A DNA stretch of 61,755 nt, the filler included, from Sphacelaria rigidula (lineage: Eukaryota): assembly GCA_964200075.2 (NCBI GenBank). It is 6 parts of 6 records of this genome, joined end to end, with 100 filler letters (N's around TTAATTAATTAA, not from the genome) between each part and the next. Parts side by side here need not be neighbours in the genome. Positions count along the whole stretch, not along the records: positions 41,240 to 51,447 come from CAXNAA020006927.1; 5 more parts are not named here. One strand, 5' to 3'. Both the position numbers and the translations under genes were made by a program. Positions 1 through 61,755 of the stretch are shown in pieces. Within the stretch, counting starts at the first letter, position 1. Each line of letters begins with the position of its first letter. The notes below the pieces were generated by a model. It saw nothing but the letters and a program-made list of their open reading frames with translations, was not told where the DNA came from and made no database searches.

Positions 1-455
1 GATGGGTTGATCCCTTGAGACCACGGACTCATCCCGAAAAGGGGAGGGGTTCAACGTGTGAGGGAAAAAAAAACAAAAACGTTCTGGGCAGTTCTCAGCT
101 ACCGAAATCAGCCGCCTATATACAGCTCTTTCGTCCACGCCCACTTCATACATGGTTACTGCGTTCTGCGAGGCATCGGTAGAGGGATAGGCGACACTCA
201 TGACTATAGCCCGTTCTCTCCTCCCACGGCCTGGCTGGGTTTAGTGCTTCGCGAAAATGACCACATTGTGGCATGTACGCTTTTCCCTTCCCCCCCACCC
301 CCCCCTCCCGATCGTGTGTTGGTGCAATTTCTACATCGAAGTACAGGCTGGCGACTCAAGAAAACATGAGAAATCACGGGAGCGCTATGCTCAATGCGAG
401 TAGAACGATAAATCGTTCCCCGAGCATCCGGGCTTTGCATACCAGCGAATACATT

Positions 456-583
456 TTATTTGTGCCAGGGACAGGGCCCCCACACGATCTTGGCAGTGAC
501 ATCAAACTCGGTATCAATCCCGGCGCTGATCGTTCGGGTGTGGTCGATAAATTTCGCCTCGCCGTGATTGGGCATGTCACTCC
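456..583 (-). CDS. Candidate terminal coding exon of an unidentified gene (GSDMPNHGEAKFIDHTRTISAGIDTEFDVTAKIVWGPCPWHK*)
   Basis: CAG acceptor at 584-586 and an open frame to TAA at 456-458. A second exon-like segment at ~3701-3783 (SFVFTSWHNTVQLVIVLSVVEFALENE|gt) lies upstream on the same strand. No family recognised. Confidence 0.3.
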
Positions 584-1909
584 CTGACTTATAATTTACT
601 CCCTCTTACCGCGAATATAAGCAAGATTTGAACAAAGCGCGGTCTAACGCGGGTGTGCAGAACTCTTTTTCCGAACAGTTTTATTTGTTGGTTCCGCCGC
701 GCTGGCGCGCAGCGCGCAAGACTGCTGCTTTTTTCAAACCACATAAAAAAGTGTGTTTCACCCCACAGCAGACGGCGCCCGATTTCACCACCCCAACTTT
801 GAAGCTCCGGTCAAGCGCGTTCCCATCGGCTGGTGGGAAATGTCCGCTGCCGGGAGTGCCCCTCGGGCAGAAACGCAAGAATATCAACGTCTCGGAGAGA
901 CGAGGTGGTTCGCTACCTTCTCGCCGGTAGCGAGGAAAGGGTTCGGCGGCGTTTTCTATGATTACGCCAACCCGGGGATGAAAATAAACTTTGCCCTTCC
1001 TCTTCGACGGGGCACTTGGTTTTCCTCATCTAATGTCTAACCCAATTTCAGCTATTCGGAGTATCCCTATCAAACTTGGCATGCAGTCTGTTTGTCTCAT
1101 CGCTGGGTACAATCACGCCAGATTTCCACACAGACGTGCATACATGTACCGTACTCTACCGACAGTGCAGTGCACTATTAGTTGGACATAACGATAGAAC
1201 CCTTGCCCGGAACTTCGAGCTTTTGCGAAACCTGAAAGTTGATTCATGGACATGTGTGCGATCATCTATCTTCATTCACGTTAGGCCGGAACAGCTTCGG
1301 ACCGTCCTTAGGACGTCAGCAGTTGGTACCACGCCATCACACACTACTTAATTTGCGGTTTACGCTATCGCGGATGTCGCTGTTGGTTATCAGATGTTGC
1401 TTTGAAGCTATTGATCGATCGACTCTGCGCCTTGTCCGAAATACGAGCCAGAAGAAACATGAGCCGTAAAGAGAGTAACGACACCCACGGCGCATCTGGT
1501 ATCCATCAGAAGCCTCACATACAGCGTGCACTCGCACACAGCGGAAAGAGACACGATCATGACCTCGGCCCGGGGGCGATATGCTGTCTACAAGATTCCG
1601 AACAAACGTAACTGCTGGGGATGTCGTGACGAAAAACTTTTCTCAATTAATACAACCGTGAAGGTCACCCAAAAATGGCGCGCAACGGCTTCAATTATCC
1701 GGCCCCAAAAACGTTGTCGGTCGGACGGTCACCGTAAAATCTTCCTCCCATCGACATGCTTATATTCTCACGATCATCACTACAACAGTATGTGTCGTCG
1801 AGGGTGCCCCTGCGTGTCTTGCTCCCCATCTTGCACCATTTCCCTGTTTTGGTTTCCTAGGGAAATGAAGAACCCCGACCTTTTCTTTGTATCGTCCACA
1901 CCCTGGACT

Positions 1910-3430
1910 TTAAACGGCATCTATTGCGATAGCAACATAATCTGCTGCAGTAGAGGCCAATATTGTCGTCCGTAATGGCCATCGATCGGCAATTTTCTCT
2001 TCCTGTTATCGTTGGCAATGTCTATCGATAGACCAGTTTCCCACACTTTTGTCCGGGCAGCAGTCTGTTGTGGCCCTACAACGAAAACTATCACGGCCGA
2101 CCAAATGCATCGATCGATAGCTTTACAAATCTAACGATGACGGCAATGGCTATCGGTGGACCGCGTGTCAAATCTATTGATGACGATGGCTATTGACATA
2201 TTCTTTACCAAATCTTTTGATGGCAATAGCTGTTGGTGGAGTGCGTATATATCTATGCATGGCGGCAACGAATAATGATTTAAACATACCAGAAACTGCT
2301 CTGGTATACAATGCCTATCGATAGATATTATCTGTCATCTATTGTAACAGCTACATCGCAACGCATATTATACTCCGTTACGGTACGGTAGAGGAGACGC
2401 AGGTGGGCATGCAGTGGGTATATAATGATTCTACTCGTCAATATATGGCATCACGTTTCTACAGTTTTGTAACGCTCGTATTTTGTAGGAGTCCGCAACA
2501 TGTGTTTTTTGTCGTCGGTGTGATGTTGGTACTTATGGTTGTCCCTCTGATGGACATAAGCGCTTACAGTACTCTTGTGTGTGGGTGAGTTGTGCTTATA
2601 CCCTGGACAACAGACTAGAGTATGTAATAGAACATTGGCGATGCAATAGCCCCGAACATTTGACTGTCAATGTTAATCGTCAATCATAGTCGACTGGCAT
2701 CAATGTCTATCTATAGCTATTGTAGGTGAGAACAGATTCGGGACAAGGGACGGAATGTATCATTGCCGTGACAATGGAGGGCCCAAGTTCTCTATAGATA
2801 CACTTCATTTCTTGCAACAGGCTCTGAACTGCGCCCACCAATGTCTATCTCTAATCACAATAGGATCTGTCACGCGGCCACTAATATCCATTGCTGACCA
2901 CAAAAGTAGCTGAATGGCGTCGATCACTAGCGTTATGTACGCACATAGTTCGTGTCGTTGGCGTCACTGGCTATCGATGGGTGATTCCGAGAACAATCGA
3001 TTGTTGGCGGCAAGGCCCACATTGATGGTACCAAAAAATGCATTATCGGCAGCAGGGGCTACCGATATACGGCTGACCAATCTATTGATGACGGTAATAG
3101 GTATTGACAGTTGACTCGCCTCATTTATTGATGACGGCAATGACTATCGATGGATGGCTCATCAAACCTGTTGAGTATGGCAACGGCTATCGGTATATAC
3201 ATCCCAATATCTATTGCAGTACACGATGTCCATCTGTGGCGAGTGATGTTCATCTGCTGTAATTGCCATCGACTATCGATCGACGATTGCAACATATTCT
3301 GTCCCTCACAGTACATCTCAGTAGATGTGTTTCATCATCTATCGTGTTCGATAGTATATATCGATATATTTTCCCCATGTCTACTGCTGAAGCAGTGGAC
3401 TATTACTGTGTACATTGTCCAGAGTGTGGT
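1910..3430 (+). repeat. ATCGAT-rich ~1.5-kb repeat, copy 1, with internal ~40-bp subrepeats (aatctattgatgacggcaatggctatcgatag)
   Basis: Collinear diverged match to 4330-5180 and 6230-6490. Confidence 0.75.
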
Positions 3431-4098
3431 ATCGTCATCGTACACGCCCCTTGCGCAAAATTTCGAAGCTTGCATACTTTGCACGCTATTGCTACACACA
3501 TAACAAGAAGATTTGTTCGATTCCACGCATGATCGGTTTTTCATCTTATCTGGACTCGAAGCCTGTCCATTTACGTGCCGATATACCTCTTTTGGGACCG
3601 GCCATTGTTTCCGTTTCTTCATACACGTCTGAATTTCCGCACAATCGTAGATGATGACAAATATCGCCAGTTTTCGGGGCGTACGTTGCACACTTTACAC
3701 CTCATTCTCCAGGGCAAACTCCACCACGCTGAGCACGATCACCAACTGTACAGTGTTGTGCCAGCTTGTGAACACGAAGGAGGCTGGAAGACATGAACTC
3801 TCAACAAGTGCACGAATGACGTAATACTGTATGTACCTAAATGCAACATACACGTGAAAATGTACACCGCAAGACGTGAGTGAGGCTCAGCGGGCTTGCA
3901 GTCGTCGGCATGAGCAACATACGACGAAACCGCTGTTACAAGTATTTTGAAGTATGATATTGCCGTCAGCGATCGGTTTGGTCAAATCTTCCATGCTCAA
4001 ACAATGAGTACAGTGTTGATATCCTCTCTAACAAAGCACCTGACGAAGCAACTCTACTACTCATGAATAGACGTATTTTTCAGTGCACCAAGAGCATA

Positions 4099-4200
4099 GC
4101 CGGCCGCCTCGGTGGCTCAGTTGGTGACCACAAACCCTTCTGACATTGGGAACGGTGGGTTCGAATCTCGGCAAAGTCAACGATCTGGGATTATCTCTGA
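4099..4200 (+). mobile_element. tRNA-derived SINE head
   Basis: Pol III A box GTGGCTCAGTTGG and B box GGTTCGAATCTC; related heads at 29538, 51376, 51548 and 51880; no intact cloverleaf. Confidence 0.75.
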
Positions 4201-4329
4201 CATCATGCCCAACAGCGGAGAGCGACTTCATGGTGGGTACACAAGTTCGACCCGACGGTCGACGAGGGAACGCGACCACACACTGAACAGTAGACAAAAG
4301 ATGCTGCAATGGCACCAGGGTCTGCTGCA

Positions 4330-6490
4330 AGAGACGCCAATATTGTCGACAGTGATGGAAATCGATCGACGGGTTTTCCTGTCCGTTGTCATCGGTGATG
4401 GATTTCGATGGACTCTTTTCCCACCCTATCGCCCGGACAGTAGTTTTCTGTGACCCTACAGCGAAAGCTACCGAAGCCGACCAAATATATCGATGGATAG
4501 CTTCCTAGATCTATTAATGACGGCAATGGCTATCGATAGATCATGTACCAGGCCTATTGACTACGACAAGGACTTTCGATTGATTCTGTACCAAAATCAT
4601 TGATGGCGGCAATGCTTGTCGGTCGATACGTACCAGGATCTACCGTGGTACACATTACCTATCGATGGATATCCCCTGTCATCTATTGCCGCACCAGAAA
4701 TGCAATATGCTGTGTATGGAGTATATACTCCATGAACGTACGCTAGAGAGGTCGCAGTTGACGATGCGGTGGATATATGGTGCTACTATGGACCCTTGTG
4801 AAATAGTGTCATCACAATTCGACACATGCGGAACGGCTGTATGTTGTAGGAGTCCCCAACATGTGTGGACAGATATTTATGGTTTTTCTTGTTGATGTGG
4901 TGTTGGTACTCATGGTTCTCCCTATGACGGACGAGACCGCTCACAGGACCTATGTGCGTGGCTCAGATGTGCTCATTCCCTGAGCAACACACTATGTGCC
5001 TATTGATGTCCGTTGTCAGCCACAGTCGACTGACATCACTGTCTGTCGATGGAACTTGATAACAACATACTCGGAACAAGGGACAGAATCCATCTTTGCC
5101 GCGACAATGGGCTGGCCAAGTCGTTTATCGATACAAGTAAATTTGTCGCGATAGGCTCTGAATTGCATCCAAGCATCTCAAGTTTGCGGTGGATGGACCT
5201 AACGTCCACGAAAGCTGTTACCCGTTATGGCCTCGGGTAGTTATGTGGATACAGCTTGTGTTTGGTGTACTGCCGTTGATGCCGGAAGAACACTGCTGTG
5301 GACAATATATATATGTATATATTTTATATATGTACATGTATCATTTCACAGTTTTCACCACTTTTGCCGAGTTTTCTCTGGCCGCAAGGCATTTCTTTTG
5401 TAGCGCATTGAAAAGGGTCAGCGGTAGATTACCGTTCAGGTTTGGGTATTTTCTGATACCTGTGGTGCGTGTTCTGGTCATCGAAAGTCGCTCAAACTGG
5501 CCCTTTTTCGCGGGGTGTCGATCCCAAACCACAAATGCTTTTTCAAAATCATGGAAAAATTGAAACAAGAACCCGAACCACAAGAAACTCCGATTGAAGA
5601 TCATGGGAGATTTCAAACATGATGATTTCTGGCGGGGTATCTTTTCCCCGTGTTTCTCTTCGTCGAGTTCTCGTTTATTTGGGAGCACGAACACACCGGT
5701 TACGCCGCCAATGTCACGAGAGCATGAGAGTAAAGCAGTAAAAAACAATTATACATCACCTTGGCCTAGGTCAGCAGCGAACACAAGACCGTGAATGGGT
5801 CGTTGGCGACGTGAACAAGGCACAGCAGCACGGCAGCACAGGAATGTTTTGCCGCGGAACAATCACCTCGTTTAAAAAAAGGCCCGGTGATGTGGGAGCG
5901 ACAGTATGTACAAAGAACATGTCCAGAATGTTCCACGCAATCAGATGTTTCGGGAGTGCCTGCCGGTGTCATGTCTTTGTGGTGTGAGCGCTACTTCGCA
6001 TTCTGACACCTCGGGAATAACACACATGTCCTACACCGGCGGTTCCGCCGTCGGCCCCCGTCGAAATTCCCACATTCCCGAACGACAGCCGGTCACACGT
6101 GCGATGCTTTGTACCACCACGATCACTACTGTACATTGAGAACAACAGCCTCTCTTCATCATATTTTTTTCTACTTGCGTGATCCCCACGAGGCCCCTAC
6201 CAACTTCCCGAAGGGGAACCTTACATGAATATATGATTCCAAACCTCTTGTTGGCAGCATTGGCTATCGATAGATTTTACCAGAATTCAGTGCGGTATAT
6301 AAGATCTGTCGATGACCAATGATCTTCATTTATTACAGTTGCAGAGGGCCATCGATCGACGGTTGCAAATTATTTTGTCTTCCCATCAATCAACGCATTT
6401 CACCGTATATTGTGTTCGACAATATATCACGACATATTGCCCCCGCGTCTATTATTGGAGGAGTGGAAAGTTGTTGCGTTTACTGTAAAC
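4330..6490 (+). repeat. ATCGAT-rich repeat, copy 2, interrupted by unrelated sequence at ~5180-6230
   Basis: 4380-5170 matches 2000-2830; 6230-6490 matches 3150-3420. Confidence 0.7.
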
Positions 6491-6559
6491 AGCGTGAAAG
6501 GGATCGTCGAACCCTCCTCGTGATAAATAGGAAGAAAAGGACTACAGAAGGGAGGTGGA

Positions 6560-6650
6560 GAGTATCCGATCAAACTTGAAATATCCTGTGTTTACCGTCC
6601 TCCTGTGTGACCCCGACTGATGCGCACACATATTCCGAAGGTATAGCCAC
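6560..6650 (-). repeat. Interspersed repeat fragment (cctttcggtatatgtgggcgcac..gggtcacacagg family)
   Basis: Same motif at 22500-22580 (-), 30295-30420 (+) and 43805-43860 (+). Confidence 0.7.
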
Positions 6651-8379
6651 GCGTTCAGAAAAGATGGTACCACAACACCAACAAACACACCGAGCCCTAA
6701 CGTGATCCTTGTACACCATTGCCGGTAACGAGAAGGCCATGACGGAAGACGGAACAACGAGGAATAAATCTCGGAGTTTTTTTGTCAAGCTAAGGGCGCA
6801 TTCCTTGTCTCGAACGATACCTTCCACCATATCCTACTCTTATCCGAAGTATTTATATATGTTAGAAAGTATAGCGTTAGTTCTGTGTGATTGTGTTCCG
6901 AATTTCATAATGGAATATGACGGTTGCGTTTGACCACAAATGAGCATTTGTCGTACCAGCTTTTGGAAACTATCCGTCGTCAGGTTGTCCCCTGCCGTGG
7001 TAGAATCGAGTACGAGTCGTTGGGGGAGTTAGTCATGGACATGGGCTAAAGTCGAAGGCCAGTATCGTGTTTGTTTCATCCTTCATCGTTTCTACTGACT
7101 TTACCATGTGTTGTTTGAGAGGTGCTATAAAAGCGTGACACTTGGTCAGGCGTGACACCGGTCACGTGAACGTTGCCGTCCAACAACAACGCCGTCGACC
7201 CACTCTTGCGGAACGATACGGAACCTATACTAACTCCGGTGTTGGTGCGAACTCACTGCGCAACAACCGGAAGACTTTGATCATCTAGTACCGCACGTTA
7301 CGTGCACCAAATGAACAAGTCGGTAGTCCATACACACGATTATCCTACTAGGTCTGCACAACCGATAACGACCAGCAGGGCCGGTAGTAGCCATATCAGG
7401 CTGGAAAGCTGAAATCAACACCTTCATGGCCGCGAGACGCTAGTGGTTGAACATATGACATATCCACACGTCGGACAACTCAACTCAGGTTGACTCTAGA
7501 TCGCTCTTTCCCCGAAACTCACTCGTGGGTTATAGCAACATCACTCTTCAGTTATCATCATAACCCAGCGGTGTATTTTCTGATCGGGTCAGTTAGACTG
7601 ACTTGTATGGCAGTCGAAAAAACAGATCTGTACGCAGATTAGGGGACCTCAGATTCGGAAACGCATTGTATGGATCCCAATTTGACACAAACCTGAGCTC
7701 AGATCCGTGGAAAATCGAGGTCCTCCGAATCTGTAGCAATTGACGTCCGTATGTTGACGTGCAGTGATGGGGAAGCAGGCGTTTGTTATTTCTGCAACAA
7801 CAGCAGCAGACAGTCTCGTGACAGCACAGGCAGTGCCTGCGAGCGCCGGCTGCTGGAGCAGCTCCGCACGGGGTTTGACAAGCGGATGAGAAGTGTTCGA
7901 CGCCATACCCTGCGGTGATGGAAAAATGTTATGCCGCACTGTGCTGCTGTACGTATCATTATAACGAACGGTGTTGTACTATCCTACACTCTGCTGTCGC
8001 GGTTGTTGCAGGGTGATAAATGACACTGCACTTGTGAACTCTTGCCGAACACTGCGCACCGTTCTCGCAATACCGACTGTACCATCATGTATTACCACAC
8101 GGAATTATTCTTTACTGTGATTGTGGAGTGTACTGTACAGCATCATATCCTACGGTACCACGGTACGACGCTGCTCTTGAAGGGTGATTCCCTTCCTGCC
8201 TATTCTTCGGCTTCACTGTGAAACCACACCCGCTTAGAAGATGAGCGTTCGTGTACAGAACAATTTCAACAAATCTGTGAAGCCATACAGGGGTACAGAC
8301 GAATCTGAGTTTCACGAATCTGGGTCCCCCCGATTTGGCACAGATTCGGGTCCCGCCAGATTCGGGAATTGTCTTCCAT

Positions 8380-8650
8380 ACGAGTCGGTCTTATAGCAAC
8401 ATAACTCGTGGGTGGACATGCTGGCTGGGTCAATTACAGAATATAGGTCAGCGGTGCATATTCTCGTGGGGTGGGTTGGGGAACATAATTCAACGTTGCA
8501 TGTCGTGGCGAGCTAAGTTCAACAACGTAACTCAGTGGTCTCATATTCTGGCCGGGTGAAGCATAAAACTAACACCGCGGTGCAAATTCTGATCAGGTAA
8601 ACTAGAAAACATAACTTATCTGTGCAAGATCTGGCCGGGTGAGCTGTACC
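8380..8650 (+). repeat. Degenerate ~37-bp minisatellite
   Basis: Recurring unit ggccgggtga..aacataactc..gtggtgcatattct; related sequence at 7500-7600. Confidence 0.55.
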
Positions 8651-9835
8651 TCACTACGTGAGTTACACAGCATACTGTAGCTCAGTGATTGCATTAGTTG
8701 TCCGACTTTTACCCAAGTACAGCATGTGCAAACTCATCACCAGAAAAGAATTGCACTCATTTGGGAAACAACGGACCAGCCTAACAATATGGTTTCTTCT
8801 CTTGGCTAGTGTTGTATTACGCGGTAACCATTACTACATGCAACAAACGGCACTGAAGGCTGCAGACAGCAGTGTTAACACTACCAGTAGTAATATTACT
8901 ATTGTAAAAGTATCAGATACAGCGTGACGATGGATAACACCATCTTCTTTCCTCGGAGATCAGTTCTCTAGTCTCGGTTTCTTGGGGAGCAGTGCTCCAC
9001 ATTTAATCACCCCGTCGAGTATCAGACGAGATCGAAGAAATATCTTCGACAGCCCATCCCCCTATGACGTACACGTCGCGATTTGGGACAGCAATTGGTC
9101 AACAATTCATCCAGTGAGGGTATTATACCCGAAACGTGCTGGATCACCAAGCCGAAGAGAAGCGGCAAAGCTTAGATGGATCTCACCTTGGTGGAAAGTC
9201 CAGCTGAGAGAAAAACGACAGTTTCTCGCCGTTGCGATACCACTGACACTCTGATGACGCCTTTTCGCCTGTCTCGAAGCCTTCAACCTACAACCTGCGG
9301 CCAGTATTCCCGTCCCTTCGGGCAGAATAGCAGAACCAATCGGCAAGATTAGAACCAGTTCTACAGCACGATTTGAGCAGACCCGCCGGTCCAACCAATA
9401 CGTTGACCGCTTCCCGATGCGCTTCCCATCTTCAGTCGCATCCAAGACTGTCAATCCTGGTAAAGCGATATTCAGCTAGGACTTTTGAGGGACAAGTCCG
9501 CCGTTAAAAGGCATCAAGCCGTCTCTTCTGATAAACATACCTGGCATGTTGGTATGGCGGATTGAGTCAGCACTCACGCTGCGCGTCGGAGTTCATCAAA
9601 TTCTCGTGCTGGTGTCCTTGTTAGCAAACAAGACAGGATTCGGATACATACTTGAATTGCTCAGAAAACGGGTGTTCGAATTCGAACCCTCGACTTCGCC
9701 CTCTTGCAATTCAGCCGGTCACAATCCGTCGCGGGGTGGCGTCGTGATGCTCTCTCAAATCTGAAACAGAGCAAGTGCACCGACAAACACAGAACAGGTG
9801 ACACCTGTGACGGGTTAAGAGACAACCAACTAGAA

Positions 9836-9940
9836 TTCTGACCAGTGAGCGCTGACTTGTGAGTAGTCTCGTTGGTTGTCTGTTGAACCGCCATAAAAGG
9901 GAGTCGTGGGTTCGATTCCCGTCGAACGCACTTTCTTTGA
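9836..9940 (+). mobile_element. Second tRNA-like SINE head family
   Basis: agtagtctcgttggt ... gggttcgattccc (A/B-box-like); similar sequence at 41240-41315. Confidence 0.55.
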
Positions 9941-10210
9941 AGAAAAAAGAGGAGAGGAAACCTTTGTAAGTACGTGACCCCAAGAGAGAAACTTCTGTAA
10001 AGGATTGGCCCCAAGGAAGGGGTACATCAGGAGTGGAAATGACGAAGCCCAACACCCTACGAACTCCCTTTTTGGGCCCGATTTTTCAAACAAAAAAACG
10101 TGATTTTCTTCGTAATTCGAATGTTGCCGCTACGTGCCGCGTTTGTATCAAGACTTGGTCTGGCAAGGGGCCTCACAGACTGGAAAACGGTTTATACGCC
10201 TCACCCCCTC

Positions 10211-10310
10211 NNNNNNNNNNNNNNNNNNNNNNNNNNNNNNNNNNNNNNNNNNNNTTAATTAATTAANNNNNNNNNNNNNNNNNNNNNNNNNNNNNNNNNN
10301 NNNNNNNNNN
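10211..10310. other. Assembly linker (44 N + TTAATTAATTAA + 44 N) between contigs 1 and 2
   Basis: Seen directly; an identical 100-nt spacer recurs five times. Confidence 0.99.
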
Positions 10311-10660
10311 CGGCTTTGTAGGGATGCGAGGTCAATGGTCTGATGACTATGGCATGCATGATCATGAGTACACCCTACAACCCCACCTATGGTGAGACAC
10401 CCATGAGGCAGTGTGTAACACGTGGCTACCTGTGGATTTGACGATACCAGACGATGAAGCAACTCATTGTAGACGGCCATCCATATCCAAGACAATCAGT
10501 ACGCTTCGAGCCGAACAGTCTCAGCAGGATGTTGTTCACCCCTGATGCGACTCGCCGAACACATCACGGCGCTTCGCGCTTGGTAATTGCAAGCCTGGCC
10601 TGGAGAAAACCCAGCGTGCTCTGTCCAGGCTTTGTTGGGATACGAGGTCGATAGTCGAAT
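10311..10660 (+). repeat. Two fragments of the abundant ~600-bp interspersed repeat (tail: ggctttgtagggatgcgaggtcaatggtc.atgactac/tggcatgcaagatcatgagtacaccc)
   Basis: Homologous to 30420-30630, 53570-53700, 56180-56500, 58500-59050, 59770-60240, 61280-61345 and 61620-61740. Confidence 0.85.
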
Positions 10661-12895
10661 GACAGTAGTAGGCGCCTGAACTATTTATTGTTCACGAGGG
10701 TTTTTTCTCGCGACTACTCTTCGATAGAGCTCGAAAGTGCTAGCGTCAGTAGATTTTGGTAAAATAAACATATCATCTTCCCCCCCCCAGTGCCCAAGTT
10801 AGTGTTAGTTGATTTTATCGGGGGATACGAGTAGATATCCCGTTCATCAGGAGGGTGTCATTGACTGTGAGACGGTTTTTCTACTCTAGTGCAGTGAGTA
10901 AGCAGAATTAAAAAAAGACAATCCTGTACATTTCTTCAGCGTCCACCGCCTGATGATGTTTCGGTGAAAATCACTTCTGAAATTATGGTGGAAGCGTCCA
11001 AGATGATTTAATATTTTTGTCTAAAACCCTGTATTTCCCGGACACGGGAGACGGAGGAGTGGGGTTACTCGTTATAACGCTGGACACTAGGGATGTCCGT
11101 CGCAGCCTACTGTCGCAGGAGGACCTTAGGTATATGGCCCATGATGGAGTGATGACGGTCTGCGGAGGGTCTTTCACCGAGGAGGTCGTTTCACTTCTCA
11201 ATAGCCACTCAAAACCTGCGATAAAGACTTGCTGTGTTGAAGTGCTCGTCATCTTCCAGATATTCATAGGTAGGGCACATCGCGAAAAAAAATGCCTCAA
11301 CACGACGAAAAAAAAACATGACTTCCTCCAAGATCCAATTCCGTCAGACTACGGTATCTTCGAGGAAACTATATTTGCTGAACAGAAAATCCGCCACACC
11401 ACAGTCATCTCGCATTTGACACTGCGAGTAGCAATCCTGAGCCGCAGCATCGGGGCTGCCTGTTCCCTCTAGAAGTTGAGTTGTTAAGGTCCACCAAATA
11501 GTCTGCAGAAAGGGGCGTGTCGTATACGCTCCACTTCCAACCTATAGCCAGTACTGTATTACATGCATACGTTCTCGTATTCACAACAGCCAGCACTCGG
11601 ATGATGGCATGAATCCTGCTATTATGTTGCTGCCCACAGATCTGCCACACAGTGCACTTGTACAAAGTAAATAGGTGCAGTACGGGGATCCCTGTACACG
11701 CATGTTGGAGTGTGAGTTGCTGAGTGTACACTACCAACATCAGCAAAAAAACGAGGGGATGTTGTGTGAAGCGCCGACTTTTGTGTTTCAAGTCTCACTT
11801 TCAAATCCTCCCCTGCCTTGGGACAAGTCCGTGGTCTACTAATCTCAAGGAATCAACCCACCTACCCATCTTTCCCGCTGCACACGCCTTACATCTTGGT
11901 CTCGCGGATCGGATCATGACCATCAGTACCCCCGCACGGCGTCGAATCTCGTCAAATAATCTCAGCCAAACAAACTAATTTCGCTGCTTACGCCCTCAAG
12001 CTCTCAACCACATAAATTAGATACCTCTGAGGAGAAAAACAAACCAAGGTTATCTCTCGATTCACTCAATTCGAAGCACACAGTAGGGGCTAGATTGGAG
12101 TATATTGTGTACCGCCGGTAGAGGACGCGATCCACTCTGTCGTCCGCCCCAGCTTTCCCATCGCTACTTTATTTTTTGCAGCTTTTGGGGTTTCAACACC
12201 CGGAATAGAGATTTTTCTGTATTGCGGACGAAAAACAAAATGCAGCTTTGTGCTGACTCTTGGCCACGAGAGAAGGTGAAAACGAACTGCCAGGGCACAT
12301 CTAGGCAGAGCCCTGAATGTCATACCAATCAGCTGTCCAGCGGTATCTGGCACGAGGTCGAACCCTTCAACTCACATTGCGCAATACAACAAAAGAAGTT
12401 TCCTCAAGAATGGCCACTGTACCTTGAAAGCGGGATTTTAGTCTGGCAAGGGGACAACAATCGAATCCGGGGCGCGAGGATGACTGTATGTATGTATTGT
12501 CAGACTGTACTGCTATTTCTCTGACTAGATGCTACTACACCGTTGCACGCATTCTCCAGTTTGATTAATTCCGCTTTCAGACGCACTGATGGAACAACAA
12601 CAATCAGAACACATAAACGACACCGCGATTTCGCACCAAGTGTCCAGTTGGGACCCGGTTTTTTTTCTTCATTTACTTCGTACAACGAAGAGAATTTAGG
12701 CGCTACACCCCGTGAGAAAAACATCTCCTCCGGTTGCTGTATTACCTACTGCAGCAAACACAGCGTACTGATGCTGCTCCCACAACTACATACTGTGGCT
12801 GGTTGATTTATAGATCAGTGCCACCACATGCTTGAGTATCGACATGGTCAAGCAACATGCGCGATGCAAGAATGATCGCTTTAAAAAATATATAC

Positions 12896-13027
12896 CTGAG
12901 ATTTTCCCAGCTGCAAGAAGATGAGCCCCACCAACAAAGCCACCACGATGGCCTGAGCCAGTCTCACCCTCGTCAGCACCGGCTCTCTGCGGTACATGAT
13001 TAGCGTGCGTTTGTACACCTCCACCAC
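12896..13027 (-). CDS. ABCG/White-type ABC transporter exon (VVEVYKRTLIMYRREPVLTRVRLAQAIVVALLVGLIFLQLGKSQ; first transmembrane helix)
   Basis: cag|GTG ... CAG|gtatat, phase 0-0; matches the ABCG 'R...RdP.....R......L..G..F' TMD start; alternative in-frame acceptor at 13066. Confidence 0.88.
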
Positions 13028-14153
13028 CTGCATAACGATTTTTTTCGATGATGTGACGCTCAAAACCTGCGTCTGTGCATAGATGATGATGACCAGAGTG
13101 CGACTGCATACCTCAACCGCCAGTTAAACGAATACATAATATCCAAACGCCGGTGTGCACATATTCATAAGAGTCCACTCTGTGTACATTTTCTAGCACC
13201 TGCAAAGACGACCCTTGAGGTTCCCGTGTGCGATCACGAACACGAGCGCTTCCACACACAAGGTGGGACCGCCGCTTGGGAGTCTTATGAACGGGTCTCT
13301 TTTTTATCCCGAGACCTCCGAATGTTTTTTTGGGGGGGGGGAATCCGTCTCCGAATAAATGTGAGAGCAAATTTCTTGACCTGGCCAGGCAAATGATCAA
13401 TTTGAGACTGACGACAGATTTTTCCTAAATCTGGCATCGGAATCTTTTTCCAGCAATATCTTTGGGAAAAGGAGGGAAAATTACAGTTTTTCGGAAAATA
13501 TTAAATATATACAAGAAAAAAAACTGCTGATTACGCCCATTCGATGCTTATCTTACGGATTTTTCGACAGGAAAAGGGACTATGGCACGTACCTTCTGCT
13601 GCGTAAATATCAAATATCATCTCGTGCTCACAGTGCTGCAGCCGAAAAATGAATAAGCACTAATTTTGCGCTAAGTATGACCACAGCTAGACAAGAGTGG
13701 ATACTGCTCCTCGGTGGCAAATGAAGCATATATACATTTTAGTCCGTAAGGGACATCCCACATTGTCGAATGACTCCGCACATGGACAAATTTTGTTCAG
13801 GTCGTTTCAACGGCAAAATTTGTAGCGTCACGTGCTTTGATTAAGTCGACGCTGGAAAAAATAATCCCAAGGAGGGGTGGTACCCTCCATAGTACACGAT
13901 GCGAAGGTGTTCAACCTGGAGGGCGCTCCCTGCGCAGTGGCCCCCGGAGTGATCTCTGGCCTTGCGCGGCATTTTTTTTCACCGGATTCTTCTACATTTC
14001 GGGCCTTAATGAACACCGTTTCAAGAGTAGTAACAGCAGGTTATCGATAGTTGAGGGACCTGTCTGTGTCAAAAATACGAAAACTATCCCAAGCATGTCC
14101 ATATAACAAAAACAACAACAACAACAACAACAGTAGCAAGGCCGTTGACTCAC

Positions 14154-14273
14154 CTGACTTGCCCAGGTCGCCTGGTATACTCTCCTTCCCTTCCCCTTGG
14201 ACACCTCTTGGCTGGGGTCCCCGGTCGCCTTCTTACTCTCTTCGGCAGCATCACTTGGAAGCTGCCCTTCAAT
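14154..14273 (-). CDS. ABCG transporter exon (IEGQLPSDAAEESKKATGDPSQEVSKGKGRRVYQATWASQ)
   Basis: tag|ATT ... CAG|gtgagt, 120 nt, phase 0-0; YQATWASQ matches the ABCG 'Y.aswwtQ' linker motif. Confidence 0.85.
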
Positions 14274-17269
14274 CTACAAATATATGGCGGTGACAACCAC
14301 AACATAAATGGTTACGCACGTCCATCCCGAGGGTGATAGTCTGATATTTCATTGTGCAATACGACGTTCAAAATAAAAGGATGATATATATGTGCACTTT
14401 CCTCCACACTTACGCGCGAGACAGCAGAATATCAGTCTGTCCAGCGCACTAACAGTCGCTTTATTTGATCTGTAAAAAACAATGCATTTCTATATATGTT
14501 CCGTTCTGTCGCGCGCTTGACACACATACACACACGGCAAAACTCATGCACCGATAACGACCGGTCCACTAATCTGCACTACGCAGGTCTGTTTGTCATC
14601 AATAAGCTGCGCTTTGTTAACACAAGCGATATCTTTGGGGGCACGCCACGAACCATTCCCGCTGACGATGAAAGCGTGATTGAAAAGCTGGAGGGTGCCG
14701 ATAACCAAAGATATACAATTCCACGATTTTCTTGGGTTGCGCTCGAGGGAGACGAATCAAGTAGAGAACCCCAAAACAGCGTGTCCTCGTTTGCGAGTCA
14801 TTCAAAAATTCAGTTTTCCCAACCAGCACATAGAACCGGTTCCGTTGGAAGTACTGTAACACGACAAAAACAAATCTGACTGTGTTGCGCGCATCGAATC
14901 CCGTAGCCAATCGCGAGACATGGACGATTGAAGTTAACACTTGTGACAATTTGACTGCTGCACAACCACGCTGAACTGTGACATGATTTTAGTATACACA
15001 ACGTGAGACCAACTGTGGATACCACATATGTATGAGCGTAATCAACATCCAAATACACATGTAAGCCGGAGAAACAGTCTCAGGAACGGGGTCCGCCAGT
15101 GACACACATGAGCGGACCCAAGACGTTCAAACCCGTGAAACTGGATCTTGGGCAACCTAGGCAAACAGAATCTCCGGTACAAGAGCCCAAAGCAACGGGG
15201 CCACTGCATGAACCCTGGCAGAATGTAGCCGGTACTACCGTGCAACCTCGTTCACTGCTTCTCTTTGCCTACCATCGGTCACGGCCAAATCCTTGCCTAA
15301 ATGACAAGAGAGAGCATTACGCTTCGCTCTGTGGATCGTTCGGCAGCAGGGTACGACAACGTTCTTCTTCGGAACCCGTAACTCTACTGTCTCACCCCTA
15401 GCGAAGCATAGTTCACACTACTGTTCGTTTTCGAATCGTACACATTGCAGTACAAGCTGTCCGTACGACCCATACACGCCATCACTTGCTGGAAAATATG
15501 CCACAATTCACAGAACAGTTTTTCTCCCACAAAACAACAAGTGGATAAGCTATGCCGAAAACGCCTGTGAACCTGCGAGAGACAAGTATGGTGAACAAAG
15601 GGGCAACACTCAATGCCAGAGTTGTATTTGTCATAGCAATTTTCGTACCTGCTCATCTCATCCCCACCGTCAGTTTGCGGAATATTATACAGCATGTGCT
15701 CAATGTTGGGCGAGAAAAATCCTGTGAAACGCTTTGAACCTCATGAGAGAGGCTAAAAACAGCGAAAAATCAAACATAATCTCGACACTAACAGCAATGA
15801 TCCTATCGCGGATGCGTTTCGCGCATCCGCCTCATCTCCACAACTCGTTTGCGCGGTAATTTGTTCCATAAGTCTCACTTTTGGCGAAAAACTGCCAAAA
15901 CCATTCATTTTCGGCGAAACATCCGACGCTTTCAGAGAGGGTCTACGAAGCGTACGACTAACGCGCTCACTGCACCGTGCACAAATTATATTCTCGTGTA
16001 CTTTCAAATTTTCGCCGACGTGTTTGTAGAACTCCGCCCTGCAGGGCGCCGCGTTTTCATGTTCGGGTCATACTTTTTCATTTTCTCTCCTACATTCTGA
16101 GTTTTTTGCGCCACGCCTTTATGATCGCGGGTGCTAGATCTCTGGAAATGGGCTAATGTGAGGAGCAACAACTATTTTTATACGAATATCTCATTTTGGT
16201 GCCCTACACCATGCCTCACTGTGGTCGTACCACACACCATACGTGTACGTTCCAGAATTATCGATTTCAATAACAACATCATTGACGCGATGCCGACATC
16301 CAAGTCACCCTGTTCACATATACGCAGGCGTATCCATCACGGGTCGCTGGTAGAGAGGACTACAGAGGTAAACAAATCACAACATATATGACCGCCCGAT
16401 AGAAGACAGAATGATAACTCAGAATTGGGAGGATACATACATTAACCATGGCTGTTCATCATACTGGAGAGCAGCATCCCTGCTCCTCTCCTACAGAGTG
16501 GACAAACAGAAACCGAACAATCGAGATAACATACTCACGGCGTCCACCCATCATCCTCGCAGACCCGCGATCCATCAACAGCAGTAAACACGCCTTCTAC
16601 ACGTTGTTCCCACTACAAACGCGTACCTAAGTTAGGTAACAACGGTGGTCAGAGTCCACAGTACCTTAATTCATTTTTTTTTTCCTCAGCCTTTCCTGTT
16701 TTCTTACCTCGATCTTACCTCCGTAGCCATCTTGATCGAACTCATTTTCACTAATTACGGCCATTTTGTGCCCCGAGCTTTTTTTAAAATAGTGCTCAAA
16801 ATTGAACGAGATATGGACAGAGTTTTGTGTGTATCACCGCAGTAGGTATGCAAGACACGCCCAACCCATCATAGTTTCGGTTCGTCGATACTGGCCGTGT
16901 AGGGGGCGTGTTTGCCGTGCTTTCAAGACAAATGTTCGACACGGTACATACTCCCAACAACTTTATCAGCCCTTACAAGGGCCAACGGCTGTTGGAACAT
17001 GATCCACACGGCACGAGATGATACAACATGTGCCTCATCAAGGGTGGGGTCTTTTCGTTTGGTTCGTCCGCCAGAAAAAACTCAAGCGGTCTGTCTACTA
17101 CGAGAAGAACTGAGGGGGCCAAAGCCACGGCATGTATTACATACAAAGCGGGGCTTAAAAAGAGCTATTGACGCTATGACCTTCGGTGCCTGAAGGGGCA
17201 AGCTGTCAGTGTAAAGCCTACGACGGGGGTTAAAAAACGGCCGCAAAAGATTTCCCCAAACGATTTTTT

Positions 17270-18513
17270 TGTCAGGGTTCTCGGCTCGTCAACGAAGAGG
17301 GCGACCTCAAGCAAGAAATCAACAATCAGAGCAGAGCAGCGTGGGAGTGCATCAGGAAGTTCTCACGGGAGCTCTTTGACCGACCGGAACCACCGTGGAG
17401 ACTCAAGGTCCGACTGCTGAAAGCGGGAGCGATGGAAGCCCTACTATACGGATACATGACGTGGGCCCCGCGCCGCGAACAATACGACAGGAAGGTACAC
17501 TACCGGCTCCTCCTGCGAGTCATCGGGTACCGCCGAGTGCGCGGCACATACCGACAGCTTTCGTATGCACAGGCCTTGAAGAAGACCGGATGCCAAAGTG
17601 CCAAGGCCATCGTCCGGCAATGACGACTGTTGTTCGCGGGAGCGCTGGCTAGACAACCCGACGGACGACTACCGAAGCGAAAAGCTTTCGGAACACTAGC
17701 CGCGGGGGAGGATCCAGGACCAGGGTGCTCGGAAAAAAACTGGCTGAAGTACCTGAGGGACGATCTCCACGCTTTCCGAGCCACACACGGCTCTACGGAC
17801 GACAACCGCCAGACATTCGGAATTGACCGCGTCCTGGAGGGGGGGCTGTCTTGGCACGCGGGAGTGCTGCAGGGAGCGGAGAGGTTCATGACCTCATGGC
17901 ACAGAAATGAAGAAGAGGCTAGCCGATTGCGTGCGATTGGACTGGAGACCAAAGAAGCCAACATAACACAGCAATGACGATGGTCCAGAGAAGGGGGGGT
18001 TGGGGGGTGAACCCCCCGATGAGGGGTGTCGTTATGTCATTCGGTGCCTGTCTTGATACACCTGGTATGCTTGTACATATGGCTGTCCCTCGAGAGGTCG
18101 AAAGATGGGACCTTGCGATTCTTAGTTTTTGGTTGGTGGATTTTGGGGCCTTGAGCTTCGCCCGTAGTCGGACCCTATGTTCATTTCTACTTGGCCTCGC
18201 GCGTCGAGCTGAAAAGGCGGGTGCCACCCCATTAAGTCCGAATGGTCACCTGCGGCACCGGATTTTCTGAGATTAGCCATATTCATTCTCTTTCTCCTTT
18301 ATTAGTTATTCCTGTTTTGCTTGTATCGTGTTTTGTGAGGTTTGTCCTGGGTCTATTTTGTTCCTCGTTTGGTTTTATTTGATTTCATCATGCCTTACTA
18401 TAGGTAGCTAGCCTGTGACCACGGAAGGGAAGGCCTCCGCATCAGATACCCAGTACGAATGTACCGCACAGATATCGGAACGATTTTAAATGTGAAGACA
18501 ACAACAACAACAA

Positions 18514-18556
<43 letters not shown>

Positions 18557-18557
18557 A
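17270..18557 (+). mobile_element. 5'-truncated RTE-clade LINE (end of ORF2, 3' UTR and (ACA)n/(ACGACA)n tail)
   Basis: Frameshifted peptides KVRLLKA..MEALLYGYMTW, RLLFAGALARQPDGRLPKR and NWLKYLRDDL are typical of the RTE RT C-terminus; microsatellite tail at 18498-18557; lies in an ABCG intron, antisense. Confidence 0.85.
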
Positions 18558-19085
18558 AGTGTTCGTCCAGGACAATACTCCCATGATCAACACTCGCTAC
18601 TCGTGGGCCAGATTTATCACACTTATTATCGCAAGGCACAAGGAAACATGTTGATCAGCACTACCGTTACGACTTCCAATGACTGACAGTCCGAAGAGAT
18701 TGTGCACAACGTTTGTCGTTAGCATTGATTTCAGTACAAAGAGAAAAAACAAATAAATCAACGTACAATATTCCCCACCTCTGTACGCTTTGTTGGCTTG
18801 GTGTGCGTGAAAATTATATTCGGCGTGTTTGGAATGTTGGGGGGGGGGGGTGCATTACCACGACGCCACAACCGAACGAAGGACGTTATATTCTCACTAC
18901 ATACTCGACAACACTTCTAATTGGATCTGTGTTGAACAGAGCATTCTGTTGAGGACTCACTTAAATAATTACACTTTGACCTGTGGGTGTCATCTGCGCT
19001 GGCCTACGCCTGATGAAGTAGGGAAAAGTACCGTCCTAATTCTAGGGGCAAGAGCCCAACATTTGTACACATTCACCATACGCAC

Positions 19086-19167
19086 CTCTTGCAGAGCTTC
19101 GGAACGGCGGAAGGCGTTTGCCGCATCCATAATTCGTCGCTCGGATTCTTGCGGGGAAGAGGGATCC
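19086..19167 (-). CDS. ABCG transporter exon (R|DPSSPQESERRIMDAANAFRRSEALQE)
   Basis: cag|G ... GAG|gtgcgt, phase 2-0, compatible with both neighbouring exons. Confidence 0.8.
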
Positions 19168-19799
19168 CTGACACGCGCGACAAGAACGGCGACCCAAGAT
19201 AACAAAAAATGAAAAATATAAATCATCGTTTCACAACCGAGTGCGATCTACTTCGTTTCGAGATAAGGATAGTACGAAGATATATTTTTCAACTCGTACG
19301 TAGAAATCGTGGCCCTGACAAAAAAAACGATGTCTGAACACTCCACGAAGAACGAGTGTATAGACACGGGGAGGCATCAGAATCAACTCGCTGTTGTTAG
19401 TTAGATTCCCTGTAACGTCGTAGGGGTGATACTTGCAGGAGGTCACCTGGCAACTTTGTCCTGTTCGTGGTCTCAGATGGTCACCGAATAGCGTCAAGTA
19501 TATTTTACAAATGACATCAATAAGAATAAACAAACAATAACAGTATTGACGATGACTGCCAAAGACTTGGAACCCTCGGGGAAAGGAACTACCCCTCCCA
19601 AGTAGAATCGCATGATGCGAAGTACGCAGTGAGCAGAGGACATGAAGTGGGTATAGATACCCCAGCCTGCATAGACGACGAAAGTGGGGATAGATATTTC
19701 ATCTCGATCTCCCTCACCCGCATAACAAATGGTGAATAGATTCCCGATGCACCCATTCCCGCAACATATTCCAGTCAACAACGTAAGAAGCAATAGTAG

Positions 19800-19915
19800 T
19801 GATGGTACTGGAAAGGCCAGCTTACGTTTGTGACCACGGGTTCGAGAGATCGTGCTAATGTGCGGAAATAATAAGAGAAGTGATACCAATGATGGTAGTG
19901 ATAATAATTGTTCAT
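19800..19915 (+). repeat. Short LINE/SINE-like 3'-end fragment
   Basis: accacgggttcgagagatcgtgctaatgtgcg followed by a simple-repeat tail; related copy at 59080-59200. Confidence 0.5.
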
Positions 19916-20190
19916 AAAACGCGGAATATGCGAAGAATCCACACTGCAGATACCTAAATTCCTACAAAACAGCACATAAAACAGAAACGAAACAGACAGA
20001 AATCGTATCCGATCTCGGCCGAAGGATCACGGTCGTACGCACAATGAGTGTAGCGGATCCAAAAACACCCAACTGTACCGAAAAAATATTCGACAGCACA
20101 ACAGGCATTGTGAAAAAAAAAAAACGATCCTACGCAGCGAATCCAAAACCGCCATACTTCGATCGCGAAAAAGCTGCACACCAGATTTAC

Positions 20191-20345
20191 CTGCTCATGA
20201 CCCGGATGTAGTGATCGGCAGGGTTGTAAAAGTCGGGACACGGGTATCCCATGCCTTCAAAGTGCGACCTCGCTTCATCCAACGCCCCGCAGTACACGGT
20301 CTTGCCCTCTGCAAGCAGGTGCAGGTTGCTGAAGAGGCTGAACAC
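20191..20345 (-). CDS. ABCG transporter exon, C-terminal part of the NBD (VFSLFSNLHLLAEGKTVYCGALDEARSHFEGMGYPCPDFYNPADHYIRVMS)
   Basis: Hallmark ABCG 'LFD.L.LL..G..VY.G......F...G..CP...NPAD' motif; cag|GTG ... AG|gtaaat; upstream exons are lost at the contig end. Confidence 0.93.
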
Positions 20346-20520
20346 CTGAGAGTACAAACAAACAACATCGACCGGGAGAATCGTATCCATACGGAGAAAT
20401 AAAACGACAACATCGCCCGATAGAACTCCACGAACTAGTTTGTCCAAGAGCTTCGTGCACATGCACGGTTAGGACGAATCATCACAACTACGAATCACCA
20501 AATCCACAATTTCTTCGGCC

Positions 20521-20620
20521 NNNNNNNNNNNNNNNNNNNNNNNNNNNNNNNNNNNNNNNNNNNNTTAATTAATTAANNNNNNNNNNNNNNNNNNNNNNNN
20601 NNNNNNNNNNNNNNNNNNNN
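20521..20620. other. Assembly linker between contigs 2 and 3
   Basis: N44-TTAATTAATTAA-N44. Confidence 0.99.
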
Positions 20621-23098
20621 GCGTTCGAGGTATGTAGGAGGCACCTCATTATTCGCGTCAACCATTTTTTCCGACCAGTTGGTAAAGAGGCCTCGTCCGG
20701 CGGGCAGTAACTGGGGTCCGAAAAAACAATCCACGGGAGAGGATCGCCTGTAAACGGGCTGAGATGCTCATATTTGCACAAACACGGTTTGATTTCCATA
20801 CAGGTACGAGACGGTCTACAACTTGATTATGAAACAACGATAAATACGGCTTGACAGTCCCCTGTTCTCCCAGCGTGCGCAACACGCGTGTTTGTTCAAA
20901 TCGGTCGATATGAGGTCTACAAACGCCACACTTTGCCTACGGACCCCTTGGAACCCCTGTGCACTTCCCCTGCACGGAGGCGACCAACAGAAATGTCCGT
21001 CTGCAATGGTTGGTACTACAATTTTTTCTCCGAACTTTTTTAGCCTGAAATCAAGTAAAATCGAATGCCAATCATTGTTTACGGACATTTCTTCAGGTCT
21101 ACTGGAGGCCTGCCTTAGGGTTCTTGGAGACGGAGAACATTTCACGTACGTTATTGGAGATGTTGACAAGTGCAGTTATTCAAAAATTCAAACTTTGAAT
21201 ATCTAAAGGTTGATATTTCCCCCCCGGGACGAGGGTCAAGAGGAGGGGACTCCTAGTTTCCGGTTCATTGGACCCCTTGGTGGAACGGTTAACTGGTCGC
21301 AGGTCACTATGATACAGTAGTAGTAGTAGTCCGAATCAAGACTGGGCGAATCTCATTTTGTTCCTCTCAAGAATGTGGAATTTGTTACTAATTTGAAAAT
21401 GTGAAAAAAAAGTAAGAATTCAAACCAAGCTGCCGCCCGTCTTCCCCGGTCGCCCCAAGCTTGAAATCTCAACCTCCGTGACTGACCCACCGTATTTGTT
21501 TGAATCGACCGGTCTACAGTTGCCTTTACACCAGCCTCGGTTGTTCACATTCGTACCCGTTCCACAAACCGCAGATCCCGCTACGCTCCGATCTTTCACG
21601 AATGAGTCACTTTGGTGACTTTTCGCATATCCAACGTTCATCACAATGAACGTTTGATCCCAAAATTTGGGGATCGGGAAAATCATATCTACTCTGAATA
21701 TTGAACAACGTATGGGGTGACTGGTTCTCGGGGGTCCTGCGACCACACGGCCCCAGGTTCCATTTCTTTCGGTATTTCTGCTCGACTGAGTCAATTGCGA
21801 TCGTTCTCGTGAACAAATAAAAAATCATTTTGATCCCCTCAAGTTCAACCCTATTCATTGCGCTATAATAGAGCCGAAAAACTGGGTCCTTTGCTCGAAT
21901 GACGGCCAATAACATCCCCCTGATGACGAGGTCTGTGACGCCAGCCAGAAGAACTGGTGGATCACTGCTGTTAAGGGACTCCCTAGTCTCATCGGCCTCA
22001 GTTTCAGTTGTCAGCCTTTACAACATTTCATCATATCCGGAGTGCCCTTGCAGGCACAGCCTCCTAGACCGGCAGGGTATCATCCCCGTGTCCCCGGTCA
22101 TTATCCAGAATATCACTACCAACTCAACGTAACGGCGTAATTTCGTCACAGGTCTCGACTCCGTATCACCCCCACGACACCAAGTTCGGGATTATGTCCT
22201 GCGCATGACCTGTCTATTTTTTCAGTATCTTTTGACTGTGGCACTTTATAGTGCTGAGGAAGATGACATGCAAGATAACTAAAAAATACCCAATTGCACA
22301 AGTCGCTCAGTTTGCATTTGGACTGCCAAACACATTTAGGGTGTGCTTGTACTGCTGAGCACGACTGTCCTCTGGATGATGACAGCCCAACCAAAGTGGA
22401 AAAATCCAGAGGAAACTCCGTGCGATTGTGCGCACCTACCTATCTGCCTGCGCACAACACCCATATATATACATACAAGGTGGGGTAAATAATAAAGAAA
22501 AACTCCGGTGTTGAGCTTCCTATGTGACCCCGGCTGGTGCGCCCACATATACCGAAAGGTGTATACCGGCGTCCAGAAAAGGTAGGACAGCGAGTGTTTC
22601 CTGAAGGAAGGAAAGCAGCGGAGTGAGAGAGAGGTGGAGATATTTTTTCTGACTCAAGTGCTTCATTTCGGAACAACATACAAAGTCTCCAGCGGGGAAG
22701 TCAAGGCGGACGTATACTCGAGAGTAAAGGCGAAGTAGATACCCAAACCGGTTTATACACGAATATTTTCTTCACCTTGCAAAAAAATAAATAATCCAAA
22801 CCCCTTGTTGAAAAAAACAGATATTCGACCCACTTTTATGGCAACGAATATCATTTTTTTGGGGCCCCCGATTTTGAAAAATTCGGGGGGACTCACATTT
22901 GTGGACTCAAAATCGGGGTGACCGTTTTGTGGTACAGACAGTACAGTATCACAGATTTGTGAAACGGTTCCGTACACAGACGGTAATTTTCTGCATGAGT
23001 GTGGCACTGCGTACTGGTGCATGAAGCCTCAGAGCAGGCAGGCGGTAAACGATCCTTCGAGTGCGTTCAGTGTCGTACCTTGGTACTCTAGGGTAACA

Positions 23099-23625
23099 CT
23101 TCCTGTCCCATAAAAAAAGGTACCTAAATTTCTACGGGCCCTTACCGATGTCCTTTTTTTTTTTTTCATGAACTCAACGGTGTTTTTTGGGTCGAGAAAA
23201 TGTGTTTGAAAATTGCAGCTCGTGCTTGAACCATGCCGCCGAACGGCTGAAGAAAAAGTAGTCGGCCCCCAAATGGCCGTTTTTTGCCCTTTTCGAGGGG
23301 GAAAAAAGGATCGTTTTTTCTTCTTTTTAAATCGCCCCCGCTTTCACTGGTGCTTGCTGCCAGGAAGTCCCACGCGATTGAAAAAAATTCAAGAAAAAAA
23401 TCGTCATTTTTTTTCCCCTCGGAAGGGAGCGAAAAACGGCCATTTTCGGGCCGACTACTTTTTTTGCAGCCATTCGGCGGCATGATTCAAGCACGAGCTG
23501 CAAAATTTAAACACATTTTCTCAACCCAAAAAACACCGTCGAGTTCATTAAAAAACAAACAAACGATCGGACATCGCTAAGGGCCTATACAAATGTAGGT
23601 ACCTTTACTTATGGGACAGAGGAAG
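23099..23625. mobile_element. Stowaway-like fold-back MITE with ~240-bp imperfect arms
   Basis: Termini CTTCCT(CT)GTCCCATAA / TTATGGGACAGAGGAAG, flanked by CA on the left and TA on the right; the arms are reverse complements almost to the centre. Confidence 0.85.
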
Positions 23626-24029
23626 TATAGTGCAAGAGACTACATCAGTACAGTACATGACATGATAATGCCGTATGGTAGTACATGATGGCACAGGCGG
23701 TATTGCGAGAACAGAGAACAAAGAGTGCGCGAGCAGAGTTCAGTAGTGCAGTGTCGCACATCACCCCTCAAGTACAGCGACAACAGCTAGGAGAGTACAG
23801 TAGGGTTCATTATAGTGATACATATGGCACCGCAGCGCAGCACAAGATATTGCCATCGCCGTAGGGTACGGCGTCAGCACTTACTATCCACTTGTCAAAC
23901 CCCGTGAGAAGTAGCTTCAGCAGATGGGGCGGGCAGGAGACGCGCCCTGCGGTGTCACGAGACTGTCTTCTACTGTCATTGCAAAAATACCAAACGCCTC
24001 TTACTCTGGCATTGTACGTCAATGCACGC

Positions 24030-24570
24030 ACGTCACCTCAAAAAAGTTGGGGGGAGTCACGATCTCGGAACGGTTTACTCCGATTTTTTTGAAGAAATTG
24101 GGGGAAACCGTTGCGAGATCGTATCTCCCTGAGTTTTTCGCACCCGATTTGGTCCAAGTCCGTTTCCCTCGATGCGGAAAAAAATCGAGATTCGTGCCTG
24201 CTATGAAAGGGGGTCTTACTGTCTCCCCCATGTTCAAAAAACAATATTTCAAACCCCTTGTTCGAAAGTTGTCCTTGGTGTCAGAAGTTCCGACATGGAG
24301 CCCTGAATGCAACTATTGTCGATACTTCCATCAAAATTGGAGCCGTCTTCGTGGCACACCAAACATACTTCAATCAGCAAGGACAATGTTCCGCCCCGCC
24401 CGAATTCGACCCCCGCTTCTCTGTCTGTCACGGCGGATATGGCGATTACAGTACGAGTACAGTGTTGTGATTCTTCGCTGCTTGCTGAGACCGACAAGTG
24501 CAAAACTGAAGAAAAACGGCTCCAGAACGCATCAGTGGAGTTGGAAAGGCTCGGCGCCAAAAAACGATGG
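24030..24570. repeat. Probable non-autonomous element with an internal ~80-nt hairpin (24050-24130)
   Basis: gggagtcacgatctcggaacggttt / aaaccgttgcgagatcgtatctccc; shares the aaaccccttgtt motif with 22740-22930. Confidence 0.4.
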
Positions 24571-26116
24571 TTGAAAATATACTCGGTTCGAGTGTTGGAT
24601 CTTGAGAGGGTTTCCGGTTTCAAGCACTCGCCCACGGTGAGCGCAGCGTGAACAGCGAACAGGACGCGTAGAAGTACTAATACGCAACGATAGGAGCCCA
24701 AAACAAATAAAAACAATTTGGATGAATTAACACCTTGCCCGGAACATCCTCGGCACGCTGCTTCTTTGTCCGACTTTTCTCGGTCTGTGAGCTTGGGTTT
24801 GGGTTAGCGTTGGCGTTTCACATTTCGATCAAGAGAGAATACATATCAATCACCGGTTTGGCCATCGGACTGGGGGTAAACCCGCCGCGCCCGTGCCAAT
24901 CTCCTTTCAGTGCAACAAATAACGGAGGGTGCTGATTTTTTTCAAGCATGTACTCGTTCAGATGTCTTGCCCACTTAGCATGAGCATGCCAAAAAGAATG
25001 CTGGGCGGATGGGAGTGATAAAAAAGATTAGCAGAATTTCGACATTCCACTTGTCGCGGGGCGACGTTACACGTATTATGTGTGGAAGTATTAGTATGGG
25101 CGAGGTATGAGGGCTGAATGAGGCGATTATTGGGGCGCCTCCGTGGCGAAACAGTCGGCCGTATTCAACGGGCTTTGGCTGCATTGTCTAATCCTTTGAC
25201 CGCGAGGGTAGGTCACATGGCCATCATTTTGCAAGAGGAATTTATGCAAACTCAACAAATGACAAATACTCGCAGTCAAGGGATTAACTTTGAATGTTGT
25301 TACGTGTCCATGTAATAACTGCGAGATGCGGGGTACAACAGGCAGTAACTCACGGCTGCTGGGGAAAATGTCTGATAATCAAAAGGGGTATATTCGGGTC
25401 AGGCCTTGTAAGAGCAGGTCAGGGTGGCTGCTGTATCCACGCACGGTCCCCAGCATTTGAATTTAAATGTATTGCATTCACGGCACATGTCAATAGCAAC
25501 CGCGGACTAACTGGGATAAGCCTTCGAACACTGCCCGCCTCCCAGCCCTCAGCCCTCCAAAACAGTGAGCCTTGCTCCGCAGAACAGTACATTTTTCACT
25601 AGTAAATGCGCCGCAAACCACGCGCAACTCACTGGAAATCTCGGCGCCCACATGGCCACGCAAAGGTATCCAGCTAGAATCATGAGCAAAATGCAACACA
25701 CAGGCGAACAAAATCCTGTTCCACAGACAGAGCCCCCCTACACAAGGGCAGTAAAGCAAAACGAATATTGATGATGTCTCGTGTATATCCCAACAACGTT
25801 CATGATGATCTTTGATACCAAGTGTACTACGTATTATACTTGTATTACCTGTGCCCGTCGATATCTAACGGCGACTTCCAGGTGTGTACACTGTGCTGTT
25901 GTCTGCACGACATGATATGTCTCGCACTTTGTGATCCAGCAATAGAGGCGGTGTGAAAACACTGGTTCAGGAAAGAGCTTCCTCCGAGGAAACGAAGACA
26001 ACGCACGAAGCTAGGAAGAGCTTCGGAACGCGTTCAGCACCCAACAAACCCAAACAACAAGATTTCCCCCTCCGTCCCTTGCTCACGATCATATCCAACC
26101 CCCACATCCTACATAC

Positions 26117-26347
26117 CTGAGGATCAGAAGCATCTAGTGTGGCCGAGGGCAACACCCCCGGCCTGCCGCCAGTACAGCACGATGGACCGTTGTTATTCAG
26201 CATCAGAGAAGGCTCCGAATTAGTCTTTGCAAGTGAGGAAGGCTCATTACCGCTGAGCACTGGAGATGGCACCACCGCTGTTGCTGCCGTTACCACGACT
26301 TTTTTTGATCGCCCATCGATAGTAGTCTGCTCTTCACACGCCGCCAT
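26117..26347 (-). CDS. First coding exon of an unidentified gene (MAACEEQTTIDGRSKKVVV...ATLDASDPQ)
   Basis: ATG at 26347, 77 codons, strong donor CAG|gtatgt; a candidate micro-exon follows at 25633-25673 (LDTFAWPCGRRDF, tag| ... |gtgagt). Confidence 0.55.
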
Positions 26348-27110
26348 AGCCTCCTGCGTCTCCTCCGACCTAAGGCCTCGCGGTGTTTACACAAGGCTAC
26401 TGTACTGTATACATTGCATACTGTATAGATCTTCATTTCAAATGGTAGTACCCTGTATACTCAGTGCGGGTATCAGCGTTTTGAATAATCAACCTCCCAC
26501 ATATTAAACTTATGGATACCCATCCTATGGGTACGTACCCCCCCCCAGCTTCAGGTCTCTTTCGCGAGCGTTCAGGTCAAATTAGGCAATAGGTAGGGGT
26601 CGTATTGTCGAGGAGAGGTGGACGACGAAAGGATACGGTGGGAGGCTGGCTGGCTGGCTGGCTGGTTGATTGTATCAGGACACGTGGAGTGCGATTCGAG
26701 GCGAAGGAGGTGTAAAGAGGACGTTAAAAAAAAAAGCAAGGCACCAACCACCAACTGTTCGGTTTTGTAAATAGCCTCCCCCTCTCGGTCGAGTTTTTGT
26801 GTGTGCGTGTGTTGTGTGTGTTCCTGTGTGGGAGTTTCTGTGCCCGCTAGAAAGAGCACAGAGACGCCCCAAAATCCGCCCTTTTTTTTCAAAATTCACG
26901 TTGCGGCTCACGGAACAGGCACGCACACACACAGACACACAAAGAGAGGGAAGACATTGTCTCTTTGTTTGTCTTGCCCTCTCTCCGGCCCTCTCTCTCT
27001 GGCCCCTTTTCTGCCTTCATCTCTCCGTCTCTGCCCCCGCTTGACGGCCCCGAATCTGGCGCCATCACACCCCCCGAACTCTGGACGGCAACCACCCTTC
27101 TTCAAATAGC
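26348..27110. promoter_or_regulatory. Putative bidirectional promoter / 5' UTR region between divergent genes
   Basis: No TE recognised in the 763 bp between the two ATGs; CT/CA microsatellites are oriented toward each gene. Confidence 0.45.
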
Positions 27111-27452
27111 ATGCGGCGGTTCGCGAGGAAAGGCAACGGCACCTTGTTTCAAGATGACGAAGGCACGCCCCCCCCCGAGTCGGACGCGACTACCAAATAT
27201 TCACAACAAGACGGTGGTGACTTTGTGTTTTCGAAGCCGCCAGAGGTGGGGGGCTCGGCTGCTGTTGTAGGTACCACAACGTCTTCGAGCTCGTCGTCTT
27301 CCGTTGCCACATCGGGAGGGGGAGGGGGCATGCGTTCACCAGGGAAGGTTGTCGGAAGCAGCAACGGAAAGACGCTCAAGATCGGGCGCAATGTGCGATT
27401 TCGAGGCGATGTGATGGAGTGCGAGTCGGTGGTGCTGTGCGGGCGACTCGAG
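27111..27452 (+). CDS. First exon of a bactofilin-like (polymer-forming cytoskeletal) protein
   Basis: ATG at 27111, S/G-rich disordered N-terminus, then KTLKIGRNVRFRGDVMECESVVLCGRLE (bactofilin pattern 'L.IG....f.G.i..c..l.v.G.vEG'), donor GAG|gtgaaa; later exons not found on this contig. Confidence 0.7.
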
Positions 27453-29537
27453 GTGAAAGACGAAATCGATCATGTGATGACAGGAAGGTGTTACGGTGTT
27501 CGTTCCCTCGGGCGTTTGTGTTTTGTGTGTATGTGTGAGTCGGGGGCTCTCCGCGTGTTCGGTGTTGAGGAGTGTTTCGTGGGAACAACATCTGTCTGTG
27601 TTCGGTTTCCGAAATATGCGAGCGTATTGGCTTATGTCATTGGGCATGTCTTGTTCTGCTGTGTGGACGGTAGGCACTCGTACCGTCTCCAGGTACCCAT
27701 GATGAATGTCGTGCTATTAAAACCCGCTCACTCCCCCCACCTCCCTCCCTCCAAATTTAAGCTTGGGAGTTTTGGCGCGCGGGGCAAGGAACATGGCATT
27801 TTGATCTCGGGATGTTTGTGGAGTTTCGAGTTTTGTCGCCGACCCCAGGTGTTTCTGGGGGGCGGTCGGCAAAGTTGCGTTGCTTGAATTTTCCTCGCGT
27901 CGTGGGCATTTACTGCTGTTTTGCATGTCAAGTAGCGCTGCTTCATATATACACAGTTCACCATACGACCCCACAAACGCAACCGTCCGTTTTTGGCGAC
28001 ATGCCGGGCACCCACAACAATAATACGCTGAGGCTTCGCTGATTTTATTTTGCCATGGTGATTTTGTCTCTTTTATTACTGGACTGGACTGTATACGCTG
28101 TTCTAAGATGGGTGTGGGACGAACTTCGTGAGAAGAAGACAGAATCATGAAAAACATGCAGTCCCAAACGGAAAGTATGGTGCTTTTTCGAGGGCGGCGA
28201 CCACAGGCAGTGGCAGCCGCCAAAAAAATCCGTCGGGTTGGGGTGCACTTGTTGGTTGTTGCCAGGATAATACTTGGGTGACGTCGACTGTACATGAATC
28301 GCGAGGGTAGTTCGCCCAACTGGCCATCATCCCAACTATTTCACCACTGTCCTTCATTGCTCATTTGAACTCTTCTGCATACTGCATGTAGCCATGTAGC
28401 CCGTGACGGGGCATTCCACACCGACACCCAGGCGGAAACAAAAATGTCGCGGCTGATCGGGGTGAAGTAAACATTGAATGTTGTTCTGGTGGGCCACTTA
28501 CGCCAAAAAACAAAAATACAGTACCCGTACAGCACCCGAATCTTCAGTGGCCTAAAACAGGAGCACAACGCCCGCACACATCCACATACATCCACCTTCA
28601 AGACGGACACACCCAGAGACGTGATTCAGACAGGACAGTGGGTCACTTCACAAGAAAGAAATATTGGGCGACAGGCATCAGACGAACGATAGACTAAAGA
28701 CACCCAGAGACATGAATGCTACAGAGGGTCGCTTCACAAGAAGAACTACAGGGGAACATGCGTCTAGCCGTGCTGCGCCAGAGAAGCGGAACCCCTCTCT
28801 CCAACATGAGGAAAAATATACGTGCTGTATCCGCCCTGGTGATGCTTGTCACAGATTTGATTTTTGATCCATTGATCCCAGCCAACCGGCGGAGAACAGA
28901 CCACCCTTTTCCCTGTCTTGATTAATAATTCGGACGCCGCACGACCCTGAAAACTGAAAACACCTCTGAGGTGACGGCAACGTCACAACTTAATTTTCAT
29001 GCATACAGGTGTACTGTACACAAATTATCCACAAGTAAAGCAGGGTACAACACTGACAGCAGATGTGAGCTGCGTATTGTGAGCTTGCTGATCGACGCAG
29101 CACTGGCCACGGGCGGTAAAAAGCTCTTTGAGGCACGTCTGTGTTTTCCCCTGTTCGCAAACGTGCAGCTTTTGGTGCACAGCAATGCGCCATGCGCACC
29201 GTAACCGACGGACTGGCTTCGTAGCCGGTTATTTTGCATCAGCATCTCCCCTGAAATCAGCTTCCTCTCTGTTCAAAATGGAGAGGGAGAAGAAGAGGGA
29301 AGAGGGAAAAAGAGATGAGGAAAACCGCCGAGGGACGGAGAGACGAAGGCTCCGGCAGCTGCAAGGACAACGGTGAAAAATGGGCGCAAATATAGTACAC
29401 AGAGCATGTACAAAATGTCTAAGGACTCTACTTCCGTGACTTCTCCAGCCCAGTCGCTGCTCGCCGTTTCTCGGCACCTACATGCAAGGCACGATGTGTT
29501 CATGGTATTCTCACCGCTGCTCTCATACATTCCTTCT

Positions 29538-29630
29538 CCCCGTGGCTCAGTTGGTAACCTCTTGACCGTCTAACGACTGGGTCATGGGTTCGAATCTCGG
29601 TGCAGTCACGCGTTTGGAGATTTTTTCCCG
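29538..29630 (+). mobile_element. tRNA-derived SINE head
   Basis: A box GTGGCTCAGTTGG, B box GGTTCGAATCTC. Confidence 0.75.
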
Positions 29631-29689
29631 CACCATGTTCAACCACTGCTGTGGAGAGCGACCATGTCGTGGGTACATGAACATTCGAC

Positions 29690-29990
29690 TTCACAGGCGA
29701 CGAGGGAAAGAGAACGGGATGAAGCTTCCCTCGTACGACGATGACATCGCCCCTGTCGGCAAGGCCCGTTACGAAAGATTCATCACGAAGATCATGTTTC
29801 TCGCTGCTATAGCTCGCCCTTGTCGCAGCCCAGCCACCAACTCCGCTCTCGATGGCAAAATCGGTTTATGGACATTCACGAGGAACTCGCTGTACGCAAC
29901 AGCAGGTACCGGGATGGTGGGGCTCTTGCGACGAAGTATCTGGAAGTTACGAAGGACGCCTACAAGGCGAAGTTGATCGAGAAGTATGAC
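29690..29990 (+). mobile_element. Plant-type (DD39D) Tc1/mariner transposase remnant, frameshifted
   Basis: RFITKIMFLAAIARP...DGKIGLWTF / EELAVRNSRYRDGGALATKYLEVTKDAYKAKLIEK matches the DD39D consensus K.FI.KVMFLAAVARP..FDGKIGIWPF...A.R.S.NR..G.LETK. Confidence 0.85.
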
Positions 29991-30419
29991 GAAACTACTG
30001 AGATGACGTCCTCTGTTGCGGCCTCAGGCACCTGTGTCCTAGACACATGTGAGATACTTGTACTGTCTGCACGTCTGTAGTCTGTACCATGCTTGTACCA
30101 GGTACCACAGTACACACGTATACCCGGTGAAGATACTTGATTGCTTACGCGTTCTATCGATGCATTCGTGAATGCGGCTGTACCGCCATTCGTGTGTGAC
30201 ACGTCAAAACAAAAGATACCACCCGTGTGATGATGTTTGAAGTGGAAGGATGTCTTGTGTTGTTGTGTTATCCCATCTATTCTGAACGTCGTTCTACACC
30301 TTTCGGTACAGTTGGGCGGGCGCACAAGCCGGGATCACACAGCAAGAAGTCCAACACAGGAGTTTTTTGTTCTTTTTTGTTTGCTTTAGTTCCCCGCCTT
30401 CCCTCTGCGGGGATGCGTG

Positions 30420-30630
30420 CATGAAATTCCCGGGTACTGGACTGCTCCCCTCCCCGCCAGACCCCCTACGGGTTTGGCGTCGGTGGGCGATGACGCTATT
30501 CAACACGCAACTCACTGTGTAAGCTAGGCAACCACGTTACCGTTTTTTTTGGCGCGCTTGCGTTTTTTTCGCGGTAACCATGATGACAGTCGAGCTCGAT
30601 CATGTTGTGCGGCGTAGGAGATGATCGTAC
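30420..30630 (+). repeat. 5' part of the abundant ~600-bp interspersed repeat
   Basis: Matches 58570-58750. Confidence 0.75.
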
Positions 30631-30679
30631 AGGCTGGTTCACGGTGATCACCCAAAATTGTGTCATCAGCAAATGCCTT

Positions 30680-30830
30680 CCGCAATATTTTTGTTTAGTT
30701 TTGTACCGCGTTTGTGTGATTTTTTCGTGGGTCCGATTGTATTTCCTGATTTTACTTTAACCGTAACATTGGGTGGTAGCCTGTGACCACGGAAGACGTC
30801 CGAGTCAGATGCCCCGTACAGCACTGCGCA
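30680..30830 (+). mobile_element. RTE-LINE 3' UTR fragment
   Basis: tagcctgtgaccacggaag...tcagat.ccc.gtac is shared with 18405-18460. Confidence 0.6.
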
Positions 30831-30930
30831 NNNNNNNNNNNNNNNNNNNNNNNNNNNNNNNNNNNNNNNNNNNNTTAATTAATTAANNNNNNNNNNNNNN
30901 NNNNNNNNNNNNNNNNNNNNNNNNNNNNNN
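30831..30930. other. Assembly linker between contigs 3 and 4
   Basis: N44-TTAATTAATTAA-N44. Confidence 0.99.
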
Positions 30931-33900
30931 GTCAGGGAAAGCACTGTTTTCGAGTTGAAACTCATTAAAATGTTAAACCTCAATAACGAATCTAGGCTGT
31001 TCCTTTTTTCGGCGATTGGATTAGTGAAAAACGTTCAAGAAAATGTCGATCTTGTCGGGGTTGATCGGCGTGCTGTCGTGAGCGATCGTTGGCACGTTTA
31101 TCGGGTACAGTTACACATATCCCGGATGCATCCGTTGGACGTGGAAGACGTGAAGCATCCAAAGCTTAGGACACAAGATATCTTGACCACTTGAAAACAC
31201 GGTCACTGGAGCCGTCGTTTCGAGACGAACCAGCAGCCATTACATACGTTAGTATTTTAATGTGAGCCGTCAGTCACTCGGATGGGGCCAATATGAAACT
31301 CTAGTTGTGATCAACCGCGAACACGTACACCCTCCCATATCCAGCAGTTGATACCGACTCATGACATGCCGCTGTAATTCACCTGTTGAACTTTCCTTGT
31401 CGTCACACATGTACGTAATTGACGGGGGGATGGGAGCTGGCGCACCGCCAGTAACCATCCACTCTTAACCACTAGTCGCTACTGGTAGTGGTGGGCCATC
31501 AGAAATCACCATCGTAGACTCAATCTCGACTTCTCCGTGCTCAAACTGTGAATCGGAGGAGCACTCTCAAGCCGCACTCCCTCATGGTCCTTGGAAGCAT
31601 TCTTAACGGTGTCCTTGATACATTTTGATGTAGACATGGGCACCATCTTGTTAAACCTAGCATCGTGTCCTTACCCGCCGTACTCGCTACATACGACCAG
31701 GACACGCTCGGGTCCCTGCTTATCGCACCTGTAGCAAACAACTGGCCCTTTCTTCCTGGCTCCAGGTATCTTTATTCGAAACGCCACATCCCATGGGCAC
31801 AGAAACATTGTTAGTGCTAGAACTCTTTCTAGTGTTTGTGCTTCAGGTGCGCTGATCGGCGCTGAGTGCACCTTTGCTGTCCTCTTGCGCCTTTCTCTCT
31901 CGCCTTTCTCCCATGCCTCTGTCCACCTTGAATCTGCGCGGAGCGTTTGATGTGTCGCGTGAAACGCGTGCGTTTGTGGCCACTGCCATTATTGCCACAG
32001 TATTTATTGAGAGACAAGTGCTTACCTCTCCCGGAAGCGCGGACCCTCTCTACAGATACAATTGGCTCCACGTGGATTAATATCCCTCATGGTCGTACAT
32101 GCCGGGAACAGAGAAGAACAATTATTGCAAATGGGCATATCAGTCGGAGGATCCTAATCGACCGTAGAACCTCGGGATTGGAGGTGTTCAAGCTTCACCT
32201 CAAACCCGTTGGGGTCAGACCTATGAATGCACTTTGCATTTGTGAACTCTTCCCACTAGCGCAGACTCGCACCAAGAGCCCTCGATAAAGAGTACTGGTC
32301 CCGACCATTCCACGCACGAGAGTGGGGCTCATCGTTGGCAAGTGTATGTTTTTCAACTTCGTCTCCTCCCGCAGCCAGTAGCACACCCATGCCAGTGTCA
32401 CTTTTCGGGTCTTGCTCTCCAGGTCCTGACCAGTATCCCCTCTCAAAAGCGTCTCCCAAAGTGCCTACTTTTCTTTGCCTTGAAATGACCAACCGAGGCA
32501 ACCAACAGCAGAATTTATAGATATTTTTGGGCAGGCAGCGGATGATTATATCGAAATACACTTACAGGACCGCATTGAACCTCCGAGTATGTCTTCAGAT
32601 TGAGCAGAGGGGGGTCGCTGCACAGAAAATATCGCCGCCCGTCACGAAGACCTAAAATATGCTTCTGGGATTGCCGTACAAAGCTCATAATTTAGGCTAC
32701 CGGATCTCCTTTTGGGATATCCATCCATAGCGAGCTCTCCTCTGGTTTGGGCCTCACTTTTCCTTAGACCGCTGGGGCGGAGATGTGCGGTTTGACAAAC
32801 CATCTAGACTTCTTGACTCTAGAGTCTCTCCCACCTCCGATGCCCCTCCCAGTTGTGACGTTATTCCCAGCTCCGGCGCCCCTACAAGCTCCGGCAATGC
32901 CGGCTGCTGCAGTTGCACCGACTGTACAACCATGACCGGAGGTGCCTCCCCGGCGGCGTTCCTTCTCTCCACTACCTTGTACGCCTGCGTCAGCACCCGC
33001 AATGAGTCGTGGGCGTTGTCGATGCTGGGCACGAGGTAGACGCTAATCTCGCACCTGAGGAACGACTTTGACGGGCGGTTTCAGCGGCAATAATCTGGGC
33101 CACGAAACGGGTGCAATGATGTAGGTGTTGCCTTACCATACAATATCTCGTACGCTGACTTGTTACCTGGGTTGGACAACGTCGCGGTGTAGTTGAGGGC
33201 ATCACACGCCCAGTGTGTTCCCTCAGCTCAGAGGATCTCCGAAGGTGGCAATTCGGCAAGTGGGAAAAGGATGGGGGCTTGGCTGCAAGCGCAAGTGAGG
33301 CGTTGTGAATGACACCGAGAGCTGTCTCGGCAACGCCGTTCAGTGTCGGACACTTCGCTCTGGTGATTTCCTCCTTTATACACAAGTGCCAATTGCCAAC
33401 ACACTTCCCCGAAATCCCCATGAAAAACTCTCCTCCGTCCTCAGACCTTGCCATCATACCCTCCAACGGTATATTATCGGCACGTACATCTGCCAAAAGC
33501 GAAGACGTCAGCGGCATCGGACTTGCGCTCGAGAAAGTACACCTATGCGCACCGGGTAAAGTCGTCCTTCACTAGAATCCCGTATTTACTCCCTAGCAAT
33601 GGGAAACTTCTCTTAGAATCACTGAGATCGACAAAAAATATTCCTAGCTTTTCTGAGGCACACGCTTTCGTGCTGATGGAAATCGGTTTACGATGCCCCT
33701 TGGGCATAGAACATCCAGTTCACGGTCCCAAATCACCCAGTAACTCTGTACCTAGCGATTTAGCAATTTCTTTCAACGGAAATGTGTGTGCATGATCGTA
33801 CATGGGGAGGAAACCGTTGATGTCTGCGTCAGTCTCACGCGAGTCAGCATTACCGGAGGCTGTCACAGGGAACGCCGGGGAACAGGGTGGTCAGATTGCA

Positions 33901-35650
33901 CTTGATTGTCGACGGACTCGGGAACCAACAGGGGAAAGAGGGTGAAGTCGTCATCAAGGTCAATCCTTGTACGATAGGTTGAGTATCCAGATCCATCAAT
34001 CCATAAACTAAGGTGTCCATCCAGTAGGGTCACACTCATACCCGGATCATCACTCCTGAAACCTCCTCCTTGTGTGTGCGCAGCCATTGTGGGAAAATGG
34101 TTGAAAGTCGAATCGGGTACGAATGCCACCTCATCAATCTACTGTTGATACTGTCATTCTTCCTGCCTTGTTGGGAAAAACAAGACTCAACAATCCATAA
34201 CCCTCACGCCGATTAAAGTGTCATTACTAACCTTGAACTTATCCTCGGATGGTTACATGTCACGGAGCAAGTCAGTCGATCCAGTCACGTGAACTGTCAC
34301 CACCATCAGCTATCTATCCATCAGTGCCATCCTGACTTCTCTCGCATTCTCCTACCGCATCCTTCTTACCATGCATTCGAATCGACGAACACGCCATGAT
34401 CTTACCAGAGCTGCTCTGTAGTTCTTCGCGCGGTGGTGATGACGTGTGCGGTGCAGTCGAATAATCGATAATCTGGCTCTAAGCGACGGTGACACTTGTT
34501 CCGCATGTCATCGTACTTCTTGCCTACGTTTTCCGTCCTGCTGTTTTGGTCCTCCTTGGCGGTGACAGCTCTAATGAAAATACCCTCACCAACTTGAGCG
34601 CCATCGTAATTGCGATTTTGTCGGGTGGGATTGCTGTTACCGAGACCTTCGCCTTCCGCTATCACACGTCGTACCATTTCTAGAGGTTGACGTGCATCTG
34701 CCTCACTACTACCTCCATCTCGGCATCGGGGATGTTGTCTTGGCACAAGATCGTATGCTGCTCGTATCCCTAGTCGGTCATGAGTTCCTCTACAGGCTTG
34801 ATATTCATATCTTATGGAGGCACTTGTACCCCTGATGATCCTAGCATTCTCACCATCTTCCCTACGCGCGCGAAAACCTTCATCGGATCCTCGTTTTTCC
34901 TCGATTTGTGATTCCTTAAAAAGTGTTTTGATTTCGACATCTCGGACAGAGTTCTCAGCAAGAACCAAGTGCCAAACATACGCCAACTTTCACCAGGGCA
35001 GTTAGTGTCAATTAACCGTGCGCAGCAAGTTCATAGTCCGTGATGCTCTCCGTGAAGCACGTCTGGGCAATACGTGCTCTTCTGATGCTTGCTCGACAAC
35101 AGTCTTGATCAAGCGAAAGTCGGGAAGTCACGGAGGGGTCGCCAGTCGGGATGTCAGTTACTGCAAAAAATGCCTGCATACAATCGTTCGATCTTGCAAA
35201 AAACCTCAAACCGTATCTTACACAACGGAGAGTCTATGCTACTCTCAAGCTTGGGAATAACGGTTTTGGTGCTGCTTATGTCACGAGATCCTATGCGAGG
35301 CTGCCACCCCTTGCAATCTGAACCTCACCGACTGCCCGCAGCAGGCTTTCGACGATCACTCCACCTCTATGACTTGAAGAAGACCCTGCCCGCTCACCAG
35401 TGTCCGCACCTGTAGAGTATGAGGGCCAGTCTCCACCGACGGGCCCCTTCTCCAGCCCACCAGTACTTTCTCGACTGGCCTCACTACGCGACAGTAATTC
35501 TTCAGAGGCCCTTGCCTGCGTCGCTGCCTGCGCCTCGAGTAATGCCTTCAGTTCGTTAACTACATGGTCTTGGTCCTTTATCTCAGGACATCGAGTCAAG
35601 TTCGAACTTCACGTTAGCCTATTCAAATGATCGTGTTGATCGAATGACAC
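30931..35650 (-). mobile_element. Highly degenerate Ty1/Copia LTR-retrotransposon gag-pol
   Basis: In minus-strand order: gag-like coiled region (35600-34400), protease-like LWIDGSGYS (~34000), integrase CPTLNGVAETALGVI (~33340), then degraded RT/RNase H-like sequence; many stops and frameshifts. Confidence 0.7.
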
Positions 35651-38600
35651 ACAGCTCCGTGCTGTGTGCCCACACAAAGTCCTGCCCTTGGGGGGTACGT
35701 CTCAGTAAGGCGAATATGATGAGTTTTAAGACCTCCTTATTATCACTATCTTCACGAAGGAAGGTGGGAGGAGAGAGGTGTAGGAAAAGAGAATGGTAGG
35801 TGTGGGTGTGGAGCATCACCTGCCACGAATGCCCACGGACCATTATCTCCAGTTGGCTCACGAGCCACAATCCGTGATCAAATCACGATCCAAGAATAAA
35901 CGATTCTCAATATATAAACAGGAAAATTTTCCCGTTCTCCAACCATAAGGAGCCTTCCGAATATTATTCCTGGACTACGCTATATTCCATCATTTCCCGC
36001 TCATAAATGCTAGCTATTATCTGTAGAACTATAGAACACTATGGGTTAGCGAGCTCCTGGCTAGGGACATCACCACCCTCGAGTACCGTTCCGAGCAGAG
36101 CGGGCAATGTATCCATGACCACGCAATCCAACGCTGCATTGTGCGACCGTTACCGGCCGAACTTTCTTACAGGCGTTTTGCGATGCTCTTATTAATATTT
36201 CAAGTGTTGAAGCGGAATCACGCCTCCTGGAGTATCACTGCTAGTCATCTCTGACAAAACTACCCCTGCGGAATGAAGCTGAAGTATTTTTGTTCGAAGA
36301 GTTCATATCTTGGATTTGAACTAGCCGAACGAATCAAGACATCGGCAGCTTCAACAGCCCAACAAGGTATGCCATTCGCGTTCTCTCATGTCCCGCCCCC
36401 AGTTTCTCCTCTACAGCACCGCCCAGATCATGGATGAATACCATGGGTATAAGCCTTGACCTACATGCCACGCTACTTTGACTACACCAAGATATGTTTG
36501 ACTCTCCGCGTCTCCGCCGCGAGCGGAATTTGCTCGTGACCCTTCGCGCCTGACTCTTAATCGACACTGTACTCCATCACTACCTGTTTCAGGCCGTCGT
36601 CTATGCATCAGAAGCGTGCACGCTGACAGAGACCATGTGGATATCGACGGAACGACGAAAGCTGAGCGAGTTTGCCGAAAGGGAAGCCTTGATACACAAG
36701 GCGGACAACACCGGCGTTCGCGATGAGAAAACAGCAAAAATGTCCGAGTCAGGACACCAGCCGCGCAGCAATAACAACGCTTACGCGCTGCATACCAGAC
36801 ACGAGGACGATTGCGCCCAATCGGGAGTACGTTGCCAGGAAACCCGGACAGAGACAGCAGCGTCGATGTCACACAAAAATAGTGATAGTACGCTAGGCTC
36901 TTCACCTCCGGCAGTGCCCAAAGCTGTTGGACTCACCAGCAAACCACCGGCAACAGCATTGATTACTGACTCTTGTCAGCGTATTGTTGCTACGGACAAT
37001 GAAATGACACCGAAGCTTATAGCAGACAACCCTTGCCCTCGTCTCCGAGATGCTTGTTGTAGTAGAGGTAGAACTTGTGCCGGTGAGCGTGCGGAAAGAG
37101 CAAATATTGCTTCGGCGGTTGTAGATCCCGCTCCGTCGTCTGATCCCGAAATCACTCGTCCAGAATGGTAGTGTTTCTTCTTTTATGACTGTAGTTCTGA
37201 TGTAAACGTTGTTGGGATTTATGTGCGCACTTCATTCGTCCTGATGGTCGAGTTTCGGGCATCGTAGATACCCGGTGCTTCCGCACTGAGAATACGTCCA
37301 TAGGCTCTCATCGGTGAGAGAGACAAGATTCACCTTGATTTGTCGATCCTTTCTTCCGTACTTGTCGGCCGCCGTTGTATGCTTGTGTCAACTTCATCAC
37401 ACTGCCATGGCCAGTCGTATGAGGATCTCAACATAAAATACAATGTGGAGGATATCTCTTTGCAGTGACCTATCAGAGACTGATGCCACACATGTATAAA
37501 GAACTAGCGCAAGCAGGGACAAGGTGGGAACGGTCCGGAAGGACCAGACTACCGAGGACCCTGTAATGCCGAGGTAACTGAACAACTCGGGGTGATGCCA
37601 GGAAGAGCCTAATATAGGACGGTCCAACATCCCTCAAGGCCCTGGTCGCCCCTGGCGACCACTTCTCGTCTGACCCCACTTCTTGCCTACATATACAAGA
37701 GGAAATCATCGCCAGCCTCGTAGTTCCTTCGGCATCAGGACTGCAGTCTCCCCCCGTAGGCCTCTGACTACTCTAGCGATACGCCTTCCTCACACTGGCG
37801 ACACCAGAACAAACTCAAGCAAGACAGGCCTTAGAAGTAAAATTGGAACGAGAACCGAAAGCTCTCCGACACCGGAAATACTAGGGTCCCCCAACGAACG
37901 CTACTCCAGGTGAAACGTATGGGTCATCATGTGCTTAATTATTCGAGTTTACAGGTTATTGGAGTCATGTGTTTGGGTCAACGCGAAATTAGCCGCCTCA
38001 CTGTACATTAATATGTCACCCGCATGACTAATCAAAGAGCGAAACGCGAGTTTAGACTCCTCAGGGTGCAGTATATGCCACCTGTATGGCTAGTCAAACA
38101 GCGAAAACGCGAAATTAGTCCCTTCAGCGTGCATTATATATCACCAGAACGGCTGATTAAACAGCGAATCCACAGTTATCAACCAAGCTTTCACCGTCAT
38201 CGCACGACAGGCACGGCAATTAATCAAGGAGGCCGACCTCTGGGAACGCGATGACTCGAAATAGCACTAACAAGCAAATTGACCAAACCTGCGAATGCAC
38301 GACCTTGTCATTCCCTACCAGGTAGCAAGCGGAAGAAGGAGGTGTATTGGATGGTCTTACCGCATCCCAACCCACCTCAGTACGCATAAAATGGAGAAAA
38401 GGGTCAACTGTCTGGCGAATATATATATATATATATATCGGAGAGAAGCGGGTTTCCTAGTCAGTACAGTCACTCCTCCAGCCGGGCACCGAAACAGCGC
38501 CCAATTGGGATGTGAAAGTACATACATACTATAAACAGAAGCTGGAAAAAAGCACGATGATAGTGGACTCCTAAGCAGCCGTCAGAGCAGCCGTGAGAAA

Positions 38601-38899
38601 ATTAATACACCACACAAAGGGCTATCATCGCCGAAGTTGAAGCTCAGCTTGTGGAGGTTCTCATCATGTTACATTATCCGCCGTACCCCAATTAATCGGT
38701 AACGTTAGATTCCGCGCGGACAAATTTTCAACCGGCAGCCAGAAAAACAGCGAAGTAATAAGCAGGGGCTGTTGATTCCAAACCGAAACCCAAGCCTCCC
38801 CTATGCAACACGATCTCGGACGATCACTGTTATGAGTCATACAACGCATCATCACCCGCCACGTATACAGATGCACCCCTAGCGCTATCCTGTGCACCA

Positions 38900-39200
38900 G
38901 CCCGCGTTAGAGTCGCAGCCAGAGTAAACGATACCCTCGCTGAAAAAAATCACAATCGATTCCGCAGCAGATGTACCGTGTATCAGAAAACGATCATAGA
39001 TGAACAACAGGCCACCATGGCAGCTGATTATACAAAACCAGTACCGCTAGGGCCCATCGATCTCAGAAGCGCGGATGGTTCCCTCATGAAAATCCGAGGC
39101 TTCCGGCATAAAATGGCAGCATTTAACAGCCGATCCTAATTTTTGGGGTTTAACTATAAAATGAGGTTCAACCTACAAATCGCTTCCGTTGGGAAAATAC
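38900..39200 (+). mobile_element. Possible Gypsy aspartic-protease-region remnant
   Basis: PLGPIDLRSADGSLMKIRGF resembles the retroviral protease flap 'L..A.G..l.i.G'. Confidence 0.35.
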
Positions 39201-40039
39201 CAAACATTACCACAAAAGGAAGGTAATTTGTTGTAAAGAGCAAGCGGCAGTATAATGCAAGGACACAGCTTGCAACCCAAGGCACAAGCTTGGCAGGCAA
39301 GTGTACAACCGTCAGGCTGTTACAACTTGCAGATACCGTGTGACCTGCTCAGTATCCAAGTATCAGACGAGGTTCACGCAATAGGTTCTTCACTTCTCTC
39401 TTAGTTATCTTGATTCTAACTCCGATACCCACTCAACCAATCCAACCCAGACCAGCCAATATCTCTCACCGATGGTTAGACTTCTTTTTGCTGGCTAGCA
39501 GAGGGGAACAGTTGATAGTGGTTGGTGAGGGGGGGCTTTGATCGTGACGCACGATCAAAGACAAAGCCATCCCTGTGATTATACAGGTTCACATTCGTAT
39601 CCGAGCAACTCTGAACAGACCTGTAGTCTTGTCTACCGGGGTTCCCTATCTACCGGGATTCCCAATATTACCGAAAGCCAGACTTCGACAACGAAAGCCA
39701 GACTTCGACAATGGGTCTGAAGCGGCATGACAACAGGCTAGTATGCATCTTCATGACACTAACCCACCCAGACGACCTTTACTACAGCTGCGAGGATTTA
39801 TCCTCAAAGCAGCGAAAACTAAGGTTTTTCTTTACTCGTCAAGTCATCAGCGCCTAATAAAGAATACCTAAATAAACATTCTCGTACCTAACATTCCCGT
39901 ACCAACAATCCTGTACCCACTCCCACACCTCAAAAGAAGGGAAGCATAGACTGCATCGAGGAGCAGAAAAAACTGCTCCGAAACGCGGAAGCACAAACTG
40001 CTTCGGCGTGCAAGCGATTAACAAAGAAGCACAAATTGC

Positions 40040-40210
40040 TTCGGCGTCCTAGCAAAACTTAAGGGGGAAAACAGGGAGGTACAACAGGAAGTAGAGGTCT
40101 GACCTGGGGGAAGCCAAAGGTACAACAGGGAACGGAGCTTCAAACTAGGGAATCCAAAGGTACGACAGGGAGCAGAGCTTCAACCTGGGGGAATCCAAAA
40201 AGTGCTAAAA
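40040..40210. repeat. ~40-bp tandem repeats in the 3' non-coding region of the Gypsy element
   Basis: Three to four copies of ccaaaggtacaacaggga.c.gagcttcaa.ct.ggg. Confidence 0.65.
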
Positions 40211-40449
40211 ACTGCAAGATCGAAAAGCTGAAAATCGGTGATCCAACGAGATCGAGCGCTAGATAAAGGGGACACTATGGCTCCAGTAGTCGTAGGTAGC
40301 GGTAGTGGCAGGAGTTCTTGATCGTCGTCCGATGTAGGGCGCGCTATTGTTGTGTAGTAGAAGAGGGCCCTGGTGGAGAAGGGGGGGGCACACAATGCTT
40401 ACGGGAAAAAAATGGGGGTGGGGCAACAGTCGCGACAAAAAAGCGTGGT

Positions 40450-41139
40450 TCAAAGCGGGGCGTAGACGTCGTGGGTGTGGTCGATATTGAGCTGGAGACC
40501 GCGGCGAAGTCCTTTGGACTTGAGGCGCTGGAGACACCAGGATCCGCGTGGTGCAGATGGGCTTGTGGTGAATAGCGCTGGCCAAAGCTTGAGCTGTATG
40601 GGCCCAGGGTCATCGATGAAGCGCACGATGTATGTGTCGGCCGAAACTTGGTGAGCGGAGTGGGTCTGACCCAACCACCAGAGGTTGTCGCTGCCTTTGA
40701 ACCAAAGGTAGCTGCCCTTGGGCAGGAGTCGCTGGTTCGCAAAGAAGTTCGTCTTACAAGTCTTGGAGGGTACAAGGTCGTAACCATCGGCCACAAAGCG
40801 TAGTCCCTGGTTGCGGTGAAGTTCGCGGGCTGCTGCGCCACGGCGCATGTTGCGATATTTCTTGTTGTGAGCGACATGCTGATGTTGGGATTGCGTCCAG
40901 TAAAGGAGGATTGCACGACGGTGCAATTGCAGGTCGGATTCGCGTTCCCAAGACGCTCTCCGAAGACCGTGCCAGTGTGTCTTATACATGGCAGCGATCT
41001 TGCCGCCACGGTTTATCTGGTGGCCGGAAATGGAGGACACAGCCAACCGAAGGGGCTGTTCCGTCACGTCGTCGGTTGTAACGTGGTAGGGCGGGGACTT
41101 GGTCGAGTAGCTGTTGAGAACATACTGTGTGAGTCCGGC
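40450..41139 (-). mobile_element. 3' end of Ty3/Gypsy pol: integrase C-terminus with a chromodomain-like region and an extra Royal-family-like domain; cut by the contig end
   Basis: SQYVLNSYSTKSPPYHVT..., then LAVSSISGHQINRG...MYKTHWHGLRRASWERESDL (chromo 'Y.vkW.G....tWE....L'), then GSYLWFKGSDNLWWLGQ...YIVRFIDD. Confidence 0.8.
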
Positions 41140-41239
41140 NNNNNNNNNNNNNNNNNNNNNNNNNNNNNNNNNNNNNNNNNNNNTTAATTAATTAANNNNN
41201 NNNNNNNNNNNNNNNNNNNNNNNNNNNNNNNNNNNNNNN
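41140..41239. other. Assembly linker between contigs 4 and 5
   Basis: N44-TTAATTAATTAA-N44. Confidence 0.99.
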
Positions 41240-41399
41240 ACTGCTGACCAGTCAGCGCTGACTGGTCAGTAGTCTAGTTGGTCGTTTTGTGAACCGTCTC
41301 AGGTCGAACCCCTGACAAGGCACCACTATCAGAGCTATTATCCTGGCAAGCACCGTAACGCTATGCCTGCGTCATACGCCTACAACCATTCCCACACCG

Positions 41400-43560
41400 C
41401 GCGTTGCACCCTGTCCAGCTGCGTTTCTTCCTGATACCACTATCACTTCGTAGTGCATCATGTAGATATTCCAAGCATGGGACGATGGCCGGATCTTCGA
41501 CGGAAATGCTGCGAGCTCACGGTATCCAATGCTGCGTCGAAGAGGTTGAACGGAGTCGGGGACAAAACAAATCCTTGCCCAAGTCATGGGCAAGTACTTC
41601 CCACAGTCGCGTACGGTCGACAGAATGGTGCGCTTTTTTAATGTTGATGAAGCATACACTTCAGACATTTTCAGAGTGTGCCTGTTATTCAGAGTATGCG
41701 CCACGTGGAAGATTCTCTTGCAGTACCATACTTGATACAATCCTTCCCCCAGAAAAGCACTGACCGAAGTGGATATTTCACAGTAGTCCCAACCCCCGCC
41801 AAGAACACGAAAAGCTGCTTTTGCATCCCGGCGTGCAGCTTGCAAAGCTACTGCAGACATCAAACGCGCGCTTCTGCACGCTAGTTCTGCCCCTCACGAG
41901 TTGATTTCGTAGCCCATGGTCCCGGATTGGTTGGGATGCGGTTCCCAATGACGAAAACAGGGGTGGTGGTACTGTACATTCGGTCCACACTGTTCGTCCT
42001 GTCCGTTCTACTCTCCATCGCCGACGCTTATGCAAGAGCTGCACGAAGCAAGTGCCTCAGGGAACAAGACAGGCAGTTGTGATTCCAATGTTGGTTCCTT
42101 TGTCTTTTCTGTACTGTCTTCATGCACTAGGCCAAACGTGTGGGAAACGCTCAAGGCGGTTAACCATCAGCCTCTTCCCCAGTCCGTGGACGAACGCTTG
42201 CTTTGAGTGTGGTAGCCTGCCACTCCTGCCACGACCTTCCTATTTTGACGGATGCCCCTGCGCAAAGTGAAGGTCGTCAGTGTCTTCAAGTACTGCAATC
42301 TTCAAGCTGTAGGGTTATGATGTGTGCCTTCAAGTACTGCAGGGTGCGATACGGCACCACCGCAGTCTCTGGTTTTTCGTGTCGCACTGCGTACTAACGT
42401 ACTGGACTGTGCGTGGTACCTCGCCGTCGCTAACTCGGGGTTACAGGGACTGTCAAGGTTTTAGTAAGTGAAGCCGAGATTCGCTGAACGTTCCTAGAGG
42501 GAAAACAGCTGAACTCGTTGGACCCGGTGGCGTATCATACAGTACACAGGGTAGCACACGCGAAAATGCGTTCGCGGGCATCTGTGCAAACAATCCCATA
42601 TCAGTCAAGTGTCCGTACGTGTGGGCATCATGTGATTTTCCATAGTTGCGAGCAGCAACGTTTCCCCCCTCAAAGACAAGGTTCTGAAGCATTGTCTACT
42701 CCACAGACGGACAGCAGGCGACTTCACGCGTTGTAGCCATGAGTGCGGTGTTGATACTTCAGGGACGGAAACACTTGCAGTACACGATGCTCAGGTTCAT
42801 TCCCACGCTTACCCCGTCCCTCGGTAGACATTGATCTGACATTTCCCACAAGCCATGATGCGGATATTACCCCTTCGATGGCATCTTTGAGCATCGGTGA
42901 TGACTGCGTTGCCCAGCGCACTCAAGTGTTTATTTTCAGGTACGTACGACCTGGGCCAGCAGATGGTGATTCTTTTCGTATTTTCGATTGAGGCGGTGCT
43001 CGATTCGAGGACTTGAGCGCTGAAACCTTGACACATTTTTATCATCACAAGGAATTTATTTCGGGATGCCACGGAAAAAAGCACGACTCAGGGCAATCCA
43101 ACTGGGACTGGGCTGCAACGCTTTCCCTAGATCGGGATGCCAAGAAAACAAAGTACCCGTGCTCGTTGTTCCAAGTTCACGAAGTGAGGTTGGTTTCTGC
43201 TGCGTCTAAAAATTAGACTAGGAGGTTTTTTGCGTCGTGGTTCTTGCGATATTTCCCTTCCTACATTTTTCCAGTCTAGAACCTTTATCGATTTCGTTTT
43301 GGGGGGGATAACTTCGTCAAACGGACGCCAAACGCATCCTGCTCCAAGGGGCACCTGGACACACAGAAGTTGCCGCTGCCTACCTAGTATGATCCTCCAA
43401 ATCGAAGTCTTGAGTGAGAATCCCCAGCGTTTGGTGCCCATGTACAAGGATGACCTACATCGAGTATCATGCTCCAAAGCGTACCTGACAGGTGGGTAAC
43501 ACCCCCGTACAGACAATGGCAATGCTAGCGGATCCTACGTCCTGACAGTCTGTGACAGTC
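41400..43560 (-). mobile_element. Degenerate RTE-like LINE (endonuclease + RT remnant)
   Basis: Minus-strand VCFINIKKAHHSVDRTRLWEVLAH and GQGFVLSPTPFNLF correspond to RT motifs CFIDLQKAYDSVDR..LW and RQGCVLSP.LFN; APE-like remnants lie upstream. Confidence 0.8.
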
Positions 43561-44429
43561 CGGCAGCCGGCAAGATGGTTCATGGTAGTGTCCTTCTAGC
43601 GATATCAACTTACAGTACACTGGCGCAGAGCTTGCAGGTGAATATTTCGGCGATTGCCTCATCTGCAATTCGCCCAGATGTTGCCCCTGCATTATATATG
43701 GAAAATGTACCCAACCGTGGACAAAATATTTCTACAGACAGTACGAACACGATGTATGAGGAAAGTGAACTGCGCAACGTCGAGTGTGCTGTGTGTGTTG
43801 TCCCATAAATCTGGACGCCGGTGTCCACCTTTCGGTATATGTGGGCGCACGAGCCGCGGCTGTGTTACCATACAGCTTCGCCCAAGATACAGGCAGCCAT
43901 TACAGCTGCAGAGGCGGCCTTTCACTCCTCGTTGCGCCACTTGGGGCAAACGCACGCTGTAGCTGCAACAAGGACATCTTGAAAAAATGTGATGTAGCAA
44001 TATAGCGATTGGCGAGGAGGTTTATATCCCATCTACGTACACCTTGGCTGCGATACAACGGCTGCTCTCATGATGTGGCGAACTGCATAGGACAACGCGA
44101 AATCAATGCGGGACAGGGGTGGACTAAGGATGCGACGTTCTGCGGTGTGCTCTTGTCACCCTAAACCCTGCCGCTCTGCAGTGAGCAGGTAGCCCCGCCG
44201 CAGGCGTCACGCCGCGGCCGATACACAGTATCCGCTCTACACCCAAAGGGTAAGGCGGTGTTTGAACGAAACAAGGAACTTGATAACTATTTCGTGATGG
44301 TGATATTGAAGTGACTGTCAACAACTTCATTCTCCCGAGAAACCACGCGCTGTTTTAATCGAGCAAGCTAGGATAGGGGAGAGGTGATGCAGAGACGGTA
44401 AAACAGAACGCGAACAGACCAGCGACTTC

Positions 44430-44880
44430 GAGAAGGGCGGCAATCACGCGCAAGGGGGTGTGGGTATTGTCGCAGATTGAAACGCGGACCGCCTTCCGCA
44501 CGAGAAGAAGCAACAGCAGCAGTATCAGCAGCTTCTTTTTTGCCAGTAGATGTACGCGGCTCGGTGTGGGTCTAAATATTCCTGTGCCGATACTGCTGCT
44601 GCTGCTGCTGCTGCGGTTCCTACTCATGGGAGAGACGGTCCGCGTTTCCATCGTGCCATCACTACAACGCCCACCACACACCTTGCACGTGATAGCCACC
44701 GTGATGGAAAGCGCTGGTCCGTACTACCCGCCGATGGGTCTACGCTTCCTCACTAGGCTAAGTGCGGGGAGATATAGTTGCGCGCATCTCTCTGTGCGAG
44801 CTGTGCACATCGGGTGTGTCTCGCACGCGTGGCTGCCGCTGGTGATGGGAATGAAGTCAGCGTCCAATGCAGGGGGAAAC
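44430..44880. repeat. Fold-back repeat, copy 1, with (CAG)n/(CTG)n arms
   Basis: 44436-44540 is the imperfect reverse complement of 44585-44700; tandem copy at 44970-45390. Confidence 0.8.
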
Positions 44881-44969
44881 AAGAGATTTATACTCGTACT
44901 GAAAATGCTACTGTATGGGGGTAACAACAGATCATAATCGATTTTAAATAGGAGGGGGCAAAAACGCGA

Positions 44970-45023
44970 CAGGTGCATGGATATTGTCGCACGTCGAAAC
45001 GCGGACCGCCTCCCGCACGAGAA

Positions 45024-45060
<37 letters not shown>

Positions 45061-45390
45061 CTTGATTGCCAATAAATATGTACGGCTGGGGGTGGGTCTG
45101 AATCAGCCGCTGCCGATACTGCTGCTGCTGCTGCTCTTGATTGTAGACGGTCCGTGTTTCGACCGTGCGACAACACCCACGCACCTTGCGAGTTTTTGCC
45201 ACCGTGTGGGACAGCGCTAGTACGTTTTACCCGCCGATGGGTTTATGCTTGCTCACTCGACGAAGTTCTGGGGGATATAGCTGTGCGCATCTCTCTGTGG
45301 GAGCTGTGCGCGTGGAGTGTCCCCCACACGTGGCCACTGCTGGTGATGGGATTGAAGCCAGCGTGGCTAATGCTGCAAGTGACGGGAAGC
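44970..45390. repeat. Fold-back repeat, copy 2
   Basis: Collinear with 44455-44880; gaaacgcggaccgcc/gacggtccgtgtttc arms are retained. Confidence 0.8.
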
Positions 45391-47089
45391 CAACCGTCTG
45401 TCCCATGAAGAGCCCAACAGCCCACGCCTTGCAACCATGTGACGTTGCTCTTCGCATTCTCGCGCAAATGTCCATCCGCTCTCACGGAAATTTATACCCG
45501 GAAGATTCTTTTTCGTGAGAGTGATTTTGGGGGAGGTGAGAATGTGGCATCAAATCACAACCAATCAAAATCATGAAGAAATAATAAAAATCCCCAACCG
45601 CCACTATCACCATCTATCACTATCACGTCGTGCTCCCACATTTTTGGACGCGATAACACGGGCCCACGAGCTTATTTTTTTGTCGCACTTTGAACCCCTC
45701 CCCTTCCTCGGGGTAAGTCCGTAGTCTCAAGGGGTCAAGCCATCTCCTGTTTACGTCCTCACACTTTCGACGACGGTTGGTACACAGTTGTATCGACTCC
45801 ACACCCGTAGGGTAACCCCTGCATTCAAATTCAATAAAACGCACTGAATTAAATTACACGGGCGGAGCGCGTTATTTTCGAGCAGCACGCGCGCTAGCGT
45901 TTCCGTGTTGCCAACACCGTGCTAGCGTGCTTGTGCACTACAGCGTTGTACTCTCCTGTAGCAGCCCGTCACGGTATTGCTCCTCATGTTTCATGACAAT
46001 TTACTCGAAAGCACGCAGAAGAAATGCCAGCGAATCCATCGTTGTTGCACTTGGAGATGTGGTGTATCAGTTTTTCGATCTAGTACTGTCGCATGCTGCG
46101 TGCTGTATGAACTAGTATACCGTACCAGTTCAAAAACGGATATGCGTGAAATAAACGCCACCGACATGCTCTGGTTGTCATGAACTTAACTGTGTACGAG
46201 GCGCGGGGACCGTAGTTTTTGGCAAGGAATGCGAGGACGCAACCATACTGCAGTACAGGTAGCTTTTCATGCAACACGTGATTCGAATGAGAGATAGAAC
46301 AAAGCATTTACATGATGGTACCTGGGCGTTTTGGTACTGAAACGAGTCCACCAGTCCCTCCACTACCTACCGTAAGGAGATAAACACCACGTCTAAATAC
46401 AAAATAAGGTACGAGCACACCTTCATTTTAGAGTAGAGGATCCAGCCGAGACCACGCCGGGTTCACCGCCGAAATCCGAGACGCCAACGTTCCACACACC
46501 GAAATAAATTGAAATTGGAAGCGCCCGGGACACAGGGCAATCTATATATGACAATCGGCTCGGAAGTCCTCTCCCATGCTGGAGCTGCTAACGAGCTTGA
46601 TGCTATCTCGCAGCATTCCTAGTGCACTCTTGATTGCGTGTCAAAGTTGTCACACGCAATTCCGGCTCGTTTCCGCAAAGTAATAACCTCAGAACACGCT
46701 CTCACGCCACCATATGAGACGCCCCCGGTGCTCAATGCAGTACACAAACGCCATCGCCAAAATTGCGCCAATCGACTAGCGGTGGAGCCGTGCGTCATCA
46801 GCTTGGTCTGCAGTTTACAGGGATATACTTGAATCGGGCTGATGTGGCAAACTTGAGATCTTGTTAAGTGATATGCTTCTGTACGCTTCACGGCTGGACC
46901 AGCTCGCAGTATATGCAATTGGGTAAAAAGATTGTTCACTCTGGAAGATTCGACCTGGCGTATTGTGTTGCAAAGGCGCTCCCCAGCTGGCTCATCCTGT
47001 TGTAACCCTGGGCGTTTTTTGCACATGTATAGAGACGTTCAAACTCCCCACTGCTGGGCACGTGTCGACATCGTTGTCACGCGCACTGT

Positions 47090-47860
47090 TACTGTGCAGC
47101 ACGAGCATTATGCCCTCTTTTGCTATATCCACATTTTACTCATCTTAACTTGGTATTGCCATGGTGTGGCGGACGTCCTGCTTGCTGAAGGTATCATGGG
47201 CAATAGGTTCCTCCTTGTTGGCATCAAGTTAGATATGTCATCGATTTGTTTGGATACAGGCGAATGCCATCAGTCCAGTTTTCTTGCGTGATAAGGCGGT
47301 GTCCAATCAGGACGACAAACGAGTAGTTTTGAGTCTCACCATCTACCCCGTATGGACAGCTAGAACTGCCTAAATACCATGTGAAGCGAGGAGGCGTATC
47401 ATCAAGAAGGGGCGCGGTGAAACGATGCACTACATTCGAATATGTAGGAAGAGATGACACGACAGTACACTACACTACACCTCATTTTCAAGCTCCGCCA
47501 CCAGGCGTTCGGGGCAACGACGGTTGCCAACAATATTGGCGCAGGAAGCCTTCCATGTGGAAATATTCCGTTGGGGAAGATTCGTGTCCCCGAAATCTTG
47601 TGTTTGATACCCCCATCGTACGCTTCCTTCATTGTCTCGCCCAGACTCGAGGTGTCGGACACAGGAGGCTGGTGGTTATCCAAGGAATGAGATTTTTGGT
47701 CCGTATACTTCCCAAGCGGTGGAATATGGTGCTTGTCTTGACGGTGTCAGTACTATCGTGCGGTGGTTGTACCGCACTCATGTTCGGCCACCAGACATGT
47801 GCTTTTTCCAGCAGCCCACATGATTGCAGGGAAGTCCACTAAGGCTTTTCATGGACCACG
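47090..47860 (-). mobile_element. Probable MULE (Mutator-like) transposase C-terminal remnant
   Basis: Degenerate SWIM finger GTWS....SGLPCNHV (47816-47865) followed by a zinc-knuckle-like KCGYSKRGHNAR (47100-47137), the usual order in MULE/FAR1-type transposases. Confidence 0.5.
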
Positions 47861-48141
47861 TTCCCGATATCGAGAATCACGTCCGAACGTGACGTAAACC
47901 TCTCGAGGTTGTATCGCCGCGACCAACCACCAGCGAATGTCATGTTTGAAGGTGAGTATGTTGGTGCCGACAAGGCGCGGCCTTGTATAGGCTCCATTCG
48001 CTCGCCAACCTCGGTTTCACGTGTGACTCGTTACCCCCCCTCCGATGTGTCTGATGATCGTGCTACCTTGAGTAGTTTGTGCTGGACGAAGGACGATCAT
48101 ACAAAGGAGAGTTCTGCTCCCAGCATACTACGCCGAGAGTG

Positions 48142-50625
48142 ATGAAGGTAACGCGCCGAAACTGCGGCCACGAGGGCTGCTCCAGGCGACCGTCCTATTG
48201 CACACCGGGAAACAAGAAGGCTGAGTTCTGCTCCGGACATGCCACGGCCGAGATGGTGAATGTGGTGGATAAAATGTGCGCCCACGATGCCTGCCGTTAC
48301 CATCCGTCCTTTGGTGTAGCGGGAAGCAAGAAGGCAGAGTTCTGCTTACGACATGCTTCTCCAGGAATGGTGAACATAGTGACGAAGAGGTGCCGCCACG
48401 AAGGCTGCTCCAAGCATTCGGCGTATGGTGTAGCCGGCAGCAGGAAGCCGGAGTTCTGCTTACAGCATGCTCTTCCGAATATGGTGCATGTAAAGGGTAG
48501 CAGGTGCCGCCACGAGGGATGCTTGAAGCGCCCTTCATGCGGTGTACTGGGAAGCAAAAAGGCTGTGTTCTGCTCCTCTCATGCGTCTTCGGGGATGGTG
48601 AACGTGACGCGCCAGAGGTGCAGCCGCGAGGGCTGTTCCAAGTATCCGTCGTTTGGTGTAGCGGGAAGCAAGAAGGCGGAGTTCTGCTCACGACATGCTT
48701 CTCCAGGAATGGTGAACACAGTGACGAAGAGGTGCCGCCACGAAGGCTGCTCCAAGCATCCGTCGTATGGTGTTGCCGGCAGCAGGAAGCCGGAGTTCTG
48801 CTCACAGCATGCTCTTCCGAATATGGTGCATGTAAAGGATAGCAGGTGCCGCCACGAGGGATGCTTGAAGCGCCCTTCATGCGGTGTACTGGGAAGCAAA
48901 AAGGCTGTGTTCTGCTCCTCTCATGCGTCTCCGGGGATGGTGAACGTGACGCGCCAGAGGTGCAGCCGCGAGGGCTGTTCCAAGTATCCGTCGTTTGGTG
49001 TAGCGGGAAGCAAGAAGGCGGAGTTCTGCCTCCAGCATGCCTCCCCGGGGACGATTTACATGGACAAGAGGTGCAGTCACGAGGGCTGCTACAAGTCGCC
49101 GCATTATGGTGTAGCGGGGAGCAAGAAGACGGAGTTCTGCGCCCAGCATTGTTCTCCGGGAATGGTGAACGTAAGGGGCCGACGGTGCGGCCACGAGGGT
49201 TGCTACAAGTCGCCGGTATATGGTGCAGTGGGGAGCAAGAAGGCGGAGTTCTGCACCCAGCATCATTCTCCAGGAATGGTGAATGTGGTGAGCAAAAAGT
49301 GCGGCCACGAGGGCTGCTACAAGAAGCCGGTATATGGTGCAGTGGGGAGCAAGAAGGCAGAGTTCTGCACCCAGCATCATTCTCCAGGAATGGTGAATGT
49401 AGTGGGCAAAAAGTGCGGCCACGAGGGCTGCTTCAAGCAGCCGTTTTATGGCGTAGCGGGAAGCAAGAAGGTGGTGTTCTGCTCCATGCATGCTTCTCCA
49501 GGAATGGTGAATGTGGTAGGCAAACAGTGCGGCATCAAGCACTGCTACAAGCCGTCGAGTTATAATGTAGCGGGAAGCAAGACTGCGGAGTTCTGCCCAG
49601 AGCATGCTTCTCCCGGAATGGTGAAGGTGATGAGCATAAGGTGCGGCAACGAGAGCTGCCGCAAGTATTCGTCGTTTGGTGTAGCCGGAAGCAAGAAGGC
49701 GGAGTTCTGCTCCCTGCATGCGCGGCCGGGAATGGTGAACGTGAAAGACAAGCGATGCGACCACGAGGACTGGCCTCAGCGTCGGTCGGATGTAGGGAGA
49801 AGCACGATTGCGCAGTTCTGCTCCCAGCATCAAGAGGTGAGCGCGGTGCAAAAGAGGTGCGGCTGCGAGGACTCCCCTCAGTGTTCGTCCTGTTGTGTTG
49901 CTGGAAGCAAGGAGGCGCAGGTATTTCCTCAGCATGCCACGGGGGGAATGGTAGATGTGGGTGATCTGGTGGATGTCAAGTGTGGGCATGAGGGCTGCTC
50001 CGAGTGGAGTGTCTCTGGGAAGCACATTGTTGGTATGGCGAAGTTTTGCCGACGCTATGCTGTTCCAAACAACTCGGCCAGAGTAAACGTCTCAGCAGGG
50101 CTCATCAAGGAGGTGGGCACCTCCAGTCAAAGCCCGACGAAGGGTGACGGTGGTTGCATTGGTGATCAAGGGGGAACCAAACGCAACTGTGCAGCATTTT
50201 TGGGTTCTGGTGCGAGCGGCGGTGATTGCGCTCGTCGTGGTGTGCGCTTCGGCCCCAGGCAGAGTGGAACAGTGTCGCCGCTGGTCTCAGGACGCCGGCC
50301 GTCGGGGCCTCATGAGGTGTCGTCGAAGGCGACGGCAGGGGCAGGGATGAAGGTGGAGCTGGCGGCCCCTACTTCTGCTCGCACTCGCAATGGGGTGAGA
50401 CAGGGTAGCGTGAGGGATACCCCTTCAACTAGTCAGACACTTGTCAGTGGCAGTAGTAGCTCGAGCAACATCAGTTGTGGTGAGAGTAGGCGGCGGCTTC
50501 GTGGTTCACCAGCGGTGTTATCTAGAGGCCATGGCTTGTGTGATTTTGAATCCGCAGAGGCACCGGAAGATGCCAGCGTCAAGTTGGAGTTCAAGTTGTC
50601 CGGCTCTCGTCTTGAGATGTCCTGA
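48142..50625 (+). CDS. EsV-1-7 domain cysteine-rich repeat protein (IMMEDIATE UPRIGHT-like family), single exon
   Basis: Uninterrupted ORF (open from 48079, first ATG 48142). It has 14 repeats of C-x4-C-x16-C-x2-H-x12 (38 aa; one is 37 aa), three degenerate C-terminal repeats and a G/S/R-rich tail. A partial repeat precedes the ATG, so the true start may lie upstream. Confidence 0.93.
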   Translation: MKVTRRNCGHEGCSRRPSYCTPGNKKAEFCSGHATAEMVNVVDKMCAHDACRYHPSFGVAGSKKAEFCLRHASPGMVNIVTKRCRHEGCSKHSAYGVAGSRKPEFCLQHALPNMVHVKGSRCRHEGCLKRPSCGVLGSKKAVFCSSHASSGMVNVTRQRCSREGCSKYPSFGVAGSKKAEFCSRHASPGMVNTVTKRCRHEGCSKHPSYGVAGSRKPEFCSQHALPNMVHVKDSRCRHEGCLKRPSCGVLGSKKAVFCSSHASPGMVNVTRQRCSREGCSKYPSFGVAGSKKAEFCLQHASPGTIYMDKRCSHEGCYKSPHYGVAGSKKTEFCAQHCSPGMVNVRGRRCGHEGCYKSPVYGAVGSKKAEFCTQHHSPGMVNVVSKKCGHEGCYKKPVYGAVGSKKAEFCTQHHSPGMVNVVGKKCGHEGCFKQPFYGVAGSKKVVFCSMHASPGMVNVVGKQCGIKHCYKPSSYNVAGSKTAEFCPEHASPGMVKVMSIRCGNESCRKYSSFGVAGSKKAEFCSLHARPGMVNVKDKRCDHEDWPQRRSDVGRSTIAQFCSQHQEVSAVQKRCGCEDSPQCSSCCVAGSKEAQVFPQHATGGMVDVGDLVDVKCGHEGCSEWSVSGKHIVGMAKFCRRYAVPNNSARVNVSAGLIKEVGTSSQSPTKGDGGCIGDQGGTKRNCAAFLGSGASGGDCARRGVRFGPRQSGTVSPLVSGRRPSGPHEVSSKATAGAGMKVELAAPTSARTRNGVRQGSVRDTPSTSQTLVSGSSSSSNISCGESRRRLRGSPAVLSRGHGLCDFESAEAPEDASVKLEFKLSGSRLEMS

Positions 50626-51375
50626 GTGATGGGTGATGTCGCTACGTGCGCCGATCTCGTTGCTTGAATTGCTGTGGCAATACGCTGGCGTGCAGTATTA
50701 CAGGTATTGACGGGAAATTGCTCTATGAATGACTCCTTTTATCTCTCTCACTGCGAAGAAACATTTGTCAAGTTGTGAAGTCGTCCCTTTTCCCCATCCT
50801 CAGGACCCATCGAATACGTTTAGAGGCATAGTTATGGATGTTGCGGTGGACAAGTTCATCCCGGAAAGGCATGCACACTTACAGCATTTCAGCAGGCTGC
50901 GCTCCTGCGACCAAACTGGTATAGGACGAACGGCCAGTTTGTGCAGACGTTAGCGTGTAGATGTCATCATCTCGATCCCGACGAAAGGGAATCATGTTTG
51001 TTCTTGTATCGAAAATCTGGTTTTCGTCCCGAATCGCTTGACCGCGACCCCCATCTCGGTCGCCCAATATCGTTCACGGCAAGTTCTAGATTCCGACTGT
51101 TGAAGTTTCAAGTGACGGCACATCTGTCCTGGAATAAGGAAGTGATGGGGCGTTGCGTCTTCTTGTGTGGAATGTGGTGAAGAACCTCCGACCTGTTTTG
51201 GGTCAAGCCAAGTGCACGCGCGTGTTGAGCCGAGATATTTACTTCCGGTTGTCCAAGTACACATTTTCATTATTTGCTAGTAGTGATGCACGCTGTCAGC
51301 GATTACCGACAGAGGTGCCAATCGAGCCCCCGACCACATCGAGTTGGGGCAGCCAAAAAATGGTTCTAAGCTCTT

Positions 51376-51447
51376 GCCGGTCGCCCCGGTGGCTCAGTTG
51401 GTAACCTCGTAACCTTCTGATGTTTGAGTTGGGGGGTTCGATTCCCG
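51376..51447 (+). mobile_element. tRNA-derived SINE head, truncated by the contig end
   Basis: gccggtcgccccGGTGGCTCAGTTGG ... GGTTCGATTCCC. Confidence 0.8.
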
Positions 51448-51547
51448 NNNNNNNNNNNNNNNNNNNNNNNNNNNNNNNNNNNNNNNNNNNNTTAATTAAT
51501 TAANNNNNNNNNNNNNNNNNNNNNNNNNNNNNNNNNNNNNNNNNNNN
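51448..51547. other. Assembly linker between contigs 5 and 6
   Basis: N44-TTAATTAATTAA-N44. Confidence 0.99.
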
Positions 51548-51596
51548 ACCACCAGATGGTTACGAGGTTACCAACTGAGCCACCGGGGCGACCGGC
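51548..51596 (-). mobile_element. tRNA-derived SINE head, truncated by the contig start; a degenerate copy lies at 51880-51975
   Basis: Reverse complement of the 51376 head. Confidence 0.8.
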
Positions 51597-52359
51597 ATAA
51601 GTAGTATAAAACCGGTATTTTATCGGTAGACACCCACGCTTTCAAACCATACCGGATTGTTCGGAGCAAGGCCTGATACCCTCCTGGACCATCCCGAGCC
51701 ATTCAGTAAACATTTCGCGGTGTGGCTTATTAGTGAGCCAACCAACGCTCATTAGTGAGCCAACCAACAGTCCACCACTTCCGGGTATACACTATCTAAG
51801 CAGAACACAACGTTGATTTATCTTCTGTGCTACTCACGTGCTCGCGTTTTCAACAACGAAAATCAGACGCTTCCCCGAAAAAAAAGTCCCACACTTCATT
51901 TTTAGGGAATCGGACCCGCAGTCTTTTGATTTGTTCGTCTTCCGTTGTACCAATTAGACCACCGGGGCGACCGCCATGCCATGTGTATGTTATTTTCCAG
52001 CGTTTGAACCTACGGGTCTCTCGTTGGGTGACGACTATGACAAAATGTCATCATCCATCATACCGGCACTCCGACGACACGAACAACAGGATGTCAAGGT
52101 AGGCTATACGGGGAGCATGCCATGCGCTATATAACTAATAAACTAGGATGCTATTTTTTCGATGTCTCCTACCTCATACCTATCGATAACAGCCATACTA
52201 CCCCTTCTCATCTGTCCATACCACGGACTACCTTTCTCACAGTACATGGGGGAAAAAAGGTCATTCGACTATTTTCCCGTTTTATTAAAAAGGGTTTCCC
52301 GAATAGAGGCCCTTCAGAACTTGCCGAAGATAAAAAAAAACACACACAAAACCTTTAAT

Positions 52360-52720
52360 GATATTTCAACAAGGAAAAGCAGGACCGACCCGGAACCAAA
52401 CAACCACATATGAGGCACGTACATCGCGTTGTACTGCACTACCGCAGCACGTCCCCGACGCAAGTGCGAAGACTTACTAATATTTCGACAAGGAAAGCAA
52501 GACCGTCCCAAAACGATCACATGATAGGCACGTACACTGGGCTGTACTGCACTACTGCAGCACGTCCCCGAAGCAAGTGCGAAGATTGAATAATCTTTCG
52601 AAAAGGAAAAGCAAGACCGCCCCGAAACAAAACAACCACATGATAGGCACGCACACTGCGCTGTACTGCACTACTGCAGCACATCCGCCTACTGTAGGCA
52701 AGTGCGAGGACTGAATACAA
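52360..52720 (+). repeat. ~115-bp tandem repeat, 3 copies
   Basis: aaggaaaagcaagaccg...acatgataggcacg...tgtactgcactactgcagcacgtcccc...caagtgcgaagac. Confidence 0.85.
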
Positions 52721-54382
52721 GCGAATAAAGCAAAACATCACCTGAGGTACGCAACAAAACCATGCTCCCGTGATAAACAATAGTGATACGGGAGAGGCCC
52801 AAAAGCTTTCCAGCAGTCGTAAAAATAACACCATACGCTACTCCTTTAAAATATGTGATGACCATCCCTTTCTCCGACTCTGGGTTACAAAGAATCAGGA
52901 AAATATCCTCCACAATATATGCTCACCGGATCCCACTACTCCATATTTCAGAATACACGAATTGCAATTGCCGCCACCATTAACCTCTACACTGTACGAT
53001 ACGATGATGCGCAAAAAATGCACCAGAATATCTCTCCACTGCGATCGGAAGGCCTACCAGGATAGGAGCGCCGAGCGGCATTAGACACAGTCTCATGATA
53101 TCAAAATATTACAAAACTAAACCGGAGACTTTATGGAGTATGCATAGATATTCATCTACACATATACTACGCCTAAAGTCGGACAACCTTCGAAAACATT
53201 CACAAAAACAAACTTGTACAAAAAAATAATACCGTATCGTGCCGCATGCGCAAATGGTACGGCAGCACCATACCGTAGCGTACAGGATAGTCGTATCAGT
53301 GAAAGCAAACACTCGCCTTTCAAAACACCATCAAACATACACACACAACACACCACAAAATTGCGACTATCTCTGGGGAACTTTCGCCGATTTCCGGGAA
53401 AAGATACCCCCAACAGTGAGCGGAACGAGAGGTGAATATAACGCAGCGTTCTAATCTATCAGACATCGTCAAAACTCACGGATGCCAAGCCTGAATTGAA
53501 AACTGCGGATACATTGTCCCCTTCTCTCCGAACACCGCTGAAATTTCTGCTGGAGAGGCGGAGTGCCATTATCAGTAAGTGCTTCCTCCCCGCAAGCCTG
53601 GTCCGGCGAAAAAAAACCGGCGTGCTCCGTCTTTGCAGGGATGCGAGGCCAATGGCCATATGACTACGGCATGCAAGATCATTAGTACACCCCTCCGCCG
53701 CCCCCCCGCCGCCCTATCAAGCTGCGCCCTTGGTGCGCACCCTATTTACCTGTTCCGTCGGCTACATCGCACGTCTCCAAACCTAGGCTTGGGAGTCATC
53801 GTCTTTCATCGCACTAGCGTCGATGGTGGCTTGCGAGACTTGCATTGGTGGCTGCGGAGGTTGCTGTTTCGGACAAGGGAAGGTTTGCCAACATAGAAAA
53901 AAACAGACGAAAAGAGCACCCACGACCAACGTGTGTCAACAAAACAGCGGCGCAAGGCAACAGGAAAGGGGAGGTAGGGGGAGGGGGGGGAGGGGGAGAG
54001 GATGTAAATTGCTGCAAAAGCCTTCATGTTACTGACCGAGCCTGCTCAGACTCACAGTATACTTCTCGCACCCGCTGAAAATGACATCCTGTAGCTATGC
54101 GAGGCAAACGTTCCTCGCGTTGACGGCATCCTGACAAACACCAAGAGTACTTGGAAACGGGAGGGACGACCGTGATACAGTGTGTGATGTCGCACATGCC
54201 AGGGTGCTCACGTAGGTCTTGTACTATATATATATATATATACTTCAGCCCTCCATACAAGCTAGCTTCTCACTGAGCGAGAGCAGGAACCAAAACACGA
54301 AATCATCAAAAGGAATTGGAACCACAGAAAAACAAGGATGGACATGAGACAAGATAGGGGCGGAGGAGGCATTCGATCTCAC

Positions 54383-54701
54383 CGAGTCAAACTTGAGAGG
54401 CGCTGGAGATTCTCCATGCACCACCCTTGGCCGAGGTGCTCGACTCACGCCTCCACCAGCACCCGCATCACCGACGCCTCCGGGCCTTTTTCTTCCTACT
54501 TTCCAGCAGCCCATCATGGAATCCTCCAACAAAGCATCCTCCTCCTCTAGCACCCACGTTGGCTCGGGAGTCCACTCGGGAGCCCCGATCTCGTGATTAA
54601 AAGGCATCACCACCACGAATCGGAACGACCAGAACGCGCAGACCGCTCCGAGGACCAGTCCCGCGAGTACGTCGTCAGGTCGGTGCCAAAAATCTCGAAT
54701 T
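54383..54701 (-). CDS. PAP2/lipid phosphate phosphatase-like gene, exon carrying most of the C3 motif (R|IRDFWHRPDDVLAGLVLGAVCAFW...)
   Basis: tag|A acceptor in phase 2; the R-x5-H-x3-D motif is completed across the junction; the 3' end is either the donor at 54383 or read-through to the stop at 54245. Confidence 0.85.
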
Positions 54702-55685
54702 CTAAACAGACGGAGGGGAAAGGAGGCGGGGGGGATGACCAACACACCAAGAGTTGGTTCGGGAACGATCAACGTATGCACCATCATCGTTGACATCTGA
54801 TGTCATCGAGGTGTCGACCACGCTTCCGGTCGTCACATGCACCTCCTGGCTGTCGCTAGCATGCAATAGCTGACGAGGATTCGGGGGAGGGGGGCAACGA
54901 GCATCATCCTGTCTGTTCATGACGATAGGAAATTGTTCTGAGTACCACATAACAAGAAGAAGAACGAGAATTTCCCACCGTATTTTACACTATGGCTACG
55001 CAGTTCCGAAATCACCGTGTGCTGCAAAATTCGCACCACCAAATATATACGTTTATGTTTATGCACGGTTTTGCACGTTACTCTCATCTCTTTCATATAC
55101 AGACAACGAAAACATCATCAACCCGACCGAAATATCAGCGGCAGCAGCAGCGGCGGCGGCGAGGGTATGTAGAGTACGTCATCTCCAGTCCACATCCAGG
55201 TGTATAAGAATGCTGATTGTTGATGCAGCGCTTTGGATGTGAGGTTTACATGAGATCGGGAGATTGTATATTCTCTGGAGCATGACCGTGGCTGCCTGAT
55301 ATTTGATATGTGTGTGCAGATGTGCCGATCACTTCCTGTAACGAAGATCCTGTGTGCTTGTGAACAACATCCATCTGTCTTGACGTTTCCAAGCCCTAGT
55401 GAGGGAAGAAGCCCTTGGAGTAGTCCTGCGACCTTGGTCTGACTCCAGACAGGTGTAAAATAAACGTTTACTCAGGAAAACCTGCAGGTTTCCGGGTTAG
55501 GCTTTTCCAGCAGCGAGGGGTCTCCGTACACTTTTGCAAAGCTCACCGTCTGCAAAGAAGCGAGGACGCTCGCCAAAAGACAGAGAGACGGCTACGTTAA
55601 CTGCAAGCACTGCACGCTGCGATCCTTCGCCAAGAAGCGTGTACGCAGTGCTTCATCAGGTCTACAGGCAGCAACAACATCACAC

Positions 55686-55789
55686 CTCGTGATCCCCATG
55701 AGAATAGCGGCGAGAGGAACGGTGGCCAGCGCAAACCCTCCAAGCACAGCCAGCACCAGGGTGACTCTCGGGTGTGATCGACGTCGCCA
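55686..55789 (-). CDS. PAP2-like exon (WRRRSHPRVTLVLAVLGGFALATVPLAAILMGITR)
   Basis: cag|TGG ... AG|gtgtga, phase 0-2; transmembrane helix ending in the C3 'TR'. Confidence 0.85.
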
Positions 55790-56179
55790 CTGTTGGCAGC
55801 AAGTAAAAAAACGCATTTCACAAGGCAGGAGCTTTTGGCGAACACCGAGAGGGAACGTTGACACAACACAAAAGACCAACACAAGATACCTGGCGAGCAT
55901 CGAGTGAACCAGGGCAAAACAGGGGAGATTCAAATACGGGCTACGCGAGGACAGACTCTACCTACAGTACACCTACAGCAATTTTCAGCCCCCTTTGGGA
56001 CACCACCATACCCGACGCCATACGCCACTCCGGAAATGCACTAATCCATTGCGTTCGAAGGCACGCCGTGGGGCGTAGGCGCGCGGGGGGGCGTACTAAT
56101 TTTTTGCATGCCTTGGTCATTTGACCAGTGACCATGCATCCCTTTCGAGACGGAGCACCGTTCCTAGGCGTAGGAGGGA

Positions 56180-56500
56180 GGTGCTGGGTGGGGGTGTACT
56201 CATGATATTGCATGGCGTAGTCGTACGACCACTGACCTCGCATCCCTACAAAGTCGGGGAGGACACCGGGTTTTCGCCGGACTAGGCTCGCAATCAACGA
56301 CCAAGCGCCAATCGCCTTGATGTGTTCGGCGAGTAGCAGGAAGGACGGGCCACATCGTATTGAAGATTGTCCGGCAAGATGCGCACTAATTACCTTGCAT
56401 ATGGGTGACAGCCTCGCATGAGTTGTTTCATTTTCTGGTATCTGGTATCGCCACTTTCAGAGACAGCTACAGGCTACACTGCTTCATGGGCATCTCACCA
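56180..56500 (-). repeat. Abundant ~600-bp interspersed repeat, partial copy
   Basis: Reverse complement of 58770-59050. Confidence 0.8.
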
Positions 56501-56669
56501 GGGGGGGGGGGGGGGTGATCGGGGGGAAGGAAGCCGCTGGCTAGTTTGGACGTATGCCGTGGGATGTCTTTGAGGACTAGGAAAAACTTGCTTTGGATTT
56601 GTTTGGCTCTCGACACAAACGACAGTATGTAGCGAGTTGGATCACTGCAGCTGGTTTGTGCGTGCGTGC

Positions 56670-56711
<42 letters not shown>

Positions 56712-56995
56712 TCGACCACATGATCACATGATGTCGCGCTTCAAAGCGTGTTGATGTGAACAGCGTGATTTTCGAGGAAACACGCTCGCAATACTCAGTC
56801 TTCTCATCTTTAGTCCAACCAACGATGGCATGATAAGTAAGCCAGTGCTGCCGAAACACAAACTTTACAGAGTGGACAGTGTCAAGCTCGCCCACGAAGC
56901 TCTTTCTCACGACGCTAGCTTTTTATGGCCCGCAGATGGCAGAACGATCGAGACACTCTCGCGAGAAAAAAAGACTGCAAAAATGCTACGCTCGC

Positions 56996-57109
56996 CTGCA
57001 CGAGCGCCATGAGATCTCTCCAAAGCACGAACGCCAAGAACAGGAGGCCCGCCATGGATACGGCCGCTGTGCGCGACGGCCACCCCAGCACCGACTCCAC
57101 CACGTAATC
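56996..57109 (-). CDS. PAP2-like exon with an altered C2 motif (DYVVESVLGWPSRTAAVSMAGLLFLAFVLWRDLMALVQ)
   Basis: cag|GAT acceptor; occupies the 'e...SFPSGHss.sfag..fl' position; probable GC donor CAG|gcgagc. Confidence 0.78.
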
Positions 57110-57389
57110 CTGTGAAAAAAATGAGACGCAATCGAACAAACGATTCGAAGAGGAATGCAAGAAGGAGCAAATTCAATCAAAACACAGGAAGAAAACGGGA
57201 GGGGGGGGGGGGGGGGGGGGGGTTTTGTGTAAGGAAGAGGAGTATATTAAAAAAAAAAAAAAAAAAAAACAAAAAACAGACACAAGAAAGANNNNNNGAA
57301 GGGGGGGGGGGGGGGGGGGGGGGGGGGTATACTGTAAGTAAGTAGTATATTATATCAAGAAAAACAGTCAAGCAACATACACATGCTCA

Positions 57390-57660
57390 CAGCGGATGCC
57401 CGGAAGACTTTGTTCATTCGGGACAAAAATCGAGCAATATAAAGATCAGGTCAGCTCGCGTCCCGCCCGGAAGGCTTGCTTCATCCAGAGCACAAACCAG
57501 GATCAGGTCAACACGCGTCCCGCCCAGAAAATTTTGTTTATTTCAGAACAAAAGCCAAGCAATATCAGGTCAACTCGCGCCCGCCTGGAAGACTCCGTAC
57601 GGACTGTACAGGGCCGACAAGAACACGTCCGTCCCACCCGGAAGATTTTGCAGCGGTGCG
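57390..57660 (+). repeat. ~55-60-bp intronic minisatellite, 4-5 copies
   Basis: Recurring atcaggtcaac.cgcgtcccgcccggaaga. Confidence 0.75.
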
Positions 57661-57816
57661 GTCAAGGTATAAAAATAAAAATAAAGTGCTGAATAAATCA
57701 TCTAAATGTTATTGAACCGTCTGACACGACAAGAGGAAGCATGAACCATACGGACAAGCACGGTGTGCATGTGTACGTCTGTAGCACTCCCTGGATAGTG
57801 ACAATTTATGGTCAAT

Positions 57817-57940
57817 AGTTGCAACAGACAAAAATGTACTGCTTTCAGTATAGGCCTATTGCAAATATTGACCATTTATATCCGACAATAGTTGCAACAG
57901 GCCTATACTGTAAGCAGTAATTTTTTTGTCTGTTGCAACT
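57817..57940. repeat. 124-nt near-perfect intronic palindrome (mini-MITE or miRNA-like hairpin)
   Basis: agttgcaacagacaaaaa..tactgct..cagtataggcct.ttgcaa.tattg and its reverse complement. Confidence 0.85.
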
Positions 57941-57998
57941 CATCACCATGTCCTCTCATTGTCCACGATGTCGTCCGTGGTACTACTCGACAACACAC

Positions 57999-58070
57999 CT
58001 TGCCGGAGGCCGCTCGCTCGGAAAACGCTCGGAGAGCGAAATAGTTTGGCCTTGGTCGCCCAGTCAAGAC
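57999..58070 (-). CDS. PAP2-like exon with the C1 motif (K|VLTGRPRPNYFALRAFSERAASGK)
   Basis: cag|GTC ... AAG|gtgtgt, phase 0-0; K-x6-RP motif spans the junction. Confidence 0.88.
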
Positions 58071-58499
58071 CTGAATTGTCGGAAGACAAAAAAGGAACAA
58101 AAACGAATGGTTGTGTGCTGAGGATGGGCGCGAAGGAGAGCACCATGTATTGGTGGTAACACGTTCCCGTGCCATCTCAGAGCAGGATTCGATTCGGATG
58201 ACGAGAATCACGAAGTAGTTATTTTGCCATTATTTTCTTGACCTTTCTCCACTGACGTAAAAGTTATGTAAGCTGCACCCTTGATTTTCATTTCCAGTCG
58301 TAAGGGTTCGGCCACTTCACCTGTGCGGCCAGCAGCGGCGCAAGAGTCAACCATTCAATCTTAATTGAAAAAGTACATACGTTTTTATCAAATGTATTTT
58401 GCCATGAGTCTAATTTTTTTAGAACGGATATTCCGGGTTAATATTTGAAGCACGGCACCAATTCTTCCAACTCCTGAGCAGCAAGACCCCCCCTCCGCT

Positions 58500-59050
58500 C
58501 ACCCGCCTTAGCCTGGTCCCGCGAGAGCCTGGCGTGCTCCATCCCGGCATTGTAGGGACGGATTTCCTATGGGATTGGCATCGGTTGGCTATGACGCTGT
58601 GAAACACGTCACATACTGCGTAAGCTAGGCAACCAGGGTACCGTTTTTTTTGTGCGATTTCGTTCTTTTGGGGTAACCATGATGGTAGTCGAGCTAGATC
58701 ATAGTGTTCGGCTTGGGAGAACCCCAACTCCGCGCAAAGGGGGTGATCGTACTACGTTGTGTTCAAATAGTGGGACACCCAAGAGGCAGTGTATAAGCCG
58801 TGGCTGTCTCTGGAAGCGGCGATACCACAAAACGAAGCAACTCGTTGGAGGCTATCATCCAACTGCAAGATAATCAGTAGGCTTCGGACCGAAGAATCTT
58901 AGCAGGATACAGCTCACACTTCCTGGGTGCTTGGTGATTGATTGCGAGCCTCATCCGGCGATAACTTGGCGTGCTCCGTCCCGGCTTTGTAGGGATGCGA
59001 GGTCAATGGTCATATGACTACGGCATGCAAGATCATGGGTATACCCCCCG
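58500..59050 (+). repeat. Most complete copy of the abundant interspersed repeat (unclassified, non-autonomous)
   Basis: Homologous segments occur at eight or more places in the window, on three contigs. Confidence 0.85.
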
Positions 59051-59412
59051 CCCGCCCACTCCATATACACACAATATAACGTCTAACCACGGGCTCGAGT
59101 GATTGGGCAAATGCGCGTAATAATGATGGAGTAATATAAATACCTGTTGGAAGAAAATGAACAACAACAACAACAACAACAACAATAACAGCAACAGCAA
59201 CAGAAATCACAATAATATAAAACAAGTGTTCCCTCCTTTACTGGCATGTCCAGCCATGTCCTCAAACCAGCTCGAGACCACCGTGCCCCCCCCCCCCCCC
59301 GCCTTGCCTCCCCCCGCCCTCCCCGTTGCTCTCCACCTCCATTTCCCCCCGTGTACAAGAAAACTTGCCCGGAAACAGGGCTTCCGCGTACAAGCTGATT
59401 GCACGCACGCAC

Positions 59413-59531
59413 CTTGGTGACGGCAGTGAACGCGAGGGCGGTGGCCAGCGATGCTGTCAGCCCTAGACACGTGTCCAACGAGTAGAAACCCACTCGCAGA
59501 TGCCATCGCTTCTTGCCCCACGCACCCTCCA
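59413..59531 (-). CDS. PAP2-like exon (EGAWGKKRWHLRVGFYSLDTCLGLTASLATALAFTAVTK)
   Basis: cag|TG ... AAG|gtgcgt; 'lGL..s...t...T...K' helix preceding C1. Further upstream exon candidates at ~59640-59725 and ~61385-61477 have an ambiguous frame. Confidence 0.85.
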
Positions 59532-59769
59532 CTGCGACACATACACCGGCACACGGGCACACAAGCGGGACACGTCCACGACATTCAAATGCACGACATT
59601 CAAAGTGTTGAATATATGTACAGTATTGGGCGTGAGACCAGGCGAGGTAGCCAAGCTGTACGAGCGAAGGAACTGGTTCCGCGGTGGATCTAGTTGCCCG
59701 ATCCGGCGCGGCCATGCTTGGGAGTCTGGCGTGAGGGGGTAGGGAGGGGTGCAGTCACGGTCTCAAGTG

Positions 59770-60240
59770 CCGTAGTCGTGGGACCATTGACCTCGCATCC
59801 CTACAAAGCCGGGACGAAGCACGCCGGGTTTTCGCCGAACCAGGCTCACAATCAATCACCAAACCCGAAGCGCCGTGATGTGTTCGGCGGGTCACATGAA
59901 GGGAAGCCTGCACCCTGCTGAGCTTGTTCGGCCCGAAGCGTACATGATTATCTTGCACTTGGATGACAGCCTCCGATGAGTTGCTTCATTTTCTCGTATT
60001 GGCACTTCCAAGACAGCCACGGGTTACGCTGCCTCCCATGGGTGCCTCACCATTTCAACACTGGGTAGTATGATCATCCCCTTCGCGCGGAGTCAAGGTT
60101 CTCCACCTCACACGGTATTTTCTAACTTGATTACCATCATGCTTACCGCAAAACAACGCAAGCGAGAAAAAACGGTCACCTAGCTGCCTAACTTACGCAG
60201 TGAGTGGCGTGATTTACCGCGTCGTTGCCACCCGTTGCCA
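59770..60240 (-). repeat. Abundant interspersed repeat, inverted copy
   Basis: Reverse complement of 58570-59040. Confidence 0.85.
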
Positions 60241-60320
60241 GCCCTGGGTGGGTGGGCGGGGGGCTCTCTAGAAAGGGGTGATAGCGACTCCCAGCATGCA
60301 CGCTCGTGCTATGCTGCCTT

Positions 60321-60890
60321 TCGAGGGTAGGTCGAGTAGAGTATACTCAATACTCAGTATTTTTGAAGAGTCATACTTTCAGTGCTCGAAGTTTGAGTAG
60401 AGTATTCGACGTCGTACTCAACCGACTCAATTATTCGAGTAGAGTATTTGAGATCATACTCAGTCTACTCGAAATTTGAGTAGAGGTCATACTTAAGTGA
60501 TACTCTATACTCAAGTAGTACTTGAGAGTGCTTACTCAAAATTTGAGTAGAGTATTTGAGGTCGTACTCGACCTACTCAAAATTTGAGTAGAGTATTTGA
60601 GACCATACTCGACCTAATCAAAATTTGAGTAGAGTATTTGAGGCCGTGCTCGACCTACTTAAAATTTGAGTAGAGTATTGAGGTCATACTCAAACGATAC
60701 CCTATACTCAAGCATTGGTGAGAGTGCTCACTCAAAATTTGAGTAGAGTATTAGAGGTCGTACTCGACCTACTCAAATTTTGAGAAAAGTATTTGAGTCC
60801 GTACTCGACCTGCTCAAACGTCGAGTAGAGTAAGTACTTGAGTATTTTACTCGAGTACTCAAAAGTACATACTCTACTCGACCTACCCTT
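60321..60890. mobile_element. Non-autonomous hAT-like element filled with ~39-bp GAGTA/TACTC tandem units
   Basis: 20-bp TIRs AGGGTAGGTCGAGTAGAGTA / TACTCTACTCGACCTACCCT; 8-bp TSD GCTGCCTT at 60313-60320 and 60891-60898. Confidence 0.85.
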
Positions 60891-61619
60891 GCTGCCTTCA
60901 CCTGATTCTCCCTGTATGCCTTAACCCACAAACGCAACAGCCACTATTGCTTCGGGTGTTACCGTCGGCACAAAAGAATGCATGCACACCAGTGACATTT
61001 GAAGAAAATATCTCAAAGTCAAGTTGATGACGAATCACGCATTTCTCTCTCTCACGGTTATTCGATAACCTTCCCCCCCCCCCTGCCCCCTGCTCCGTCT
61101 CGAGAGGGATGCGTGGTCAAAGGTCAAACGACTCAGGCAAGCAACAGATGAGTATGCTCCTCCCCCCCTCCGCCCTCTCTCCCCCTTCTGTATGTATTCG
61201 TTCGTGTGTGTCAATGCTACCCCTTAACTGCTCTCGCTTCACTAGCCCCGTCTCCCCTCCCTCCCCCCAAGCTTCCCCCCTCCCTGCTTTAGTAGGTCAA
61301 TGGCCATATGACCACGGCAAGCAAGATCATGAATACACCCCTCCCTGCTACTGTAACCTGGTAACGGTAGGGTATGCATCTCACGTGGGTCGCGATTTTG
61401 GGCCTGCTGACATTCCTCCGAAATACGCTTGTCCCATAACCTTCCCAGCAAGAAACCTCGCACCAGCAGAATCAAACCTGACCAGCGCAAAAATTAAGAA
61501 GAAAAAAAAACAACGAAGGAGAGACAAAAAAAATCGCGCAAAAACATAGTTATGCACCGAACAAAATGTGATGGGGGTGAGGTGAGGAGATGGAGCCAAT
61601 GTTGTCCCTTCCCCCCCTC

Positions 61620-61740
61620 CCGTTCGCGCTTGGTGATTGATTGCGAGCCTGGTCCAGCGAAAACCCGGCGCGCTCCGTCCCGGCTTTGTAGGGATGCGAG
61701 GTCCATGGTCATATGACTATGGCAGATCATGAGTACCCCC
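61620..61740 (+). repeat. 3' part of the abundant interspersed repeat (another fragment at 61280-61345)
   Basis: ggctttgtagggatgcgaggtccatggtcatatgactatggca. Confidence 0.85.
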
Positions 61741-61755
61741 CCCCCCCTCCCCCCC

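Follow-up and report, generated by a model that had tools for sequence, protein, structure and literature searches.

What the long tandem array at this locus does, and whether its units are built as a constant scaffold with hypervariable positions, is the question raised by the stretch of Sphacelaria rigidula DNA analysed here (the window, 61,755 nt, assembly GCA_964200075.2). A sequence-only reading described the array as 14 tandem EsV-1-7 units and proposed a modular binder in which each unit recognises one nucleic-acid subsite, possibly in transposable elements (TEs) or viruses. EsV-1-7 is among the most expanded brown-algal gene families, with 2018 proteins in 31 genomes according to the available portion of the source (10.1101/2024.02.19.579948). 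It includes the developmental regulator IMM, and the available excerpts of the literature call its biochemical function unknown.

The array lies in the longest ORF of the window, whose product is P0001; the longest ORF outside the EsV-1-7 locus has 280 aa. The features are as follows.

48079..50625, + strand: uninterrupted ORF of 848 codons plus stop (P0001), by far the longest of the window
48109..48162, + strand: half unit (F-C-x2-H plus linker) ahead of unit 1, at the array start given by Tandem Repeats Finder
48163..49755, + strand: 14 canonical EsV-1-7 units, C-x4-C-x16-C-x2-H-x12, located by regex and Pfam
48163, 48277, 48391, 48505, 48619, 48733, 48847, + strand: starts of units 1-7
48961, 49072, 49186, 49300, 49414, 49528, 49642, + strand: starts of units 8-14
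48277..48960, + strand: higher-order duplication, units 2-4 (48277..48618) against units 5-7 (48619..48960), 320/342 nt identical
49072..49527, + strand: units 9-12, the stretch folded with AlphaFold2 from alignment A1 (117 rows)
49186..49413, + strand: second recent duplicate pair, units 10 and 11, 95% nt identity
49756..50091, + strand: three degenerate units after unit 14, with Cys ligands lost or spacing altered
50092..50625, + strand: C-terminal tail, Ser/Gly/Arg-rich by composition, pI 10.0, and stop codon

The regex C-x4-C-x16-C-x2-H-x12 finds exactly 14 units in P0001 and no further copies of the motif in six frames of the whole window. Tandem Repeats Finder reports 48109..49830 with a period of 114, 15.2 copies and a score of 1159, and also gives a period of 342. 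Pfam family PF19114 (EsV_1_7_cys) matches P0001 in 15 stretches (E=4.7e-215, 695.5 bits against a cut-off of 25). The number of units and the family assignment are thereby confirmed. The proposed unit length of 38 aa applies to 13 units of 114 nt each, but unit 8 has 111 nt and 37 residues, with a spacer of 11 residues after its His. Zinc-ligand residues are intact at 56/56 sites of the 14 units (regex), and each 38-residue Cys3-His module presumably binds one zinc. The array is basic, as had been noted, with a net K+R-D-E of +54 across 532 aa and a pI of 9.5. The start placed at 48142 matches the first in-frame ATG. Only 28 residues precede unit 1, of which 7 follow the first Met, and three frames of 46801..48200 show no upstream EsV-1-7 exon or coding piece. 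The 14 canonical units of P0001 compare with a maximum of 11 among the 235 homologues retrieved, and the named proteins that match it best come from the brown algae Sphacelaria, Ectocarpus, Pylaiella and Scytosiphon.

The degenerate stretch 49756..50091 matches EsV-1-7 units of alignment A2 in hhalign (probability 91.6). Two of its units have decayed alike in the homologue P0146, and one is still intact there. The tail region (residues 552-841) is 55% identical to P0146, and among the homologues retrieved the tail is common only to these two proteins. It has a low-complexity composition, and no Pfam family was found for it. A search with the tail for full-length orthologues found none, relatives of 466-1484 aa being absent, and the homologue search likewise yielded no close full-length orthologue of P0001.

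Variation among the 14 units falls into three clusters. The hexapeptides reported after Cys2 were reproduced letter for letter, but only 12 of the 14 are distinct, and the segment is variable in part only. K8 is present in 12/14 units and P10 in 11/14, and position 12 is limited to Y, F or C, so the variable positions are 7, 9 and 11. Variable and conserved residues thus alternate in the order 7, K8, 9, P10, 11, Y12. The second cluster comprises positions 24 and 25 between Cys3 and His, where 5 and 7 residue types bear out the variability described earlier. The third, which had been missed, joins position 2 to the linker positions 35, 36 and 37 between units; with entropies of 1.8-2.2 bits it is as variable as the other clusters.

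A two-class codon model, with the class of fast sites fixed beforehand from other arrays, beats the one-ratio model (2dlnL=44.2, p=3e-11), and the variation is therefore non-uniform; the even spread over the unit that would speak against the modular binder was not seen in P0001. The overall omega is 0.47 (iqtree), and our own GY94 code reproduces the lnL of -972.055. The scaffold, meaning the rest of the unit in the two-class model, has an omega of 0.35, and sites 4, 8, 17-19, 21 and 32 are significantly below 1. The scaffold is under purifying selection. The fast sites fixed beforehand have an omega of 1.46 (p=0.10 against 1), and the sites named by the sequence-only reading have one of 1.11 (p=0.63 against 1). 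Site 9 has an omega of 2.9 (p=0.013, uncorrected for 38 tests), but no single site survives correction for the 38 tests, and no significant positive selection was found. The variable sites change at about the neutral rate, and diversifying selection is unsupported (omega 1.1-1.5, not significantly above 1). The suggested check by entropy and dN/dS thus shows variation focused on three clusters, but no omega significantly above 1 at the variable sites.

The P0001 array is young and contains a higher-order duplication. The 342-bp block of three units is present in duplicate at 93.6% identity, unit 3 being 96% identical to unit 6 and unit 4 being 99% identical to unit 7. Units 10 and 11 differ by two non-synonymous codon differences (S9K, S36G) and three synonymous ones. 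Across five recent unit pairs, 23 codon differences are non-synonymous and 11 synonymous. Most of what differs from unit to unit is a mark of this recent duplication.

Such an array might also be a drifting duplication product with no function, either an expanding satellite-like ORF or a young pseudogene, in which case nothing about function could be read from its pattern. The recent duplications at 94-99% identity, the degenerate units at the 3' edge, the near-neutral omega at many sites, the 23 to 11 codon differences and the lack of a close full-length orthologue among the relatives searched are all in line with this. It is very improbable, however, for a reading frame that is open across 848 codons, has every zinc ligand of its 14 canonical units in place, shows purifying selection on the scaffold and at the seven low-omega positions named above, and has a tail and degenerate units that are conserved at 55% in P0146.

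The variable sites of P0001 are also the most variable sites within 168 other arrays (Spearman 0.78). In these older arrays nearly every non-structural position varies, with a pairwise diversity of 0.5-0.8. Across 1261 family units the Cys3-His ligands do not vary, as the regex itself requires them. In 33 independent close homologue pairs the divergence per position is graded from 0.05 to 0.50, and no discrete hypervariable class was found. The fastest positions between close homologues are 7, 3, 29, 4, 15 and 25, which do not form one compact set, and across the family about two thirds of the unit shows graded variability. No position is more unit-specific in the family as a whole than position 9 (Fst 0.08). 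Because the array was recently duplicated in tandem, most of each unit still looks constant, and the sharp split between a constant frame and hypervariable positions is largely an effect of array youth. Of the claimed scaffold with hypervariable positions, the non-uniformity therefore stands, whereas in older arrays the variation is graded.

The AlphaFold2 model of units 9-12 has a mean pLDDT of 94.5 and a pTM of 0.67. It lacks helices, and comprises beta-bridges at unit positions 12-13, 22 and 32-33. Foldseek found no match at E<=0.001 among 18 PDB matches of this model (best E=2.0), and the weak matches are assorted zinc-binding domains. The PDB yielded 0 matches to P0001 and to alignment A2 in sequence and profile searches. 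Most of the covariation signal comes from couplings of the same position in neighbouring units and from artefacts at invariant columns, which leaves as usable only a small number of contacts within units and very weak ones between units. The usable part places K8 beside position 25 (z 3.1-3.6) and, more weakly, linker position 36 beside position 9 of the next unit (z 2.7). These two couplings suggest that the three variable clusters may adjoin.

A helix-free model without a PDB analogue, whose weak matches are mixed zinc-binding domains, would also suit a protein-binding or scaffolding repeat of zinc modules, LIM- or RING-like, with variable surface positions that bind no nucleic acid. The role of IMM in development, with its biochemistry described as unknown, and the absence of a DNA-binding annotation from the published EsV-1-7 descriptions are compatible with this, as far as the available sections of those sources go. 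We regard such a repeat as quite unlikely, given that the array is highly positively charged and that EsV-1-7 recurs as the sole module N-terminal to a nuclease, and also to a transposase.

A nuclease-like domain is found behind the array in most of the relatives retrieved. A C-terminal motif, RPD...E.DE.QH...NPD, occurs in 128/235 retrieved homologues, and all of 90 aligned proteins keep its R, P, D, E, D, E, Q and H. AlphaFold2 models one protein that fuses an array to this domain with a pLDDT of 91.9. The ten best-ranked Foldseek matches of the fusion model in the PDB are all PD-(D/E)xK nucleases, and the other matches listed are almost entirely nucleases. They include the R2 endonuclease domain, McrC, Hjc, Bax1, the La Crosse virus endonuclease and PspGI, with match probabilities up to 0.97; all PDB matches of the nuclease domain stay above E=0.001 (best 7.6e-3). 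Neither Pfam, in a scan of 10 proteins from A1, nor NCBIfam assigns the domain to a family. In BFVD the fusion model has 52 matches at E<=0.001, of which the best-ranked are from giant viruses, several being named 'Endonuclease', and a few low-ranked ones are phage proteins. The giant-virus origin of the fusions is read from Atlas clusters and BFVD names, which are database leads. Six 'C2H2-type domain-containing' giant-virus proteins also occur among the BFVD matches, as a lead only, the aligned region being unseen.

The best 120 relatives of the nuclease domain comprise 52 with EsV-1-7 arrays and 67 with another array, and 0 with both. The other array is a C-x-H-x7-C-x2-C zinc-repeat with an 18-aa period, for which no Pfam family was found. 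In the closest viral relatives the array diverges by 25-27% and the nuclease domain by 14%, the array changing about twice as fast. No paper describing a fusion of an EsV-1-7 array to a nuclease was found in the limited literature searched. An Ectocarpus Tc1/mariner transposase has an N-terminal EsV-1-7 domain, as stated in the accessible part of PMC12477816.

The nuclease is present in 0/19 named algal homologues, and P0001 is also without it. The motif RPD...E.DE.QH...NPD is absent from P0001, and the nuclease regexes give only one weak partial match in six frames of the window, at about 5670 on the - strand. The tail was considered as a decayed nuclease and this was rejected, since hhalign of residues 560-848 against A2 aligns repeat units only. 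P0001 is an ordinary yet intact EsV-1-7 member, nuclease-less, in a cellular, algal-type genome.

The viral nuclease partner, the interchangeable zinc-repeat array and the Ectocarpus transposase together point to nucleic-acid binding. The nuclease-bearing viral relatives suggest that EsV-1-7 arrays read nucleic acid, and for P0001 this is extrapolated from viral relatives of only 30-45% identity. The nucleic-acid binding proposed earlier thus gains comparative support, by analogy, from the nuclease fusions, the array exchange and the transposase. No report of binding by the EsV-1-7 family was found in the literature examined. Many RNA binders have Cys3-His ligand sets. As the matched nuclease fold also includes RNA endonucleases, both DNA and RNA are possible targets.

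On balance we lean towards P0001 being a nuclease-less array that has grown in tandem recently and binds nucleic acid, with each module contributing contacts. Recent tandem duplication, that of the three-unit block among others, built up the array, and its units have started to diverge where the family constrains least, at 7/9/11, at 24/25 and at 35-37 plus 2. It would bind nucleic acid along its length, probably DNA, through contacts from each module. The algal proteins would have kept the array alone and would act as regulators.

It is possible that EsV-1-7 arrays use a residue-to-base code. The fuller proposal, in which one unit reads one subsite, positions 7/9/11, 24/25 and perhaps 35-36 specify bases, and the units diversify against TEs or viruses, could draw on the focused variation (p=3e-11), on position 9 with its family-wide Fst and its uncorrected omega, and on the alternation of variable and conserved residues, compatible with one face of an extended segment. 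Two different N-terminal repeat arrays among close copies of one nuclease domain, and the faster divergence of the viral arrays, would fit as well. It is nevertheless unlikely. Neither choice of candidate sites gives an omega significantly above 1, the fastest positions between close homologues are scattered, and no viral or TE families were found in the 12 neighbouring ORFs, where the sole match is a sub-threshold PAP2. The graded, broad variability of the family and the variable linker argue against a compact TALE-like code.

The nucleic-acid-binding array preferred here would have consequences beyond this locus. P0001 alone adds little to the EsV-1-7 family; its look of a scaffold with variable residues is mostly recent duplication. 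The nuclease behind the array in most retrieved relatives, together with the array exchange, makes a testable case, by analogy, for nucleic-acid-targeting modules. It is doubtful that EsV-1-7 arrays are a third, independent type of natural modular nucleic-acid-reading repeat besides C2H2 fingers and TALEs, serving as the targeting arm of a giant-virus nuclease and as brown-algal regulators including IMM. If this were true, giant viruses would use the arrays to target restriction-endonuclease-like nucleases, and the other zinc-repeat array could substitute for them. Brown algae would have shed the nuclease and expanded the arrays into hundreds of sequence-specific regulators. The reading surface of the 14-unit array would be 7/9/11, 24/25 and the adjoining linker.

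Among known systems, C2H2 zinc fingers are beta-beta-alpha fingers with the spacing C-x2-4-C-x12-H-x3-5-H and a conserved linker. C2H2 arrays, such as those of KRAB-ZNF proteins, are likewise tandem small zinc modules with unit duplication and differences concentrated at some positions. In contrast, P0001 differs in ligand order and spacing, has a helix-free model and a variable linker, and its variable sites are without significant positive selection. The likeness to C2H2 arrays drawn by the sequence-only reading fails at the linker, which is as variable as the 'recognition' positions. P0001 is not a C2H2 array, as there is no zf-C2H2 Pfam match and spacing, helix and linker differ.

CCCH (tristetraprolin-type) RNA-binding zinc fingers have the spacing C-x7-8-C-x5-C-x3-H. 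P0001 has C-x4-C-x16-C-x2-H and no zf-CCCH Pfam match, and is not of this type. The WRKY19-type zinc finger (PF24906) was rejected as well, with 22.8 bits against a cut-off of 27 (E=8e-05) and a match spanning profile positions 1-15 of 24 only. Some P0001 homologues are labelled WRKY19-type zinc finger in precomputed tables.

TALE repeats are helical, contain no metal and have two hypervariable residues. Their units have about 34 aa compared with 38 aa in EsV-1-7, and young arrays of both are near-constant in frame. Unlike TALE, the EsV-1-7 family has variability graded across many positions.

TcMar-2_Ec32 of Ectocarpus has an EsV-1-7 domain joined to a DNA-acting enzyme, according to the available part of the source (PMC12477816), whereas by Pfam the transposase domain is absent from P0001. 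The fusion proteins (metagenomic proteins such as P0116, and the BFVD 'Endonuclease' proteins of Faunusvirus, Cedratvirus and Pithovirus LCPAC) have the same repeat family, unit length and ligand spacing as P0001. PF19114 is found on P0116, and the fusion proteins match the window protein at E of about 1e-46. In contrast, P0001 is missing the Cys-rich segment after the array and the nuclease domain, and the identity is about 30-45%.

IMM has a unique N-terminal domain followed by five EsV-1-7 repeats, as given in the accessible text of 10.1101/2024.02.19.579948. P0001 has 14 units and lacks an N-terminal non-repeat domain, IMM being compared by its description only. With that domain absent, P0001 does not qualify as an orthologue of IMM (IMMEDIATE UPRIGHT). 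Like the Ectocarpus members, as far as the available source describes them, P0001 has no Pfam domain besides EsV-1-7. The unit spacing and tandem layout of the EsV-1-7 family (PF19114; EsV-1-7 of Ectocarpus siliculosus virus 1, Ectocarpus IMM) are the same in P0001, which is a further member of this already known family.

The EsV-1-7 protein of the window (P0001) is encoded by one long frame, and its parts are as follows.

48079..50625 (+): one uninterrupted frame of 848 codons
ahead of unit 1 (+): half unit, seen in the ORF translation
from 48163, every 114 nt (+): 14 canonical units C-x4-C-x16-C-x2-H-x12, found by regular expression; unit 8 is shorter by 1 codon
49756..50091 (+): three degenerate units, after unit 14
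C-terminal, after the degenerate units (+): Ser/Gly/Arg-rich tail, recognised by composition

The longest window ORF outside this locus encodes 280 aa. Pfam EsV_1_7_cys matches the window protein in 15 stretches (E=4.7e-215). Tandem Repeats Finder gives the array a period of 114 with 15.2 copies (score 1159), and a second period of 342. The array is basic, with a net charge of +54 and a pI of 9.5. No EsV-1-7 exon is seen upstream of the ORF, and no further copies of the motif are found elsewhere in the window. The base composition is distinct at 48001..50000, with a GC content of 0.572 and a GC skew of +0.17 (flanks about 0.50 and about 0). Long stop-free frames overlap the array at 48128..49432 (-), 48877..50091 (-), and 48843..49565 (+); they have no family matches of their own, and the simplest account is that the repeat produces them as a side effect. 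Below-threshold Pfam matches to Zf_WRKY19 (PF24906) overlap EsV-1-7 units, for example at residues 367-381, and both labels occur together on some homologues, a hint that a land-plant zinc finger may be related to the EsV-1-7 units. One paper, by contrast, states that land plants do not have the EsV-1-7 family.

In 12 neighbouring long ORFs, no viral or transposon families are seen. A weak match to the PAP2 phosphatase family at 54245..54802 (-) lies below threshold (E=2e-4, 21.5 bits versus a cut-off of 27.2), and is possibly an exon of an adjacent gene. Downstream of the EsV-1-7 gene, a 22-bp direct repeat is present in two copies with 95% matching (51725..51768). Paired 44-N runs occur about every 10.3 kb (10211..10310, 20521..20620, 30831..30930, 41140..41239, and 51448..51547), and a 6-N run at 57292..57297. 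These runs look like masking or assembly artefacts, not biology.

The sequence-only reading described 14 units with a variable hexapeptide after Cys2 and a variable dipeptide between Cys3 and His, and all of these are reproduced exactly. Both regions vary, but the entropy of the 14 units gives three clusters, the extra one being in the linker. Counted from Cys1, positions 7, 9, and 11 reach 2.1, 2.65, and 1.6 bits, and are interleaved with K8 and P10, which are conserved, and with position 12, which is aromatic. Entropy is 1.9 and 2.4 bits at positions 24 and 25, and 1.8-2.2 bits at linker positions 35, 36, and 37 and at position 2. The units are not independent of one another. A 342-bp block is duplicated (units 2-4 versus units 5-7, 320/342 nt identical), units 10 and 11 share 95% identity, the remaining unit pairs share 63-86%, and the 14 hexapeptides come in only 12 different sequences.

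Two database searches give 235 homologues of the window protein. None is near-identical, the top match having 48% identity, and the nearest named relatives are brown-algal. The family is very large, with 6324 cluster representatives at E<=0.001. The entropy of 1261 distinct canonical units, taken from 227 of the 235 homologues, correlates with the variability profile of the window array (Spearman 0.72), as does the mean within-array diversity of 168 other arrays of at least 5 units each (Spearman 0.78). The most diverse positions within these arrays are 9, 36, 35, 11, 38, 7, and 25. Among 33 independent pairs of close homologues, per-position divergence forms a gradient from 0.05 to 0.50, with positions 7, 3, 29, 4, 15, and 25 the fastest. 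In the 168 other arrays, which are older, pairwise diversity is 0.5-0.8 at nearly all non-ligand positions, and the sharply constant frame of the window array therefore mostly reflects its youth. The proposed picture of a constant scaffold with hypervariable positions is only partly right, and no small, discrete group of hypervariable positions exists in the family.

Codon models of the 14 units (iqtree2, GY+F3X4) give an omega of 0.470 with lnL -972.055, and an independent GY94 implementation on the iqtree2 tree gives the same values. Seven fast sites (7, 9, 11, 25, 35, 36, and 38) were fixed beforehand from other arrays. With these as one of two classes, the estimated omega is 1.46 at the seven sites and 0.35 elsewhere, and the two-class model is preferred to the one-ratio model (2dlnL=44.2, p=3e-11). 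The value of 1.46 does not differ significantly from 1 (p=0.10), nor does the omega of 1.11 at the sites singled out originally (7-12, 24, and 25; p=0.63). In site-wise tests with the synonymous rate fixed, position 9 alone is nominally above 1 (omega 2.9, p=0.013); neither correction for 38 tests nor a free synonymous rate leaves this result significant. Omega is significantly below 1 at sites 1, 4, 6, 8, 16-19, 21-23, 26, 31, and 32. Five recent unit pairs have 23 non-synonymous and 11 synonymous codon differences. Purifying selection acts on the scaffold, and change at the variable sites is close to neutral in rate; these models do not demonstrate diversifying selection there. Neither the suggested compact code of one unit per subsite nor the suggested targeting of TEs or viruses is supported by the analyses of selection and variability.

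P0146, a database protein of 298 aa, shares 55% identity with the degenerate units and tail (49756..50625). The Cys ligands lost from two degenerate units are the same ones in P0146 as in the window protein, which indicates that this loss is old, and the first degenerate unit of the window protein is intact in P0146. A rival explanation is that the array is young and drifting. The ligands of the array are intact, its scaffold has a low omega, and P0146 conserves the tail and degenerate units, all of which argues against this explanation.

The AlphaFold2 model of units 9-12 (117-row alignment) has a pLDDT of 94.5 and a pTM of 0.67. It is predicted to lack helices; the beta-bridges that it does have are short and fall at unit positions 12-13, 22, and 32-33. 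No analogue in the PDB emerges from Foldseek (best E=2.0, 0/18 matches at E<=0.001), and a sequence search of the PDB has no matches. Mean-field covariation, calculated over 864 two-unit windows (Meff 749), shows couplings that are reproducible within the unit at 2-21, 13-17, 13-34, 20-34, 33-36, 28-31, 3-28, and 8-25, and a weak inter-unit coupling from position 36 to position 9 of the next unit (z 2.7). The three variable clusters may adjoin one another, with which these data are weakly compatible.

A C-terminal motif, RPD...E.DE.QH...NPD, is present in 128 of the 235 homologues, about 120 residues before the end. Residues R, P, D, E, D, E, Q, H, R, N, and P do not vary across a 90-protein alignment, and the domain with this motif has no family in Pfam or NCBIfam. 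The AlphaFold2 model of P0116, a fusion of an EsV-1-7 array to this domain, has a pLDDT of 91.9. Nucleases of the restriction-endonuclease fold take all ten top places among its PDB matches, and the remaining listed matches are almost entirely nucleases. Among the matches are the R2 endonuclease domain (E=7.6e-3), McrC, Hjc resolvases, Bax1, La Crosse virus endonuclease, PspGI, and SfsA, with probabilities up to 0.97 and none at E<=0.001. These predicted structures support a nuclease fold for the fused domain. BFVD has 52 matches at E<=0.001. Giant-virus proteins rank highest, and phage proteins account for a few low-ranked matches; several entries bear the name 'Endonuclease', and a DUF559 protein and EsV-1-7 itself are among the 52. 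Six giant-virus entries named 'C2H2-type domain-containing protein' are among the matches (E 5e-9 to 2e-6), and may combine this nuclease with C2H2 fingers. The closest Atlas clusters, taken as leads only, are 91-100% viral, with Nucleocytoviricota the most frequent phylum.

A search with the nuclease domain alone gives 3532 proteins. Among the best 120, 52 have EsV-1-7 arrays, 67 have an array of 18-aa period, one has neither, and none has both. The second array has an exact 18-aa period, C-x-H-x7-C-x2-C, of zinc type (e.g. P0252, P0253, and P0296) and no Pfam family, and the nuclease domain behind it is 61-70% identical to that of P0116. Between the closest P0116 relatives, the array differs by 25-27% and the nuclease domain by 14%. 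The nuclease motif is found in 0/19 named algal homologues, and the tail of the window protein has no similarity to the nuclease domain.

Rival readings would make the array a protein-binding scaffold or an RNA binder. The repeated fusion of EsV-1-7 arrays to DNA-acting enzymes and the charge of the array suggest a nucleic-acid-binding role. The best reading of the window protein is an EsV-1-7 array, expanded recently and without the nuclease, that would bind nucleic acid, probably DNA, along its length.

Earlier reports describe the EsV-1-7 family as possibly a new kind of zinc finger, with an unknown function, an expansion in brown algae, and a probable viral origin (10.64898/2026.04.27.720984, 10.1101/2024.02.19.579948, PMC12993054, PMC12477816, PMC7457493). 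Table S17 of the Denoeud preprint lists EsV-1-7 proteins, and may bear on whether the window gene has already been catalogued. Literature searches found no published description of an EsV-1-7 array-nuclease fusion, and one preprint reports no additional Pfam domain in any Ectocarpus EsV-1-7 gene. As described in one of these reports, the TcMar-2_Ec32 transposase of Ectocarpus gained an EsV-1-7 domain at its N-terminus (PMC12477816).
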